Source: Marispirochaeta sp.
Lineage (GTDB): Bacteria; Spirochaetota; Spirochaetia; JC444; Marispirochaetaceae
Reading direction: 5' to 3'
Length of the DNA: 64,000 bases
Assembly: GCA_963676835.2 (NCBI GenBank)
Contig: CAXXFF010000001.1
Location: 448,001 to 512,000, forward strand
Shown here: piece after piece, positions 1 through 64,000 of the stretch
How positions within the stretch are numbered: the first letter of the stretch is position 1
Layout of the letters: every line of letters begins with the position of its first letter
Position numbers and translations under genes: made by a program
The notes under the pieces: model-generated
What the model was told of the DNA's origin: nothing
Databases searched by the model: none
Seen by the model: the letters and a program-made list of their open reading frames with translations, nothing else

Positions 1-299
1 TCTCCCTGAATGGCAATGTCGGAAATATTATCCGTTGCCTGCAGGGCGCCCTGTGTAAAGAGCTTCTGGGTTGCCGCAACTCTGGTACCGTGTCCAACCT
101 GAACGCCAACCGGTACGGTGGTCAGTTCTGTTGCCGGTGTTCCCGCCAGACGGGAGGTCTGGTAGAGCAGGTCTTCAAAATCGATCCTGTTCTGTTTGAA
201 TCCCGTGGTGTTTACGTTGGAAAGGTTATTGGAAATTGTATCTATATTAAACTGCTGTCCGGTCATTCCGGATGCTGCTGTCCACAGTGAGCGCATCAT
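1..299 (-). CDS. flgG: Flagellar basal-body rod protein FlgG (5' part, runs off window start)
   Basis: Not in ORF track. Reverse strand from ATG at 299 reads MMRSLWTAASGMTGQQFNIDTISNNLSNVNTTGFK...FEDLLYQ...VGVQVGHGTR, the typical FlgG N-terminus; GGAGG RBS upstream. Confidence 0.93.
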   Translation of the reverse strand, partial: MMRSLWTAASGMTGQQFNIDTISNNLSNVNTTGFKQNRIDFEDLLYQTSRLAGTPATELTTVPVGVQVGHGTRVAATQKLFTQGALQATDNISDIAIQG

Positions 300-344
300 A
301 TCAGTCTACCTCCTGCTCTCTTCTTTATACTCATTTATACTCTT

Positions 345-1193
345 TTATACTCGTACAGCCTGGTTAATCAGTTTATCGGTCATCTGGTCGTGAGCCTGAA
401 TGGCCTTCTGATTTGCTTCGTAGGCACGGTTTACTTCGATCATCTTAACCATTTCGGTTACGGGGTTTACGTTGGAACCTTCAAGAAAGCCCTGGCGGAC
501 CTTGAGGCCATCGGAAACTCCGATGGGCCGGGGATCACCTGAAAAGCGGTCGTTCAGCCAGAGGCTGTCTCCCTGTTTTTTCAGGTAACGGTCACGGGGG
601 AAGTCCACCATTTTAAGGCGGTCCACCATTTCCATGTTTTCCCACTCGTTCTCTTCCAGGCTTACCAGCCGCTCCGGGTCGTCGGCAAAGCTTGCGTTCT
701 GCCATACCCGGCCTTCCTGGTCCACTACGAAGTTGTTTTTCTTAAGGTTGATTATGCCCTTTTCACCCATTACCGGCAGGCCCTGCTTGTTTACCAGCAC
801 ACCTTCTGTGCTGACATGGAAGGATCCGTTTCTGGTGAAGCGCTCCCCTGTGGGGGTATCTATGGTAAAAAAACCTTGGCCTTCAAGGGCAAGGTCGAAG
901 GGGTTTTCAGTCTGCTTGAGGGCGCCCTGGCTGAAGATGGTGAAGCTTTCGTTGTACTCCACACCGGTGCCGAGGGTACCGATAACGGGAGCCTGGTCTA
1001 CTGATCCTGGAGGTATGGTAAAGAGGCCGTCGTCATTCATCCGCCGCAGCAGCAGTTCCGGAAAAGCCTTATGGACCGACGTGTCTTTCTTGTAACCCGT
1101 AAGATCCACATTGGCCAGGTTATTGGAAATAGCGTCGAGATTGTGCATCTGGGCAATCATGCCGCTGGCACCGGTGTATATTCCTCGAATCAT
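345..1193 (-). CDS. flgF: Flagellar basal-body rod protein FlgF/FlhO family
   Basis: N-terminal SNNLANV..TGYK and C-terminal LEGSNVNPVTEMVKMIEVNRAYEANQK rod motifs; directly upstream of flgG. Confidence 0.85.
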   Translation of the reverse strand: MIRGIYTGASGMIAQMHNLDAISNNLANVDLTGYKKDTSVHKAFPELLLRRMNDDGLFTIPPGSVDQAPVIGTLGTGVEYNESFTIFSQGALKQTENPFDLALEGQGFFTIDTPTGERFTRNGSFHVSTEGVLVNKQGLPVMGEKGIINLKKNNFVVDQEGRVWQNASFADDPERLVSLEENEWENMEMVDRLKMVDFPRDRYLKKQGDSLWLNDRFSGDPRPIGVSDGLKVRQGFLEGSNVNPVTEMVKMIEVNRAYEANQKAIQAHDQMTDKLINQAVRV

Positions 1194-1338
1194 GGAGCCT
1201 CCCTCTATTCCATTATCGAAATAAAGGGGGCATCTCCTGAGTTGTTTTTCCGCATGTTTTCTGCCGGGTTATACTGTTTTTTCCATCGGGGACTCCTCTT
1301 GATTTTTAGGAGCGGGAGGGGTAAAAATATTCAACCGT

Positions 1339-1410
1339 GCCAGAATAGCTCAGGGGTAGAGCAACGCTCTCGTAAAGCGTAGGTCGTGAGTTCAAATCTC
1401 ACTTCTGGCT
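1339..1410 (+). tRNA. tRNA-Thr (anticodon CGT)
   Basis: Cloverleaf: acceptor GCCAGAA/TTCTGGC, D arm GCTC..GAGC, anticodon stem ACGCT/AGCGT with loop CTCGTAA, T loop GTTCAAATC; CCA not encoded. Confidence 0.96.
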
Positions 1411-1589
1411 AATCATAATTCCTTACACAGTAAGAATATAAAAAGCTACCGGACAAACCGGCGCTTTTACCACAGGCAAAGTCTGCCAACTGTAAGAAAG
1501 AATCTGTCAGAAGATTCACTTCGGTTGGGACTTCGGAGGTAAGAATGCGTCGGTTTTCCTGATTGAATAATTACCTTAGACAGCACTAT

Positions 1590-2981
1590 TTAGACTGAAT
1601 CAAACATGCCCGTTTGCATAGCCAGATCTATATTATTCGCATTGCTCATAAGAATTTTCAACCACTCTGGTTCGAATTCAGATTCATTATCCTGCAGGTT
1701 AAGATCCATTGGAATCTGACAAATTTGTATTCTTATTGTACTGTTACTTCTTTCATCTACGACCTTTAATGTACGGAACTGCGAAGATGTTATCTTCGTT
1801 CCAGGATAGAGTAATAAAACCTTGTCTGCTCCACGTCGAACTGCATAGCTGATCATCTGGTATATATCCGCCTGTGAAATACCATACTTTTCTTCTCTAT
1901 TGCTTAGATCAATCTGTTTATATTTTGCATCCCCGATTATTACACTTCCGCTATTTTTTTGCTTCAGGAGTAAGTCATTCTCATACTGAAAGAGATCTTC
2001 ATTATTCTCAACTACCAGATAACCTCTTTTCTTGACTTCCAAGGTCCAATCTGACGGCAATCTGCTGGCAAGATACCCTGCTGCGAAATTCTCAAACAAG
2101 CTGGAGGTTTGTATAAACACATGGTCTATTCCATATTCTCCCGAGGAGACATCCGCCATTCGGAAAGATAAGAACATTTTGCAATAATCGAGGATAGGTA
2201 TGTAGTCTTGTTGATAGGCATTAAGTCTCACCTTCAAACAGTCTCGGTAATTTACTCTTTGCTCTGTCACATCTTCCAAATGTGCGATAGTAGCAGATAA
2301 AATGCGTCTGTTTTCATAGAGATGAGTACGAGATATTAAAAGACTGCATACATATTTTACAATACGATTAAAAAGATTGTCTTCCTGGAAAAGTTCAAAG
2401 GTGCATGCAATCCTGTCATGACGCCCACTGGCTATATTCTTCCGGATTTGTTCGGAAAAATCGATTCTGCCTCTCACGGTACCGATATTCTCAGCAATTT
2501 CCTGATAAGAATTATATTGCCGTTGTGAGAGCAAGGCTAATGTACGATTTGCAAAGGTATTGATTAAGATCTCTGAAAAAATGGTGCTACATGCTTCGAT
2601 GCCACTGGAAACTGAAGCACTTTCCATCATCTTTAATCTTGTAGAAAAACTGAACATTCGGTCCAGATATCTTGCTGCAAATAGAACATCATTATTCTGA
2701 AAAATTTTAGGAAGAATAAGATATTGAGCACACCCGGTAGTTATTATTCCAATATAACCGCCCGGTTTAACTGTTACAGTACCATCTGCTTGCCAGTGAA
2801 ACTTAATTAGATTCTGTGCTAATGAATCATTATCTGATTCTTTTTTATAGTAACAATCATACAATATGCACGAGCTTCTCTCCCTCCAGACTTTTCTGCA
2901 GGATTCTTCCAGCTTGAGTGCTTCATCATGCTCCAGTGAATAGATTTGATGTTCAAATAATATTATTGAATTATTCGTCAT
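1590..2981 (-). CDS. mcrC: McrC-family restriction nuclease subunit
   Basis: VRGRIDF, DNLFNRIVK and PD-(D/E)xK-type ENDLLL...IIGDAKYK...ISQADIYQMISYA motifs; overlaps mcrB stop. Confidence 0.9.
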   Translation of the reverse strand: MTNNSIILFEHQIYSLEHDEALKLEESCRKVWRERSSCILYDCYYKKESDNDSLAQNLIKFHWQADGTVTVKPGGYIGIITTGCAQYLILPKIFQNNDVLFAARYLDRMFSFSTRLKMMESASVSSGIEACSTIFSEILINTFANRTLALLSQRQYNSYQEIAENIGTVRGRIDFSEQIRKNIASGRHDRIACTFELFQEDNLFNRIVKYVCSLLISRTHLYENRRILSATIAHLEDVTEQRVNYRDCLKVRLNAYQQDYIPILDYCKMFLSFRMADVSSGEYGIDHVFIQTSSLFENFAAGYLASRLPSDWTLEVKKRGYLVVENNEDLFQYENDLLLKQKNSGSVIIGDAKYKQIDLSNREEKYGISQADIYQMISYAVRRGADKVLLLYPGTKITSSQFRTLKVVDERSNSTIRIQICQIPMDLNLQDNESEFEPEWLKILMSNANNIDLAMQTGMFDSV

Positions 2982-5064
2982 GCTGCTTATAACGAATTAA
3001 ACCAAGTGTATTTTCTTCAATCTTGCCTTCCGGGATATTCAGCCCCTGAAATACATTTTTAATTTTAGAACTATCACCAAAAAAGTATTCATCAAGAAGA
3101 GGCAAAACCTGGCCATTCAGTATTACACCTAAATCTTCAATGTCCTTTCCTATGAAGTAGGAATGGCCAATTTGGTGGTCTTTATCCTTTTCGTGAACAA
3201 TATTCTTGTTCATTGCCTCAAGTAAATCCCTCAATGTATCATCTTCTATCAAGGAGTAGTCAGGATACATCTGTTTAAAAACAAAACGTCGTCTTAATGC
3301 AACATCCAGAGTAGTTATACTTTTATCTGCAGTATTCATAGTTCCTATAACATATAGGTTTTCGGGCACACCGAAAGTTCTATCCCCTTCAGCAGAACCT
3401 GGAAGGCTGACTGTCAAGCCCCTAAGCTTTCCTTCATCATCCGGCCTTAAGCGTTTATCCGGTTCCAGAAGTGTTATTAATTCCCCGAATATTCTTGGTA
3501 TGTTCCCCCGGTTTATTTCATCAATTATAAGAACATAATTTCGCCGTTCTTTCTGTTCCGCAGGAATTTCAACTAAGGCCTTGATATTTTCCCACCGCAG
3601 ATTTTTTGTAGCCAGTTCATAAAGGGTTTGCTGTGAAAATATTTTATCCTGAATTTGTTCAACAGGAATACTTACATCTGTGAGAAGCCATTCGACCGGT
3701 CGGTAATGGTTATATCGGATATCAGTATCATCTTTATATTCATAGGGGCCATTCACCCTGCCTATTGCTCGTACTTTCAGGTTTCCCTGGGATATCATAA
3801 CCAAATCGCCATCTTTCAAGTCATGAATAAAACGCCAGCAAACCTTTGCCGCGAAATCGGGGGAATCTTCAACAATGCCCTCCGCGACTAACATATCCTT
3901 TATTTTCTTCTGTCCATGCTCGTCTTTGGTCTCATCATAAAGGGCTGTAAAATTAACGCCTTTAGCAAAGCCATGGGCTATATAGTTTTCGTTGATACAG
4001 TAATCATAAATCTCCTGATCTGCTTTCAGCTGGCTGTTGCCCAGGGACATTTTATAAATCCGCTCGTTCCCAGTCAGTGCAGTGCCTTTTTTGCGGTCCC
4101 CATACTCTGAACGGGCGGCCTCAGCAATCTTTTTAAATATACCGTCCTTCATTTCATAGCTAATACTATTGGTACTATCGTTCAATACCGGTCGAATACC
4201 CTGAAGGAAATCCTCATAAGAAAATGAGGGATGAAACGTAAGGAATGCAATTCGCTGATCATCGACAAGGCGATAGAAGGTTTTTTCAAGCAGAGCACGA
4301 TCTGCTTTTGGGTCGTTTAATATTGCTGAAATTTCTTCATGTACAACTTTATCGGTCCTGCTGATAATCTCCAGGGCCTTATTTATAGTAGTATAAGTTT
4401 TCCCCGTGCCGGGAGGTCCGTACAAAATGGTATTAAGAGGCAAATTATCACTGTTTTCTTCTTCGAATTCGCCTGCTTTTATCTTAAGCCACTCGGCCCA
4501 GAGTCGACGGGAGAAATCTATCATCCCCTCCCCTGGTTTTCTTCTATTCAGTAATGCCAAGTAATACGAGCTGATTTTCTTTACATTCGGCTTTTCTCCG
4601 CAAAGCCCAGCCAATGCAGTATGCAGGAAGATTGCGCATACCGCCGGGTTATTTCTATTTTGATAGTGAAATGCTATTTTCCATTTAATGGAAGGCCCCA
4701 AATCTATAGCGTCAATTTTCTCCAATTCACCTTTTTGGGCATGCTCTATGACATCAATAATCCTTGAGTGAATATTTGTATAAGCCTCATCCGGGGTTGT
4801 TCCGTCTTTTGAGTACCAACCATATCCATCGTTATATGAGCGTTTATTATTTGATTCTTTCTCGTCACTGTTTTTTCGTGAATAGATTCCAAACTTAAAC
4901 GAAGAGCCACCACCTATGCCACCATATTTAGCCAGACCGAATTCCAGCCAGTAGGTAAATGTGGTTTTATCTCCGGCTTTGGTGTATTCCGACAGCTTCA
5001 TTTTTTTTACTTTTTCGGGGGGCCAAACTTCAAGAAACTCATCCCACGTATCTTTTTCCGGCAT
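2971..5064 (-). CDS. mcrB: McrB-family AAA+ GTPase restriction subunit
   Basis: Walker A GPPGTGKT, FHPSFSYEDF, Walker B IIDEINRGN, McrB signature MNTAD, ALRRRF. Confidence 0.92.
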   Translation of the reverse strand: MPEKDTWDEFLEVWPPEKVKKMKLSEYTKAGDKTTFTYWLEFGLAKYGGIGGGSSFKFGIYSRKNSDEKESNNKRSYNDGYGWYSKDGTTPDEAYTNIHSRIIDVIEHAQKGELEKIDAIDLGPSIKWKIAFHYQNRNNPAVCAIFLHTALAGLCGEKPNVKKISSYYLALLNRRKPGEGMIDFSRRLWAEWLKIKAGEFEEENSDNLPLNTILYGPPGTGKTYTTINKALEIISRTDKVVHEEISAILNDPKADRALLEKTFYRLVDDQRIAFLTFHPSFSYEDFLQGIRPVLNDSTNSISYEMKDGIFKKIAEAARSEYGDRKKGTALTGNERIYKMSLGNSQLKADQEIYDYCINENYIAHGFAKGVNFTALYDETKDEHGQKKIKDMLVAEGIVEDSPDFAAKVCWRFIHDLKDGDLVMISQGNLKVRAIGRVNGPYEYKDDTDIRYNHYRPVEWLLTDVSIPVEQIQDKIFSQQTLYELATKNLRWENIKALVEIPAEQKERRNYVLIIDEINRGNIPRIFGELITLLEPDKRLRPDDEGKLRGLTVSLPGSAEGDRTFGVPENLYVIGTMNTADKSITTLDVALRRRFVFKQMYPDYSLIEDDTLRDLLEAMNKNIVHEKDKDHQIGHSYFIGKDIEDLGVILNGQVLPLLDEYFFGDSSKIKNVFQGLNIPEGKIEENTLGLIRYKQHDE

Positions 5065-5203
5065 TTAAAGCTCCTCAGACCTATTTAAAATAACTTCAGA
5101 TCCACGTTGTATAAGATCAAATAAAAAATACTTATCTGTGAAACATTTTTTCTTATTAAGTAATATCTTTCTCTTGCCGTTATAGCCAAGCCTAAGAAAG
5201 GTA

Positions 5204-5596
5204 TTAAAGAAATTTCAAAACTATAGGGGCAACTGTCCCAAAAAGCGATACAATCAGGGCGGCTGAAGCAAACCATGTGGCAATACGTGAAGATTTCCGT
5301 GCTTCCTGTAATTCAGTGTATTCAATCAATCGAAACTTATCTTCTACCGAGATAGAAAGCATATCTCTGTTAGATTCGTGTTCCAGACGCCGATTGATTT
5401 CACCTATACCCCAGGTTCTTAAGAATGCAGCTTCAAGATGAAGAAATTTTCCAATACTTATCTGAGCTCTCAATTTTTTGTCATTAATAGAATCAGGCTC
5501 TATTTCAAACTCTTCTCTCAATTCTGTATACGTAAAGGACTCTTTCTCATCTGCCCATTTGAGTATACGAATGTATATATCATCTGTTTCTCTCAT
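5204..5596 (-). CDS. Hypothetical protein with C-terminal transmembrane helix
   Basis: 130 aa with hydrophobic C-terminus (WFASAALIVSLFGTVAPIVLKFL); extended -10 TGGTATAAT 6 nt upstream of the ATG. Confidence 0.7.
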   Translation of the reverse strand: MRETDDIYIRILKWADEKESFTYTELREEFEIEPDSINDKKLRAQISIGKFLHLEAAFLRTWGIGEINRRLEHESNRDMLSISVEDKFRLIEYTELQEARKSSRIATWFASAALIVSLFGTVAPIVLKFL

Positions 5597-5680
5597 ATGA
5601 CCATTATACCATCAATAATCGTTCCACAGTCTTTTGGGACTGTTATAGATCGAATTAACCCATTTACCACTATTGACTAC

Positions 5681-7354
5681 TTACACATTCGTCAAAACCG
5701 ACTGCAGCAACTTCTCCCGAGTCTCCTCCGAATGATCAATCTTCTCAATCATACTGTCGCAATAACCCATAAGCTCATTGATTTTGGTGACGATTCGTTT
5801 CTGTTCTTTCAGAGGTGGGAACGGAACTTGAATTGACTTGATCAGTCTCAATGTAAGGTGTTTTACACCTAAACCTCTTACATATTTGCCATCATAAGTT
5901 ATTGTCGAGAACTCTTCATCAAATATGTATTTAATATATTCCGTGACGACAAATTCTTTCTGAAAATTTATTACTCCAATACTTTCTACTAAATATAAAT
6001 CATACAGTGATTCTATAATTGCAGTTCGACCTATACTACCACTTTTTGTGACCAAGAGACTTTTCTCTTGAAGCATGAATTTTTGCTTCTGGCTTTCATA
6101 TTCGTCGATAGTGACATAATTACAATTTTCTAAATTTATCCTGTTAGCATATACATCTTTAGCAGATATACACGGCACACCTGATCCAACATAGTTCGGA
6201 GCATAATGCACTCCGTCTGTAACTGAAAGTGCAATTTTATCGATACTGGTCCACACCCACCCCGCCGGCAGCTCATAAGGAATCTCCTCACGCCTTATCT
6301 CCGGCAAATCCTTCTGCCTCTTAATCTTCCCTTCCCCAATCAACTTCTCTTTCTCAGCCTGAATCTTTTTCAACAATTCACTGGCTGGTTGATCATTCGG
6401 ATCCTGGGGAACAAGTTTCCCCATCATAGCTAACTGCAGAATGGCTTTTTTCAGTTCTTCCACATTCTCTTTTACCGAGTAGATGTGTGAAAAGTTTCGG
6501 GTAATGAAGTTGAAGGAGTTTTGGAAGGATTCTTTATCGGGGCTTTCCAGCAGCAGATGCAAAGCTGCAGTATTTACTTGCAGACGCTTTTCTTCCTGAG
6601 CCTTTTTCAGGCGCTCCATTTCATCGCAGCGGGCCATGAGTTCATTGATTTTGGTGACGATTCGTTTTTGTTCGTTTAGGGGGGGGAGAGGTATATGAAA
6701 GTTATTTAAACTTTCTAAATTGATTTTCGGCATTTTGACTCTGTTCTCGGCTACAATTACTTGTTTGAGAAAAACATCTGACAGCATCAACCTTAGCATA
6801 AAATCTAAATCAATAAAGCATCTAATAGGATACATGTCTGCACTACATAATCCATCATATGGCGCAATTACTATTTTATTTAATGATGGACGGATTTTTG
6901 AGTAAATAATCTGACTCTGATAAAATCGATTATTTGGACCTGTTACTCCCGATTCTAATACAGTTCTACTTGAAATCAATTTACCAGTATCTTTTTCAAT
7001 AATATCAGGTGCGATTTGTTTTTCATCCGGATAGTCCACAGGGTTAACTAATTCTGATTGAACCTCATTTACATTATTAAATTTAATCCATTCCCAATTC
7101 ATCGGGATCTCATATGGAATATCCTCCGGCTTAAGTGCCGATAAGGTCTTTTGCTTTCTAATCTTCCCTTCCGAAATCAGCTTCTCTTTCTCTGCCACTA
7201 CCTCTTTCAACAACTCACTGGCTGGTTGATCATTAACATCTTGAGGAACCAGTTTTCCCATCATTGCTAATTTTAAAATCAGACTTCTTAGTTCTTTAAT
7301 CCCATTAGGCGAATCAAAAGCCGTTTCAAAATGCTTCTCAAGCAACTCCATCAA
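5681..7354 (-). CDS. hsdS: Type I restriction-modification specificity subunit
   Basis: Two conserved repeats (LAMMGKLVPQD.NDQPASELL...IPYE.P..W; PPL.EQKRIVTKINELM) flanking two variable TRDs; ATGA overlap with hsdM. Confidence 0.93.
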   Translation of the reverse strand: MMELLEKHFETAFDSPNGIKELRSLILKLAMMGKLVPQDVNDQPASELLKEVVAEKEKLISEGKIRKQKTLSALKPEDIPYEIPMNWEWIKFNNVNEVQSELVNPVDYPDEKQIAPDIIEKDTGKLISSRTVLESGVTGPNNRFYQSQIIYSKIRPSLNKIVIAPYDGLCSADMYPIRCFIDLDFMLRLMLSDVFLKQVIVAENRVKMPKINLESLNNFHIPLPPLNEQKRIVTKINELMARCDEMERLKKAQEEKRLQVNTAALHLLLESPDKESFQNSFNFITRNFSHIYSVKENVEELKKAILQLAMMGKLVPQDPNDQPASELLKKIQAEKEKLIGEGKIKRQKDLPEIRREEIPYELPAGWVWTSIDKIALSVTDGVHYAPNYVGSGVPCISAKDVYANRINLENCNYVTIDEYESQKQKFMLQEKSLLVTKSGSIGRTAIIESLYDLYLVESIGVINFQKEFVVTEYIKYIFDEEFSTITYDGKYVRGLGVKHLTLRLIKSIQVPFPPLKEQKRIVTKINELMGYCDSMIEKIDHSEETREKLLQSVLTNV

Positions 7355-8799
7355 TGATTCCCCAAAGCCTGAACCAGCTCATTCTTCAACTCAGCCTGAA
7401 TACTCTTCAACTCTTCAGAAATTTTCAGAAAATCAGCCAGTAACTCTTCAGGATCACCATGATCAACCTCGACCTGATGGGGATTCTTGTAATCCAGGTT
7501 ATAGTTATTCTCAGCAATATCTTTAGCACTAACCTTCCAGGCATATTCCGTAACCTTCCGCTTCTTCCACCAGCTCTTTTCCAGATTAAATTCCTGAATC
7601 GTAAGAGGCTTACTCTTGGAATATGACTTATACCCATTCGGATAAGGATGCTCAAAAAACCAGACATCCTTGGTCGGCCCGCCCTTGGTAAAGAACAGAA
7701 GATTCGTGTTGATACCCGTATAGGGATTAAAAACCCCCTTCGGCAGCCGGACAATAGTATGCAGGTTAAACTCTTCGAGCAGCTCCCGCTTAAGAGTAGT
7801 CTTAACCCCTTCCCCGAAAAGAAAGCCGTCAGGCAGAACAATAGCTCCCCGACCGGTATTGTGCTTTAACAGATGCATAATCAGAGCCATGAACAGATCG
7901 GCGGTTTCCCTGGTCTGATACTTCTTCAGGGTATTCTTCTCTATGCCGTCCTCTTCCATCCCCCCGAAAGGAGGATTAGTAATAATAATATCTACCCGGT
8001 CTTTGGGACCGTAATCCTTCAAAGGTCGGCTCAGGGTATTATCGTGCCGGATGTTTTTGGGCAGATCGATTCCGTGGAGCATCAAGTTAGTAATGGCCAG
8101 CATATGAGGTAAGGGCTTCTTCTCAACACCATGAATGGCTTTCTGAACCACCTTCCGGTCCTCGGAAGTCTTTTCCTGCTTCTTCAAATGTTCAATGGCG
8201 TTCACCAGAAAGCCGCCGGTACCACAGGCAGGGTCAAGAATGGATTCACCGATTTGCGGGTCTATTATATCAACAATAAACTGGGTTACCGCCCGGGGAG
8301 TATAGAACTCCCCTGCATTACCGGCAGACTGGAGATCGGAAAGGATTTTTTCATAGATATCATTAAAGGTATGCCTGTCTCCGGAAGTGTTAAAATCAAC
8401 ATCATCTTCAATAGAATTGATAACCTGGCGCAGCAGTGTTCCGGATTTCATATAGTTATAGGCATCTTCAAAAACACCGCCCACAATCTTCCCATGATCC
8501 GAAACACCAGCCTGGTTTGAGAGCTTTTTTAATGCGGGAAAAAGATCATTGTTCACAAAATAAATCAGTTCATCACCGGTCATACCTTCAGGATCTTTTG
8601 CCCAGGAGGACCAGCGAAAGCGGGATGCAACAGGAGATTTATACCCCGGATCCATGAGGATCCACTCCTTTTCCCGGTCGTCAAATATCTTCAGAAAGAT
8701 CAGCCACACCATCTGACTGATACGCTGGGCATCCCCATCGACACCAACATCTTTCCGCATAATATCCTGAATTGTCTTGATCAGCGTTGCAAGTGACAT
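7351..8799 (-). CDS. hsdM: Type I restriction-modification N6-adenine methyltransferase
   Basis: GEFYTPR, DPACGTGGF and NPPF motifs. Confidence 0.96.
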   Translation of the reverse strand: MSLATLIKTIQDIMRKDVGVDGDAQRISQMVWLIFLKIFDDREKEWILMDPGYKSPVASRFRWSSWAKDPEGMTGDELIYFVNNDLFPALKKLSNQAGVSDHGKIVGGVFEDAYNYMKSGTLLRQVINSIEDDVDFNTSGDRHTFNDIYEKILSDLQSAGNAGEFYTPRAVTQFIVDIIDPQIGESILDPACGTGGFLVNAIEHLKKQEKTSEDRKVVQKAIHGVEKKPLPHMLAITNLMLHGIDLPKNIRHDNTLSRPLKDYGPKDRVDIIITNPPFGGMEEDGIEKNTLKKYQTRETADLFMALIMHLLKHNTGRGAIVLPDGFLFGEGVKTTLKRELLEEFNLHTIVRLPKGVFNPYTGINTNLLFFTKGGPTKDVWFFEHPYPNGYKSYSKSKPLTIQEFNLEKSWWKKRKVTEYAWKVSAKDIAENNYNLDYKNPHQVEVDHGDPEELLADFLKISEELKSIQAELKNELVQALGNH

Positions 8800-8815
8800 C
8801 TAATAATTCTCCTGA

Positions 8816-11191
8816 TTATGCACCGTACAGGGCTTCTTCCATTTCCTGAAGCGCCTCATGATACCGTTCTATTGAACCGAAGTGTTTAATTATCTCCATA
8901 GGAGTTCCGAACTCCGGAAAAGGAGCAATAGTTAAAATCTGAGGTTCTTCAATGGGTTCAATACCCTCATCTGCGTATTTATCCAGCAAAGCAAATAAAA
9001 CAGCTTTGGCCTGCTCCCCGTATCGGGTGAAGTAATCCCGCTTTTTAACATTCTCCGCCCGCTCTTTCCGGGTAAGCGGAGGCTGGTCCCAGGCAACATG
9101 ACAGATAAGATCAAAGGCATCAAAGTCTTTGCCTATTTCCTCTTTTAGAGCGTCCAGAAATACACCCTGCTCTTCCAGTTCGGTAATAACCGCTTTCTTC
9201 CGTTCAGCACCCTTCCATTTGGAAAGGAAATCATCCAGGCTGGTGTATTCCTTGGTAATAGACTTCCTGGTGTAATCCTTCAGGGATTCGGTGATAAGCT
9301 TACCTTCAGCATCAAAATACTGTACCCGCTCTGCCACTACCGTAACAGGAACATCTTTTACATAGAACTTCTTCACACCGCCAGGATTATCATTCCCGCC
9401 GTCGCCGTCATGGTCCCAGTCGTCATTCCCATCATTAGAAGGTCCAGTCTCCCCTGCTATTCCATCTCCCGGTATCTCTTCATCGGGGTCATCCGGAATC
9501 ACAGGGCCGTCCGGATTCGGCTTGTATATTGAAACAGGATCACCGTCAAAATCAGGATCCGCGAAAAGCTCGGTCGCCTTCTTGAAATCCATAATGGTAA
9601 AGAAGAACTTACCGTAATCCTCGTTGATTCTGGTACCCCGCCCAATTATCTGCTTAAACTCCGTCATGGACTGTATACGCTGGTCCAGCACAATAAGTTT
9701 ACAGGTTTGGGCATCGACACCAGTGCTCATAAGCTTGGAAGTGGTGGCAATAACCGGATAGCGGGACTCGGGAAAGATGAAGTTATCAAGCTCCACCTTA
9801 CCCTCTTCATTATCACCGGTAATGCGCATGACATACTTGGAGTTTTCCCTGACCAGATCAGGGTTCTCATTCACTATGGCCTGACGCATTCTTTCAGCAT
9901 GATCGATGTTATCGCAGAAGATAATAGTCTTGCTGAACCGGTCGGTCTGGGTAAGGAACTCGGTTACTTTCTTTGCGACAAGCACCGTGCGTTCCTCAAG
10001 AACCAGGGTTCTGTCAAAATCCTTCTGATTGTAGATCCGGTCCTCAATCTCGTTCCCGTATTTGTCGGTCATTCCCTTCTCAGGGCGCCATCCTTCCAGG
10101 TCCTTATCAAGATCAATACGTATTACCTTGTAAGGAGCCAGAAATCCATCATTTATCCCGTCACGCAGAGAATAGGTGTAAATCGGGTCCCCGAAGTAAT
10201 CGATGTTGGAAACATCCTTGGTTTCTTTGGGGGTAGCCGTTAAACCAATCTGAGTTGCGCTGGAAAAGTATTTCAGGATCTCTTTCCAGTTTGAATCCTC
10301 CGCTGCACTGCCCCGATGACATTCGTCAACGACAATCAGGTCAAAGAAGTCGGGGGAAAACTGTTTATATATATTCTTTTCCTCTTCCGTGCCGGTTACA
10401 GCCTGATAGAGGGAAAGGTAGATTTCATAGGATTTATTAATCTGGCGCTTCTTGATCTTGGTCATGGCAGCACCAAAGGGCTTGAAATCGTTGGTCATGG
10501 TCTGATCAACCAAAATATTTCGGTCTGCCAGAAAAAGGATGCGTTTCTTTGCCCTGGATTTCCATAAACGCCAGATAATCTGAAAAGCGGTGAAGGTTTT
10601 ACCGGTACCAGTAGCCATAACAAGCAGAATCCGGTCCTGCCCGTTGGCAATGGCTTCAATAGTCTTGTTGATTGCTAAAAACTGGTAGTACCTGGGCTTT
10701 TTGTCACTGCCGTCGCTGTAGTAGTCCTGGGTAATAATACCCTCTTTTCCATCATCATAGCCCTTATCCAGGCGGATCAGGGACCATAATTCTTCCGGAT
10801 TTGGGAACTCATCCATGGAGAGTTCCTTCTCAATAATTCCGTCAGCTGCAAGCTTGTTATGAAAGAGAAAACCATCACCATTGGAGCTGAAAACAAAGGG
10901 AACCTGCAGCATTTCGGCATAGCCAAGTCCTTGCTGCATACCGTCCCCGATGGAGTGCTTGTTATCCTTGGCTTCGATAATGGCAATGGGGATATTGGGT
11001 TTATAGAACAGGACATAATCGGCGCGTTTGCTCGTGCCCCTGGAATGAAGCTGACCGCGAACAATAATACGACCCTTTGTAAGAGGGTATTCTTCAAGAA
11101 CCTGGGTTTCTATGTCCCACCCGGCGGATACCAGAGCCGGATTAATGAACTTTGTGCAGATATCCCGTTCTGATAACTTTGATTTATCCAT
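8816..11191 (-). CDS. hsdR: Type I restriction endonuclease subunit R (EcoAI/EcoEI-like)
   Basis: ADYVL...IIEAK nuclease motif, [20 protein letters not shown]; EcoEI-like C-terminus. Confidence 0.95.
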
Positions 11192-11367
11192 ATTTTGCCA
11201 GGAACTCCGGTTACTTGTGATGCGTTCATGTCAGTATACGGGAGGGGATAAAGGTTGGCAAGGAAAGAAAATGAGGTGGTTACCCCTATGCGATTTGATC
11301 AAAAGTGTATTTTGTTATAGAAAAGAATTGTTAAACAGAATGCAAATATAGTTTAAGAAGTAAATCT

Positions 11368-11643
11368 CTAGCTCTTATATAGGTCAGAATGAGTACCTAC
11401 CCTTTTTAACAAGATAAGATCATCTCTTTTCTCATAGACAATTACAATATCACCTTGAGCATGGCAATCCCAAATTTCTTTTGCATACCCTTTTAGTGGC
11501 TTGTTGATAAAATTATCTGGAAATGGAGGCCCCTTCCTTAATAAACCTACTGCCTCTTCAATATCTCGGATCCTGTTTTTATGTGATGCAAATTTTTTGA
11601 GATCAGCTTTAAATGTTCTTTGAGCCTTAACTTGCGGCATCAA
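11368..11643 (-). CDS. yafQ: YafQ-family (RelE superfamily) mRNA interferase toxin
   Basis: FKADLKK, PLKG...DCH..GD.VIVY...L.RVGTHSDL motif; 91 aa. Confidence 0.85.
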   Translation of the reverse strand: MMPQVKAQRTFKADLKKFASHKNRIRDIEEAVGLLRKGPPFPDNFINKPLKGYAKEIWDCHAQGDIVIVYEKRDDLILLKRVGTHSDLYKS

Positions 11644-12410
11644 TCAGAGCAAACTGCTGCGAATAGTTCGTCGATAGAATCGTATTCATCATCTAAATCA
11701 TCTGATTCTATTGCTGCATTAGTCTCATCGGTGGGAACTGCCTTTACCAACTTTTCAATTTTTCTGAATTCCACATCTCCAAGAATATCATGAATATAAT
11801 GTACCTCTGCTTCGTTGACTCCATTACAAGCCCACCTATTGATGAAATCAACCAACATTACTGAGGGGAAATCAAATTTTATTGCTTTCATATCATCATA
11901 TCCAACATTCTTTTTTCTTGGCCCCATTTTCAAATCTATAGTTCTATTAGCTAGGAACGAGAGATTTATCCTCATATCTTTAATAAACCTATACTCTGTA
12001 CTCCCTAAATGAGCACTAGAAGCAGATGATAAAAATGAGAGAGGTTCTTTATGCAAGTTTGAGGGGTGATGAAACCATTCATCGTATAAATCAAACTGAA
12101 TATCCACGAGACCAAACTGGACAATACTAAACATACCTATATGATAGTGACTACTGACAAATAAATCCTTTTCGTATGCTTCCATACCTTCACGAAGTAT
12201 AGTTTGGAATTCGTCATATTTCCCTTCACTAAAAAAAAGCAAACCTAGAGCAACATATTCTTTGGGATTTAAAATCTGTCTGCTTTTTATCTCAAGAAGC
12301 TTATGTATATACCGCTTTAAACTAAATTCATCCAGTTCAGTTTTGCCAGTATACTTGAGAACCTGCAATATTTCATCTGCTATTTCCACTGGTGAAGGCT
12401 GAAATGACAT
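11640..12410 (-). CDS. Hypothetical 256-aa protein, putative extended antitoxin with DinJ/RelB-like acidic C-terminal tail
   Basis: ATGA-coupled to yafQ; C-terminus PTDETNAAIE...YDSIDELFAAV; RBS AAGGAG. Confidence 0.7.
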   Translation of the reverse strand: MSFQPSPVEIADEILQVLKYTGKTELDEFSLKRYIHKLLEIKSRQILNPKEYVALGLLFFSEGKYDEFQTILREGMEAYEKDLFVSSHYHIGMFSIVQFGLVDIQFDLYDEWFHHPSNLHKEPLSFLSSASSAHLGSTEYRFIKDMRINLSFLANRTIDLKMGPRKKNVGYDDMKAIKFDFPSVMLVDFINRWACNGVNEAEVHYIHDILGDVEFRKIEKLVKAVPTDETNAAIESDDLDDEYDSIDELFAAVCSD

Positions 12411-12606
12411 GACCTTTGCTCCTTAAAGTCCTTTACCAACATCGTCTAACTTCAAATTTAATATTATAGTACACCATATTCCAATAATATGATGTTCTTT
12501 TTTTATTACAATCAGGATGTGCATCCATTTATTTCAGACTAATTCTCTGCCATGAGATCCTATCTTATTATCGTCATCTTGCCTACCAGATTATAGACTC
12601 CGAATT

Positions 12607-12789
12607 TGTAGGAAGAAATATGCAAGAAAAACCCCTTATCCTCCCCTTAACGGGCTTTATCTTCCATGACAAAAGCATAGACACCAAATAGCTAAAGTGT
12701 TAATATAGATAAAGATAGATTGCATGTGGCAAGAGTGAAAAGCCCACTCGTAAAGCGTAGGTCGTGAGTTCAAATCTCACTTCTGGCTG
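12607..12789 (+). repeat. att junction copy 1: ~140-bp arm plus 42-bp tRNA 3' fragment
   Basis: Homologous along its length to 13962-14140; 12747-12788 is identical to tRNA 1369-1410. Confidence 0.9.
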
Positions 12790-12868
12790 TATAATTAATC
12801 CATGCAATAATTTGAACCATACCAATTAAGCCAGTTCTTCAATCGTGTTCTGTTGCCCAATAGTTATC

Positions 12869-12910
12869 TTGAAAAGACCCTCTGACGGCTATATACTTTG
12901 AATATATAGC
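12869..12910 (+). promoter_or_regulatory. vapBC promoter with palindromic operator
   Basis: TTGAAA-17 nt-TATACT; inverted repeat GCTATATA-N7-TATATAGC overlaps the -10. Confidence 0.75.
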
Positions 12911-12926
12911 ACAAACGGAGGCTTCT

Positions 12927-13163
12927 ATGAATATAGGCTCAGTTTTTGAAAACAACCGCACACAAGCCGTCCGCCTGCCTGCAGACACCAGGTTTCCAAA
13001 GGAAATTAAAAAGGTCTCAGTTCGTGTTGTAGGCTTGTCCCGCATCATAGAACCCCTTGAGAACAGCTGGGACAGCTTCTTTAACACCGTAGATGAGGGT
13101 GTAAGCGAAGATTTCATGACCGAACGGGCATCACAGGTTCAGGCGGAACGGGAACAGTTTTAA
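12927..13163 (+). CDS. vapB: VapB (AbrB/SpoVT-type) antitoxin
   Basis: [14 protein letters not shown]...WDSFF...[11 protein letters not shown], close to enterobacterial VapB/MvpA. Confidence 0.93.
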
Positions 13164-13164
13164 C

Positions 13165-13569
13165 ATGCTGAAATTCATGCTCGATACCAACATTGTTATC
13201 TATGTAATAAAACAACGGCCCAAAGAGTTACTTGAAACTTTTAATACATACACTGGATATATGTGTGTCAGTTCCATAACTCTGGCGTAATTGATTCACG
13301 GCGTTGAAAAAAGTGCTTATCCGGAAAAAAACCGGAGAAATGTAGAAGACTTTATCTCCCGCCTTGAAGTGTTAGCCTATGACGAAGCAGCTGCCGGCCA
13401 TTATGGTGAAATACGGGCTAACCTTGAGAGTAAAGGAACTCCTGTTGGGGTAAATGACCTGCATATTGCGGGGCACGCCAGGAGTCAGGGATTAATTCTT
13501 GTCACTAACAATATAAAAGAGTTTGAACGCGTCGAAGGCCTGCGTGTAATCGACTGGACTGATCGCTGA
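13165..13569 (+). pseudogene. vapC: VapC PIN-domain toxin with in-frame nonsense codon
   Basis: ATG at 13165 gives MLKFMLDTNIVIY...SSITLA, then TAA at 13288-13290, then the same frame continues LIHGVEKS...GVNDLHIAGHARS...VTNN. Confidence 0.88.
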
Positions 13570-13683
13570 TTTCGTAAAAAACAAGTTAAAAGATTAGTCG
13601 CCGATTTTCACTGGCATATTGCTGTAGATTTAGTGAAGAATATGCGTGAATTGAACAGAGTAAAAAGAGAATGCGATATTCAC

Positions 13684-13863
13684 TTACTGCCGGGTAAGTT
13701 TATCTTTGGGAAAATCATTAGTGATCTTATAAACTTTTCCACCATACGTAAAAGTGTTGTTCCCGTGTCTTACGTCCGGACTATTAATTGCCTTTGATGC
13801 ATCGCTTTCACGGTCAGCCATGGCATTACGTACAGGCTCAGCCATCGGTGCTTTCATAGACAT
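13684..13863 (-). CDS. Small hypothetical protein (59 aa, below ORF-track cutoff)
   Basis: AGGGAG RBS, then MSMKAPMAEPVRNAMADRESDASKAINSPDVRHGNNTFTYGGKVYKITNDFPKDKLTRQ*. Confidence 0.55.
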   Translation of the reverse strand: MSMKAPMAEPVRNAMADRESDASKAINSPDVRHGNNTFTYGGKVYKITNDFPKDKLTRQ

Positions 13864-13961
13864 ACTCCCTTATTAGATACTTCAATTTATACCATTAAAC
13901 AGTAAACTTCGCAAGTTCAGGCTATAATTGTGTATTATACATCAATAATACTCATATAAAC

Positions 13962-14140
13962 TGTAAGAAGAAATATGCAAGCCCCCCCCCTTACTCTCCC
14001 CTAAACCGGCTTTTTCTGCCACAAAACCTATACAGCAAATTGCTAAAGTGTTACTAGAGAAAAAGATAGGGTGCATTTAATAAGAGTGAAAAGCCCTCTC
14101 GTAAACCCCAGGTCGTGAGTTCAAATCTTACTTCTGGCTG
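13962..14140 (+). repeat. att junction copy 2: arm plus degenerate tRNA 3' fragment
   Basis: 14096-14139 matches tRNA 1367-1410 with 4 mismatches; upstream arm homologous to 12607-12746. Confidence 0.88.
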
Positions 14141-14461
14141 AAAATTGTTCTTTAAATTCTCTCCATGGTTATATGAAATGTCAGTTCCAAGGCCCATCAG
14201 ATTCCACGGATATACTGGAAATGTCTAAAAAGTAGATTTATAACTGCCGCAGTGCTAAAATAGTGTGATATAAGGGACCTCAAAAGTATGGCATTTTCAC
14301 CAGCTTTGATGATGACTTCATGGCGTAGGCGAACTAATATGAATACAGAAGGTGCAAGACTGCAGGTAACCATAACGCCCCGGAATTTAGAGAACTGAGT
14401 AATTTATCGAGCAGACCTATTTTGCTTCAGAGCCCGAAAGTGCTTGTACACAGGAGTAAAA

Positions 14462-15547
14462 ATGAGATTTTGCCCAAAACAAAAACAAACCCGGCTAACA
14501 GTTATCGGGTTCCTCCTCGTATTAACAATTTGTCAATGTTTAACAGGCTGTGAGTCCGGTGGTTCTGTCGGGGCAACAACAGCAAACATGCTGGGTTCTT
14601 CGGAAATCCTTTTTGTCTCCAATCGGGACACGGGAACAAGCAGGGCGGAAATTTACGGCATGGACAAGAACGGCGGAAACATCATTAGAATTACCAGTTC
14701 GGAATATCACCATTTCATTATGGGCGTCGATTCAACACGAAGGTTTCTTCTCTGTTCCCGTGCTGAAGCGGACACGAATTCCAACGGCGAGCTTGATGAT
14801 GGTGATCGCCGCTCTTTATGGGTAATCGATCTTGTGACGGAAGATGAGACCAGGTTGACAGATCCTGCAAATGAGGCAGAAGGAGACAGCTTTTCGCCGG
14901 ACGGTACCTGGGTCGTATTTTTTATGAAGATTTCCGGAAGTCCGAACAGCGATATCTATAAGATAAAGCGCGATGGAACGGAACTTACAAAACTGACTGA
15001 TACTTCTGCAGCAGTTGAATTTGATCCCTGCTGGTCCCATGACGGCGCCACAATAGTATTTACCTACATTGATGAAGCAACTCCTCGCCTGGTTCTCAAA
15101 ACCATGGATCCTGACGGAACCAATATTCAGACTATATATGACGGAGGTGCAGGAATCTCAATTCCCGGAGCTTTCGTGGATGGCAACTATGACCCTTCCT
15201 GGAGTTTTGACGATCAATGGATCGTCTTTGAACGGGCCGTTGAATATACAGTCGGGGATCCTGAAAATTTCGGCAGCGGAATCTGGCATGTCTTCAAGGT
15301 CCGTCCCGACGGCACCGGCATAAGCGACTTAAGCAGCGCAGGCGGACATGATGACCGGGCGGAGTTTTTACCCTCGTTTTCTCCTGACAATCAGCAGATA
15401 GTTTATGGATCGGTGTACCAGGCCGACCCCCTGGAAAACAGCCATAATGATATTTTTACCATGAATGCAGATGGAAGCAGTCCCATGCGTTTGACATCAG
15501 ACCCTGCCAATGATATGTATCCGATCTGGATCCCCGCTGAAGATTAA
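14462..15547 (+). CDS. TolB-like/PD40 beta-propeller lipoprotein
   Basis: Lipobox-like CLTGC; repeated FSPDG, P.WS.DG and P.FSPDN blades; ATG at 14462 with AGGAG RBS. Confidence 0.82.
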   Translation: MRFCPKQKQTRLTVIGFLLVLTICQCLTGCESGGSVGATTANMLGSSEILFVSNRDTGTSRAEIYGMDKNGGNIIRITSSEYHHFIMGVDSTRRFLLCSRAEADTNSNGELDDGDRRSLWVIDLVTEDETRLTDPANEAEGDSFSPDGTWVVFFMKISGSPNSDIYKIKRDGTELTKLTDTSAAVEFDPCWSHDGATIVFTYIDEATPRLVLKTMDPDGTNIQTIYDGGAGISIPGAFVDGNYDPSWSFDDQWIVFERAVEYTVGDPENFGSGIWHVFKVRPDGTGISDLSSAGGHDDRAEFLPSFSPDNQQIVYGSVYQADPLENSHNDIFTMNADGSSPMRLTSDPANDMYPIWIPAED

Positions 15548-15638
15548 CAGACAGTAGTATACCTGATATCAAACCGTCACCCATTGTCAGATGTTCCGTC
15601 CATAGAGTCAGGTAAACTCCCTATCTCAATTCTCAACA

Positions 15639-15667
15639 TTGACAATTATCGCAATTTGCTATATATT
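15639..15667 (+). promoter_or_regulatory. sigma70 promoter of higBA
   Basis: TTGACA-17 nt-TATATT. Confidence 0.7.
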
Positions 15668-15703
15668 TTTTCTATTAACATTGTTCTATCAGGATTTGTA
15701 AAA

Positions 15704-16030
15704 GTGCATGTAGTTGCCGAAAGTACGCTGAGGGAGTTTGGAAAAGCTCATCCGGATGCTGTTGATTCTCTCCATAGCTGGTATTCGGCTATGGATAACA
15801 ACAATTTCAGAAGCTTTGCGGAACTTAAGCAGGTGTTCCCATCGGCGGACAAAGATAAAGACGGATTTGTATTTACCTATTTCGACATAAAAGGGAATAC
15901 ATATCGAATAAGCGCAATAATCAGATATAATAAGGGGCGCGTGTTCATACACGATGTATGTACCCACGCTGAATACAGTAAGACCTGGGCAAATCTGAAA
16001 TGGAAAACCAGGAACTTCCGAAGGGCATAA
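15704..16030 (+). CDS. higB: HigB-family toxin
   Basis: GTG start downstream of promoter; LREF...HPDA...W...ELKQVFPSAD...FDIKGNTYR...THAEY. Confidence 0.88.
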   Translation: MHVVAESTLREFGKAHPDAVDSLHSWYSAMDNNNFRSFAELKQVFPSADKDKDGFVFTYFDIKGNTYRISAIIRYNKGRVFIHDVCTHAEYSKTWANLKWKTRNFRRA

Positions 16031-16032
16031 TC

Positions 16033-16464
16033 ATGAGTAATCAAACGGCCAAAATCCCCTCTTTAGGGAACATCCCCACTGCTTTTATGAAAAAGTTAAG
16101 CTCCCTGATATTCATACCTGAAACACGGGAGGAGTATGATCTACTGTCACAACGGGCAGCACAATGGGATCTTGAGATCAACGAGGATGCCGAGCATCCA
16201 CTGTATGCTCTCAATGAGATATTGGTTGGTATTCTTAGACTGTCAAAAGACCGATTTCTGCCTTTTGAAGGAGAAAAACAAACGCCGGAGAAAGTCCTTC
16301 AGTTTCTTATGGATCAACATGGGTTAAAGCAGGGGGATCTTAAAGAAATTATGCCCCAGAGCGTAGTATCCGAGATATTTCATGGAAAACGTAAACTAAA
16401 CAGAGGTCAAATTGAAAAACTGGCCAAAAAATTCGAAATATCGCCGGCAACTTTTTTCCAGTAA
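16033..16464 (+). CDS. higA: HigA antitoxin (C-terminal HTH)
   Basis: LQFLMDQHGLKQGDL...QSVVSEIFHGKRKLN...LAKKF; toxin-first order; alternative start 16000. Confidence 0.88.
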   Translation: MSNQTAKIPSLGNIPTAFMKKLSSLIFIPETREEYDLLSQRAAQWDLEINEDAEHPLYALNEILVGILRLSKDRFLPFEGEKQTPEKVLQFLMDQHGLKQGDLKEIMPQSVVSEIFHGKRKLNRGQIEKLAKKFEISPATFFQ

Positions 16465-16602
16465 ATTTTTGTGAATTATTGGACTACTTTCTGATGTCCA
16501 CTTTTGTATATGGAAAAACCATACACCTCCCCCATAGCCCAATACCCCCCGTTACGGTATCATCCCGGTATACCATCACTGTATATCACCATAGGGAAAT
16601 AC

Positions 16603-18009
16603 ATGGCACAGGGCATTCAACAGTCTGATACATTTATAAAATCCGTTGCAGGCCATATTTGCAGGGCGTTTCTGGTAATTACTGCAATTCTCTACACGGC
16701 AGATTCGCTTGTTCCAGCAGATTTATCGCTTATAACCGGTATACTCGGCCTGCTTATTTTCTTTTCCGCCCTGCCCCTGGTAAAGGCAACCTTTGCCCGG
16801 CCTGCTTTTATATTTATTTCACTCTCCCTGCTTACCCTCTTCCACTACCATGTAGAATGGATGGCAATTATAGACGGCATAAACTCCATGCTGGGTATCT
16901 TTTCCATCGTTACTGTATTGCAGCTGTTTATAATACCTATACGGGCCGGGGGATACGACCGGGCCCTGGAGACCTACCTCAAAGGACGGTTTACCACTGA
17001 ATCCAGACTGTATATGTTTATCAGTCTGATAGGTCATATACTGGGAAGCTTTATGCTTTTCGGTACTGTCCCCATGCTCTATGCTCTTTTTGGAAGGCCT
17101 CTTAAGGATATGGTACACCAGCCGGAGCGCTTTGCAGTTACCGCCATCGGGCGGGGTTTTTCCCTGGTAACCCTCTGGGCACCAGGGGCGGTAAGTGTAA
17201 TGCTGGTAACATCCAGTACCGGAGCCTCCTGGGTTTCCATTCTTCCGGGAGTGGTGGTCCTTGCAATTATGGGTATGTTTACCTCTTTTCTCATTGAGAA
17301 TATCTATATCTTTAAAGGGGCAAAGCTACCGGACTCTCAACCCGTAAACAGTATCGAAGCCTCCCGGGACAGGTGGAAAATAGTCACCCTTTTTGTTATT
17401 GCCGGAATACTGATGTCAGGGATACTCCTGCTTGATCTTAACAAACTCTTTACCGGATCGGTAAGGGTAATTGTTACAGGAACAGTAACCCTTTCGATAT
17501 GGACCCTCTTCCACAGAAAAAGCGGAACCATCGGCAAGCATCTCGGAGAGTACTGGAATGTCTCTTTGGGAGTTCAGCCCGATCTTTCCGTACTTTTCCT
17601 TGCCATGGGCATTTTTACTGCTGTTATTCAGGCCTCACCGGTTATGCTGATTATTCAGTCCGGAATAATCAAAGGCACAACAGTTATCGGGCCTTTAAGC
17701 TTTCTACTGATTGCCCCGGGAATCGTTCTGCTTTCTCTTACCGGGATTCATCCATTGATCGGTGTAGGATTTACCGGGACTATCCTTGCGGCGGCACTGC
17801 CTGATCAGACCACAATCATTGCCCTGGCCCTGCTTTTAGGAACAGCTGTCTCCTACTCCTTTTCACCATTTGCGGGAAACCTTATTACCCTGGCACGTTT
17901 TGCCGGCTGTTCTCCGGCTAAGGCGGCATTCTCCTGGAACGGAGTGTTTTCCCTGATTTTTCTGCTGGAAGGATTTCTGGTTATTTCTGCTGCGGCGTTT
18001 CTCTTTTAA
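16603..18009 (+). CDS. Polytopic membrane protein, probable transporter
   Basis: About 12 hydrophobic segments; ATG 16603 preferred over TTG 16504. Confidence 0.7.
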   Translation: MAQGIQQSDTFIKSVAGHICRAFLVITAILYTADSLVPADLSLITGILGLLIFFSALPLVKATFARPAFIFISLSLLTLFHYHVEWMAIIDGINSMLGIFSIVTVLQLFIIPIRAGGYDRALETYLKGRFTTESRLYMFISLIGHILGSFMLFGTVPMLYALFGRPLKDMVHQPERFAVTAIGRGFSLVTLWAPGAVSVMLVTSSTGASWVSILPGVVVLAIMGMFTSFLIENIYIFKGAKLPDSQPVNSIEASRDRWKIVTLFVIAGILMSGILLLDLNKLFTGSVRVIVTGTVTLSIWTLFHRKSGTIGKHLGEYWNVSLGVQPDLSVLFLAMGIFTAVIQASPVMLIIQSGIIKGTTVIGPLSFLLIAPGIVLLSLTGIHPLIGVGFTGTILAAALPDQTTIIALALLLGTAVSYSFSPFAGNLITLARFAGCSPAKAAFSWNGVFSLIFLLEGFLVISAAAFLF

Positions 18010-18018
18010 CGGAACAGG

Positions 18019-21000
18019 CTAAACCGGCATTTCCAGGCTGCAGGTAGTTCCGTTTCCACTGCTGACAGAGAATGTTCCATCAAGCTGGGCAGCGAGCATA
18101 TCGACCAGCTGCAGCCCGAATCCCGATTTTACCGCATCAGGGTCGAACCCGTCCCCGTTGTCACTGACTCTCAGGATAAGCTTGTTGTCTCCGGATTCGG
18201 CTTCGATGCTAAGCTCTGCTTTTTCAACATGTTTAAGGCCATGCTTCATGGCGTTGGAAATAAGCTCATAGATAAGGATACCCAGGGTTCCCGCTGTTCT
18301 GGCCGGGATAGTGATAGAAGGAATCGTAATCCGGGTTGCTACATTTCCCGGAAATGTGCCGGCAATTTCCCGTACCAGAGCTTCTATGTACTCATTGAGC
18401 ATAACATCCTGAAAGTTATCCCGCCGGTAGATTGTATCGTAGAGAACCATCATGCTGCTCAACCGCTCTTCAGCTTCAGTAAGAACCTCGGAAGCATGTG
18501 AATCATCAGAGTGGTGTGCCTGGATCCGCAAAAAACTCTTAATGGTAAGTACATTGTTTTTAATCCGGTGATGAACCTCTTTTAACAGCATCTCTTTCTC
18601 ATCCAGCAGTGCCTGTACCTTCAGTTCTGCTCTTTTCCGTTCATCAATATCAATGGTTGTTCCGGTAATACGCAGAGGTTTTCCGCCGGGGCTGCGTTCG
18701 ACCACTTTTCCCCTGAAAAGTGTCCATATCCACCCGCCTGATTTCTTTTTCATACGGATCTCATACTCGAAAAAATCGGTTTTCCCTGAAAAGTGTTCGG
18801 AAATTGAATGCCATGAAGGCTTTATATCTTTATGGTGAAACAGACCAGGTAGTTTTTTTGCCCTGAAAGGCTGCAGACTAGAGAGGTCATATCCCCCGAT
18901 TCCTGCAGTTCTCTCATCAATTACGATATTCCCCGAGGGAACATGCCAGTCCCAAAGGCCTGCTCGTGCTCCCTGCAGCGCAAGCGCAAGGCGTTCATCT
19001 GTTTCCCGCTGTTTGGTAATATCCACCAGATACCCCATGTAATGGGTAAGCTGTCCGGTGGAATCTTTCAGTTTATTTGTATAATTGGCTACCCAGATAT
19101 AGCGGCCGTCCGCACACCTCAGACGGTAAGGCTTATGCTCAAAGTGGCCGGATTCATCCAGGATTAGCTGGTCGTGCTCTGAGAGGACCCGGTTTAAATC
19201 ATCGGGGTGGATCATTTCCGTGTAGGAAATATCCCCCGAAACAAGACGATCAACAGGATACCCCAGAAGATAGAGCGCATTGTCAGATACATACTCTACA
19301 GGCCAGCCGGATGAGTTCTTCCATTTGAAAACCATAGTAGGTCCGGCAATAAACATGTTCCGCTCAATAAAGAGTTCCTGCTCAACCTGACGCAATTCGG
19401 TAATATCCTGGTTAACTCCATAAGCTTTAACTGTGCGCCCCGATGCGTCTTTAATAATGTAGGTACGCACTTTTACATAGCCGATTTCTCCGTCGGCATA
19501 GCGAATACGGTGTTCGAGCTGCCGGGTAAAATCGGAATCAGGAGCTGCCATTATAGCCCCGATCTCTTTCTCGACAAACCACATATCTTCAGGAACTACA
19601 TAGCGGCGGGTATACTCTGAAGACGACATGGTATAGCCCCCGGCCTCCTCGGCGGTGGTACGGTAAACACGGAAGAAATTATCATCAAAGGTAAAGGTAT
19701 CAGTTTCCAGATCCAGCTCCCAGGCTCCGGCCTTTGCCATCTGCAGTGCCTGTGAAAGCTGCTCCTCTCTTTTTCGGAGGGTTTCTTCTATTTCCTTTCG
19801 CTTGCTTATATCAATAAGGGTACTGAGCATACCGATAACCCTTCCCTCAGCATCTGTCAGGGGCATGGAATTATTCAGCACGGTAATTACGGAATTATCT
19901 TTTCTCCGGAGAGAATGTTCATAATTGATCAGCCTGCCGCCGCTGAGAAGCTCTGCATGAGCAGGCAGAACTACCACAGGATCAATATCTACATCGGCAA
20001 TAGACATATTCAGGAGTTCTTCTCTTGAGTAACCTAAAAGATCAAGGCCAGCCTGGTTACTGTCGACAAACTCTTTTTTCAGGTTGAAAAGAAAAATAGC
20101 TCCGATTGATCCATCGAAAATTCCGCGGAAGATTTCCTCACTTTCCCTGAGCTTTTCCTGGATCGCTTCCCTTTGCGCCTCAGACTCCTTGAAATCGGTG
20201 ATATCTATACCGGTAAATACAGAATACTTCTGATTACATATTTCTATTGGATCGAAAGATGAGAGGAGTGTTTTTTTATCCCCTGCTTTGTTAAAGAACT
20301 CCATCTCAAGATTATGCAGCCCCTCTCCCTTCTGCATTCTTTTGACTATTTCCTGCTGAACAGAAGGGTCGCTCCAGAGTTTAAGTTCTCTGGCAGTTTT
20401 CCCTGCAAGTACTTCATGGTTGAAACCGGTTGCACGGCAAAAGGCCTTATTGGCCTGATAGATTTGACCGTTTTCAGCCCTGGTTATAAGCTGTGGTACC
20501 GGGTTGGCATGGAAAACCCGTTGAAAGCTGTCTTCCGCCTGCCTGCGTTCGGTTATATCCTGGGTAACCCCCATATATCGTAAAGCGCTGTATTCACCAT
20601 CCCCCAGGGGCTCGCCAATATCATAGAGCCACCGGACTGTTCCATCGGGCCGGATAATTCTGTACTCAAGCTCGAAAACCGAGCGGGAGAGTATCGCCTC
20701 ATTGCACCGGGCTCTATAATCCTCCGCATCATCTGGATGTAAAAACCTGCTCACTTTCTCCTCCAGGGACGGAGAAGGTTCGGAGGGGTCTATTCCAAAA
20801 ATATGGTATAACTCCTCCGACCAGCGGCTTATATTATTTTCGGGATCGCATTCAAAGCTTCCAATATGAGCAATTTTCTGGGCCATGGAGAGGGACTGCT
20901 CATTTTTCAGTCTCTTTTCATACTCTGCCCGCTCCCTGTTCTTTGCCTGAAAAAGACGGAAAGCCATTTTTATTGATACATCAAGAACGGCTATGCCGGA

Positions 21001-21351
21001 ATTCTTTACAATAAAACCGTAGGACGTTACTTCTTCTACCTGTGAGATAAACTCTTTTTCTGTATGGGAGGAAAGAAAAACAATAGGCAGATCGGACTTT
21101 TTGAGTATACGTCGAGCCGCCTCAACACCGCTTATCCCGGCGCCGAGATCGATATCCATAAGGACAAGATCAATATCACCGGCAGAACATCTTTCAACCG
21201 CCTCTTCACCGGAGTGTACAATTACACTGGTATACCCAAGCTGACTGAGTTCTGCAGCTTCACTGATGGCAACGGTCTTGCAGTCTTCACAGATAAGAAT
21301 CTTTTTTCCGGTGTAAACTCCTGTCACCTGTACAGGATAACATCGAAACAT
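18019..21351 (-). CDS. Receiver-multi-PAS-HisKA_2 hybrid histidine kinase
   Basis: N-terminal REC (LVLMDIDL), several PAS/PAC domains, EVHHRIKNN H-box, ELISNAMKH, DNGDGF, GFGL. Confidence 0.9.
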   Translation of the reverse strand: MFRCYPVQVTGVYTGKKILICEDCKTVAISEAAELSQLGYTSVIVHSGEEAVERCSAGDIDLVLMDIDLGAGISGVEAARRILKKSDLPIVFLSSHTEKEFISQVEEVTSYGFIVKNSGIAVLDVSIKMAFRLFQAKNRERAEYEKRLKNEQSLSMAQKIAHIGSFECDPENNISRWSEELYHIFGIDPSEPSPSLEEKVSRFLHPDDAEDYRARCNEAILSRSVFELEYRIIRPDGTVRWLYDIGEPLGDGEYSALRYMGVTQDITERRQAEDSFQRVFHANPVPQLITRAENGQIYQANKAFCRATGFNHEVLAGKTARELKLWSDPSVQQEIVKRMQKGEGLHNLEMEFFNKAGDKKTLLSSFDPIEICNQKYSVFTGIDITDFKESEAQREAIQEKLRESEEIFRGIFDGSIGAIFLFNLKKEFVDSNQAGLDLLGYSREELLNMSIADVDIDPVVVLPAHAELLSGGRLINYEHSLRRKDNSVITVLNNSMPLTDAEGRVIGMLSTLIDISKRKEIEETLRKREEQLSQALQMAKAGAWELDLETDTFTFDDNFFRVYRTTAEEAGGYTMSSSEYTRRYVVPEDMWFVEKEIGAIMAAPDSDFTRQLEHRIRYADGEIGYVKVRTYIIKDASGRTVKAYGVNQDITELRQVEQELFIERNMFIAGPTMVFKWKNSSGWPVEYVSDNALYLLGYPVDRLVSGDISYTEMIHPDDLNRVLSEHDQLILDESGHFEHKPYRLRCADGRYIWVANYTNKLKDSTGQLTHYMGYLVDITKQRETDERLALALQGARAGLWDWHVPSGNIVIDERTAGIGGYDLSSLQPFRAKKLPGLFHHKDIKPSWHSISEHFSGKTDFFEYEIRMKKKSGGWIWTLFRGKVVERSPGGKPLRITGTTIDIDERKRAELKVQALLDEKEMLLKEVHHRIKNNVLTIKSFLRIQAHHSDDSHASEVLTEAEERLSSMMVLYDTIYRRDNFQDVMLNEYIEALVREIAGTFPGNVATRITIPSITIPARTAGTLGILIYELISNAMKHGLKHVEKAELSIEAESGDNKLILRVSDNGDGFDPDAVKSGFGLQLVDMLAAQLDGTFSVSSGNGTTCSLEMPV

Positions 21352-21435
21352 GTTTTTCAGGTATTAAAATCAGTCTGTACAGTTGCTGAACTGTTAAAGA
21401 ATAAGTCAGTTGAGCTGACCTATAGCTGTTTCACC

Positions 21436-22482
21436 TTAGAACTTGCCTATCCTCTTTAAGAGAACCCCGCCTGCAAGAGCCCCCAGGGAATTAAGCAGCA
21501 GATCATGAAATGACGATACCCGGGAAGGCAGCCATATCTGAGTAGTCTCTATTACCAGACTGAGCAGAAACCCGGCGGCAAGAGATATAATCAAGGCTTT
21601 CTTATTTGCCTGGCCGTTGAGGCGAATTACCAGCAGAAAGACAACTGCCCCCAGGGGCATGAAGCCGAAGAAGTTGAGAAAGACATCAAAAACAAAGGTC
21701 TGCAGAGAATCACCGGACTCCGGGGGCCGCAGATACGAAGGATACAATAAAGGCTTAAACGCCGGGATTTGCAATACCACCCTTGATCCGTTTTCTTTCA
21801 GCAGGGATGATGCGCCATCACTAACCTGTAGTTTAATAAAAGGGACAGCGGTATCAGTCATTTCCGGGTCAATCAGATCATTCCAGAACCGTAATGCGGT
21901 AACCTCTCCCCGCCATGGGTCCGTACCGAAGATACTGTTGCCGATAACCATGTGGGCGTTCTGTATATTTTCAGGCAGGGAAAGAATAAAGTCCCGGCTG
22001 GTCCTCACCAATTCATTATTCAGATAGACCGAGCTGCCGTCTCTTCCGGAGAGTATCAAAAGGACATTCGGACCCGGACTGAGGGGCAGATATATCTTGG
22101 GTTCATGCCGGCGGTTACTGAAGTCATCTCCGTTCATAAGCATAAGGGAACTGTCCCACTGGCCGACAAAAAGCTGTTCATTTCTGTTTCCGTCTGCTAT
22201 GGAAAAAAGTGAACGGAAACGGGTTTCCGCTGAAAAGTCCGGAGTAAATACTATTTCAAGTGAAAACCCTTCAGAGGGCCGGAAGCTGCTGAATACCCCG
22301 GCATCGGTATAGGCCATGCCATGTCCGGAAAATTCCAGGCTGTTCGTGTCGGTATGCAGAATCACTTCGTTTCTGAACTCATACCCCTTCAGGCGCAGGC
22401 CGAAATAGAGCATCCCGGCAGTCATACATGCAAGAAGAATAATCAGAAGCCAGACAGGCAGTTTATGTATTTTATTAATCAC
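21436..22482 (-). CDS. VanZ-family membrane protein with N-terminal LamG-like domain
   Basis: C-terminal DVFLNFFGFMPLG...SLVIETTQIWLPSRVSSFHDLLLNSLG; beta-rich middle. Confidence 0.75.
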   Translation of the reverse strand: MINKIHKLPVWLLIILLACMTAGMLYFGLRLKGYEFRNEVILHTDTNSLEFSGHGMAYTDAGVFSSFRPSEGFSLEIVFTPDFSAETRFRSLFSIADGNRNEQLFVGQWDSSLMLMNGDDFSNRRHEPKIYLPLSPGPNVLLILSGRDGSSVYLNNELVRTSRDFILSLPENIQNAHMVIGNSIFGTDPWRGEVTALRFWNDLIDPEMTDTAVPFIKLQVSDGASSLLKENGSRVVLQIPAFKPLLYPSYLRPPESGDSLQTFVFDVFLNFFGFMPLGAVVFLLVIRLNGQANKKALIISLAAGFLLSLVIETTQIWLPSRVSSFHDLLLNSLGALAGGVLLKRIGKF

Positions 22483-22522
22483 AGGGGAAAATTATCAGAT
22501 AAGACCGGTTCTGTCTGCCAAT

Positions 22523-22554
22523 AAAAAAACCGCTCCGTTTGTAAGGAGCGGTTT
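22523..22554 (-). terminator. Intrinsic terminator
   Basis: AAACCGCTCC/GGAGCGGTTT stem with T-run on the minus strand. Confidence 0.75.
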
Positions 22555-22573
22555 ACAGGGAATACACCAGCTG

Positions 22574-23029
22574 TTATCTGCGCCGGGCATAGCGGGCTGA
22601 ACCGAAATCCTCATCTTCGGAATCCCAGGCTCTGCGGCCGCCGTTTCCCATACCTGTGCCGTTGGCGGCATAACCTCTGCCGAGGGCTTCAAAGGTAAGT
22701 GTTTCGCCGTTAACTACCGCTTCTGTTACACTGATCACGGTTGCATCGGCATCGATATAGCGGCCGTAGCTGTCGTGTACATAGCCGGTAATAGTTGCTA
22801 CTGAACCATCGGCAATATCAAGGTCCTGCTCATAGCCCCGGGGAACCATTACCACATACTCTTCGCCGCCGCTGGTCAGAACGGGAAACTCTCCCGAAAG
22901 GTCGAGGGTTCCACTGAGGGTGCTAACTTCGCCTTCCCGGCCTAAACCGCGTTCTTCCTGTGCGCCTTCTGCGAACAGAGCCATTCCTGCAATCATTACT
23001 ACCAGTACACCAATTGTAAACCGTTTCAT
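22574..23029 (-). CDS. Exported hypothetical protein
   Basis: Signal peptide MKRFTIGVLVVMIAGMALFA; GAGGAGGA RBS; Gly/Arg-rich tail. Confidence 0.75.
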   Translation of the reverse strand: MKRFTIGVLVVMIAGMALFAEGAQEERGLGREGEVSTLSGTLDLSGEFPVLTSGGEEYVVMVPRGYEQDLDIADGSVATITGYVHDSYGRYIDADATVISVTEAVVNGETLTFEALGRGYAANGTGMGNGGRRAWDSEDEDFGSARYARRR

Positions 23030-23321
23030 ATTTCCTCCTCGGGGTCATGCCCCTTACTGCTTGTTTACAGAAACAAATCTAAAGCAGAGGTATGTACCGG
23101 CTGTAAACGTAAATTGAAGATCAGGTGAAGATATAAGTTTTTTTGCATTATTTTTTCTGAATTCTCTCTTTTTGCCATAGGGCATCTCTTCGTTATCTGT
23201 TGCCTCATTTTATGGTTCAATTTTTACTCCACTTATATATCACCTCATTACCCTTAGATTTCCCTTCAAAAAACGAATCAGATGCATTAGAATTGAAACA
23301 TACAGCTTGCGGGAAAAATGG

Positions 23322-26300
23322 ATGAAAAAGGTACCAGTAGTCGGGATAGGAGCTTCTGCCGGAGGACTTCAGGAAATTGAAAAATTCTTTCGTTCCTGGG
23401 GAGACCGCCAGGAGTGCGCCTTTGTGGTGATTCAACATCTGGCACCGGATCACAAAAGCCTCCTGCCGGAGATAATCACCCGTTTTACCAGCCTCAAAGT
23501 ATCCCAGGTTACCGAAAAAGTATTTGTTGAAGCAGGTCATATTTTTATCATCCCCCCGGGAATGCAGATTCAGCTCAGCGGTTCACAACTGACGGTAGAG
23601 CCCTCCAGCCGGGACCGGGTAAAAAATCTTCCCATAGATATTTTCTTTGCATCCATGAGCAAAAGTGCCGGAGAAAAATCTGCAGCCATAATCCTGTCGG
23701 GAACAGGAACAGACGGGACCCGCGGATTGCGTGAAGTAAAAGAGGCAGGCGGACTTGTGCTCGTCCAGACGCCGGAAACAGCGGAGTATAGCGGCATGCC
23801 CAATAGTGCCGCAGCCACAGGAATGGCGGATTATATCTGCCTTGTGGAGGAGATGCCGGAAATAATAGTCAGGGATATTCACACAAGTGCCAACCAGCTT
23901 AAAGATACCAGTTTTACCCCGGGAAATGACCTTCACAAAATGGAAACTATGTTCAGTTTACTTAAATCGAAGACCGGCATTGATTTTTCCCGCTATAAAA
24001 CGAAGACCATTCTTAGACGTCTAAACCGCCGGCTGGCGGTTCATAAGCTTTCCGGCTTTACAGAATATGTCGCCCTGCTGAAGAAAGATCCGTCGGAACT
24101 GCAGGCACTCTTTCGGGAATTTATTATCAGCGTTACCAGTTTTTTCAGAGACCGGGATGTCTTTGAGGTTATAAAGAACAAAATTATTCCCGAAGCAGTA
24201 CGTAATGCATCCGGAGCGCCAATCCGGGTATGGATCCCTGCCTGTGCAACCGGAGAAGAAGCCTATACCATTGCTATTCTTCTTCGGGAGTACCTGGATG
24301 CCAATTCTCTATCCAATGAGCTACAGATATTTGCTTCAGATATTGATCATACAGCCATTGAAAAAGCCCGTCGTGGAATATATCCAAAGAATATAGCTGC
24401 TGAGATCGATGAGGATATCCTGGCAGCTTATTTTGACGAAGAGACAGAAGGGTACAAGGTAAAAAACAGCATACGGGACAGTATTGTCTTTGCTGAGCAC
24501 AATCTGCTCTCTGACCCACCATATTCGCGGATAGACATAATCAGTTGCAGAAATCTTCTGATTTACCTGAACACGGAACTTCAGCACCAGGTTCTTTCAG
24601 TGTTCCATTATACCCTCCAGCCTGATGGAATTCTGGTGCTGGGAAAATCAGAAAACCCCGGAAAAAGCTCTGCAGGATTCAGTCCTCTGGATAAAAAAAA
24701 CAGGATATACAAAAAAGTGGAAGGCGAAATGTCTCACCACAAGTTCTGGCAGACAAGACCCTTGCGAAAACCGGCTGCTGTACTCAGGGCCGGAAATCAA
24801 CCGGTATCCATAGCCCAGAAGGCCAAAGAATTTATTCTGGAAAAAATTGCCCCGCCGAGTATCGTGGTAGACAACGAAGGGGACATGCTCTTTATTCAGG
24901 GAAAAACAGGCAGATTTCTGGAAAGCCCTTCCGGCGAAGTAAGCACGAATATACTGCGAAATGCCCGGGAAGGATTGCGTATTCCCCTTACCAATGGAAT
25001 ACGTAAATGCCGGCAGACCGGCGATGAAGTTATCAGCCGGGGAATAAAAATACAAACCGAAACTGATCCCTTTTTAACGGATATCTCCATAGCACCCTTT
25101 CCTTCGGATGTAACACGCCAGCTCTATATTATCAGTTTTCATGAATCCGGCTGCTTTCCTTCCGAAGAAAGAGTGCATATTCAAAACCTCAACGAGAGTC
25201 AGGTCATAGCCGAGCTTGAAAAGGAACTGACCGAGAAGGATGAGTACCTCAGACATACCATCGAAGAGCTGGAAAGCACTAATGAGGAGCTCAAATCAGC
25301 AAATGAAGAAGCTCAGTCTACCAATGAGGAGCTTCAGAGTACCAACGAGGAGCTGGAAACATCCAGAGAAGAACTCCAGTCCCTGAATGAAGAGCTTATT
25401 ACCACTAATGCGGAACTGAACAGCAAGGTGGAAGAATTGGACGAGGCCACCAGCAACCTGAAAAATCTTCTGGCGGCAACTGAGATTGCCACACTGTTTC
25501 TTGACGAAGATCTGAAAATATTCAACTTTACTCCGTCAATCAGCTCTATTGTCAGTCTCTACTCCACAGACCTCGGCCGTCCTCTGGCCCAGTTCTCACT
25601 CAATATCAACTACCCGAATCTTTTAGACAGTCTCAGGAATGTACTGTCCGGACAGGGCGCTGTTGAAGCTGAAGTTCAGAGCACCGACCGGCACATCTTC
25701 TGGATGCGAATCGCACCGTACCGGAACACGGACAACAACCCTCAAGGGCTGGTTGTTACATTTACCGATATAACGGAAAAACGAAAAAGTGATTTTGAAA
25801 TAAAACTCCTCAACAGTGTTATAGATAACGCACTGGAAGGCTATGATATCGTGGACAGTGATGGTCACTTTGTGTACGCCAATCCTTCCTACCTGAGGAT
25901 GTGGGGATATACTAACCTCTCTGAAGTTATCGGAACCTCCCCTGCGACCCATTGTGCGGATCCAGCCATGGCGCAAACAATAATAGCCACAGTCAGCGGT
26001 AAAGGAGCAACGGAGTTCGAGTTTAAAGCTCTCAGAAAAGACGGCTCGGAGTTTGATGTTCACATGAGTGTGATCAGTTATACAGATTTTGATGGTCACC
26101 GCTACTATGCAGGTTTTTCAAGAGACATAACAGAAAGAAAAAAGCATGAGGCTGAGCTGAAAAACTATCAGGATCATCTTGTAGACCTGGTGGAAGAGAA
26201 AAGCAGAGAACTTGCCGAAAGTGAGCGCCGGTACCGGAAAATCTCGGAACTTGCTGTGGATTATTCCTACAGTTACCTGGCCGACGAAGAGGGAAACCTC

Positions 26301-27650
26301 AAGCTTGACTGGCTGTTTGGAGCGTTTGAGCAGATAACCGGGTATCCCGTCAGAACAAATCTTATCGGCGATGAGGTACCCAATTTTATACATCCCGACG
26401 ATACTCCGGTTCTTCAGGAACGACGCAAGAATTATGCAAAAGGTATTACCGGCGTAGTGGAGGTTCGTATAATCACCAGGTCGGGAGAAATAAAGTGGAT
26501 AGAAGACAGAGGTGTTCCTGAGCTCGATCCGGCAACAGGCCGTCTTCTCCGTATTGTGGGAACGGCCCGTGAAATAACCATCAGAAAGCAGATTGAACGG
26601 GAGCTTAAAATAAGTGAAAGAAAGTTCCGGAACATTGCGGAAAATATTCCGGGATTGATTATGAAATATGTCAAATATCCCGATGGGACCAAGGAGTTTC
26701 TCTTTCTGGGTCAGTCGGTGGAACGGATATTTGAAATCCCCCACAGTGAAGCGATGAAAGATCCTGGAAAGCTGTGGGAACGAATTCATAATGATGACCG
26801 GGAAGGACTCAGGGATGCACTAAATAAGTCAGCCGATGGCGGCCCATATCCGGAGGTGGAAGTACGCCTGCAGTTTACCAATAACCGGATCAAGTGGATA
26901 TATTTCAAGGGCATTACTGTTCATGATCAACTGGACAAAAATATCTGGGATATTATTATCCTGGACATAACAGATCGGAAAGAGACTGAAGAATCCCTGC
27001 GACAGTCCAACATGCAGAGAGAAATCCTGCTTAAAGAGCTGCACCACCGGGTAAAGAACAACCTTCAGCTGATTTCGAGCATGCTCAGACTTCAGGCCAT
27101 GAATATCAACGACGTAGAGATATCCCGTATATACTCGGAAAATCAGGATCGGATTCACTGCATTGCCAAGCTCCATGAGATTCTGTATAGATCCAACAAT
27201 CTGAGCCATATAAATATCCGCACCTATCTGCTGGATATGATTCACTACCTGGTTGATTCTCATAAAAGCCCAGACCTGGCAATAAAACTGTCCACCCGTA
27301 TTCTTTCCCTGAATGTGAGCGTAGAGCAGGCTATCCCTCTGGGACTTATTGTTAACGAACTGGTAAATAACAGCCTCAAACACGCCTTTGTGGGAAAGAA
27401 AAAAGCAAAGGTGAGCATTATCCTCGATGAAGCGGAAAATTCCGGCTACGCACTGATTATGGAGGACGACGGCAAAGGGATGGATCCGGATATTTATAAT
27501 CAGAACGAAAGCGGTTTCGGCAGTTTTATAGTCAAATCGCTGGTAATGCAGGTTGGTGGAGAATTGCTGGTTGAAGCGAAAAACGGAACCCGCATCCAGA
27601 TAACTCTGCCCGAACTTCAAACCGCGGAACAGGGAAATGCATCACAATGA
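23322..27650 (+). CDS. CheB-CheR-PAS-HisKA_2 fusion protein
   Basis: CheB motifs GASAGG, QHL, SGTGTDG; CheR motif RVWIPACATGEEAYT; coiled coil; PAS repeats; ELHHRVKNN. Confidence 0.92.
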   Translation: MKKVPVVGIGASAGGLQEIEKFFRSWGDRQECAFVVIQHLAPDHKSLLPEIITRFTSLKVSQVTEKVFVEAGHIFIIPPGMQIQLSGSQLTVEPSSRDRVKNLPIDIFFASMSKSAGEKSAAIILSGTGTDGTRGLREVKEAGGLVLVQTPETAEYSGMPNSAAATGMADYICLVEEMPEIIVRDIHTSANQLKDTSFTPGNDLHKMETMFSLLKSKTGIDFSRYKTKTILRRLNRRLAVHKLSGFTEYVALLKKDPSELQALFREFIISVTSFFRDRDVFEVIKNKIIPEAVRNASGAPIRVWIPACATGEEAYTIAILLREYLDANSLSNELQIFASDIDHTAIEKARRGIYPKNIAAEIDEDILAAYFDEETEGYKVKNSIRDSIVFAEHNLLSDPPYSRIDIISCRNLLIYLNTELQHQVLSVFHYTLQPDGILVLGKSENPGKSSAGFSPLDKKNRIYKKVEGEMSHHKFWQTRPLRKPAAVLRAGNQPVSIAQKAKEFILEKIAPPSIVVDNEGDMLFIQGKTGRFLESPSGEVSTNILRNAREGLRIPLTNGIRKCRQTGDEVISRGIKIQTETDPFLTDISIAPFPSDVTRQLYIISFHESGCFPSEERVHIQNLNESQVIAELEKELTEKDEYLRHTIEELESTNEELKSANEEAQSTNEELQSTNEELETSREELQSLNEELITTNAELNSKVEELDEATSNLKNLLAATEIATLFLDEDLKIFNFTPSISSIVSLYSTDLGRPLAQFSLNINYPNLLDSLRNVLSGQGAVEAEVQSTDRHIFWMRIAPYRNTDNNPQGLVVTFTDITEKRKSDFEIKLLNSVIDNALEGYDIVDSDGHFVYANPSYLRMWGYTNLSEVIGTSPATHCADPAMAQTIIATVSGKGATEFEFKALRKDGSEFDVHMSVISYTDFDGHRYYAGFSRDITERKKHEAELKNYQDHLVDLVEEKSRELAESERRYRKISELAVDYSYSYLADEEGNLKLDWLFGAFEQITGYPVRTNLIGDEVPNFIHPDDTPVLQERRKNYAKGITGVVEVRIITRSGEIKWIEDRGVPELDPATGRLLRIVGTAREITIRKQIERELKISERKFRNIAENIPGLIMKYVKYPDGTKEFLFLGQSVERIFEIPHSEAMKDPGKLWERIHNDDREGLRDALNKSADGGPYPEVEVRLQFTNNRIKWIYFKGITVHDQLDKNIWDIIILDITDRKETEESLRQSNMQREILLKELHHRVKNNLQLISSMLRLQAMNINDVEISRIYSENQDRIHCIAKLHEILYRSNNLSHINIRTYLLDMIHYLVDSHKSPDLAIKLSTRILSLNVSVEQAIPLGLIVNELVNNSLKHAFVGKKKAKVSIILDEAENSGYALIMEDDGKGMDPDIYNQNESGFGSFIVKSLVMQVGGELLVEAKNGTRIQITLPELQTAEQGNASQ

Positions 27651-28000
27651 AAGGGCCGGTACTTCTTGTTGAAGATGAAATCATAATCGGGATCTCCCTG
27701 GTCTATGAACTGCAGAGCCGGGGATATGAGGTGATCTACCCTGTAACCTGTGAAGAAGAGGTTATGAGAGCCCTGAACAAGCATGATATTCAGATTATTA
27801 TCATGGATGTCCATCTGGCCAGGGGAGAAAACGGAGTAGAGATTGCAGAAAAAATAGTAGCGAAAAAGCCGCTGCCGATTATTTTTGCCACCGGAATGTC
27901 CGATCAGGAGACAATGCTTCGTGCACAAAAGCTTTCTCCCCTTGCCTATCTCACCAAGCCTCTGAACTACTCTGAGCTTCTGAAAATCCTGCCGGAATAA
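27647..28000 (+). CDS. Single-domain response regulator
   Basis: LLVEDE, IIMDV, FATG, YLTKP; ATGA overlap with the kinase. Confidence 0.9.
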   Translation: MKGPVLLVEDEIIIGISLVYELQSRGYEVIYPVTCEEEVMRALNKHDIQIIIMDVHLARGENGVEIAEKIVAKKPLPIIFATGMSDQETMLRAQKLSPLAYLTKPLNYSELLKILPE

Positions 28001-28097
28001 ACTTCTGCCAACGATTCTCCATCTGTTTTTAGCGCTTTTCTTTTCAGCAATGGGTGATATAATTGGCTGCAGATTACAACAACCCTAAAGAAAAACA

Positions 28098-28559
28098 ATG
28101 GATGCAGAAATAATAAACCTTTTTCTTGGCTCAGCCATTTCAATCTTCAATGACATGTTCGGTTTGCGGGTAAAATCCTGTCCTGCCTATGTACTGGGCA
28201 AGGAGATAAATCACCGATGGGAAATCTCCGGTCTTTTAGGCATTACCGGAGACTACTCGGGTATTATCTCTTTTCGTCTTTCTACACTGCTTGCGGATAA
28301 ACTGCTGGAAAAATCGGGCATTTTTCTAAACGATGAGGCAGACAGACAGGACACCATCAACAGCATGGTGGGTGAACTTACCAACATTATTTCATCTACT
28401 GTTTCCAACAGATTAAAAGGAAAATCAGTAAGCATCAGCCCTCCGGCAGTGGTTATGGGCCGGAACCATCAGATCGGCTGGCCCAGAACCGCACCGGTAA
28501 TTGCTATCCCTTTTTCCACCCAGTACGCCCCCTTTGAGGTGGCAGTCTGCATGGGCTAA
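28098..28559 (+). CDS. cheX: CheX-family chemotaxis phosphatase
   Basis: ISGLLGITG and GELTNII (ExxN motif), ISPP. Confidence 0.85.
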   Translation: MDAEIINLFLGSAISIFNDMFGLRVKSCPAYVLGKEINHRWEISGLLGITGDYSGIISFRLSTLLADKLLEKSGIFLNDEADRQDTINSMVGELTNIISSTVSNRLKGKSVSISPPAVVMGRNHQIGWPRTAPVIAIPFSTQYAPFEVAVCMG

Positions 28560-28586
28560 AAAAATGCACCCCGCTGTGAGGTGCAA
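28558..28586 (-). terminator. Probable terminator between convergent genes
   Basis: TGCACC/GGTGCA stem next to an A-run. Confidence 0.5.
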
Positions 28587-28628
28587 GTTGAGATACATAA
28601 TAAAGTGCATATTTAAGCGAAAACAGTC

Positions 28629-29279
28629 TCAGTCGTTCTGCTGTTTCTTTCTTCGGGTATTAACGAAGCGGTGAAAGTCGTTGATGTTTTTTACAATTAT
28701 GCGGTCGTTCATAATATCAACCCGCCGCTGGGCAACAAAATGGTTCAGAATCTGGCGAACCTTCTCCGGTCCCATCCCCGCCCAGTGGGCAATATCATCG
28801 ACACTGCTCATAAAGGTTCTCTCATCGGTTTCCGCATCCTGCCGGGGCTGGGTTTCCGCCAGCATGAGAAACACATCCGCAACCTTTGCCTGTTCATCAT
28901 CCAGGGTAAGGATCATAAAGCGGCGCTTCTGATCATATACACGCTTGGTAAACAGCTTAAGCAGCTTCAGGGCAATCTGGGGATTTCCCTGCATCAGCAC
29001 TTCGAAGTTCTCCTGGTTAAACTCCAACAGCTTGCAGTCGTCCAGGGCTATAGCTGTTGCCGAACGGGGTGAATCCTCCAGAATAGCCATTTCACCGAAG
29101 ATCTCTCCCGGATGCAGAATATCCAGGTTCTTTTCCAGATCTTCCATTATTTTGACTATCTGAACCCTTCCGGACTGGATAAGGTAAAAGGTATCTCCCG
29201 GTTCATGTTCACAGAAGATTATTTCGTCTTTATCAAAGGTAACCGCAAAGCGGTTGAACATGGACATGTCCAGAGCCAT
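28629..29279 (-). CDS. Crp/Fnr-family cNMP-binding regulator
   Basis: FGEMAIL...PRSATA cNMP motif and C-terminal HTH-like region. Confidence 0.88.
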   Translation of the reverse strand: MALDMSMFNRFAVTFDKDEIIFCEHEPGDTFYLIQSGRVQIVKIMEDLEKNLDILHPGEIFGEMAILEDSPRSATAIALDDCKLLEFNQENFEVLMQGNPQIALKLLKLFTKRVYDQKRRFMILTLDDEQAKVADVFLMLAETQPRQDAETDERTFMSSVDDIAHWAGMGPEKVRQILNHFVAQRRVDIMNDRIIVKNINDFHRFVNTRRKKQQND

Positions 29280-30268
29280 TATGCATTCCCCTCCAGAGCT
29301 TTCAGCGCCTTGGTGGCCTTGCGGTGAACCTGGTCATCGCTGCTGGTCATGCTGAGTATTTTCTTGTACAGACCCACCGCCTTGGGGGTGGTGCCCTGTC
29401 TTTCATATGAGTTCGCCACATAGAAAAGGGCTTCAGAAAGATCGGGATGTTTTGGATAGCGCTGAATAAGGCCGGTAAAATGGTTTACCGTATCTTCATA
29501 CTTGTTCATGGCGTAATAGCAGCGGCCGATCTCGTAATAGGCCTTGGCCACATACTCATCGTCTCCCGCCTGATTAACCAGCACCTTAAACTCTTTTAAA
29601 GCTTCATCATATTTCTGCTGACTGAAGAGACTGACAGCGTTGTAATAGTCTTTTGCCCCGGCAGTAAGTTCTGCGCCTCGTGCGGCGGGCCTTACTTCGT
29701 TGCGGTTTTCGTTTTTCAGAGGAACATTCCGCTGGCTGTACTGCTCCGCCACGGAAATGTTGGCAGTGGCTTCTTCCGAGTATTTTCCCTGGGGATAATA
29801 CATCAGGTAGCGCTGAAAGGTAGAAAGAGCCTGGCGGTATCTCTTGTTTTTCAGGTAATACTCACCGATCTGAAAAAGTCCCTCTTCCGGATCAGTTTCG
29901 GCATTGCCGGTCTGGAGAAGATTCTGTACCTGCTTGTGTATGCGCCGCAGCTGGTTGGAGAAGACCTTGAGCATCTTCATTATGATTCGGGTATTCTTCA
30001 GAACAACCTGCTCAAACTCAGGGACACTGAAGACAATCATGGTTGAATCGGCCAGCACCATGGCAGTCTCCTCCCTCGGATATTTTCCCAGGGAAGATTT
30101 TACCCCGAAGAACTCACCGGTTTTGATCTGGTCATTAATCTCCTGTCCGGTTTCTATATCGTTGTACCGGAGATTAACCCGTCCTGTTTTGAGAATATAA
30201 ATTTTTTCACTTGCATCGCCCCGGAAGTAAACAACCGAGTTGGCCTTGAAACTCATTGACTTCGGCAT
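29279..30268 (-). CDS. cNMP-binding domain plus TPR protein
   Basis: N-terminal cNMP domain (GEFFG...YPREETA) followed by TPR repeats. Confidence 0.85.
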   Translation of the reverse strand: MPKSMSFKANSVVYFRGDASEKIYILKTGRVNLRYNDIETGQEINDQIKTGEFFGVKSSLGKYPREETAMVLADSTMIVFSVPEFEQVVLKNTRIIMKMLKVFSNQLRRIHKQVQNLLQTGNAETDPEEGLFQIGEYYLKNKRYRQALSTFQRYLMYYPQGKYSEEATANISVAEQYSQRNVPLKNENRNEVRPAARGAELTAGAKDYYNAVSLFSQQKYDEALKEFKVLVNQAGDDEYVAKAYYEIGRCYYAMNKYEDTVNHFTGLIQRYPKHPDLSEALFYVANSYERQGTTPKAVGLYKKILSMTSSDDQVHRKATKALKALEGNA

Positions 30269-30421
30269 TGCTGGTACTTCTTACCTCGCTCTGAAAAAGT
30301 GTACCGATAGAGCGAAGGTGCTGTCAATCTCCGCCCGTACTCTTTATACTATCGGAAGATTTCGGGTCAAACGGAAGTAAATAGATGAGAAAAGCCGGAC
30401 TTAACAGCCTCAGGAGACAAA

Positions 30422-31261
30422 ATGATCGATCTGCACCTTCATTCAACCTCATCTGACGGCAGATTCACCCCGGCTGAGCTGGTAGAAAAGGCAGCAGGCG
30501 GCAAAACCACCTGTATAGCCCTTACGGATCATGACACCTTAAGCGGAATCGGGGAGTTTCTGGAAGCCGGCACAGCTGCAGGAATAGTCACTATTCCCGG
30601 AGTCGAACTCTCTGTGGAATTTCCCCGTGGTGAGATGCACCTTCTGGCATATGCCTTCGCCCCTGCTGTACTGGAACAAACCGGGATTCTGCAGCGCATC
30701 CGGGATCTCAGGCATCAGCGCAACCGGCAGATATTCAAGCTGATGCAGGAGAGCGGAATTAAAATAGACTATGACAGCTGGTGTTCGGCCATAGATACCG
30801 CGGTGCCCGGCCGTCCCCATATGGCAGACCTGCTCATAGAAATGAAAATGGCCGGCAGCCGGCGGGAAGCCTTCGAACGTTACCTGTCCGAAGGGCGGCC
30901 CTTTTTTCTTCCCCGTAAAAACCTGAGCTTAAGTGAGTGTCTGTCAGCCATAAAAAAAGCCGGAGGAATCAGCTCCGTTGCCCATCCCCTCTCCCTGCAG
31001 ATTTCCCGGGGAAGCTTAAGCGAGTATATACCCCGCTGGAAGGACGACGGCATCGATGCCATAGAGACCGTTCACCCGACAATCAACCGTGATCAGAGCC
31101 GCAGACTCACTGCAGAAGCGGAAGCGGCGGGACTGCTCTGCAGCGGCGGATCCGATTTCCACGGCATGCCCGGAGACAAGCGTTTCTTCGGAAAAACCTC
31201 CTGGGGAAGCCCCATCCCCTCAGACCTGACCATTATGAGCAGGATTTTACCACCGACCTGA
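30422..31261 (+). CDS. PHP-domain metallophosphoesterase (TrpH/YciV-like)
   Basis: DLHLHS..SDG, TDHD, GRPH, AHP, GGSDFHG. Confidence 0.92.
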   Translation: MIDLHLHSTSSDGRFTPAELVEKAAGGKTTCIALTDHDTLSGIGEFLEAGTAAGIVTIPGVELSVEFPRGEMHLLAYAFAPAVLEQTGILQRIRDLRHQRNRQIFKLMQESGIKIDYDSWCSAIDTAVPGRPHMADLLIEMKMAGSRREAFERYLSEGRPFFLPRKNLSLSECLSAIKKAGGISSVAHPLSLQISRGSLSEYIPRWKDDGIDAIETVHPTINRDQSRRLTAEAEAAGLLCSGGSDFHGMPGDKRFFGKTSWGSPIPSDLTIMSRILPPT

Positions 31262-31309
31262 ATATTCCGCTTGCCCGGTTAGCATACTTTATCCTATGAT
31301 AAACCAACT

Positions 31310-32086
31310 ATGATCAGCAGTCTCGGCCGATGGTTTCTTAACAAAGTAGAAGAGTTTGCATATGGCGCCGGTTTCTTTTTTCTGGTTCTCAAGGAAGCCG
31401 CTCTTTTTATGCGCCGAAAGCAGGTAGGCTTCCGGGTGCTGGTAATGCAGATTCTGTTTACCGGCTTCGAAGCACTGGCTATTACCGGTCTTATTGCCAT
31501 GGCCCTGGGTGCGGTAATCATAATCCAGGGAGTAAGCCTCCTGCCCCAGTTCGGTCAGGGTGAGCTGATCTATACCATTCTGATAACCGTAATAACCAGA
31601 GAGCTTGGTCCGCTTTTAACGGCCTTTATCATTACCGCCCGGTCCGGGACCGCAATAGCAACAGAACTTGGAAACATGGTTATTTCCCATGAAATCGAGG
31701 CCTATGTTTCGGTGGGTATAAATCCCATCAGCTATCTGGTGGTTCCCCGCTTTCTGGGAGTAACCATTTCACTGCTCATTTTAAATATCTATTTCAATAT
31801 TTTCGGCCTTGTAGGGTCCTATTTCCTTACCCAGTTTATAAAACCAATTCAGTTTCTTGAGTATTTCGGCAATCTCCTTGGTCAGATCCGGGCAGCCGAT
31901 ATTGCCTCTTCCTTCGTAAAGAGCCTTGTTTTCGGTGTCATTATCAGTACCGTTGCCACCTATAACGGATTTGCCGTACAGCAGGCATCCACCGAAATCC
32001 CCCAGCGGGTTATCAAAGCAGTCGGCCAGGGATTTATTCTCTGTATTGTGGCGGATGCCCTGATAACCATGATCTATTATCTTTAA
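31310..32086 (+). CDS. mlaE: MlaE-family ABC permease
   Basis: RELGPLLTAFIITARSGTAIATELGNM...EIEA...GINP..YLVVPR. Confidence 0.9.
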   Translation: MISSLGRWFLNKVEEFAYGAGFFFLVLKEAALFMRRKQVGFRVLVMQILFTGFEALAITGLIAMALGAVIIIQGVSLLPQFGQGELIYTILITVITRELGPLLTAFIITARSGTAIATELGNMVISHEIEAYVSVGINPISYLVVPRFLGVTISLLILNIYFNIFGLVGSYFLTQFIKPIQFLEYFGNLLGQIRAADIASSFVKSLVFGVIISTVATYNGFAVQQASTEIPQRVIKAVGQGFILCIVADALITMIYYL

Positions 32087-32121
32087 CAAAGGTAAAAAGG
32101 GAAAGCGAGGAGTAACAGCCG

Positions 32122-32928
32122 GTGGGAAGTATTCTGGAACTGAAAGAGACAAGCGTTATCCGCGGAGGTGTGGAGATTCTGAACCAGGCCTCTGCAGTGT
32201 TCGACGAAGGCTCAGTCACGGTGATTGTAGGTGCTTCGGGCTCCGGAAAAAGCACCCTCCTCAAGGTTGCAGCGGGAATCATGCCGCCGGAAAAAGGCAA
32301 GGTTCTCTACCGGGAAAAGGATCTCTTTTCTTTAGGGGACGAACACAACCGTGAGTTCCGAAAAAACAACGGCTTTGCCTTTCAGGACGGCGCCCTCTGG
32401 TCCAACCGCTCCGTCTATGACAACCTCAGTCTGCCCCTGGAATATCACTTTCCCGGGCTGTCCCGGCCGGAAATAGATACGCGCATTAAAGATGCAATCC
32501 GCAAAGTGGGCTTCAGAGACAACCCCCAGCTGCGTCCCGCCCAGCTCTCCGGCGGAGAGCGCAAGATGATTGGCTTTATCCGGGCACTGATGACAGACCC
32601 GGAGATAGTCTTTATGGATACCCCAACAGACAATGTTGATGCTGCGGTGGCAGGCCGTATACGGGGGATTATCGGAAGCCTGAAAAAGGAAGGCAAAACC
32701 ATGCTCATCAGCACCCACGACAAGGAGCTGATCGCAAAAGTTGCAGACAGGCTCCTGATAATAGAAACCGGTGAAATACTTGCCTACGGCCCCTTGCGTA
32801 GAGTACTCGAAGGGGAAGATGAAAAGATACGGGAAATAATCGGCTCCGTAATCGACACAGAGTCCTTTTTAGGGGATGATCTTGCGGATCTGATGGGGAA
32901 AAGCGAAGAGAATCCATTTGAGTTTTGA
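32122..32928 (+). CDS. mlaF: MlaF-like ABC ATP-binding protein
   Basis: GASGSGKST, LSGGE, STHD; Walker B reads FMDTP. Confidence 0.85.
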   Translation: MGSILELKETSVIRGGVEILNQASAVFDEGSVTVIVGASGSGKSTLLKVAAGIMPPEKGKVLYREKDLFSLGDEHNREFRKNNGFAFQDGALWSNRSVYDNLSLPLEYHFPGLSRPEIDTRIKDAIRKVGFRDNPQLRPAQLSGGERKMIGFIRALMTDPEIVFMDTPTDNVDAAVAGRIRGIIGSLKKEGKTMLISTHDKELIAKVADRLLIIETGEILAYGPLRRVLEGEDEKIREIIGSVIDTESFLGDDLADLMGKSEENPFEF

Positions 32929-32930
32929 AA

Positions 32931-32959
32931 TTGACACACCTCCGGGCTGCAGCTAGAAT
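32931..32959 (+). promoter_or_regulatory. Internal sigma70 promoter upstream of mlaD
   Basis: TTGACA-17 nt-TAGAAT. Confidence 0.6.
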
Positions 32960-33001
32960 GAAAGAGTCCGGAATTGTGTACTGAATAAACGGGAATTGCA
33001 G

Positions 33002-34033
33002 ATGAAATTCAAAATAAAATATGCCGAGCAGATAACCGGTATTTTTGTGCTGGTAGCCATTATCTTTATAACCCTGGTAATGATCCTTATGGGGATCAAC
33101 CAGCGCTGGTTTAAACACGATCCCGCCTTTTACAGTATTTTCGATTCAGCGGAAGGTTTAAAGCTTGGAATGTCCATCAAACTCAAGGGCTTCCAGATAG
33201 GTACGGTAAAGAAAATACAGCTGCTGGATAACAACCGGGTGGAAATTCACTTTTCAATTTATGAGAACTACCATGTAAAAGTCCGCGAAAACTCCATTCT
33301 GCAGCTCTCTTCTAACCCCCTCGGCCTGGGCGGCGGACTTCTGCTCTACCCCGGCAGGTATGCATCGGCCCCTCTGCCGGAAGGCTCCTACATTCCCTCC
33401 ACGGATTTTTCCGAAGGTAAGCAGCTTATCTCAAGCGGACTGGTGGAAATCAACGAAAGCGATGCCATTAGCCTGCTCATGGACGATGTTTCCACCATAC
33501 TGGGCAATACCAATCAGACAATTCTCGATCTCGATGACATTCTCAAAGGGGTCAAGCTGATTATGGCAGGGAATGATCCCGGACCGGTGGGCGGCATTGT
33601 CAACAACGTGGACAGTATTACCGGAGAGCTTTCCGCCGCAATGGGAGAGCTTACGGGACACATCAATGCCACTATGGCGAATATAGAAACCCTCTCGGAA
33701 AAGATCACCGAGCCTGCGGATTTTATGTCCGATTTTGTTGCCTCCGACAGCTCCATAGCCAAAATCCTGAACGACAAGCAGGAACTCTACGGTGAAATTC
33801 TCTCCATTCTGGCGGGTATCAACGATACCATAGCCCAGCTTGAGGAGTTTACCGTCTATATCAACGATACCACTCCCCAGATATCCGGACTGCTTGAAGA
33901 CAGCAGGGAAGCCCTTGATCAGGGCAAGGATGTTCTGGAGGGACTCAAGAACAATCCCCTTCTCCGGGGCGGTATCAGCGATACGAAGGAACAGCCGGCA
34001 ACCTACCAGTCCTACCGGGATAAGGATTTTTAA
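33002..34033 (+). CDS. mlaD: MlaD/MCE-family protein
   Basis: N-terminal TM; FDSAEGL..G..IKLKGFQIGTV MCE motif; helical C-terminal region. Confidence 0.85.
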   Translation: MKFKIKYAEQITGIFVLVAIIFITLVMILMGINQRWFKHDPAFYSIFDSAEGLKLGMSIKLKGFQIGTVKKIQLLDNNRVEIHFSIYENYHVKVRENSILQLSSNPLGLGGGLLLYPGRYASAPLPEGSYIPSTDFSEGKQLISSGLVEINESDAISLLMDDVSTILGNTNQTILDLDDILKGVKLIMAGNDPGPVGGIVNNVDSITGELSAAMGELTGHINATMANIETLSEKITEPADFMSDFVASDSSIAKILNDKQELYGEILSILAGINDTIAQLEEFTVYINDTTPQISGLLEDSREALDQGKDVLEGLKNNPLLRGGISDTKEQPATYQSYRDKDF

Positions 34034-34980
34034 TGAAGATTATATCCGGAAAATACATACTTCTTATAACTGCGGCTTCCCTCTTCTCTGTTTTAGTCGG
34101 CTGCTCTTCAGCTCCCGAAACTCCGGACCACGTTACCGATACCCGCAACAGGGCAGCGGAATACGCGGATTTCGGCAACCGCTACCTCGACAGGGGACAG
34201 TATGATCAGGCAATGAAATTCTTCAACCTGGCCCTGGAAGACAATATCGCCATCGATAACGAGGAGGGAATTGTTCTCTCCCGTAATTCCATCGGCGAGA
34301 CCTACCTTATGACCGGCAGGCTGGATCAGGCGGAATCATACTTTGACTCAGCCATGGAACTCTCCCTGCGGATTGAACGGAAGGACCTGGAACTTCGCAC
34401 CCTTAACAACCTCGGCAAGCTTGCGCTCAACCGGGGCGACAATGACATTGCCCTGGCGGTATTTGCCGATGCCCGGGAGATTATCGACACGGAGAAGAAT
34501 GCACCTTCGGAAGTTGTGGCGGATATCTACCACAGCATCGGTGCTCTGTATAAGATTCTGGGAGATTACGATAAATCCAGAGAAAACCTTCAGGAGAGCC
34601 TTAGGCGCAACAAGGATCTCAAACGCCAGGAGGAGATGGCATCCACCTACTACATGCTCTCCTCGGTCTATTCCAAGCTTGAGGATTATGGCCAGGCAGA
34701 GAACTACATGCAGAATGCCCTGGATCTGGACAAGAAGATCGAAAACAGCCATGGCATAGCCGACGACTATTTCGGCCTGGGACTGATTACCCGAAAAGCC
34801 GGAAAAAGCGATGAGTCTTACACCTATTTCCGTACCGCCCTGGAAAAATACATAATTCTGAATAAACTTCAGGACACCCTGGAGACCTTAAAAATACTTC
34901 AGGACCTTGCCCTGGAACTGGGCAGACAGGAAGATTTTGCCGGCTACTCGGATACTATTGAGCTGCTGAATAAACAGTAA
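34033..34980 (+). CDS. TPR lipoprotein
   Basis: Lipobox LVGC; multiple TPR repeats. Confidence 0.85.
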   Translation: MKIISGKYILLITAASLFSVLVGCSSAPETPDHVTDTRNRAAEYADFGNRYLDRGQYDQAMKFFNLALEDNIAIDNEEGIVLSRNSIGETYLMTGRLDQAESYFDSAMELSLRIERKDLELRTLNNLGKLALNRGDNDIALAVFADAREIIDTEKNAPSEVVADIYHSIGALYKILGDYDKSRENLQESLRRNKDLKRQEEMASTYYMLSSVYSKLEDYGQAENYMQNALDLDKKIENSHGIADDYFGLGLITRKAGKSDESYTYFRTALEKYIILNKLQDTLETLKILQDLALELGRQEDFAGYSDTIELLNKQ

Positions 34981-34992
34981 CTGAAACAGGAA

Positions 34993-35868
34993 ATGAGAAG
35001 CATTGCCCTCATTCTTATCATACTTTCCGCCCATTCGCTGCTGCAGGCCCTGCCGGAATACCCCCGCATAGAGCAACTAAACTTCCGGGATCCCCTTTAC
35101 CGGCAGCTGGAGGATTTTGTTTCAGATTTTCATAAATCCTCCGCCCGGGGCGAGACTCTGCCGAATCTGCTCTTTTTTCGCCATACCCTGACAGAAGAAA
35201 CGGATCTTTTTTCCCTGGCAAGCCGCTGCGGCCTTACCTATGACTCCCTTGCAACCCTGAATGGATACACCCGGAATACGCCGGTAAAAGCCGGTACCGA
35301 ACTGCTGATCCCCAGTGTTCCGGGAATCTTTACTCCCATAAGGGCACGGAACGACCTGGACCGCTTTATTGCGGCATCACCACGAAGCGGAGGCCAATCC
35401 TGCACCCCCTTCGGGGATGGGGAATACCTTTATTACCCCGGAGAGCGCTTCAACAGCGTGGAGAGGGCCTTTTTTCTGGGGGTATTCCTGGGATTTCCCC
35501 TGCGTGACGGGGTAGTAAGTTCCCCCTACGGTGTACGTACCGACCCTTTTACGGGGCACAAGGCCTTCCACCACGGAGTGGATCTGGCGGCACCGCTGGG
35601 TTCGGAAGTTCTTGCAGCCCGGGCGGGGACCGTCGTTTTTTCTGGAAACGATGCAGTCTACGGCAACTATCTTATCATTTCCCACGAAAACGGGTATCGT
35701 ACACTCTACGGGCACCTAAAAAACGCGCTGGTGAGATTGAATCAGCATGTGGTATTGGGTATGATTATAGGAGAAGTGGGCGTAACCGGACAGACTACCG
35801 GGCCGCACCTGCATTTTGAAGTCTTGAAGGATGGAGTTACCAGAGATCCGTCTGAATATATCCATTAA
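34993..35868 (+). CDS. LysM-like plus M23 metallopeptidase
   Basis: HHGVD, YGHL, TGPHLHFE. Confidence 0.9.
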   Translation: MRSIALILIILSAHSLLQALPEYPRIEQLNFRDPLYRQLEDFVSDFHKSSARGETLPNLLFFRHTLTEETDLFSLASRCGLTYDSLATLNGYTRNTPVKAGTELLIPSVPGIFTPIRARNDLDRFIAASPRSGGQSCTPFGDGEYLYYPGERFNSVERAFFLGVFLGFPLRDGVVSSPYGVRTDPFTGHKAFHHGVDLAAPLGSEVLAARAGTVVFSGNDAVYGNYLIISHENGYRTLYGHLKNALVRLNQHVVLGMIIGEVGVTGQTTGPHLHFEVLKDGVTRDPSEYIH

Positions 35869-35877
35869 GGACATTGG

Positions 35878-36846
35878 ATGAAATCGTTTTTCCGGACAGC
35901 TCTGCTGCTCCTGGCGATGGCTGCGGCCGCGCCGGTCCTTTCAGCTGACGCCATCAGGGGGTCAGTGGTGGATATTCTGCAGGTACGCCCAAACGATCAG
36001 GCTGCCGGCAGCTGCCGTCTCGAAGAACTTCTGGCGGTGGATCTTCCGGAAGGGGCCTCATTCTTTAAAGGTATTGAGATCGAGATAACCATCCCGCAGG
36101 AGCTGATGCGCTTCCGGAACAGCTTTGCGGTCTATCTGTATAAATCAGCATCACCGGAACCGGTGGAAGAGCAGATTAAGCGCTATACCGCGGAATCAAT
36201 CGGATACTACATTATTCCCAACACCCGCAAAATGTATATGCAGATTCCTCTCAGGGCCAATGCCGATCTTCCAAGATCTCCGGAAACAATCCTGGTAAAA
36301 AACCTTGATGAAAACAGCGATTTTCCCCTGCTGCTCACAATCCTGCCCATTATGAAGGGTATTCCTTCGGATATAAGCAGGGCTGATTTTGCGGTTAAAG
36401 CATATCCTTATATGGCGGATGAAGGTATCCTGCAGCTTGATCTGGATACCCCCGGCAACGAGGCCTATTCCGTACTGGTGGACAAGCAGCCTCTCGCCTA
36501 CAGAAACGGAGGATATCTGCTCTCTGCCGGAGCCCATGAGGTTGAAATACGTTCAGAAGCCTATCTTCCCGTAACCCGCACCGTATCGATTGGAGCCGGA
36601 AAAACAACCAGACTCGAAATAGTTCTGGAAAAGAAAGAGCCAAGCCTCAATTTTGAAGTTCCCGACGGAACCATCATTTTTCTTGACGGAAATCAGGTGA
36701 GCGGTACATCATTAAAGACGACAGAGGGACATCATACTGTGGTATTTAAACTTGGCGATTATTCAATGACCCGTGAGTTTGAAGTCATCGGAGGAAAGCG
36801 ATATACGGTTACCCTCTTTTTTGATGTTTTTGTTAAGGAAAACTAA
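35878..36846 (+). CDS. Exported protein with C-terminal PEGA-like domains
   Basis: Signal peptide; LSAGAHEVEI and TEGHHTV repeats. Confidence 0.7.
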   Translation: MKSFFRTALLLLAMAAAAPVLSADAIRGSVVDILQVRPNDQAAGSCRLEELLAVDLPEGASFFKGIEIEITIPQELMRFRNSFAVYLYKSASPEPVEEQIKRYTAESIGYYIIPNTRKMYMQIPLRANADLPRSPETILVKNLDENSDFPLLLTILPIMKGIPSDISRADFAVKAYPYMADEGILQLDLDTPGNEAYSVLVDKQPLAYRNGGYLLSAGAHEVEIRSEAYLPVTRTVSIGAGKTTRLEIVLEKKEPSLNFEVPDGTIIFLDGNQVSGTSLKTTEGHHTVVFKLGDYSMTREFEVIGGKRYTVTLFFDVFVKEN

Positions 36847-36874
36847 TCTTTTCCTGAAATTAGTCGATATAAAA

Positions 36875-36965
36875 GGTGTCGGATACATATAGTTCCCCTC
36901 CCAGTTTACTATATTATTCGGCGACCTACCAACCTGGCCGATTCTTCGGAATCGGCCTTTTTTTT
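36875..36965 (+). ncRNA. Candidate small RNA (hairpin with C-rich loop plus terminator)
   Basis: sigma28-like TAAT-N15-GTCGATAT at 36844-36870; long stem 36875-36926; terminator 36936-36965. Confidence 0.5.
36936..36965 (+). terminator. Intrinsic terminator
   Basis: GGCCGATTC-TTCG-GAATCGGCC followed by T8. Confidence 0.9.
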
Positions 36966-37001
36966 CGTCCCCACAAGATCAATTCTCTTCCCTGATCTCT
37001 C

Positions 37002-37030
37002 TTGACAAAAGCCATACGCCCTCCTACTGT
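37002..37030 (+). promoter_or_regulatory. sigma70 promoter of PBP1A, probably leaderless
   Basis: TTGACA-17 nt-TACTGT ending 5 nt before the ATG at 37036; no SD. Confidence 0.6.
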
Positions 37031-37035
37031 AGCCT

Positions 37036-39525
37036 ATGGCATTTTCCCGTCGTCAGCGTATTGTACTCGAAGTTATTATTGGCCTAACCCTGCTGGTTGC
37101 CCTGGGTACCGGAGTTACCCTGGGTGTAGCAATGGCCGCCATGAAGAATATAGATATTGTAAGAGAGCTCAGGGATTACAAACCGGCTCTTCCCACCCAG
37201 GTTCTGGACCGTAACGGTAGGCTTATCACCGAGTTTTTCGGTGAAGAGAAGCGCGATATCGTCCATATCGATGAACTTCCCAAGCATCTGATCTATGCCG
37301 TACTCACCCGGGAGGACCGTAATTTCTACGAACACAAGGGTTTTGACTTTTTCCGGACCGCCCGGGCTACCCTCGATATGGTTACCGGAAACTTCTCGGG
37401 AGGCGGCAGTACCATTACCCAGCAGGTTGCCGGCCGTCTTTTTGCCGACCGTTCCCAGAAGACCATTACCAGGAAGCTGGTGGAGCTCTGGTATGCTGTT
37501 CTGCTTGAACGGGCTCTGACTAAAAACGAAATTCTGGAACTGTATTTAAATCAGGAAATTCTCGGACACGGAACCTACGGCGTGGAAGCCGCATCTCAGC
37601 TTTACTTCGGTCATTCCGCCCGGGATGTCAGCGTTGCGGAAGCTGCCGTGCTGGTGCCGCTCTTTTCCGCACCTTCCCGGTATTCGCCTATTCTTCACCC
37701 CGAGTTTGCCAAGGACCGGCAGCGCTATGTCCTTGATCAGATGGTGAGCATCGGCTATGTAAGCAAAGAAGAAGCAGACAGCTCATTTGAAAAATTCTGG
37801 GACAACTGGGACTTTACCCGGTCAAACACCACCAGCGCCTATTTTTCCAACGAGAGCCTTGCACCCTACTTCTCTGAGTATGTGCGCCAGGAACTTGAAG
37901 ATCTGCTCTTCGGTTCGGTGGATATCTATAAAGACGGTTACGTTGTTCATACCACCCTGGACCTTGATTACCAGCGCGATGCGGATGAGATTATGCAGGA
38001 GGGCCTCCGCTCGGTTAACCAGCGCTATCAGGCAACCTCCAACGACCGCTTCGACGTGGTAAATCAGGAATACATACCCTTTCTTGATATGATGGCCCTG
38101 GCATTCAACCTGGAGAATCTCAAGGTAGCCGGAGCGCAGCAGAAGCGGGATGCGAAGAATGATTACCTGAGCGATGTTAACCCCCTGGTAGACCTCTTGG
38201 CGATGACCACCGGTTCCCGGGAACTGCATAAACTTGCCAGGGAAACCTATAACCTCATTAAAGAGAAAAACGAGCGCACCACCGTTGAAGGCGCCCTTAT
38301 AAGTCTTGAGAACGAAACAGGACATATTCTTGCCATGGTGGGCGGTTCGGATTTTGAGACCAAGAAACTCAACAGGGCGGTACAGTCAAAGCTGCAGCCC
38401 GGCTCCAGTTTCAAGCCTCTTTACTACTCTGCCGCCATTTCCTCTGGCAAGTTCACCCCGGCAACCAGGCTGTATGATGGTCCCATCGTATTCTGGAATG
38501 CCGACGGCACCCCCTATGAACCGACCAACTATCTTGGAGAGTGGAAGGGATCTGTTCTGCTCCGGTTTGCACTGGCAACCTCCATGAACGTTCCTTCCAT
38601 CCAGGTTCTTGACGGCATAGGCTTCGATGCAGCCATAGACCGGGCATCACGGCTGCTGGGGCTCTATGAATACCGCAATAACGAGGATATTTTTCCCAGG
38701 CGTTATCCCCTTGGATTGGGAATTGTGTCGGTTGCCCCTATAAATATGGTCAGAGCCTTTGCCACCTTCCCCAACGGCGGAAAAGAGGTGGTGCCCATTG
38801 CCATAACCTATATTCAGGACCGCCAGGGGAATATGGTCCTTGAACACGAAAAAGATCTGCTTAACGAACGCAAAGGCAAGGACACCCGGATACTTTCTCC
38901 CCAGGCAGCCTACGTAATGGTCAACCTGCTGCAGAGTACAGTGGAGTTCGGAACCCTTGCTAACCGGCGCCGCAATATCGGCGGCTTCGACGGAATGCCC
39001 ATGGCGGGTAAAACCGGAACCACCCAGAACTGGGGAGACGCCTGGACCGTCGGATTTTCCCCTTACATGACCACTGCCGTCTGGTTCGGATTTGATATGC
39101 CCGGAAACAGTCTGGGGCGCTACCTTACAGGAGCTACCGCTGCCGGTCCCATCTGGGCCAAATACATGAAAACCGTTCACACAGGTCTTGAACCCAAAGA
39201 GTTCACCAAACCCGATTCCGGGCTGGTTACCGTCAGGGTCTGCGCCGAATCGGGAATGCTGCCCACCCAGGACTGTGACGACGGCATTATTGAAGAGATA
39301 TTCATCGCCGGCACCGAACCCCGGCAAGCCTGTGACATACACGAGTTCCAGAAGGACCGGGATGAGCTGTTGATAAAGAAAATTCAGGACAACATGCTTA
39401 CCCAGGACCTTTCGCTGGATTCTTTCGATATTCCCGATCTTCCCCTTCCCTTCGATGAAGATCCCGGTGACAGCAATCCGCTTCTGGATGATTCCAGCGA
39501 TTCCGTTAATCCGCTGCTTGACTGA
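37036..39525 (+). CDS. mrcA: Class A penicillin-binding protein (PBP1A family)
   Basis: EDRNFYEH and GGSTITQQ transglycosylase motifs; SSFK, SMN and KTG transpeptidase motifs. Confidence 0.93.
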   Translation: MAFSRRQRIVLEVIIGLTLLVALGTGVTLGVAMAAMKNIDIVRELRDYKPALPTQVLDRNGRLITEFFGEEKRDIVHIDELPKHLIYAVLTREDRNFYEHKGFDFFRTARATLDMVTGNFSGGGSTITQQVAGRLFADRSQKTITRKLVELWYAVLLERALTKNEILELYLNQEILGHGTYGVEAASQLYFGHSARDVSVAEAAVLVPLFSAPSRYSPILHPEFAKDRQRYVLDQMVSIGYVSKEEADSSFEKFWDNWDFTRSNTTSAYFSNESLAPYFSEYVRQELEDLLFGSVDIYKDGYVVHTTLDLDYQRDADEIMQEGLRSVNQRYQATSNDRFDVVNQEYIPFLDMMALAFNLENLKVAGAQQKRDAKNDYLSDVNPLVDLLAMTTGSRELHKLARETYNLIKEKNERTTVEGALISLENETGHILAMVGGSDFETKKLNRAVQSKLQPGSSFKPLYYSAAISSGKFTPATRLYDGPIVFWNADGTPYEPTNYLGEWKGSVLLRFALATSMNVPSIQVLDGIGFDAAIDRASRLLGLYEYRNNEDIFPRRYPLGLGIVSVAPINMVRAFATFPNGGKEVVPIAITYIQDRQGNMVLEHEKDLLNERKGKDTRILSPQAAYVMVNLLQSTVEFGTLANRRRNIGGFDGMPMAGKTGTTQNWGDAWTVGFSPYMTTAVWFGFDMPGNSLGRYLTGATAAGPIWAKYMKTVHTGLEPKEFTKPDSGLVTVRVCAESGMLPTQDCDDGIIEEIFIAGTEPRQACDIHEFQKDRDELLIKKIQDNMLTQDLSLDSFDIPDLPLPFDEDPGDSNPLLDDSSDSVNPLLD

Positions 39526-39539
39526 TTAAGGAGGCTTCC

Positions 39540-39932
39540 ATGCAGGTAATGATCAAGGATGTAATAGTAAAACGCCGAATCCGCGTGAATCTGGGAAACC
39601 TTAATCAGCTTGCCGAGAGCCTCCGTAATCACGGACAGATGAACCCCATTGTACTTACCCCGAAAAACGAGCTTATAGCAGGCCACAGGCGGCTTGAGGC
39701 GGCAAAAAAACTGGGATGGCAGACTATTGAGGCAAAAGTGGTGGGAAACATCTCGGAAGCGGATAAAATAGAGATGGAGATTGATGAGAACCTTCACCGC
39801 CGGCCCTTAAGCCCCGACGAACTTGCCGACGGCTACGGCCGGCTGGACAAGCTCCGCAACCCCGGTTTTTTCCGGCGGCTCTGGTTAAAGATCGCCGCTT
39901 TCTTTAAAAAGATCTTTCGAAAGCGGCGCTGA
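39540..39932 (+). CDS. Small ParB/Srx N-terminal-domain protein
   Basis: LAESL..HGQMNPI...LIAGHRRLEA...ENL.R. Confidence 0.85.
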   Translation: MQVMIKDVIVKRRIRVNLGNLNQLAESLRNHGQMNPIVLTPKNELIAGHRRLEAAKKLGWQTIEAKVVGNISEADKIEMEIDENLHRRPLSPDELADGYGRLDKLRNPGFFRRLWLKIAAFFKKIFRKRR

Positions 39933-39972
39933 ATTAAAACTTACCTTTCTGTTTACTTTCTCAACTTCCAGG

Positions 39973-41550
39973 CTACTGCAGGTTCCAGATATCATGGAAT
40001 GAGTGGCTGTGCTCACAGTAGCGGCAGACAAAGCGGTTTTCCAGAGACTGGATAAACTCGGGCTGTACATTCTCATGAAACTCACCCCTGGAAATACAGT
40101 TTTCATTCTTACAGGAGATCTCATCAAAGCCGTACACTTTAGGGGGCATATTCATGCGGTACTTTTTCTGCACCATGGAGTTGTCGATTATATTCAGGGT
40201 ACATCCCGGGGCAATTGCCGCAAGCATTTTTAGCTGGTGCTCATCGAAGGAGATAATATCCGGCAGGGAGATTAAGCCCTTAAAAATCTCGGGATGACTT
40301 GAGTGATAAACCCCGTGGGAGGAGCGGATATTGAAGCCCATAATACGGCGGATCTTGTCTATGTGATCCCAGATAAGCTTCACATCCCTTCCCCGGCCGA
40401 TATGATCAATAACAATACCCCGTTCCACCGGCTTAATGCCGACCTTGTATTCATCCTGCTTTTTACCGCCATGGGCAACGGCAACTTCCTGAACAAACTC
40501 TTCGCTGATCTCTTTTTCAGAATGGGGCTCACCCTTGAAATCTTTGCCAAGATCCCCTGCAAGCAGCCCTATCTCGACAATACGGGTGTAATATCCGTTT
40601 ACGGACTGCTCGTCCCAGGCATTAAGGTTTGTATGATCCAGAAACCCGGGGATTGTCGGATGTTCCCTGTGTCTTGGAAGGGGATGATAGAAACGGGTGC
40701 CTTCGTTGAGCATTGGAATAAACTCTTTACGAAAGGTAATTGCCCGGCGCAGGGATTCTGCCTTTTCAAGGATTTCATCTCCCATTCTTTCAAGCTGGGG
40801 ACGGGTAAAATACCAGATAAGCGCCGGGTTTCCGGCGGCAAGATACTCTTCAATAGACTCAAACTCATTAACCTTGAAGCCGTTCTCCGCCATTTTGTCT
40901 TTGTAATAGGCAGGCATGGAGAGCTCTTCCGGAGCTACCAGGTCTACTTCCACATTCTTGAATACCTTGAGGCCGTTAACCTTTGAATGGACCGTTCTGC
41001 CGTGAAAAAGATCTCCCACCAGGGCAATGCGCAGATGATCCCGGTTCCAGTTCAGATGTTCAAGAAAGCTGAACTCATCCAGAAACTCCTGGGTCGGATG
41101 CTCGTGTTTGCCGTCACCGCCGTTTATGAAGGATGGCCGTTCCTTGCCGATCCGCTCAGCATAGGCGCCCAGCTCTTCATCCAGCCAGCGGCAGAGCCCC
41201 TCCTGCCTTGAACGGACAATAAACAGGGACCGTTCACAGTAGCCGAAAAGCATTTTAATGGTATCCGTAATGCTTTCGCTTTTGTTGAAGGATGAGGTTG
41301 CTGTGTTAAAGTGATTGACCCGTACACCGTGGAATTGCGCCGCATTGGCAAATGATTCGCGGGTTCTGGTGCTGTCCTCCAGAAAAAAGAGATATGCCCC
41401 GAGGTTGGGATCATTAATGCGGAACTGTTCAAGCCCCTTTCCGCTTTTCAGACACTCCTTAAGCTCACGGGTCTTCTCATACAGATAGAGCTGTTCATCA
41501 ATTGAAAAATCCTCTACAACGGTTAGACTACGTCCCTTGAATACCGACAC
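39973..41550 (-). CDS. pyrBI: Fused aspartate carbamoyltransferase catalytic/regulatory chain
   Basis: STRT, HPTQ, HPLP catalytic motifs followed by PyrI VIDHI and zinc cysteines (CKNENC...CRYC). Confidence 0.93.
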   Translation of the reverse strand: MSVFKGRSLTVVEDFSIDEQLYLYEKTRELKECLKSGKGLEQFRINDPNLGAYLFFLEDSTRTRESFANAAQFHGVRVNHFNTATSSFNKSESITDTIKMLFGYCERSLFIVRSRQEGLCRWLDEELGAYAERIGKERPSFINGGDGKHEHPTQEFLDEFSFLEHLNWNRDHLRIALVGDLFHGRTVHSKVNGLKVFKNVEVDLVAPEELSMPAYYKDKMAENGFKVNEFESIEEYLAAGNPALIWYFTRPQLERMGDEILEKAESLRRAITFRKEFIPMLNEGTRFYHPLPRHREHPTIPGFLDHTNLNAWDEQSVNGYYTRIVEIGLLAGDLGKDFKGEPHSEKEISEEFVQEVAVAHGGKKQDEYKVGIKPVERGIVIDHIGRGRDVKLIWDHIDKIRRIMGFNIRSSHGVYHSSHPEIFKGLISLPDIISFDEHQLKMLAAIAPGCTLNIIDNSMVQKKYRMNMPPKVYGFDEISCKNENCISRGEFHENVQPEFIQSLENRFVCRYCEHSHSFHDIWNLQ

Positions 41551-41623
41551 ACATTCCTCCAGCGATTAAATACCCTGCGGGCAATGGACAGCTCTAAAAA
41601 CGTGGTTTAGAGCTGCCCCTATA

Positions 41624-43165
41624 TTATTCTGCAATACTCTGCAGAGTTTCAGGATCAAGTACAAGCAGGCTGCCGTCATCCGCCTGGGCGTAAAGGGCAC
41701 CGGATTTCAGGCTGAGCCAGCTCTGGGGCAGTACTCCTGCTTCGGATGCGGCTTCCAGCTGCAGGTCGCCGTTAAAGCGGCCGATCTTATAGCCGTTATC
41801 GTCAATAACACCGAAAACCCTGCGTCCATCCACAAGAATAAAACTTTCTGCAAACATATCCGTATCGCCCTGGGCATTCATTTCAAAGCTTTCGGGATCT
41901 ATGCTTACAAGGCGTATGGCACGGTTGCCTCCGGACTCTCCGGCAATAACCAGGTAGGCATCTCCGAGAACCGCCAGATCCCGGGAGTGAATGGTATTGA
42001 TGCCGGAACGGCGGGTAATGCTTCCGCTTTTTGAATCGGAGTTGATAAGCTGTCTCAAACCGGCGGATTTATCCACCAGGTAAAGGAAAGGAACCTGCTC
42101 GGATTTATCCGCCGCCCGTTCTTCGATAATTCCCCGCTCATCGCCGGCAATTCCTTCACGTTCATCCCGGATTCTCTCAACCCGCTGCTGCACATCCGCT
42201 TCCGCCTTGCTTATATCCTCTTCCTTTGCGGCGGTATCTTCCTGCCGCTTCTGCACATCCTCTTCGCGTTTCGCAAGCTCATCTTCTCTGGCTGCAAGCT
42301 CTTCCTCCCGGGCTGCCCGCTCTTCGGGATTGCTTATTTCCTTCGCCTGCGCCTTGTCTTCTTCAAGCTGCGATTTGTCTTCGATGATCTGCCGGCTGTC
42401 TTCCTCGATGGCGGATTTTTCCTCTGCCAGAGCGTCTTTCGCCTCTTCGATCTTTCCCTGGTCCTCTTCTATTTCCCGCTCTTTCAATTCCGTCATCTCT
42501 TTGCGTTCCGGGATACCCTTATCTTCCTCACCCCGAAGTTCATTGATAACCTCATCGCCCGTAAGAGCATCGGTAGCAATTTTACCTTCGCCGTCGGAGA
42601 ACATGGCAGCTGTCAGGGGCAGAAGCAGCTGGGTATTGCCCGGCCACTGGCTGTAGACCGTTGCAAGGCCGGCCTTTGCAGGATCGAGAAAAGAGACCAC
42701 CATGGGCTGATAGGAGCTTGAAAAGTAGCCCGCATCGCCCCGGTGCACGGCGTTATAATAGCTTGCGAACTCAGCCAGCAGCTCTGCCTCTTCAAAACTG
42801 TAGCCGTAGGCCTGTTCAATATATGCGGCAAGAATCCGACGGAGGTTGCGGATATGATCCACCTGAGCGGATGCTTCGAGGATAAAAATATCTGCACTTA
42901 GAAGCTCCTGTTCCGCATCGTAAATACGCTTAATACGGTATTTACCGTCCAGCAGCACCGATCCGCCGGACATGCCGGAAGCAAGACTGCGGCCGATTCC
43001 AAGAATCTGGGAGAGAGAATCAATACGGTCGTGGGGGCCCTCATAATTGACAAATTCAACGGTGCCGATATCGACACTCTTAAGTTCAGATTCATCCAGA
43101 TCCTGGGACCATAGCGGCGAGATCAGAACGGCAGCGACGGCCAAAAGCGGCAGCAGACGTTTCAT
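41624..43165 (-). CDS. P83/100 family spirochaetal protein
   Basis: EFVNYEGP...VDHIRNLRRI...YNAVHRGD motifs and central charged coiled coil; ATG 43165 with GGAGG. Confidence 0.85.
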   Translation of the reverse strand: MKRLLPLLAVAAVLISPLWSQDLDESELKSVDIGTVEFVNYEGPHDRIDSLSQILGIGRSLASGMSGGSVLLDGKYRIKRIYDAEQELLSADIFILEASAQVDHIRNLRRILAAYIEQAYGYSFEEAELLAEFASYYNAVHRGDAGYFSSSYQPMVVSFLDPAKAGLATVYSQWPGNTQLLLPLTAAMFSDGEGKIATDALTGDEVINELRGEEDKGIPERKEMTELKEREIEEDQGKIEEAKDALAEEKSAIEEDSRQIIEDKSQLEEDKAQAKEISNPEERAAREEELAAREDELAKREEDVQKRQEDTAAKEEDISKAEADVQQRVERIRDEREGIAGDERGIIEERAADKSEQVPFLYLVDKSAGLRQLINSDSKSGSITRRSGINTIHSRDLAVLGDAYLVIAGESGGNRAIRLVSIDPESFEMNAQGDTDMFAESFILVDGRRVFGVIDDNGYKIGRFNGDLQLEAASEAGVLPQSWLSLKSGALYAQADDGSLLVLDPETLQSIAE

Positions 43166-43237
43166 GGCATCCTCCATTACCTTCAAGTATACGGTAGAAG
43201 CGCGGTTTTGACAGCCCATTTTACTGTGAGTTGAAAC

Positions 43238-44983
43238 TTAATTGCGGTACTGAATAAGCTCCAGGGCATACTTGCGGTTTTCCCCATCCGGAGAGAGCCG
43301 ATAAACAGCCAGAGCACTCCGATAGAGGGAAAAATCAGGAATTGCGCCGTTATAGTCGAGGATTTTTCCAAGCGCCCCTATGCCCGCCCGTACAAGAAGG
43401 GAATTACCCCGGGCGACACCTTCAGCCTCAAGGACGGAAGCTATAGCCCTGCAGGAACTTCCATCCGCATCAGAGCCTATATTCCCGAGCCCCTCCATGG
43501 CAGCGGCTATAACTTCGTCCTGCCAGCCCTCCCGGGTTATTCGCTGCAGGGTTTTGCGCGAGGAAAACGCCCCCTCAGCGGCCAGGAGCTTTACACTCCT
43601 TAAACGGAGATCCGGATAATCGTTGGAAACTCTGGAACCGCTGTACAGTGGTGCCTCAAAGGCTTCTGCGGCTATTCTTCGAACCGTGTCAGCATAGAAT
43701 GGCGGATAACGGTAATTCCCCGGCTCCCCTTCTCCAAGCTTCTCCTCCGCCAGGGCCAGGGCTTTTTCACGGCCGAATCTGCCCGGCTGCTCCATAAAAG
43801 CCTGAATAAGCAGATAATCCGGGTCTGTTTGCCATGGAGCCGGCCGGGGGAGGCCGCCGATGAGCCTGCGGTTCCAGCGGCTGCCGGAAGCAGCACCGGG
43901 ACCGTTCCAGAGATCACCGGCAAAATCGGGAGAAGCACGGTATACGTAGAGGTTCCAGTCAGCACCGCCGCCGGCAAGAAGATCCTTCCCGGCCATGCCC
44001 GGCCGGTCGGTAACTCCCGGAAGCTTCAGGGTCTGAATAATTTCACCCCGGGGGGAAATTGTCGAAAGAGTTCCGTCCTCCCCGCAGGCAGTCAAACCGC
44101 CCCCGGTATTTGTAAAAAGCGCGGCGGGTCGGGTAAGCGGGGTTTTGATCCGGAAAAGTTCATCCCCGGCGCTATTGAAGGCAGTTACAGTTCCGCTTTT
44201 TTCAAGAACAGCGATGCCTCCTGGAACTTCACTTAAAAAATAGCCGGGACCGGATAGCTGCCTGCTCCAGGAGAGATGTCCGTCGGATGTAACTGCAGCC
44301 AGGGTGCCTTCGTTGCTGGCTGCATAGAGATACTCATCTCCCGCTGCCAGGGCCACCGCAGGGCCGGCCAGTCTGAAGCGCCAGGAAGGCTCTCCCCAGG
44401 GGTACCAGGCCTGCAGAAAACCGCTGCTTTCAGGCAGTATCAGCCTGCCCCTGCTGTCAATCAGAGGCTGACCGTAAACACTGGTCTCCAGATTCTCCTT
44501 CCAGAGAAGGGTCCCACGGTGATCAAGGGTCAGCATGGTTTTCCCCGCCACAGCATATATCTGCCCATCACTTCCACTGACAGGATCGGCGGTCAGAGGT
44601 TCATCGAGTCCCAGGTTCCATATCACTCTTCCGGCATTGTTAAGGGCAGTCAGCCTGGGCCTGCGCAGACCCATATAGGTGGTTCCGTCCACACCGACAC
44701 TTAAGAAATCTCCGGGGATTCCCGGAAGATCATCGCGCCTGAGGATTTTGCCCTCCCTGCTGACCCGGTATATGTACCGGTCTTCCGAAGCGAATAGAAT
44801 ATTCCCCCGTAAGTCTGCAGCAGGACGGCCCTTAATACGCCCCCCCGTGGGGAGCCTGAATAAAAATCCCTGCTGATTTTCATCGTACTCTTCTGCTGCA
44901 AGAGAACCGGAGGCGGCGGTTATAGCGAGGAAAAGCATAAAAATCATGATGGGAAATCTGAGAAAGCCGATAAGCCTCAACAC
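43238..44983 (-). CDS. PQQ-like (BamB-type) beta-propeller protein with helical C-terminal domain
   Basis: Repeated G...W blades and N-terminal signal/TM. Confidence 0.7.
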   Translation of the reverse strand: MLRLIGFLRFPIMIFMLFLAITAASGSLAAEEYDENQQGFLFRLPTGGRIKGRPAADLRGNILFASEDRYIYRVSREGKILRRDDLPGIPGDFLSVGVDGTTYMGLRRPRLTALNNAGRVIWNLGLDEPLTADPVSGSDGQIYAVAGKTMLTLDHRGTLLWKENLETSVYGQPLIDSRGRLILPESSGFLQAWYPWGEPSWRFRLAGPAVALAAGDEYLYAASNEGTLAAVTSDGHLSWSRQLSGPGYFLSEVPGGIAVLEKSGTVTAFNSAGDELFRIKTPLTRPAALFTNTGGGLTACGEDGTLSTISPRGEIIQTLKLPGVTDRPGMAGKDLLAGGGADWNLYVYRASPDFAGDLWNGPGAASGSRWNRRLIGGLPRPAPWQTDPDYLLIQAFMEQPGRFGREKALALAEEKLGEGEPGNYRYPPFYADTVRRIAAEAFEAPLYSGSRVSNDYPDLRLRSVKLLAAEGAFSSRKTLQRITREGWQDEVIAAAMEGLGNIGSDADGSSCRAIASVLEAEGVARGNSLLVRAGIGALGKILDYNGAIPDFSLYRSALAVYRLSPDGENRKYALELIQYRN

Positions 44984-45684
44984 CGGTAGGCACCTTTACA
45001 GAAAGAGGCACAGGGGCATGAGACACAGCTGCACCGGGCTCCGCAATGCTGTTTGCCGTGCTCCACAATCAGAGCATGGTATTCGCTGTAAATGTCAGCA
45101 TCTGCAGGCAGCACCTGCTCAAACTTGTTTCTCACTTCTTCATAATCCCCCATTTTCTCCACTCCCGCAAGGCGGCTTAAAAAACGGCGGGTGTACAAAT
45201 CAGCAATAAACAGGGGAACAGAAAAGGCATAGAGCAGTATGGAGTCGGCGGTTTCATAGCCGACACCCTTTATGGAGAGAAGAAAATCACGGCCCGGGGG
45301 ATTTTCCGGGAAGCTGAGATAGGGAGCTAAGGCTTTTGCCACTGCCAGAATACGCACAGCCTTCTGCCGGAAATATCCGCTTGACCGTATGAGACTCTCT
45401 ATCTCCTCCCGACCAAAGCGCAGCAGGTCTTCAGGAAGCAAAACACCTGCATTATACAGATTTATAAGTGCCTTTTCGGCATTATTCCAGTTGGTATTCT
45501 GGGTAAGTACCGCTCCAAGAATAATGGAGAAACGCTCCTCAGCACCGATCTCAGCCTTGTATCCGGCCAGCCGGTATCCCCGGGGACCATATCCATGGGT
45601 ACCGGCACGATACGGAATGGGCCACCATCCCTGTTCCCCGTAGGCGGCAAAAAGAATACTGTACACTTTTTCCAGACCGCTCAT
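44977..45684 (-). CDS. HhH-GPD endonuclease III-related DNA glycosylase
   Basis: GAVLTQNTNW, KGVGYETADSILLYA, C-terminal Cys cluster. Confidence 0.88.
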   Translation of the reverse strand: MSGLEKVYSILFAAYGEQGWWPIPYRAGTHGYGPRGYRLAGYKAEIGAEERFSIILGAVLTQNTNWNNAEKALINLYNAGVLLPEDLLRFGREEIESLIRSSGYFRQKAVRILAVAKALAPYLSFPENPPGRDFLLSIKGVGYETADSILLYAFSVPLFIADLYTRRFLSRLAGVEKMGDYEEVRNKFEQVLPADADIYSEYHALIVEHGKQHCGARCSCVSCPCASFCKGAYRC

Positions 45685-45713
45685 CCCCGGAAGTGTTGCA
45701 TTAATAGGGGGAT

Positions 45714-45745
45714 AAAAAAAGAGCCCCCGCTAACACGGAGGCTCT
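45714..45745 (-). terminator. Intrinsic terminator of ppdK
   Basis: AGAGCC.CCG/CGG.GGCTCT stem with T-run on the minus strand. Confidence 0.65.
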
Positions 45746-45766
45746 GCAGTAAGCAGTCCCGCAGAC

Positions 45767-48424
45767 TTATCTGTCTGACAGAACCGCCTGAGCTGCCGCA
45801 AGACGGGCAATGGGCACCCTGAAGGGAGAACAGGAGACATAGTTGAGCCCGGTTTTATAGAAGAATTCTATAGACCGGGGATCTCCGCCATGTTCCCCGC
45901 AGACTCCCATCTTCATGCCGGGTTTGGTTTTACGTCCAAGTTCCACGGCAGTCGAAACCAGTCTGCCTACACCGGATATATCGATACTGGAAAAGGGATC
46001 GTGGTGAAGAATATTCTTCTCCAGATACTGGGGAATGAAGCTGCCCGCATCATCCCTGGAGAAGCCGTAGGTCATCTGGGTGAGGTCGTTGGTTCCAAAG
46101 CTGAAAAAATCTGCGTGGGCAGCCACTTCATCAGCAGTTATCGCCGCCCGGGGAATCTCTATCATGGTACCCACGGAACAGACAATGTCCACCTTTTTCT
46201 TCTTCATGGTCTCATCGGCAACTCTACAGGCAAGCTCCCGCAGAATCTCAATCTCCTCCCGGGTTCCAACCAGGGGAATCATGATTTCGGGAAACACTTC
46301 AACTCCGCTTTTTTTAACCTCACAGGCAGCCTGAATAATTGCTTCCACCTGCATTTCATAAATTTCCGGGAAGGTAACTCCCAGGCGGCAGCCCCGATGT
46401 CCAAGCATGGGGTTTGCCTCATGCAGAGATTCGATCTTTGCCTTCAGGGCTGCAGGCTTTATTCCAAGATCAGCGGAGATCTGCTTTATGTCCGCCGGTG
46501 TGGAGGGGACAAACTCATGCAGCGGCGGATCGAGAAGCCGAATAGTAACAGGATTACCGGCCATGGCCTTGAAGATGCCTTTGAAATCCTTTTTCTGCAA
46601 AGGCAGCAGCCGCTTCAGGGCCTTCTTTCTCTCTTCTGTGGAATCGGCAACAATCATCTCCTGAAAGATTGCCAGCTTGCCGTTCTCGAAAAACATATGC
46701 TCCGTGCGGCAGAGACCTATACCTTCCGCTCCGAAGCTGCGGGCCACCACGGCATCCTGCGGCTGATCGGCATTGGTGCGGATGGAAAATCCTTTTCCAT
46801 CGACATTTTCCCGTTCGGCACTGTTACGTATTTCGTCTGTCCAGGAGAGAAAGCGGGCAAGATCTTTTGTCATCTTCGGAACCACCAATGCCGCTTTTCC
46901 GGCAAATACTTCTCCGGTAGTACCGTTAATGGTAACCCAGTCCCCCTCTTTGAATTTATGGCTGCCAACTGCAAAGGTTTTTCCGCTGATGTTCAGCTCC
47001 TTACAGCCGGCAACACAGGGAGTTCCCATACCCCGGGCCACAACTGCAGCATGGCTGGTCATTCCGCCGGTGGACGTCAGCACGCCTTCGGCGGCATGCA
47101 TTCCACCGATATCTTCAGGGCTGGTCTCCCGGCGTACAAGCAGTACTTTTTTTCCCAGCGAAACCCATCGTTCCGCCTCATCCGCACTGAACACCACCTG
47201 TCCTGCAGCCGCACCGGGAGAGGCATTAAGTCCCTTTGTAATCAGTTTCACATCCTGATTCTGTTTGGGATCGATATTCGGATGAAAAAGCTGATCCAGC
47301 TGGGCAGGGCTCACCCGCAAGACTGCAGTATTTCGGTCAATGGCGCCTTCTTCCACCATATCTACAGCACATTTTACAGCCGCAGCCCCGGTACGTTTTG
47401 CATTTCTTGTCTGGAGGATAAAAAGCTCACCTTCCTGAATGGTAAACTCCATATCCTGCATATCCCGGTAATGATCTTCCAGAGAATCTTTGAGATCGAC
47501 CAGCTTTTTATATGCCTGAGCATTGGTTTTTTTCAGGGTACTTATAGGCCGGGGGGTTCGGATTCCCGCCACAACATCTTCACCCTGGGCATTCATAAGA
47601 AACTCACCATAAAAAACATTCTTTCCCGTTGAAGGGTCCCGGCTGAAACAGACACCGGTACCGCTGGTGTCACCGAAATTGCCGAAAACCATACTCTGAA
47701 CATTTACTGCGGTACCGAGAAGATCATCAATCTCGTTTATTCGACGGTATTTAATTGCCTGGGGATTATTCCATGAGCCGAATACCGCATCGATGGCATA
47801 ATTAAGCTGAACCTTGGGATCCTGGGGAAAGGCTTTCCCTGAGGCTTTTTTATATGCCCCCTTGTAGAGATCTACCAGTTCTTCGAGATCCCCGGCGGTA
47901 AGATGGGTATCCTCCTCCACTTTTTTCTTCTTTTTCATCCTGTGCAGAAGATCCTCAAACAGATTGATATCCAGACCCATGGCCACATTGGCAAACATCT
48001 GGATAAACCGGCGGTAGGCATCCCAGGCAAAACGGGGATTTCCCGTAAGCTCGCTCAAGCCTTTTACCGCCTTGTCGTTCATTCCCAGGTTGAGAATGGT
48101 GTCCATCATACCCGGCATGGATACAGCTGCTCCGGAACGGACCGAAACAAGCAGGGGATCTTTATGATCTCCCAGCTTCTTTCCCATCAGTTTTTCCAGA
48201 TGATCAAGATTTTCTGCAATCTGTTCGGATACACCATCGGGATAGGTACGGTTGTTTTTGTAGTAGGAGTCGCACACTTCTGTAGAAATAGTGAACCCCG
48301 GGGGGACGGGAATACCCAGGATGGTCATTTCCGCCAGGTTTGCCCCCTTTCCGCCGAGAAGCTCCTTCATAGATGCGCTTCCGTCGGCGTTTCCGTTACC
48401 GAAGAAATAGACGAATTTCTCCAT
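45767..48424 (-). CDS. ppdK: Pyruvate phosphate dikinase
   Basis: LGGKGANL, GGMTSHAAVVARG, FSFGTNDLTQ, GVCGEHGGDP. Confidence 0.97.
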   Translation of the reverse strand: MEKFVYFFGNGNADGSASMKELLGGKGANLAEMTILGIPVPPGFTISTEVCDSYYKNNRTYPDGVSEQIAENLDHLEKLMGKKLGDHKDPLLVSVRSGAAVSMPGMMDTILNLGMNDKAVKGLSELTGNPRFAWDAYRRFIQMFANVAMGLDINLFEDLLHRMKKKKKVEEDTHLTAGDLEELVDLYKGAYKKASGKAFPQDPKVQLNYAIDAVFGSWNNPQAIKYRRINEIDDLLGTAVNVQSMVFGNFGDTSGTGVCFSRDPSTGKNVFYGEFLMNAQGEDVVAGIRTPRPISTLKKTNAQAYKKLVDLKDSLEDHYRDMQDMEFTIQEGELFILQTRNAKRTGAAAVKCAVDMVEEGAIDRNTAVLRVSPAQLDQLFHPNIDPKQNQDVKLITKGLNASPGAAAGQVVFSADEAERWVSLGKKVLLVRRETSPEDIGGMHAAEGVLTSTGGMTSHAAVVARGMGTPCVAGCKELNISGKTFAVGSHKFKEGDWVTINGTTGEVFAGKAALVVPKMTKDLARFLSWTDEIRNSAERENVDGKGFSIRTNADQPQDAVVARSFGAEGIGLCRTEHMFFENGKLAIFQEMIVADSTEERKKALKRLLPLQKKDFKGIFKAMAGNPVTIRLLDPPLHEFVPSTPADIKQISADLGIKPAALKAKIESLHEANPMLGHRGCRLGVTFPEIYEMQVEAIIQAACEVKKSGVEVFPEIMIPLVGTREEIEILRELACRVADETMKKKKVDIVCSVGTMIEIPRAAITADEVAAHADFFSFGTNDLTQMTYGFSRDDAGSFIPQYLEKNILHHDPFSSIDISGVGRLVSTAVELGRKTKPGMKMGVCGEHGGDPRSIEFFYKTGLNYVSCSPFRVPIARLAAAQAVLSDR

Positions 48425-48526
48425 AACTATTTTTTTCCTCCATATGTTAATACCGGACCTTCATCGCCGGTATGAGATACACGATATTGGTCTTACCAGT
48501 TATCACTATAAACCCGATTCGGCCAT

Positions 48527-48564
48527 AAAAAAAGCCCTGATTCCATATATTTGGAAATCAGGGC
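48527..48564 (-). terminator. Intrinsic terminator of the sigma factor gene
   Basis: GCCCTGATTCCA/TGGAAATCAGGGC stem with T-run on the minus strand. Confidence 0.75.
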
Positions 48565-48588
48565 CGAATATTCAGTATATGAGACAGA

Positions 48589-49461
48589 TCAGGCGGTGTA
48601 AGCCTCCAGATACTGGCTCCGGGAAGGATGCTGAAGCCGTTTAATGGCTTTTTTCTCGATCTGCCGGATCCGTTCCTTGGTAAGGTTATACTTGTCGCCG
48701 ATCTCCTTGAGAGAGAGAGGACTGTAGCCGTTCAGTCCGAAACGGTACTGGATAATCTCGGATTCCTTATCGGTGAGGGTGTTGAGTACCTCGTTGATAT
48801 CAGCTATCAGAGAGTTTTCAATTGCTACATCTTCAGGCTGTTCGTAACCGGAATCTTCGATAAAATCTCCAAGCTGGGAAGAATCTTTCTCGTTGTAAAC
48901 CGGTGTCTCCAGAGAAACCAGATCCCGTGAGATATTTATCAGGTCCTGTACATGGCTTTCGTCCATGTTAACCGCCCGGGCAATCTCCTTCAGTTCAGGA
49001 TCTTCCGCTTTACCGGACTGCAGTTCCTTGCGTGCCTTCTCTATCTGGACCAGTTCGTTTGCCCTGTTTAAGGGTAGACGGATCATTCTGGACTTTTCGC
49101 AGATTGCCTTCAGTATAGCCTGCCGGATCCACCATACCGCGTAGGATATGAAATGGTATCCCTTGTCTACATCAAAGCGCTCGATGGCGTTCATAAGACC
49201 GATATTGCCTTCGCTTATCAGGTCTGTCAGGGGGAGTCCCTGATTCTGATATTTTTTGGCCACGTTTACTACAAAACGAAGGTTTGCCTGAACCAGTTTA
49301 TCTTTTGCCCACTGCTCGCCTTTTTCAGCTGCCCGGGCGTATTTATCTTCTTCCTCCCTGGTCAACAGGGGGATTCGGTTGATTTCCTTGAGGTACATGG
49401 AAAGAACGTTTTCATCGTCATATGAACTTCTTTTACCTGCATACTGTCGTGTCTGAGCCAT
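48589..49461 (-). CDS. Group 2 (RpoS-like) sigma70-family factor lacking region 1.1
   Basis: YLKEI, DLISEGNIGLM, YAVWWIRQ, TKERIRQIE; ATG 49461 with CAGGAGG. Confidence 0.9.
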   Translation of the reverse strand: MAQTRQYAGKRSSYDDENVLSMYLKEINRIPLLTREEEDKYARAAEKGEQWAKDKLVQANLRFVVNVAKKYQNQGLPLTDLISEGNIGLMNAIERFDVDKGYHFISYAVWWIRQAILKAICEKSRMIRLPLNRANELVQIEKARKELQSGKAEDPELKEIARAVNMDESHVQDLINISRDLVSLETPVYNEKDSSQLGDFIEDSGYEQPEDVAIENSLIADINEVLNTLTDKESEIIQYRFGLNGYSPLSLKEIGDKYNLTKERIRQIEKKAIKRLQHPSRSQYLEAYTA

Positions 49462-49483
49462 TGTTGCCTCCTGCATAATATAA

Positions 49484-49500
49484 TGCAATCGGTGTGCCAA
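49484..49500 (-). promoter_or_regulatory. sigma54 (-24/-12) promoter
   Basis: TTGGCACACCGATTGCA on the minus strand: GG-N10-GC, matches TGGCAC-N5-TTGCA. Confidence 0.85.
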
Positions 49501-49635
49501 CAAACACAATTTTAACAAATTTTATATTTCGTTACAGGGTAGCGATTTATTTAATGCGATTATTTTAATAATCTTTACCCTGAATATGCGGTGAGTCAAA
49601 ATAACCCAGTATCAATATTTTTCCCTTTTACTGCG

Positions 49636-50313
49636 TCAAAAAAGGCCAAATAGGAGTTCTTCCTCAGCGATTGTGCGCCCGCAGCATTGAGAATAGGATA
49701 AACCGCTTCTGCAGGGGCAGGGATCAGAGCCGTTTACCCGGTTATGCTTATGAAAATCTACGGTTATTATGCCGCCGTTTTCATCCGGATCATCGGGAAC
49801 GGAAAAATAGGGAAAAATAATATCAATGGAAGCAAAGAGTTCAAGCTTCTCACACAGGCCCTTGCTGCGGAGAACTCCCGAATGGATTATCCCCTGCCAG
49901 TACTCGTAGATAAGGTCCCAGATCATGTCCTTTTCGCCCTGACTGCCGATCTTTCTGCTGCGTTTGGAGCTGAGGTACTTTTTCAGCTGTATGGCATAGA
50001 ATGCATTCCAGTCGTCAAGCTCCTGGTTAGGCTGACGCAGCATACCGTAATCATTGATAAAGCGGTCGGCCATTCGTCCGGCATAACTTCTTGGTGCAAC
50101 AGTTCTGGCGGTTTTCCAGGTTTTGAGGGCGGAAGAAGGCATACCCACCTTTTTCAGGGCAATTCCAAGGTAGAAAAGCCTCATGACCAGATCGTTACGC
50201 TGACTGACAGGACAACGCTTTACCGACTGACGAAGATACTCCAGAGCGACTCCGGGCCTGTGATGCGCAAGAAGCCGTTTTCCGCTGATGAACATTCTTT
50301 TGCTCGTATGCAT
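49636..50313 (-). CDS. SEC-C motif protein with N-terminal TPR-like region
   Basis: C-terminal DPCPCRSGLSYSQCCG. Confidence 0.75.
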   Translation of the reverse strand: MHTSKRMFISGKRLLAHHRPGVALEYLRQSVKRCPVSQRNDLVMRLFYLGIALKKVGMPSSALKTWKTARTVAPRSYAGRMADRFINDYGMLRQPNQELDDWNAFYAIQLKKYLSSKRSRKIGSQGEKDMIWDLIYEYWQGIIHSGVLRSKGLCEKLELFASIDIIFPYFSVPDDPDENGGIITVDFHKHNRVNGSDPCPCRSGLSYSQCCGRTIAEEELLFGLF

Positions 50314-50368
50314 CCCTAACTCCAGGAGATAAAATACTTACACAAAAGCAAATCGGCAATAGGCGCCC

Positions 50369-50397
50369 TTGACCCTTTTTCCCTCACTCCGTATATT
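50369..50397 (+). promoter_or_regulatory. sigma70 promoter of groES
   Basis: TTGACC-17 nt-TATATT. Confidence 0.6.
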
Positions 50398-50461
50398 TCA
50401 GAACGAATTCAATTAACACTTAGGTAATTTTCCCCGGTGGAAATATATACAGGAGGAATGA

Positions 50462-50725
50462 ATGAAGGTTAATCCGATTGGCGATCGCGTACTGATCAAG
50501 CTTGAAGAAATGGAAGAGAAAACTGCAAGCGGGATCTTTATCCCCCAGACAGCCCAGGAAAAAACTCAGTCCGGAATTATCGAAGCAGTAGGCGACGATG
50601 AGTCTGTTACCGTAAAGGTCGGACAGAAGGTAATGTACGACAAATATGCCGGAACAACCATTACCGTTGACGGTACTGATATGCTCCTCGTACGCATGTC
50701 AGACATTATGGCTGTTATCGACTGA
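50462..50725 (+). CDS. groES: Co-chaperonin GroES
   Basis: PIGDRVLI...KTASGIFIP.TAQEK...KYAGT. Confidence 0.97.
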   Translation: MKVNPIGDRVLIKLEEMEEKTASGIFIPQTAQEKTQSGIIEAVGDDESVTVKVGQKVMYDKYAGTTITVDGTDMLLVRMSDIMAVID

Positions 50726-50756
50726 TACAGATCAATGCGAATTCAAATGAGTTCGG

Positions 50757-50789
50757 ACCTCCCGCTTAAAACAGGCGGGAGGTTTTTTT
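50757..50789 (+). terminator. Intrinsic terminator of groES
   Basis: ACCTCCCGC/GCGGGAGGT stem followed by T-run. Confidence 0.85.
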
Positions 50790-50835
50790 ATACCCTTAAA
50801 AAATTGCAGTCTGCAGCCGCATTGTCCGGCAGCAT

Positions 50836-53256
50836 TTAACTGTAGAGAAAGTCCTCCACATCACGCAGAATCTGCTCCTCAGATCCAAAGGATCTGCGGG
50901 TTTCCGGCAGAGACTGAAGGAAGATCCGGCCGTAACTCTTGCGCAGAATACGGGGATCGCAGACAACAACCACCCCCCGGTCGGTCTGACTGCGAATAAG
51001 CCTGCCGAACCCCTGCTTGAAACGCATGACAGCCTGGGGAAGGGAAAGCTGAAAGAAGGAGTTTCCGCCGCCGGCTTCAACAGCCTCCATCCGGGCCTGA
51101 AGCACAGGATCAGAGGGCACCGTAAAGGGAAGCCTGAAAAGTATAAGCATGGTCAGAGTCTCTCCGGGGCTGTCCACCCCCTCCCAGAAAGATTCAGTTG
51201 CAAAGAGAACACTTCCTGTATCCCGGTTAAACTGCTCTAAAAGCCTGGTGCGGTCATCATCACCCTGTTTGAGCACGGTTATCCCGGCCTGCTCCAGTTC
51301 CGGCGCTGTCGTCTCATATACCGAACGCAGCATACTGTAGGAGGTAAACAGCAGAAGCCCCCTGCCCTCGCTGATCTTCAGCAGATCAAGGGCCAGGCTG
51401 CCGGTAAAGGGCGTATATTCCGGCTGCTGCGGATCCGGAGCACCCTCGGGAATACAGAGCAGCACATTGGATTTATAGGGGAAAGGAGAGGCGAACATGG
51501 CACTCATATGGGGATAATCAACCAGGCCCATACGTTCTTCCCAGTAGGTAAACTCCTGCCGTACTGTAAGAGTCGCTGAGGTCATAACCACAGTATCAAA
51601 AGGATCATATACCGCTTCCCGCATGAGGGTACGGATATCCAGGGGGCTGGCATTGTAGAAGATATGAAAATCCTTACCCAGCCGCTTTTTCTCCAGCCAG
51701 AAAACCTGATCCGGCCGCTCCCGGAATTCCCGGAAGCTGTCGCAGACAGAGAGAAAGCCTGCTATCCGGCGCTGAATCACCTTCAGTTCGTGGAGGGCCG
51801 GATCTTCAAGGTGCTCTTCCGGAACCGACTCGGCAATACGGCCCAGTAGGGAGTAGAGCTCCCCCAGGGGACGGTGGACCTGGTTCAGAACATCCAGTAC
51901 CAGCTCCGCAAGCTTCTCATCTCCCGCAGCCTTAAGCCTCCAGGTTCCTGCGGTTTCAAGGATTCGGTCAAGTTCCTTTTCGGCATCTTCAAAGGCATCA
52001 CGGATATTCTGAATAGCCTGGGGCGTTTTACTGCTGACAGCAGTATCCGGCAGCAGGGCCTCAACCTTGACCAGGGCCCCGAATACACGGTTTCGCCTCT
52101 TTCTGTGCAGCCTGGCCAGCTGTTTATAGACCGACAGCCGGGAAAGTCCGGAGGAAAAATAGGAGGTGGCGTTACGCTCAATGTTATGTGCTTCATCAAA
52201 GACAATCTTATGAAACGGCGGAAGCACTGCAGTACCTTCAAAGCCCAGGGATTCCATACGCAGGGCAAGATCGGAAAAAAGCAGATGATGATTAACAATC
52301 AGAACCTGGGCAGCCGCCGCCTGCCGGCGTGCCTTGATAACGAAACAGGCTTCCCGGTGCCGGCAGCGCAGTCCAAGACAGCTGTCTGCCTCGGAGTTAA
52401 CCTTGTTCCAGAGCTCCCGGGAGGGATAAACAGGCAGATCACTCAAGGAGCCGGAATCAGTGATTTCCGCCCACTCTTTTATGGTCTCAAGGTCACCTCC
52501 CTCTTCACGGAAAAGGGAATCCTCCTCCAGGGTCTCCTCAAGGCGATGATAGCAGAGATAATTTCCCCGGCCTTTAACCAGGACACAATTGACTTTGGAC
52601 TGCATAATTTTAAGAACAGTAGGAATATCCTTGTCCAGAAGCTGGTTCTGCAGATTGATTGTTCCTGTAGAGAGCACAACCCGCTGTTTGTTGGTTTCCG
52701 CCCAGGCAACGGCAGGCAGGAGGTAGGCGAAAGACTTTCCAACTCCCGTTCCCGCTTCCACAAGAGATACACTGTTGCGGTTGAAGCTGTCGGTTACCAT
52801 GCGGGCCATCTCTATCTGGGTATCACGCTTTTCATAGCGGATTTGTTCAGATAGGGGCCCCGACGGTGAGAGAAAGGATTCAATGTAATCCGGATCTATT
52901 TCACTGATCTCATCTCCGGAAACCGCTTCCGCCACTACATAAATATTCTCAACCGGGTTATCCACAATATAAAAACCGACACCCCGGTTCCCGAGAAAGG
53001 AAGCGATCCCCAGGTCCGCGCCACTGGGCTGCAGATTTCCCGAAGGATGGTTGTGGAGTACAACATCAGCTTTTTCCAGAAAGGGTGCAAGTGCGGGAAC
53101 GGAGACTTCATTACCCCGGGCTCCCACCATAACTGTCGAAACCATCCCGTCATCGTTGAGGGTCCCGATAAAAAAGACCTCATTCCCGCCGGCTTCCTCA
53201 ATGGCAGAAAGAATGTTCTCCCGTACATGCGCGAGAAGATAATTTTCTATTTTCAT
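50836..53256 (-). CDS. DinG/YoaA-family helicase with N-terminal JAB/MPN domain
   Basis: HNHPSG...PS.AD; EAGTGVGKS, Fe-S cysteines, DEAH, QGFGRLIR. Confidence 0.9.
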   Translation of the reverse strand: MKIENYLLAHVRENILSAIEEAGGNEVFFIGTLNDDGMVSTVMVGARGNEVSVPALAPFLEKADVVLHNHPSGNLQPSGADLGIASFLGNRGVGFYIVDNPVENIYVVAEAVSGDEISEIDPDYIESFLSPSGPLSEQIRYEKRDTQIEMARMVTDSFNRNSVSLVEAGTGVGKSFAYLLPAVAWAETNKQRVVLSTGTINLQNQLLDKDIPTVLKIMQSKVNCVLVKGRGNYLCYHRLEETLEEDSLFREEGGDLETIKEWAEITDSGSLSDLPVYPSRELWNKVNSEADSCLGLRCRHREACFVIKARRQAAAAQVLIVNHHLLFSDLALRMESLGFEGTAVLPPFHKIVFDEAHNIERNATSYFSSGLSRLSVYKQLARLHRKRRNRVFGALVKVEALLPDTAVSSKTPQAIQNIRDAFEDAEKELDRILETAGTWRLKAAGDEKLAELVLDVLNQVHRPLGELYSLLGRIAESVPEEHLEDPALHELKVIQRRIAGFLSVCDSFREFRERPDQVFWLEKKRLGKDFHIFYNASPLDIRTLMREAVYDPFDTVVMTSATLTVRQEFTYWEERMGLVDYPHMSAMFASPFPYKSNVLLCIPEGAPDPQQPEYTPFTGSLALDLLKISEGRGLLLFTSYSMLRSVYETTAPELEQAGITVLKQGDDDRTRLLEQFNRDTGSVLFATESFWEGVDSPGETLTMLILFRLPFTVPSDPVLQARMEAVEAGGGNSFFQLSLPQAVMRFKQGFGRLIRSQTDRGVVVVCDPRILRKSYGRIFLQSLPETRRSFGSEEQILRDVEDFLYS

Positions 53257-53272
53257 TCCCTTCTGCGGTTTC

Positions 53273-54073
53273 CTAAAGCAGGATCTCCATGACGGTTTCC
53301 ACCATGCTGCGGAATTGAGACTCCACCCTGGCGGCGGTTTCTATTACCTCTGAGTGATTCAGCGGCTGATCAAGAATACCCGCAGCCATGTTGGTAATAC
53401 AGGAAAAACCGACGGTCTTCATGCCGAGATAGTTCGCCATTACCGCTTCGGGTACGGTAGACATTCCCACCATATCAGCCCCCATGGCCTCCGCCATGCG
53501 GATCTCCGCCGGAGTTTCGTAGCAGGGGCCGGAAAAGCCGGCATATACCCCCTCTTCCGGCGCAGGAGAAAGGGTCTCCCGGATTGTTTTACGCAGCTCC
53601 CGTGAGTATGTATCGGTCATATCCGGGAAGCGCGGCCCCAGGGATGAGTCGTTGGGCCCGGTAAGGGGATTGGCTCCCATCAGGTTGATATGATCCTTAA
53701 TCAGGACAATCTGTCCCGGTGTATAGCCGCGGTTCACCCCGCCTGCAGCGTTGGTGACAATAAGACGCTCCACCCCCATGGCCTTGAGCAGAAGCACCGG
53801 CTTGACCACATCCTTCATCGGGTGGCCTTCATAGAAATGGAATCTTCCTGCAAGCAGGGCATAGTCGGAGCTTACTTTCAGAAATCCGCGGTGCCCTTCT
53901 ACGGTGGGTTTGGGAAAATCCGGCAGTTCTCCGTAGTCAATAACTTCGCCGTCCAGAGAATCGGCAATAGAGGAGAGTCCCGAACCGAGAATAACTCCGA
54001 CCACGGGACGGTGTGCTGTACGTTTGGCAGCTGCTTCCTGCAGCCGGGATATAACAGATGCATAGGTATTCAT
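53273..54073 (-). CDS. punA: Purine-nucleoside phosphorylase (trimeric family)
   Basis: ILGSGL, GRFHFYEG, NAAGG, GPCYET.AE, VGMSTVPE. Confidence 0.93.
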   Translation of the reverse strand: MNTYASVISRLQEAAAKRTAHRPVVGVILGSGLSSIADSLDGEVIDYGELPDFPKPTVEGHRGFLKVSSDYALLAGRFHFYEGHPMKDVVKPVLLLKAMGVERLIVTNAAGGVNRGYTPGQIVLIKDHINLMGANPLTGPNDSSLGPRFPDMTDTYSRELRKTIRETLSPAPEEGVYAGFSGPCYETPAEIRMAEAMGADMVGMSTVPEAVMANYLGMKTVGFSCITNMAAGILDQPLNHSEVIETAARVESQFRSMVETVMEILL

Positions 54074-54258
54074 ATTCAACTCCCCCTTCAATGATTATCT
54101 CCGGTGATGATAAAAAATTCAAGCAAGACCGGCTGTTTGGGAATATCCTGACCGGTGACGCGTTGACAATGCATTTTCTTCATGGTACTAGATGAAGGCT
54201 CTAATCTGATACAAAAAATCTACGAAACTGGAAGGATTTATTCCTCAAGGAGCTTGGT

Positions 54259-55596
54259 ATGGTTGTTATGAAATTCGGGGGAACTTCTGTTCAGGACGCA
54301 CAGCGCATCGATCAGGCGCTGGATATTGCAGCAGCACAGCTGGTTAACGAACCTCTGCTTGTGTCCTCTGCCATGGCGAAAATTACCGACACCCTGGTTG
54401 CTATTACCGGCCTTGCGGAAGAGGGCAATTTTTCCGAAGCTGAAAAACTTCTGGTAGAGATGAAAGACCGCCATTTATCTGTGGCTGAAGATTTTCTTGA
54501 GGATAAACAGCTTTCCGCCTGCAGAAACGATATAGATGAACTCTACCTGCAGCTTATAGCCCTTGTCCGGGGTTCAAGTCTGCTGCATGAATGCAGCCCC
54601 AGGAGCAGAGACGCGATATTCTCCTTCGGCGAACTCCTTTCCACCAAGCTGATCTACCACCGGGCGGTGGCCCGGGGAATAGATGCGGTTTGGGTGGATT
54701 CGCGGCAGTGCATAATTACAGACAGCAACTTTACTGCTGCTATCCCGAACTTCGATGCCACCGACAAAGCGGTGCGCAAACATATCAAACCCCACAAAAA
54801 CCATCTCTATGTTGCTCAGGGCTTTATATCGAGTGACAGCCGGGGAACAACCACAACCCTTGGCCGTGGAGGTAGCGACTACAGCGCCGCCATCTTCGGT
54901 GCGGCCCTGAAGGCAGACGAAGTGCAGATATGGACCGACGTTAACGGTATTCTCACTTCCGACCCGCGGCTGGTGCCACAGGCCCGCACCATCGGCTCAA
55001 TCACCTACGACGAAGCTGCTGAGCTTGCCTATTTCGGAGCCAAGGTTGTTCACCCTTCAACCATTCAGCCGGCGGTTCGCCACAATATACCGGTGTTTGT
55101 AAAAAATACCGGCGAACCGGAAAATCCCGGAACCCTTATCAGCGGCAAAGCGGAAGGATCCGGATTGAGAGCCATTGCCGGTAAAAAAGGCATTACCCTG
55201 ATAAATGTTTCCTCCTCCCGCATGCTGAATGCCTACGGCTTTTTAAGCAGGATCTTTGCAACCTTCAACGACTTCCACACTCCGGTAGACCTGGTGGCAA
55301 CATCTGAAGTCAGTGTCAGCATGACCATCGATTCCACGAAGTACCTTGAAGAAATTACCGTGGAACTTGAAAAAATCGGTCAGGTCAAGGTTATGAAAGA
55401 CGTCAGCATTATCTGTCTGGTAGGTCTCAACCTGTGGAGGGACTCCATGCTTATTTCACGGGTCTTTGCAGCCCTCGACGGTGTACCCATCCAGATGGTT
55501 TCACTCGGGTCCTCCGATATAAACCTTTCGCTGGTAGTACCCGCTGAACATGGTGATTCGGCCATAAAAACACTGCACAAGCAGCTTCTGGAATAG
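54259..55596 (+). CDS. lysC: Aspartate kinase (LysC/AKIII type)
   Basis: MKFGGTSV, TLGRGGSDYSA, WTDV.G...DPR, two ACT domains; promoter TTGACA-17-TACTAG at 54163-54191. Confidence 0.95.
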   Translation: MVVMKFGGTSVQDAQRIDQALDIAAAQLVNEPLLVSSAMAKITDTLVAITGLAEEGNFSEAEKLLVEMKDRHLSVAEDFLEDKQLSACRNDIDELYLQLIALVRGSSLLHECSPRSRDAIFSFGELLSTKLIYHRAVARGIDAVWVDSRQCIITDSNFTAAIPNFDATDKAVRKHIKPHKNHLYVAQGFISSDSRGTTTTLGRGGSDYSAAIFGAALKADEVQIWTDVNGILTSDPRLVPQARTIGSITYDEAAELAYFGAKVVHPSTIQPAVRHNIPVFVKNTGEPENPGTLISGKAEGSGLRAIAGKKGITLINVSSSRMLNAYGFLSRIFATFNDFHTPVDLVATSEVSVSMTIDSTKYLEEITVELEKIGQVKVMKDVSIICLVGLNLWRDSMLISRVFAALDGVPIQMVSLGSSDINLSLVVPAEHGDSAIKTLHKQLLE

Positions 55597-55612
55597 GCAC
55601 CGGAGGCCTTCA

Positions 55613-56467
55613 GTGAACCTGCCTTTCTATAAACTGTCCGTGGGCACAAACGATTTTCTGCTGATCAACTTCATGGGAGAAGCCATTCCCGACGAACAGC
55701 TTCTTCCGGTTCTGACTGCCCGTATCTGCCGCCGGCACAAAGGTGTTGGCGCCAACGGGGTAGCCTTTCTTTTTGACCATCCCGAAGCAGGAGCGAAAAT
55801 CCGTTACTTTACTTCACGGGGACGGGAACTGCAGCGGTTTTATGATCCCCTCCTGGGTGCAGCCCGCTATCTCTTCGATTCCGGGTTTTCCGGAACCAGG
55901 GCAATCACCGTGGAGGTTCCCACAGGAATCCAGACAATAGAATCCATCGACAGTGCCAACTTCAGGATTTCCCTGGGGAATCCTCTGGATGTTGAAGGTT
56001 CACCCCTCAAGGAAGAGATTTCCAGTGAAGGGGGGATTTTTATCAGCCTTGAAAACAGCACCTATCCCCTGACACCTGTCCAGCTGCATATGCTCTGGGG
56101 TACAGTCTTCTTCGAGAATGATCCCAGAAAAGGAACCGGACACATTGCAAAGGCAATGGGCAGCAGCACCATTAGCGGCAGCAGCTTTACCCCTCTCTTT
56201 GTACAGGTCTACTCGGACGATGATATACTTGTAGCTCCCCAATGGAAAAAGAAAAGCCACCTTGAACTTTCCATTGCAGCCGGTGCTGCGGCGGTTTCCA
56301 CCGCAGTCAGAGGTTTCGGCGGCAGCTCCCTCATGACCCGCATCGGGAGTCAGGAATTCTTCATCGAATGGAAAACAGCAAATCAGGAATTACTCTGCAC
56401 CGGCGGCGGGGAATATGTCTTTACCGGGGATTATTTCTTTGACGAATCGATCCTCTATGGTGATTGA
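55613..56467 (+). CDS. Diaminopimelate-epimerase-like protein, catalytic motifs degenerate
   Basis: FYK..VGTNDF, CRRHKGVGANG and C-terminal TG..EYVFTG resemble DapF; both CGNG and CGTG motifs missing. Confidence 0.7.
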   Translation: MNLPFYKLSVGTNDFLLINFMGEAIPDEQLLPVLTARICRRHKGVGANGVAFLFDHPEAGAKIRYFTSRGRELQRFYDPLLGAARYLFDSGFSGTRAITVEVPTGIQTIESIDSANFRISLGNPLDVEGSPLKEEISSEGGIFISLENSTYPLTPVQLHMLWGTVFFENDPRKGTGHIAKAMGSSTISGSSFTPLFVQVYSDDDILVAPQWKKKSHLELSIAAGAAAVSTAVRGFGGSSLMTRIGSQEFFIEWKTANQELLCTGGGEYVFTGDYFFDESILYGD

Positions 56468-56479
56468 GAGGAAAGTGAG

Positions 56480-56872
56480 ATGTCACAGATATTTGACCGG
56501 TTCAACCGTATCGTCCGCTCTGTAATCAACGACACAGTAAAGACTTCTGCCGGAACCTTCACCCGCCATGAAGACGATGATATGCGCGAAGCATGGGAAG
56601 AACTGAACAGTTTCCTTGAAAATGACCCCGAACCCGGTAAGGTACATGATTCTGCCGAATCCATTCCGGAAAACATCCGAACTGCCTACATCCGGCTGGA
56701 TCTTAATCCCGGAGCCCCGTGGCCGGAAGTTCAGAAAGCCTACCGCAATCTGCTCTACGCCAACCATCCAGACCGGAACAGCTCCCCCGACGCCGGAAAG
56801 AACACCCGGGAAATACTCACAGCCTTCCGCAGTATAAAAGCCTGGCAGGAAGAAAAATCCCGACAGGGATAA
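56480..56872 (+). CDS. Small J-domain protein
   Basis: AY..L...HPDRN motif near C-terminus. Confidence 0.82.
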   Translation: MSQIFDRFNRIVRSVINDTVKTSAGTFTRHEDDDMREAWEELNSFLENDPEPGKVHDSAESIPENIRTAYIRLDLNPGAPWPEVQKAYRNLLYANHPDRNSSPDAGKNTREILTAFRSIKAWQEEKSRQG

Positions 56873-56887
56873 TAAGGCAGAATCCGC

Positions 56888-58252
56888 TTAAATTTCTACA
56901 ATATTATACTCGCTGATCTTGCGGTGCAGGGTTTTGCGGCCGATGCCCAGAACATCAGCTGTCTTGCTCTTGTTGCCGTTACAGTAGTTAAGGGTGCTCT
57001 CGATAATAACCTTTTCAGCTTCCGCCATACTTACCCCGAGATCTATTTTTATGTAGGTACCCTCCTCGCCGGAAACAACACTGGGAGGTAGATCCTCAAG
57101 GGTAATGACGCTGTTTTTACACATAACAACCGCACTTTCTATGGAATTCCTGAGCTCCCGGATATTGCCGGGCCAGGAGTAGTTATACAGAGCAAGGTTG
57201 GCTTTGTGGTCAATTCCTTCCAGGGGTTTGCCGTTTTCTTCGGAGAACTCCTTAAGAAAGGCTGCCGCCAGAAGGGGAATATCCTCTTTCCGCTCCCTTA
57301 AAGGAGGAACATGAATATTAACCACATTGAGACGGTAGTAGAGGTCCTCCCGGAAATTACCTTTTTCTATCTCAGTCTTGAGATCCCGGTTGGTGGCGGA
57401 AATTATACGGACATCCACCTCCTGGGTCTCCTCGCCGCCGACGCGTTCAAAGCGTTTTTCCTGCAGCACCCTTAAAATTTTAATCTGCACCGACTGATTG
57501 ATTTCACCTATTTCATCGAGAAAAATGGATCCCATATGGGCAAGTTCGAAGCGTCCCCGCTTGCGGGCAACAGCACCGGTAAAGGCGCCTTTTTCATGAC
57601 CGAAGAGTTCACTTTCAAGCAGGGTTTCGCTCAAGGCGGCACAGTGTACCTTTATGCTGGCTTTATCCTTACGGGGCGAAAGCTTGTGAATGGCATCGGC
57701 AATCAGCTCCTTTCCAACGCCGCTCTCGCCGGTAATAAGCACCGAAGCCTTGGTTGCAGCAACCTGCTCCACCACCTCCATAACCTTGCGCATCTGGGAA
57801 CTTTTACCAATGATATTGGCATAGCGGTTGCGCTCCCCGATAAGGTCAATCTCCTCCTGGAGGGCCCGGTGCTGGAGTACCAGTTCCCGGTTGGCAAGGG
57901 CCCGTTTGACAAGCAGGGAGAGCCGGTCCAGATTGAGGGGCTTGGTTAGAAAGTCGTAAGCTCCGTCACGCATTGCGTTTACCGCCGATTCGATGGTGCC
58001 GTGGCCGGTAAGAATAATGACAGGAACAGTGGGATAGGCAGAAGCCACTTTCTTGAGCAGATCTTCGCCGGACATTTCCGGCATCTTCAGGTCGGTAACA
58101 ATGAGATCAATCTCTTCCGAATTGAGCTGCTTGAGAGCCTCTTTGCCGTTTTCTGCCAGATAAACCTGGTAGTCTTCAAGTTCCAGGGCCTTTCCAAGAC
58201 CTTCACGGATGTTTTTCTCATCATCAACAATAAGGATATTAAACTTCATCAC
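56888..58252 (-). CDS. rrp2: sigma54-dependent response regulator (NtrC/AtoC family, Rrp2-like)
   Basis: REC domain, GESGVGKE, GAFTGA, FREDLYYRL, Fis-type HTH. Confidence 0.9.
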   Translation of the reverse strand: MMKFNILIVDDEKNIREGLGKALELEDYQVYLAENGKEALKQLNSEEIDLIVTDLKMPEMSGEDLLKKVASAYPTVPVIILTGHGTIESAVNAMRDGAYDFLTKPLNLDRLSLLVKRALANRELVLQHRALQEEIDLIGERNRYANIIGKSSQMRKVMEVVEQVAATKASVLITGESGVGKELIADAIHKLSPRKDKASIKVHCAALSETLLESELFGHEKGAFTGAVARKRGRFELAHMGSIFLDEIGEINQSVQIKILRVLQEKRFERVGGEETQEVDVRIISATNRDLKTEIEKGNFREDLYYRLNVVNIHVPPLRERKEDIPLLAAAFLKEFSEENGKPLEGIDHKANLALYNYSWPGNIRELRNSIESAVVMCKNSVITLEDLPPSVVSGEEGTYIKIDLGVSMAEAEKVIIESTLNYCNGNKSKTADVLGIGRKTLHRKISEYNIVEI

Positions 58253-59420
58253 TCTGCCATCCTAAAAGGCGTTTCTCTTTCTGGGGAACCGGCAGGGAGA
58301 TGGTGAAACTTGTCCCCTCACCCTCACGGCTGTGAAGATTTATCTCTCCCTGATGTTCCTTAATTATTTTGTAGACCAGGGTCAGGCCGAGACCGGAACC
58401 GAAATCCCTGGTGGTAAAGTAGGGTTCAAAGATCTTGGCCATATTTTCCTCAGGGATTCCAACACCGGTATCGGCAACAACAAGCTGAACCTGGTCGTCT
58501 TTTATTTCTGTAATTACCGTCAGTGTTCCGCCTTCCGGCATTGCGGAGATGGCGTTTTTAACAATATTAAGCAGAGCCTGCTTAAGGTACTTGGAATCCA
58601 GCTGCAGAACCGGGAGTTTCGGCTCAAGATTCTGAATAAGCTCTATTCCCTGCTCCTCCAGCTCGTAATGCATAAACTCGAAAAGCTCCCGTATGAGTTC
58701 GTTCAGGTCCTGTCCCACCAGGTTCATGTCCATAGGACGGACGGCAAACAGAAAATCCACGATTATTCCGTTCAGCCGTTCAACCTCTTCGTTAACAATA
58801 TCCAGATAGTTCTGCATCATGTTGATTTTGGAGTTGTCCTCAAGTTCGGGAAGCTTGTTCAGCGCCTTCTGAATGAGCTGGATGTGAATACTGATGGATC
58901 CCAGGGGGTTCTTGATTTCATGGGCAACCCCTGCGGTAAGGGTTGTCAGTGCGGCGAGATTCTCCGCCCGGCGCAGACGGGCTTCCTTGCCCTTCTTTTC
59001 CGTAACATCCTCTATATGCAGCAGACCACCCTGTATCTTTCCCTCCCGCACCAGGGGCATCATGGTACAGGAGAGGATTCGGGTACCGCCGCCGGACTGG
59101 ATGGCAATCTCCTTATCCTCGATGTTTTCCTGATTAGCCAGGGCTTTATGAAAGAAACTGCTGAAGGAATTGTCTCCAAGAGCATCCCATAAAGGACGCT
59201 CCAGGGCATCGCCGCTTTTAAAGGGAAGGAGCCTTTCGGCGGCTTTATTCAGAAGAATTATATTGTGGTTTTCATCCAGTACCACCACACCGTCTGTCAT
59301 GGAATACAAAACCATTTCCAGCAGTTCATTCTCCTGAACAACATGCATAATCAGCTGCCGGATCTGATCAATATCCAGTTTGCTGATCATCTTCAAGGCC
59401 CGGTTAAGGAATTTCCTCAT
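58239..59420 (-). CDS. hk2: PAS sensor histidine kinase (Hk2-like)
   Basis: PAS, AHEIKNPL, NA..AM, DTGVGI, GSGLGL; overlaps rrp2. Confidence 0.88.
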   Translation of the reverse strand: MRKFLNRALKMISKLDIDQIRQLIMHVVQENELLEMVLYSMTDGVVVLDENHNIILLNKAAERLLPFKSGDALERPLWDALGDNSFSSFFHKALANQENIEDKEIAIQSGGGTRILSCTMMPLVREGKIQGGLLHIEDVTEKKGKEARLRRAENLAALTTLTAGVAHEIKNPLGSISIHIQLIQKALNKLPELEDNSKINMMQNYLDIVNEEVERLNGIIVDFLFAVRPMDMNLVGQDLNELIRELFEFMHYELEEQGIELIQNLEPKLPVLQLDSKYLKQALLNIVKNAISAMPEGGTLTVITEIKDDQVQLVVADTGVGIPEENMAKIFEPYFTTRDFGSGLGLTLVYKIIKEHQGEINLHSREGEGTSFTISLPVPQKEKRLLGWQSDEV

Positions 59421-60592
59421 GTACCGCCTCCGTAAAGAAGCCCCTCTATAAGAAGATCCGGACTCTGATTATAACTTTCGAACATCCTTCTGGACCGCTG
59501 CAGATTGCGGTGAAGCCGTTCCAGAGCATCAAGGGCGGGATTGCCTTCCCGGGGGGGAAGCATTTCCCTGAGAACGGCCTCAGCCTCTTCCAGGAGGGGA
59601 ATAAACCGCTCTTTCCTTTCGGCGAGGATTGAAAAAATCCCGGAGAGATCGCCTTCTGCAGGCAAGCCCAGAGCAAGATGAACAAGGGTTGCTGCATGAT
59701 GCCTGAGTTCGGATGTTCCCAGGTCGAAGCCCAGGAAATATTCCCGCAGCGAACGGTACTCTCCAGAGGGTTCCCGGAAAATACGGTCGAGAACCTCCCG
59801 TTCTCCGGCTTCATCCCGTTCCCGGAATCCGTAAGGTCTGAGCCTGCTTATAATGGTAGGCAGCAGAGAACCTTTGCGGGTTGAGGTAAGAATAAAGGTT
59901 ACCCCTTCCGGCGGTTCTTCGAGAATCTTCAGCAAGGCATTCCGCGCTCCCTCCAGCATGGCATCGGCATTTTCGAGAATTATGGTCTTTCCCCTTCCCT
60001 GCCCGGTGGTATGAGCCCAGGAGGCAATGTTACGGACCATAAAAATGGGGATGTGGGAAAGGTTGACCGATTTTACTATCTTTGCAGACTCCGCTGAGAG
60101 GGATGAGAGCTGTTTCTCCAGCTCCTTTGCGGGGAGCTCTCCCGATACAGGGCTGATACTGTCGATAATTTCTTCCACCGAATCCAGGCTTCCCCGTATG
60201 CCTTTGAGTTTGGACTCCTCACCTTCCCATATCCAGGGATCAAAGCGGCGGGTAAGCTTGCGGGCAGCCCGGATCATCAGATAGCGGGCAAAGGCTTTTT
60301 GTGTCCGCCGCAGTACTTCGGCCGAACCATCCAGTTCCCGCAGGAAATACCGCGGCCCCGCCATAACAAGGTCGGGGTGGGTCATTTCACGCTGCCTGCG
60401 GCAGCTTCCACAGGAACAGGACCAGAGCGCCTCTTTCTGACAGCTTAAGACCCTGGCAAGCTCCAGAGCAGTGGAAAGCTTGGCACTGTAGTTGGGGCCG
60501 TAAAAAAGCATGGAAGATGCCAGACTGGCTGAAGAGATATCATCTTCTATCCGTTTAACTACATGCTCCTGGCCGAGTATATTCTCAAACAC
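59417..60592 (-). CDS. holB: DNA polymerase III delta-prime-like clamp-loader subunit
   Basis: FENILGQ, degenerate Walker A, CSCGSC, NALLKILEEPP, LLPTIISR. Confidence 0.75.
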   Translation of the reverse strand: MFENILGQEHVVKRIEDDISSASLASSMLFYGPNYSAKLSTALELARVLSCQKEALWSCSCGSCRRQREMTHPDLVMAGPRYFLRELDGSAEVLRRTQKAFARYLMIRAARKLTRRFDPWIWEGEESKLKGIRGSLDSVEEIIDSISPVSGELPAKELEKQLSSLSAESAKIVKSVNLSHIPIFMVRNIASWAHTTGQGRGKTIILENADAMLEGARNALLKILEEPPEGVTFILTSTRKGSLLPTIISRLRPYGFRERDEAGEREVLDRIFREPSGEYRSLREYFLGFDLGTSELRHHAATLVHLALGLPAEGDLSGIFSILAERKERFIPLLEEAEAVLREMLPPREGNPALDALERLHRNLQRSRRMFESYNQSPDLLIEGLLYGGGT

Positions 60593-60596
60593 CTTG

Positions 60597-61091
60597 TTAA
60601 AACACCTTTTCCGGAATAATAGTACCGCCGCCCTGAAATACCGGCAGAAAATCAGCTACAAATCCCGCGGCAATGCTGCTGTTTATCAGATCTTCCACAT
60701 CAAAAAATGGCTGGTTAAGCAGAAGAATCAGAATCAGAAGAGAAACAACGGTTCCCTCTATAATTCCGAGAAAAAAAGCCAGCGCCTTGTCGAGGTTTTC
60801 CAGAGCCACAGACTCTATGGCGCGATAGAGAACCCCTTCAAGAATTTTCATTACTAAATATACGAACAGAAAGATAATCAGAAAAGCAATTACCCTGTTC
60901 CACGGTGATTCCCCCAGACCCCGGGCAATAATTTCTGCACCATAAGCAGAAAAAAGAATACCGCAGATGATTCCTCCTCCCAGGGAGGCAACCGCCAGCA
61001 CCTCAGCCACAAAACCTCTGAATACACAGCGGACAATGGCTATAAGAGTGACCGCGGCAAAGATGTAATCCAGAACTCCCGGGCTGATCAC
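60597..61091 (-). CDS. cvpA: CvpA family membrane protein
   Basis: LD...RGFVAEV...LDKAL.FFLG..EG. Confidence 0.88.
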   Translation of the reverse strand: MISPGVLDYIFAAVTLIAIVRCVFRGFVAEVLAVASLGGGIICGILFSAYGAEIIARGLGESPWNRVIAFLIIFLFVYLVMKILEGVLYRAIESVALENLDKALAFFLGIIEGTVVSLLILILLLNQPFFDVEDLINSSIAAGFVADFLPVFQGGGTIIPEKVF

Positions 61092-62212
61092 TTTCGGCTG
61101 CTCTCGTTTTCAGCAGTTTCCTCCACCAGCTGTGCGCAGAGGTTGGAACCGGAAAGGCCTGTAAGAGAGGCGGCAGCCTGCCCCATGGCAGCTCTTTTAT
61201 CCGGAGACGAGAGAAGTTCCAGCACCGCTGCCTGCAGGGATTTGCCGCAGGCATCTTCCCCTTCAAGAACCAGGGCGGCTCCTTTTTCCTGAAAATAAGC
61301 AGCATTCCGCAGCTGGTCTCCCCGGCTGCCGGAAGTGTCCAGAGGTATAAGAATCATGGCTTTCCCCAGGGTTCCGCACTCCCAGAGGGTCCCTGCTCCG
61401 GCACGGGTAATAACCAGATCCGCCGCTGATAGAATGTGAGGAATTTCCTCATTGATATACTCTTTGCGCACATAACCGGGAGCAGGTATCTCTTCACCAT
61501 TTCCGGCGCCGGTCTGGTGAATAATTTCGGCATGGGGCAGTATCTCCCGGTAGATTTCCTCCATGAGGGAGTTGATCTGGGATGCTCCCAGGCTTCCGCC
61601 GATGACAAAAATCAGTGGTTTGTCCCCTTTCAGTCCGAAAAGAGATTTTCCGGCGGCCCCATCGCCCTTGAGAACCTCCGGCCGGATCGGGTTGCCGGTG
61701 AGCACTGTTTTTTCCCTTAGATGGGCAGGGAAATAGCCGGCAGTCTTATCATAGGAGATGCAGATACGGCTGGCAAAACGGGAGTTTATTCTGGTGGCAA
61801 GTCCGGGATCAAGGTCGGATTCGTGGGTAATAACAGGAATCCTGCATAAACGGGCGGCAAGCACAGGCGGAACGGAAACATAACCCCCCTTTGAAAAGAG
61901 CAGTACCGGACGCTTACGGATCATCAGATAGAGACTTTTGAGTACCGCCCAGGATATATTGAAAATATCAGAAAAATTTCTGAATGAGAAATAGCGTCTC
62001 AGTTTACCCGCAGGCAGAGGTATATAGCGTATGCCCGCATTTTTAAGAATGGTACGTTCCATTCCTTTTGAAGAGCCTATCCAGTAAAGGTCCCGGGATT
62101 CGAAAAAGCCCCGTTCCTGCAGAACTCTTATAACAGCCAGGCCGGGATACACATGTCCGCCGGTCCCGCCGCCGGTAAAAAATACTGTCTGTTTGGCTCT
62201 CTTTTTCATCAA
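61088..62212 (-). CDS. murG: MurG glycosyltransferase
   Basis: GGGTGGHVYP, GGYVS, HESD, GNP.R, GGSLG, RAGA, DQ..NA. Confidence 0.96.
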   Translation of the reverse strand: MMKKRAKQTVFFTGGGTGGHVYPGLAVIRVLQERGFFESRDLYWIGSSKGMERTILKNAGIRYIPLPAGKLRRYFSFRNFSDIFNISWAVLKSLYLMIRKRPVLLFSKGGYVSVPPVLAARLCRIPVITHESDLDPGLATRINSRFASRICISYDKTAGYFPAHLREKTVLTGNPIRPEVLKGDGAAGKSLFGLKGDKPLIFVIGGSLGASQINSLMEEIYREILPHAEIIHQTGAGNGEEIPAPGYVRKEYINEEIPHILSAADLVITRAGAGTLWECGTLGKAMILIPLDTSGSRGDQLRNAAYFQEKGAALVLEGEDACGKSLQAAVLELLSSPDKRAAMGQAAASLTGLSGSNLCAQLVEETAENESSRK

Positions 62213-62275
62213 AAGCAGAGTACCATGGAGAGACAGCTCTTTTCAATTATAAATAAACTCATGAAATTCCCCCAA

Positions 62276-62302
62276 TTAACGCAAAGCTAACAAAACCTTT
62301 AT
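62276..62302 (+). promoter_or_regulatory. Pho-box-like 11-bp direct repeats upstream of pstS
   Basis: TTAAC-N6-CTAAC-N6-TTTAT. Confidence 0.6.
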
Positions 62303-62372
62303 ACATCCCTCACCCCGGGGGCCTATTTCTTACACAACATTTAATCATTCAATCCGATTATGGAGGAACGAA

Positions 62373-63209
62373 ATGAAGAAAGCTTTAGTTCTTGTATGCC
62401 TGCTTCTTACTGCAGGTCTTGTATTCGCCGGTGGTCAGTCTGAAGGTGCAGCTGACTCTGAAGGTCTTTCCGGAAACTACGCATTCGGTGGTTCAACTAC
62501 CCTCGAAGGTTTCCTTCGCCCCGCAATTGACGAGTTCACAGAGATGCACCCCGGTGTAACCATCTCTTACGACGCTCCCGGTTCTTCTGCCGGTGTTAAA
62601 GGCGCTCTTGACGGAACCTACAGCCTCGGTGCTGCTTCCCGGAAGATCAAACCCGAAGAGATTGAAGCTGGCGCAGTTGGTGTAGCCGTTGCTCTCGACG
62701 GTGTTGCAATTGTAGTTAACAAAGAGACCGTAACTATCGACAACCTGACCATGGATCAGATCTCCGAGATTTTCCAGGGAAAAATATCCAACTGGAAAGA
62801 GGTTGGCGGTCCGGACCATGCGATCACTGTTGTAAACCGTGACGAAGCTTCCGGAACCCGGGCTGCTTTTCACGAAGTAGCTGTTGGAAAGAAAGATTCT
62901 TTCACTGACAGTGCCATCATCACCACCGGTAACGGAGACATGGTTTCCAAAGTAGGATCCATTCCCTATGCTGTTGGTTACTGCGGGTTCGCTTACATCG
63001 AGAAAGATCCCGGAACCAAGGCTGTAACGGTAGAAGGTGTTGAGCCCACCATGGCTAACGTTCTTTCCATGGAGTTCCCCGTACAGCGCCCCCTGAACAT
63101 GGTTTACAAGGGAGAGCTCGGAGAAGTTGAGCAGGCTTTCCTGGACTTCCTTCTTTCTGCTGACGGCCAGGCCATCATCGCTGAAGAAGGTTTCATCAAG
63201 GTAAAATAA
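62373..63209 (+). CDS. pstS: Phosphate ABC transporter substrate-binding protein
   Basis: GGSTT, PGSSAG, ASR, RDEASGTR; signal peptide. Confidence 0.92.
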   Translation: MKKALVLVCLLLTAGLVFAGGQSEGAADSEGLSGNYAFGGSTTLEGFLRPAIDEFTEMHPGVTISYDAPGSSAGVKGALDGTYSLGAASRKIKPEEIEAGAVGVAVALDGVAIVVNKETVTIDNLTMDQISEIFQGKISNWKEVGGPDHAITVVNRDEASGTRAAFHEVAVGKKDSFTDSAIITTGNGDMVSKVGSIPYAVGYCGFAYIEKDPGTKAVTVEGVEPTMANVLSMEFPVQRPLNMVYKGELGEVEQAFLDFLLSADGQAIIAEEGFIKVK

Positions 63210-63230
63210 TCAGTTCTGCTGATCAGCTTT

Positions 63231-63270
63231 AAAATCCGCCGGTTTATCTTTAGACCGGCGGATTTTTTTT
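63231..63270 (+). terminator. Terminator or stabilising hairpin after pstS
   Basis: AAAATCCGCCGGT/ACCGGCGGATTTT stem followed by T-run. Confidence 0.85.
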
Positions 63271-63295
63271 AACACAATCTTAACAAAACATTTAT
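63269..63295 (+). promoter_or_regulatory. Second Pho-box-like repeat upstream of pstC
   Basis: TTAAC-N6-TTAAC-N6-TTTAT, 22/27 identical to the pstS copy. Confidence 0.6.
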
Positions 63296-63355
63296 CCGGC
63301 CTTCACGCTCAAACTATTTCTTATGATCAAGGATTTACACAAGGAGTTATCCGTT

Positions 63356-64000
63356 TTGAAACTGAAAAAAACAGTGGAAGGATTTATCGAGCGTTTTCTT
63401 GCGCTATGTGCCTTCATCTCCGTACTCAGTGTTGTTTTCATTACCATATTTATCTTCCGTGAAGGACTTCCCCTATTCAAGGAAACCGATCCGTTCAGCT
63501 TCCTTTTTGGTTCAAAATGGTCGCCCACGGGCAATCCTCCCTCATATGGAATCCTCAGCTTTATTTTCGGCTCCCTCTGGGTTACCGGAGGCTCCCTTAT
63601 CCTGGCCCTGCCCATCGGACTTTCCGTCGGCATCTTCATGGCGGAATACGCAAAGGGAAGGTTTGCCGGGGCAATCCGTTCCGTTGTTGAGCTTCTGGCG
63701 GGTATTCCCTCGGTTATCTACGGGCTTTTCGGCTATATTGCCATAGCGCCGATTATCCGAACTCTGACCCCGTCGGAAACAGGTCTGGGAGTACTCACCG
63801 CCTCAATTGTGCTGGCAATTATGGTTCTTCCCACCATAATCAATATCACCGAAGTCTCTATCCGCGCAGTACCGGCGGAGCTTAAGGAAGCATCCCTGGG
63901 CCTTGGTGCAACCCACTGGCAGACGATTATCCGCACAATAATACCTGCGGCACACTCGGGTATTCTTGCAGGTATTGTACTGGGTATGGGACGCTCCATC
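63356..64000 (+). CDS. pstC: Phosphate ABC transporter permease PstC (runs off window end)
   Basis: Not in ORF track. TTG start after AAGGAG; FLFGSKWSP...YGI...ELLAGIPSVIYG...LKEASLGLGAT.WQT. Confidence 0.9.
   Translation, partial: MKLKKTVEGFIERFLALCAFISVLSVVFITIFIFREGLPLFKETDPFSFLFGSKWSPTGNPPSYGILSFIFGSLWVTGGSLILALPIGLSVGIFMAEYAKGRFAGAIRSVVELLAGIPSVIYGLFGYIAIAPIIRTLTPSETGLGVLTASIVLAIMVLPTIINITEVSIRAVPAELKEASLGLGATHWQTIIRTIIPAAHSGILAGIVLGMGRSI

Follow-up and report, generated by a model that had tools for sequence, protein, structure and literature searches.

A putative modular antitoxin with a TPR-like core and a DinJ-type tail, paired with a YafQ-family toxin in a tRNA-Thr island of Marispirochaeta

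Antitoxins of the DinJ/RelB type carry an N-terminal RHH domain and a C-terminal toxin-binding tail within a total of about 90 aa. In DinJ-YafQ, as described in the accessible passages of PMC4652777, the antitoxin gene comes first and overlaps that of the toxin; the diversity of YafQ is treated in PMC7584586, available in part. Other described systems depart from this plan. Panacea (SocA/DUF4065) reuses one globular domain with unrelated toxins by means of exchangeable neutralising modules, and its authors, in the sections available of PMC10440598 and PMC8832971, speak of "linear neutralisation" by these modules and hypothesise that the shared domain is a sensor. The class 8 hicBA of Gerdes (bioRxiv 10.1101/2023.12.08.570793 and PMC10865869, partial texts) encodes a large antitoxin without DNA-binding domain: HicB of 331-376 aa, with its own N-terminal part, an OB-fold-like middle domain and a C-terminal HicB fold, followed in hicBA order by a HicA of about 95 aa with two extra C-terminal helices. 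How toxin-antitoxin (TA) systems are triggered, and what role antitoxins without a DNA-binding domain play, are questions left by the Panacea authors and by Gerdes in the portions of these sources covered here.

We analyzed a stretch of 64,000 nucleotides of a Marispirochaeta genome (hereafter the window), in which a sequence-only reading had pointed to two ORFs at 11368..12410. Both were found there, on the minus strand. The first, P0001 (11640..12410), encodes 256 aa, matches phrog_11524 (E 7.8e-12) and is a predicted antitoxin by a tail HMM and co-folding. The second (11368..11640; 90 aa counted from the ATG) encodes a YafQ-family toxin, which matches Pfam YafQ_toxin PF15738 (E 3e-20, 72.8 bits, cut-off 30); it lies above the cut-off of TIGR02385 (54.5 for 27.9) and below that of TIGR00053 (53.8 for 87.25). 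Among its best-matching solved structures are H. pylori HP0894 and HP0892, together with E. coli YafQ. A ribosome-binding site, AAGGAG (12419..12424, minus strand), is read 8 nt ahead of the antitoxin ATG. The junction reads GAT-TGA-TG-CCG, so the genes overlap by 1 nt (TGATG), or by 4 nt (TTGA) should the toxin start at the TTG at 11643; this is not the ATGA coupling first proposed. Judged by this junction, the two genes overlap and are translationally coupled. The trait recurs across genomes as expected of a type II TA operon, a coupled small gene being present in 10 of 12 other loci. A chance fusion or frameshift origin of P0001 was discarded, since the same architecture is found in P0003 (42% over 253 aa) and others. 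A promoter scan gave a chance level (9 versus 7.1) and an operator search gave nothing convincing. A perfect TATAAT lies at 12463-12468 (minus strand), 53 nt 5' of the antitoxin start; a GTACTAT stretch is common, by eye, to the three YafQ-type loci (the window, L126 and L110), and an imperfect 13-bp inverted repeat adjoins the GTACTAT/TATAAT region.

The link of P0001 to DinJ lies in its last residues. Residues 224-256 (11643..11741, minus strand) form an acidic tail, with 12 D/E and one K/R among residues 223-256, and have the C-terminal P..ET..AI...Y.S..EL pattern of DinJ. From 18 yafQ loci in 121 genomes we extracted 13 independent YafQ partners and built an HMM on the C-terminal 45 residues of each; the window's own locus and one with an implausible upstream ORF were left out, and three yielded no partner. 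The P0001 tail scores 13.2 bits on this HMM. Among 3,999 ORF C-termini of the genome (890 without a score) this value is reached by one, P0001 itself, and by none of 300 shuffles, which bears out the likeness to a DinJ/RelB neutralising segment claimed from the letters. Ten of 34 family members score 3.9-16.2 on the HMM, values reached by at most 5 of 300 shuffles; the tails of P0004 and P0007 and of the RelB/ParD-looking P0008, P0009, P0013 and P0017 are not significant on it, and the curated NCBIfam models do not detect the DinJ-type tail of P0001. The partner of a second yafQ of the same genome (L172, G000 C1:562916-563433) is 73 aa long; its tail is of this type too, whereas its short N-terminus is, by eye, unlike RHH. 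L176 and L177 hold similar pairs, and cross-talk between the L172 pair and that of the window is possible. At L171, a 94-aa YafQ partner with a DinJ-type tail and an acidic N-terminus unlike RHH appears to be another atypical antitoxin.

Ahead of the tail, P0001 has a core of about 220 residues in the place of an RHH domain. Modelled alone with alignment A1, the protein reaches a pLDDT of 90.2 and a pTM of 0.82, with helices at 10-113, strands at 124-170, helices at 171-223 and a tail of low confidence; from the single sequence the pLDDT was 45, which is useless. In this model, residues 1-113 (12072..12410, minus strand) make a TPR-like helical subdomain, the candidate trigger-binding part, and residues 114-223 (11742..12071, minus strand) a long beta hairpin and two strands with a conserved GP turn, then helices. 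The four beta strands at 124-170 correct the earlier description of the region ahead of the tail as largely helical. Matches in fold searches are TPR proteins covering the first half of the core alone (about residues 5-125), with Z of at most 9.8, below the value of about 13 advised for helical repeats. Where TPR proteins have 34-aa motifs in tandem, the core shows one TPR-like motif, at about residues 48-83, and Pfam TPR matches stay below cut-off; Foldseek against PDB and BFVD gave nothing at E<=0.001, and an atlas look-up gave only TPR/DUF6707 look-alikes at low recognition. P0001 has no Pfam match above cut-off and no NCBIfam match. PADLOC 2.0, which has no model for the core, returned no match at E<=0.01 for P0001, P0003, P0011 and P0015 and one marginal match for P0012. 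The absence of an RHH N-terminus, noticed in the sequence-only reading, agrees with hhalign against 8 DinJ N-termini (probability at most 0.4%). Spacing relative to DinJ had suggested a complete internal DinJ (RHH and tail) at 174-256; hhalign finds nothing of the kind, and this idea was rejected because members of every tail type share residues 174-220 as part of their core. Two further candidates were set aside: a COMMD-like reading (weak rows, TM about 0.14, absent from the VIA top 50, literature search empty) and a Pfam coronavirus nsp1 match (E 0.0011, below cut-off, one of 30 members), taken as chance.

Homologues of the core are few. A phmmer search against 1.84 billion representatives gave 40 matches including the query, of which 30 make up alignment A1 after removal of 6 long repeat proteins, 3 fragments and P0011. 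Residues 1 to about 220 are common to all A1 members at 17-40% identity, and the sequence beyond differs. The PHROGs v4 family phrog_11524, for which no function is given, is matched by 19 of 20 full-length core proteins tested. No column of the core is invariant; the best kept residues (P7, F29, Y52, A54, W112, F113, N118, G163 and P164) are structural, which argues against an enzyme. Full-length matches were found in 2 of 400 genomes of the phylum, 1 of 400 of the class, and 3 of 114 and 3 of 99 genomes in two further sets (the sets overlap), and in none of 5 genomes of the same genus and one of the same family. Further genome searches gave no new core member (0/11 and 0/11), and pattern scans gave true homologues at 3 of 63 loci from metagenomes, but at 0 of 54 from GTDB and 0 of 2 from viruses. 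When P0015 and P0041 served as queries, viral scans were empty; by tblastn P0001 had no match in plasmids or phages and P0041 none in phages. Word-based searches returned P0001 alone, P0001 with P0041 (a Leptospira protein), and four proteins with A5. A description of the core was not found in the open-access papers searched. The P0001 family is real, very probably one of modular antitoxins, and as a variant of type II TA apparently undescribed.

Co-folding points to direct binding of the two proteins. P0001 with its own toxin scored 0.85 in three runs, the best of three controls 0.00; contacts agree to at least 96% and the partner pLDDT is at least 90. This mark is reached by 116 of 157 solved pairs and by 2 of 215 mismatched pairs. 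The predicted interface includes the tail and core residues 135-138 and 169-195. Among the best contact pairs are core V187, I190 and N191 with toxin residues 42-47, core helix 181-194 being predicted to pack on toxin loop 41-50. The part of the prediction that concerns the tail may be memory, as DinJ-YafQ complexes are already solved. Residues 1-113 are not named in the interface, and with this tool such an absence is no evidence against contact. With the tail test and the linkage to yafQ, the co-fold makes P0001 very probably an atypical antitoxin of YafQ, and all three support the sequence-only proposal that a large domain not of the DNA-binding kind carries a neutralising tail.

The modular nature of the family emerges from the homologue loci, twelve of which were read besides the window. 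A DinJ-type tail goes with YafQ in 3 of 3 loci, window included; in L126 the YafQ gene is directly next, at -1 nt (Pfam E 1e-26), and so it is in L110, at +4 nt (Pfam E 1e-20). L110 lies beside integrase fragments. Nine other members have a longer tail that resembles HicB: hhalign with a profile built on 27 domains of that family gives 68.8% (E 4.5e-5). Taken singly these tails are weak on the HicB HMM, where two of nine (P0011 and L151) outscore every control; the tails of L213 and L214 reach -1.0 and 1.3 on it and 33.2 and 7.0 on the HicB-like tail HMM (0 and 6 of 3,999 controls). The HicB-type tail goes with a HicA-like gene in two of three loci, of which one looks broken. L214 has an overlapping 95-aa HicA-like gene (PF07927, E 1.3e-5, 25.6 bits, just under the cut-off of 27); the next ORF at L213 is 48% identical to it over 42 aa and looks truncated, its N-terminus seemingly absent. 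The third type, a short tail, goes with a family of small genes in 6 of 7 loci: L002, L003, L150, L091 and the close kin L162 and L163 have a gene for 72-83 aa located 0-13 nt downstream of the core gene, and the seventh, L164, is broken with no partner ORF seen. The phage protein family phrog_13380 (PHROGs v4, unannotated) is matched by three of four such partners tested. They show no profile likeness to YafQ, and atlas rows at 0.89-0.90 provide a lead, and only a lead, to a RelE-like nature. On Leptospira plasmids, for which three of six records were read, ORFs absent from the gene tables were seen directly after the core gene at L162 (7000-7251) and L163 (8704-8955); they score 30-33 bits on the small partner family, and these small unannotated genes are candidate new toxins.

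On a 39-row tree of the core, five tail labels (two of them by eye) cannot be placed with fewer than 6 changes, when 4 would be the lowest possible number, with the deep branches left open, so that repeated swapping of tails on the core seems likely from the sequences. The sequence-only reading had suggested looking for variable N-terminal domains on one tail; modularity does exist, but in the reverse sense, the core being constant and the tail and toxin varying.

Compared with the described systems, P0001 shares with DinJ the YafQ-family partner, the order and overlap of the genes and the predicted direct binding, as far as the available part of PMC4652777 goes. It differs by its core, which adds predicted toxin contacts and, standing in place of RHH, gives no evident autorepression, and by its length, 256 aa. 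With Panacea, as presented in the accessible parts of PMC10440598 and PMC8832971, it shares the reuse of one globular domain with unrelated toxins and exchangeable neutralising modules; a conserved GP motif is present in both. Unlike it, the core is about twice as long, starts with TPR-like helices and defines a rare family. None of 30 core members matches Panacea PF13274 and hhalign against 19 Panacea domains gave at most 1.3%; in the fold comparison the C-terminal half was queried only within the whole chain and the match lists were filled by TPR matches. By eye, class 8 matches P0011, P0012 and P0015 in the tail and L214 in its HicA, in the 12 rows available from PMC10865869 (Table S1). In the same 12 rows, again by eye, the N-terminal 250 aa of class 8 lack the core motifs DEF.L, Y.AL, WF....N and GP, and the passages covered hold no YafQ version of class 8.

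An 11.3-kb island holds the pair as its last cargo; it lies between a tRNA-Thr(CGT) gene (1339..1410, plus strand) and a 42-bp exact repeat of the 3' part of this tRNA (12747..12788, plus strand), an att-like right border after which, past 12788, related contigs diverge. G+C is 0.409 in the island and 0.484 in the genome. The remaining cargo, all on the minus strand, consists of mcrB and mcrC homologues (1590..5064; PF10117, PF07728) and a type I R-M system, hsdR, hsdM and hsdS (5681..11191), directly 3' of yafQ; the R-M and McrBC neighbours already noticed lie in the same tRNA-Thr island.

As a whole, the locus is best explained by a type II TA system whose antitoxin is a scaffold with an exchangeable neutralising part and whose trigger comes from phages, a reading to which we give about an even chance. 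With the two proteins made together, the acidic tail would, very probably on the strength of the models, wrap YafQ in the manner of the DinJ C-terminus, and helix 181-194 of the core would clamp the toxin loop beside the active site, keeping the toxin off the ribosome. The core would also have a job independent of the toxin: it is kept with unrelated toxin folds (YafQ, HicA), without a DNA-binding domain or invariant catalytic residues. Most plausibly, we infer, this job is to control the release of the toxin when a trigger binds. At somewhat less than an even chance, a trigger, most likely a phage protein, may bind the free TPR-like surface of the core, which would loosen the grip or expose the antitoxin to degradation; freed YafQ would then cut mRNA in the ribosome and stop the infected cell, a second line of defence behind the restriction systems encoded next to it. 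That the core is a sensor for phage defence, argued from context and analogy, stands just short of even. The neighbours (R-M and McrBC here, a SIR2-like gene at L150, AbiEii at L213) speak for a phage trigger, although islands collect TA genes irrespective of function. The mobile settings of the family, on Leptospira plasmids rich in TA genes and among PHROGs, also count for the reading as a whole. CapRel reportedly couples a TA "warhead" to a phage-protein-binding module and is a precedent for phage sensing. The TAC systems HigBAC and CmdTAC, in the part available of bioRxiv 10.1101/2024.02.24.581848, have the same kind of coupling and provide a model for the trigger step. P0001 differs from CapRel and TAC in that it is not fused to the toxin and no sequence likeness was found; neither does the SecB-like third gene of TAC (SecB-like chaperone, ChAD element) stand beside the pair, as the stretch from the antitoxin start to the att repeat holds no ORF of at least 70 aa, and the gene after the toxin is hsdR.

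More tentatively, phrog_11524 as a whole might be an undescribed phage-sensing receptor, a TPR-like/beta scaffold with a swappable C-terminal module for each toxin warhead, in the manner of a Panacea-like hub. If so, it would plug a DinJ tail to YafQ, a class-8-type HicB to HicA and a short tail to phrog_13380 as a minimal RelE-fold toxin; it would be a second hub of this kind, with a different fold and without transcriptional control, from which new sensor-toxin pairs could be made by tail exchange. Two unannotated phage protein families, phrog_11524 and phrog_13380, gain a candidate function. As the parts are naturally separate in this family, where a single constant scaffold is combined with three or more tail types and two or more toxin folds, the sensor hypothesis is directly testable.

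The strongest competitor, though an unlikely one, is an addiction module without phage sensing, where the pair prevents the loss of an integrase-less island or plasmid and the core only folds, stabilises or oligomerises the antitoxin or sets its turnover, and adds toxin-binding surface. The core indeed touches the toxin in the co-fold model. Members of the family adjoin ParA on Leptospira plasmids rich in TA genes and others are in tRNA-linked elements; the ORFs listed for the window's island include no integrase. However, ordinary YafQ partners of 60-108 aa suffice in the 13 loci examined, a core devoted to toxin binding would not be expected to persist with HicA, which has a different fold, and its best-conserved residues are mostly in 1-123 and the GP turn, outside the predicted interface. 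The phage-triggered reading is preferred to it. An integrase-like gene elsewhere in the genome (G000 C1:102317-103504), 68% identical to the tRNA-Thr ones of two relatives, might move the island in trans; at the same tRNA, 3 of 4 relatives examined carry other elements that start, by eye, with integrase-like genes.

It is quite improbable that the core is an independent effector or regulator of mobile elements, to which TA parts were repeatedly fused and made it addictive or co-regulated. The repeated tail changes on the tree, the association of the family with phages (phrog_11524) and the L151 member, found without toxin neighbour between kinase-like and glycosyltransferase-like genes, are in line with such a history; against it, the coupled small downstream gene is kept in most of the other loci and no invariant residue suggests an enzyme.

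The state of the toxin leads to the last alternative. The motifs DCH, GTHSDL and NKPL quoted for it, like the tail and TPR-like segment quoted for P0001, are all present as described. Of the catalytic set His50, His63, Asp67, His87 and Phe91 (E. coli numbering, mapped by motif) it has H60, D64, H84 and Y88, and also retains R80; K47 stands in the His50 column, the only one of 16 aligned YafQ without His there, and W57 where most YafQ have R. This K47 is within the toxin loop that the core is predicted to touch. Least probable is an attenuated or decaying copy, in which the YafQ would have lost catalytic power (K47, W57) and the pair would be a leftover or titrate related toxins as a decoy: H50A is non-toxic in E. 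coli, restoring growth in vivo on overexpression, but His63 can partly replace His50 as general base in vitro (both from the accessible part of PMC4652777), the other residues are kept, the relatives at L126 and L110 have the canonical His, and no listed indel falls within either frame in a diverged copy. This copy is seen on contigs of runs X3 and X4, whose tables are identical and may stem from a single data set, and of X6, which comes from a different study. The contigs span 10900 to about 12780 with 102-103 substitutions (about 94.5% identity to the window); all their listed indels are at 11325-11327 or 12504-12658.

Other elements were observed in and next to the island. In the McrB homologue (2971-5064, minus strand), PD-T4-1 matches the N-terminal region (E 8.5e-18) and PDC-S02 an insert in the AAA domain. 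Between hsdS and mcrB, a 130-aa ORF (5204-5596, minus strand) has a C-terminal hydrophobic helix and no family match. Right of the island border, a second small island (12789-14139) contains a vapBC-like pair (12927-13569) and is closed by the tRNA-Thr repeat in a third, degenerate copy (91%, 14096-14139), which indicates that insertions were stacked at tRNA-Thr. It is followed by a higBA-like pair at 15584-16464.
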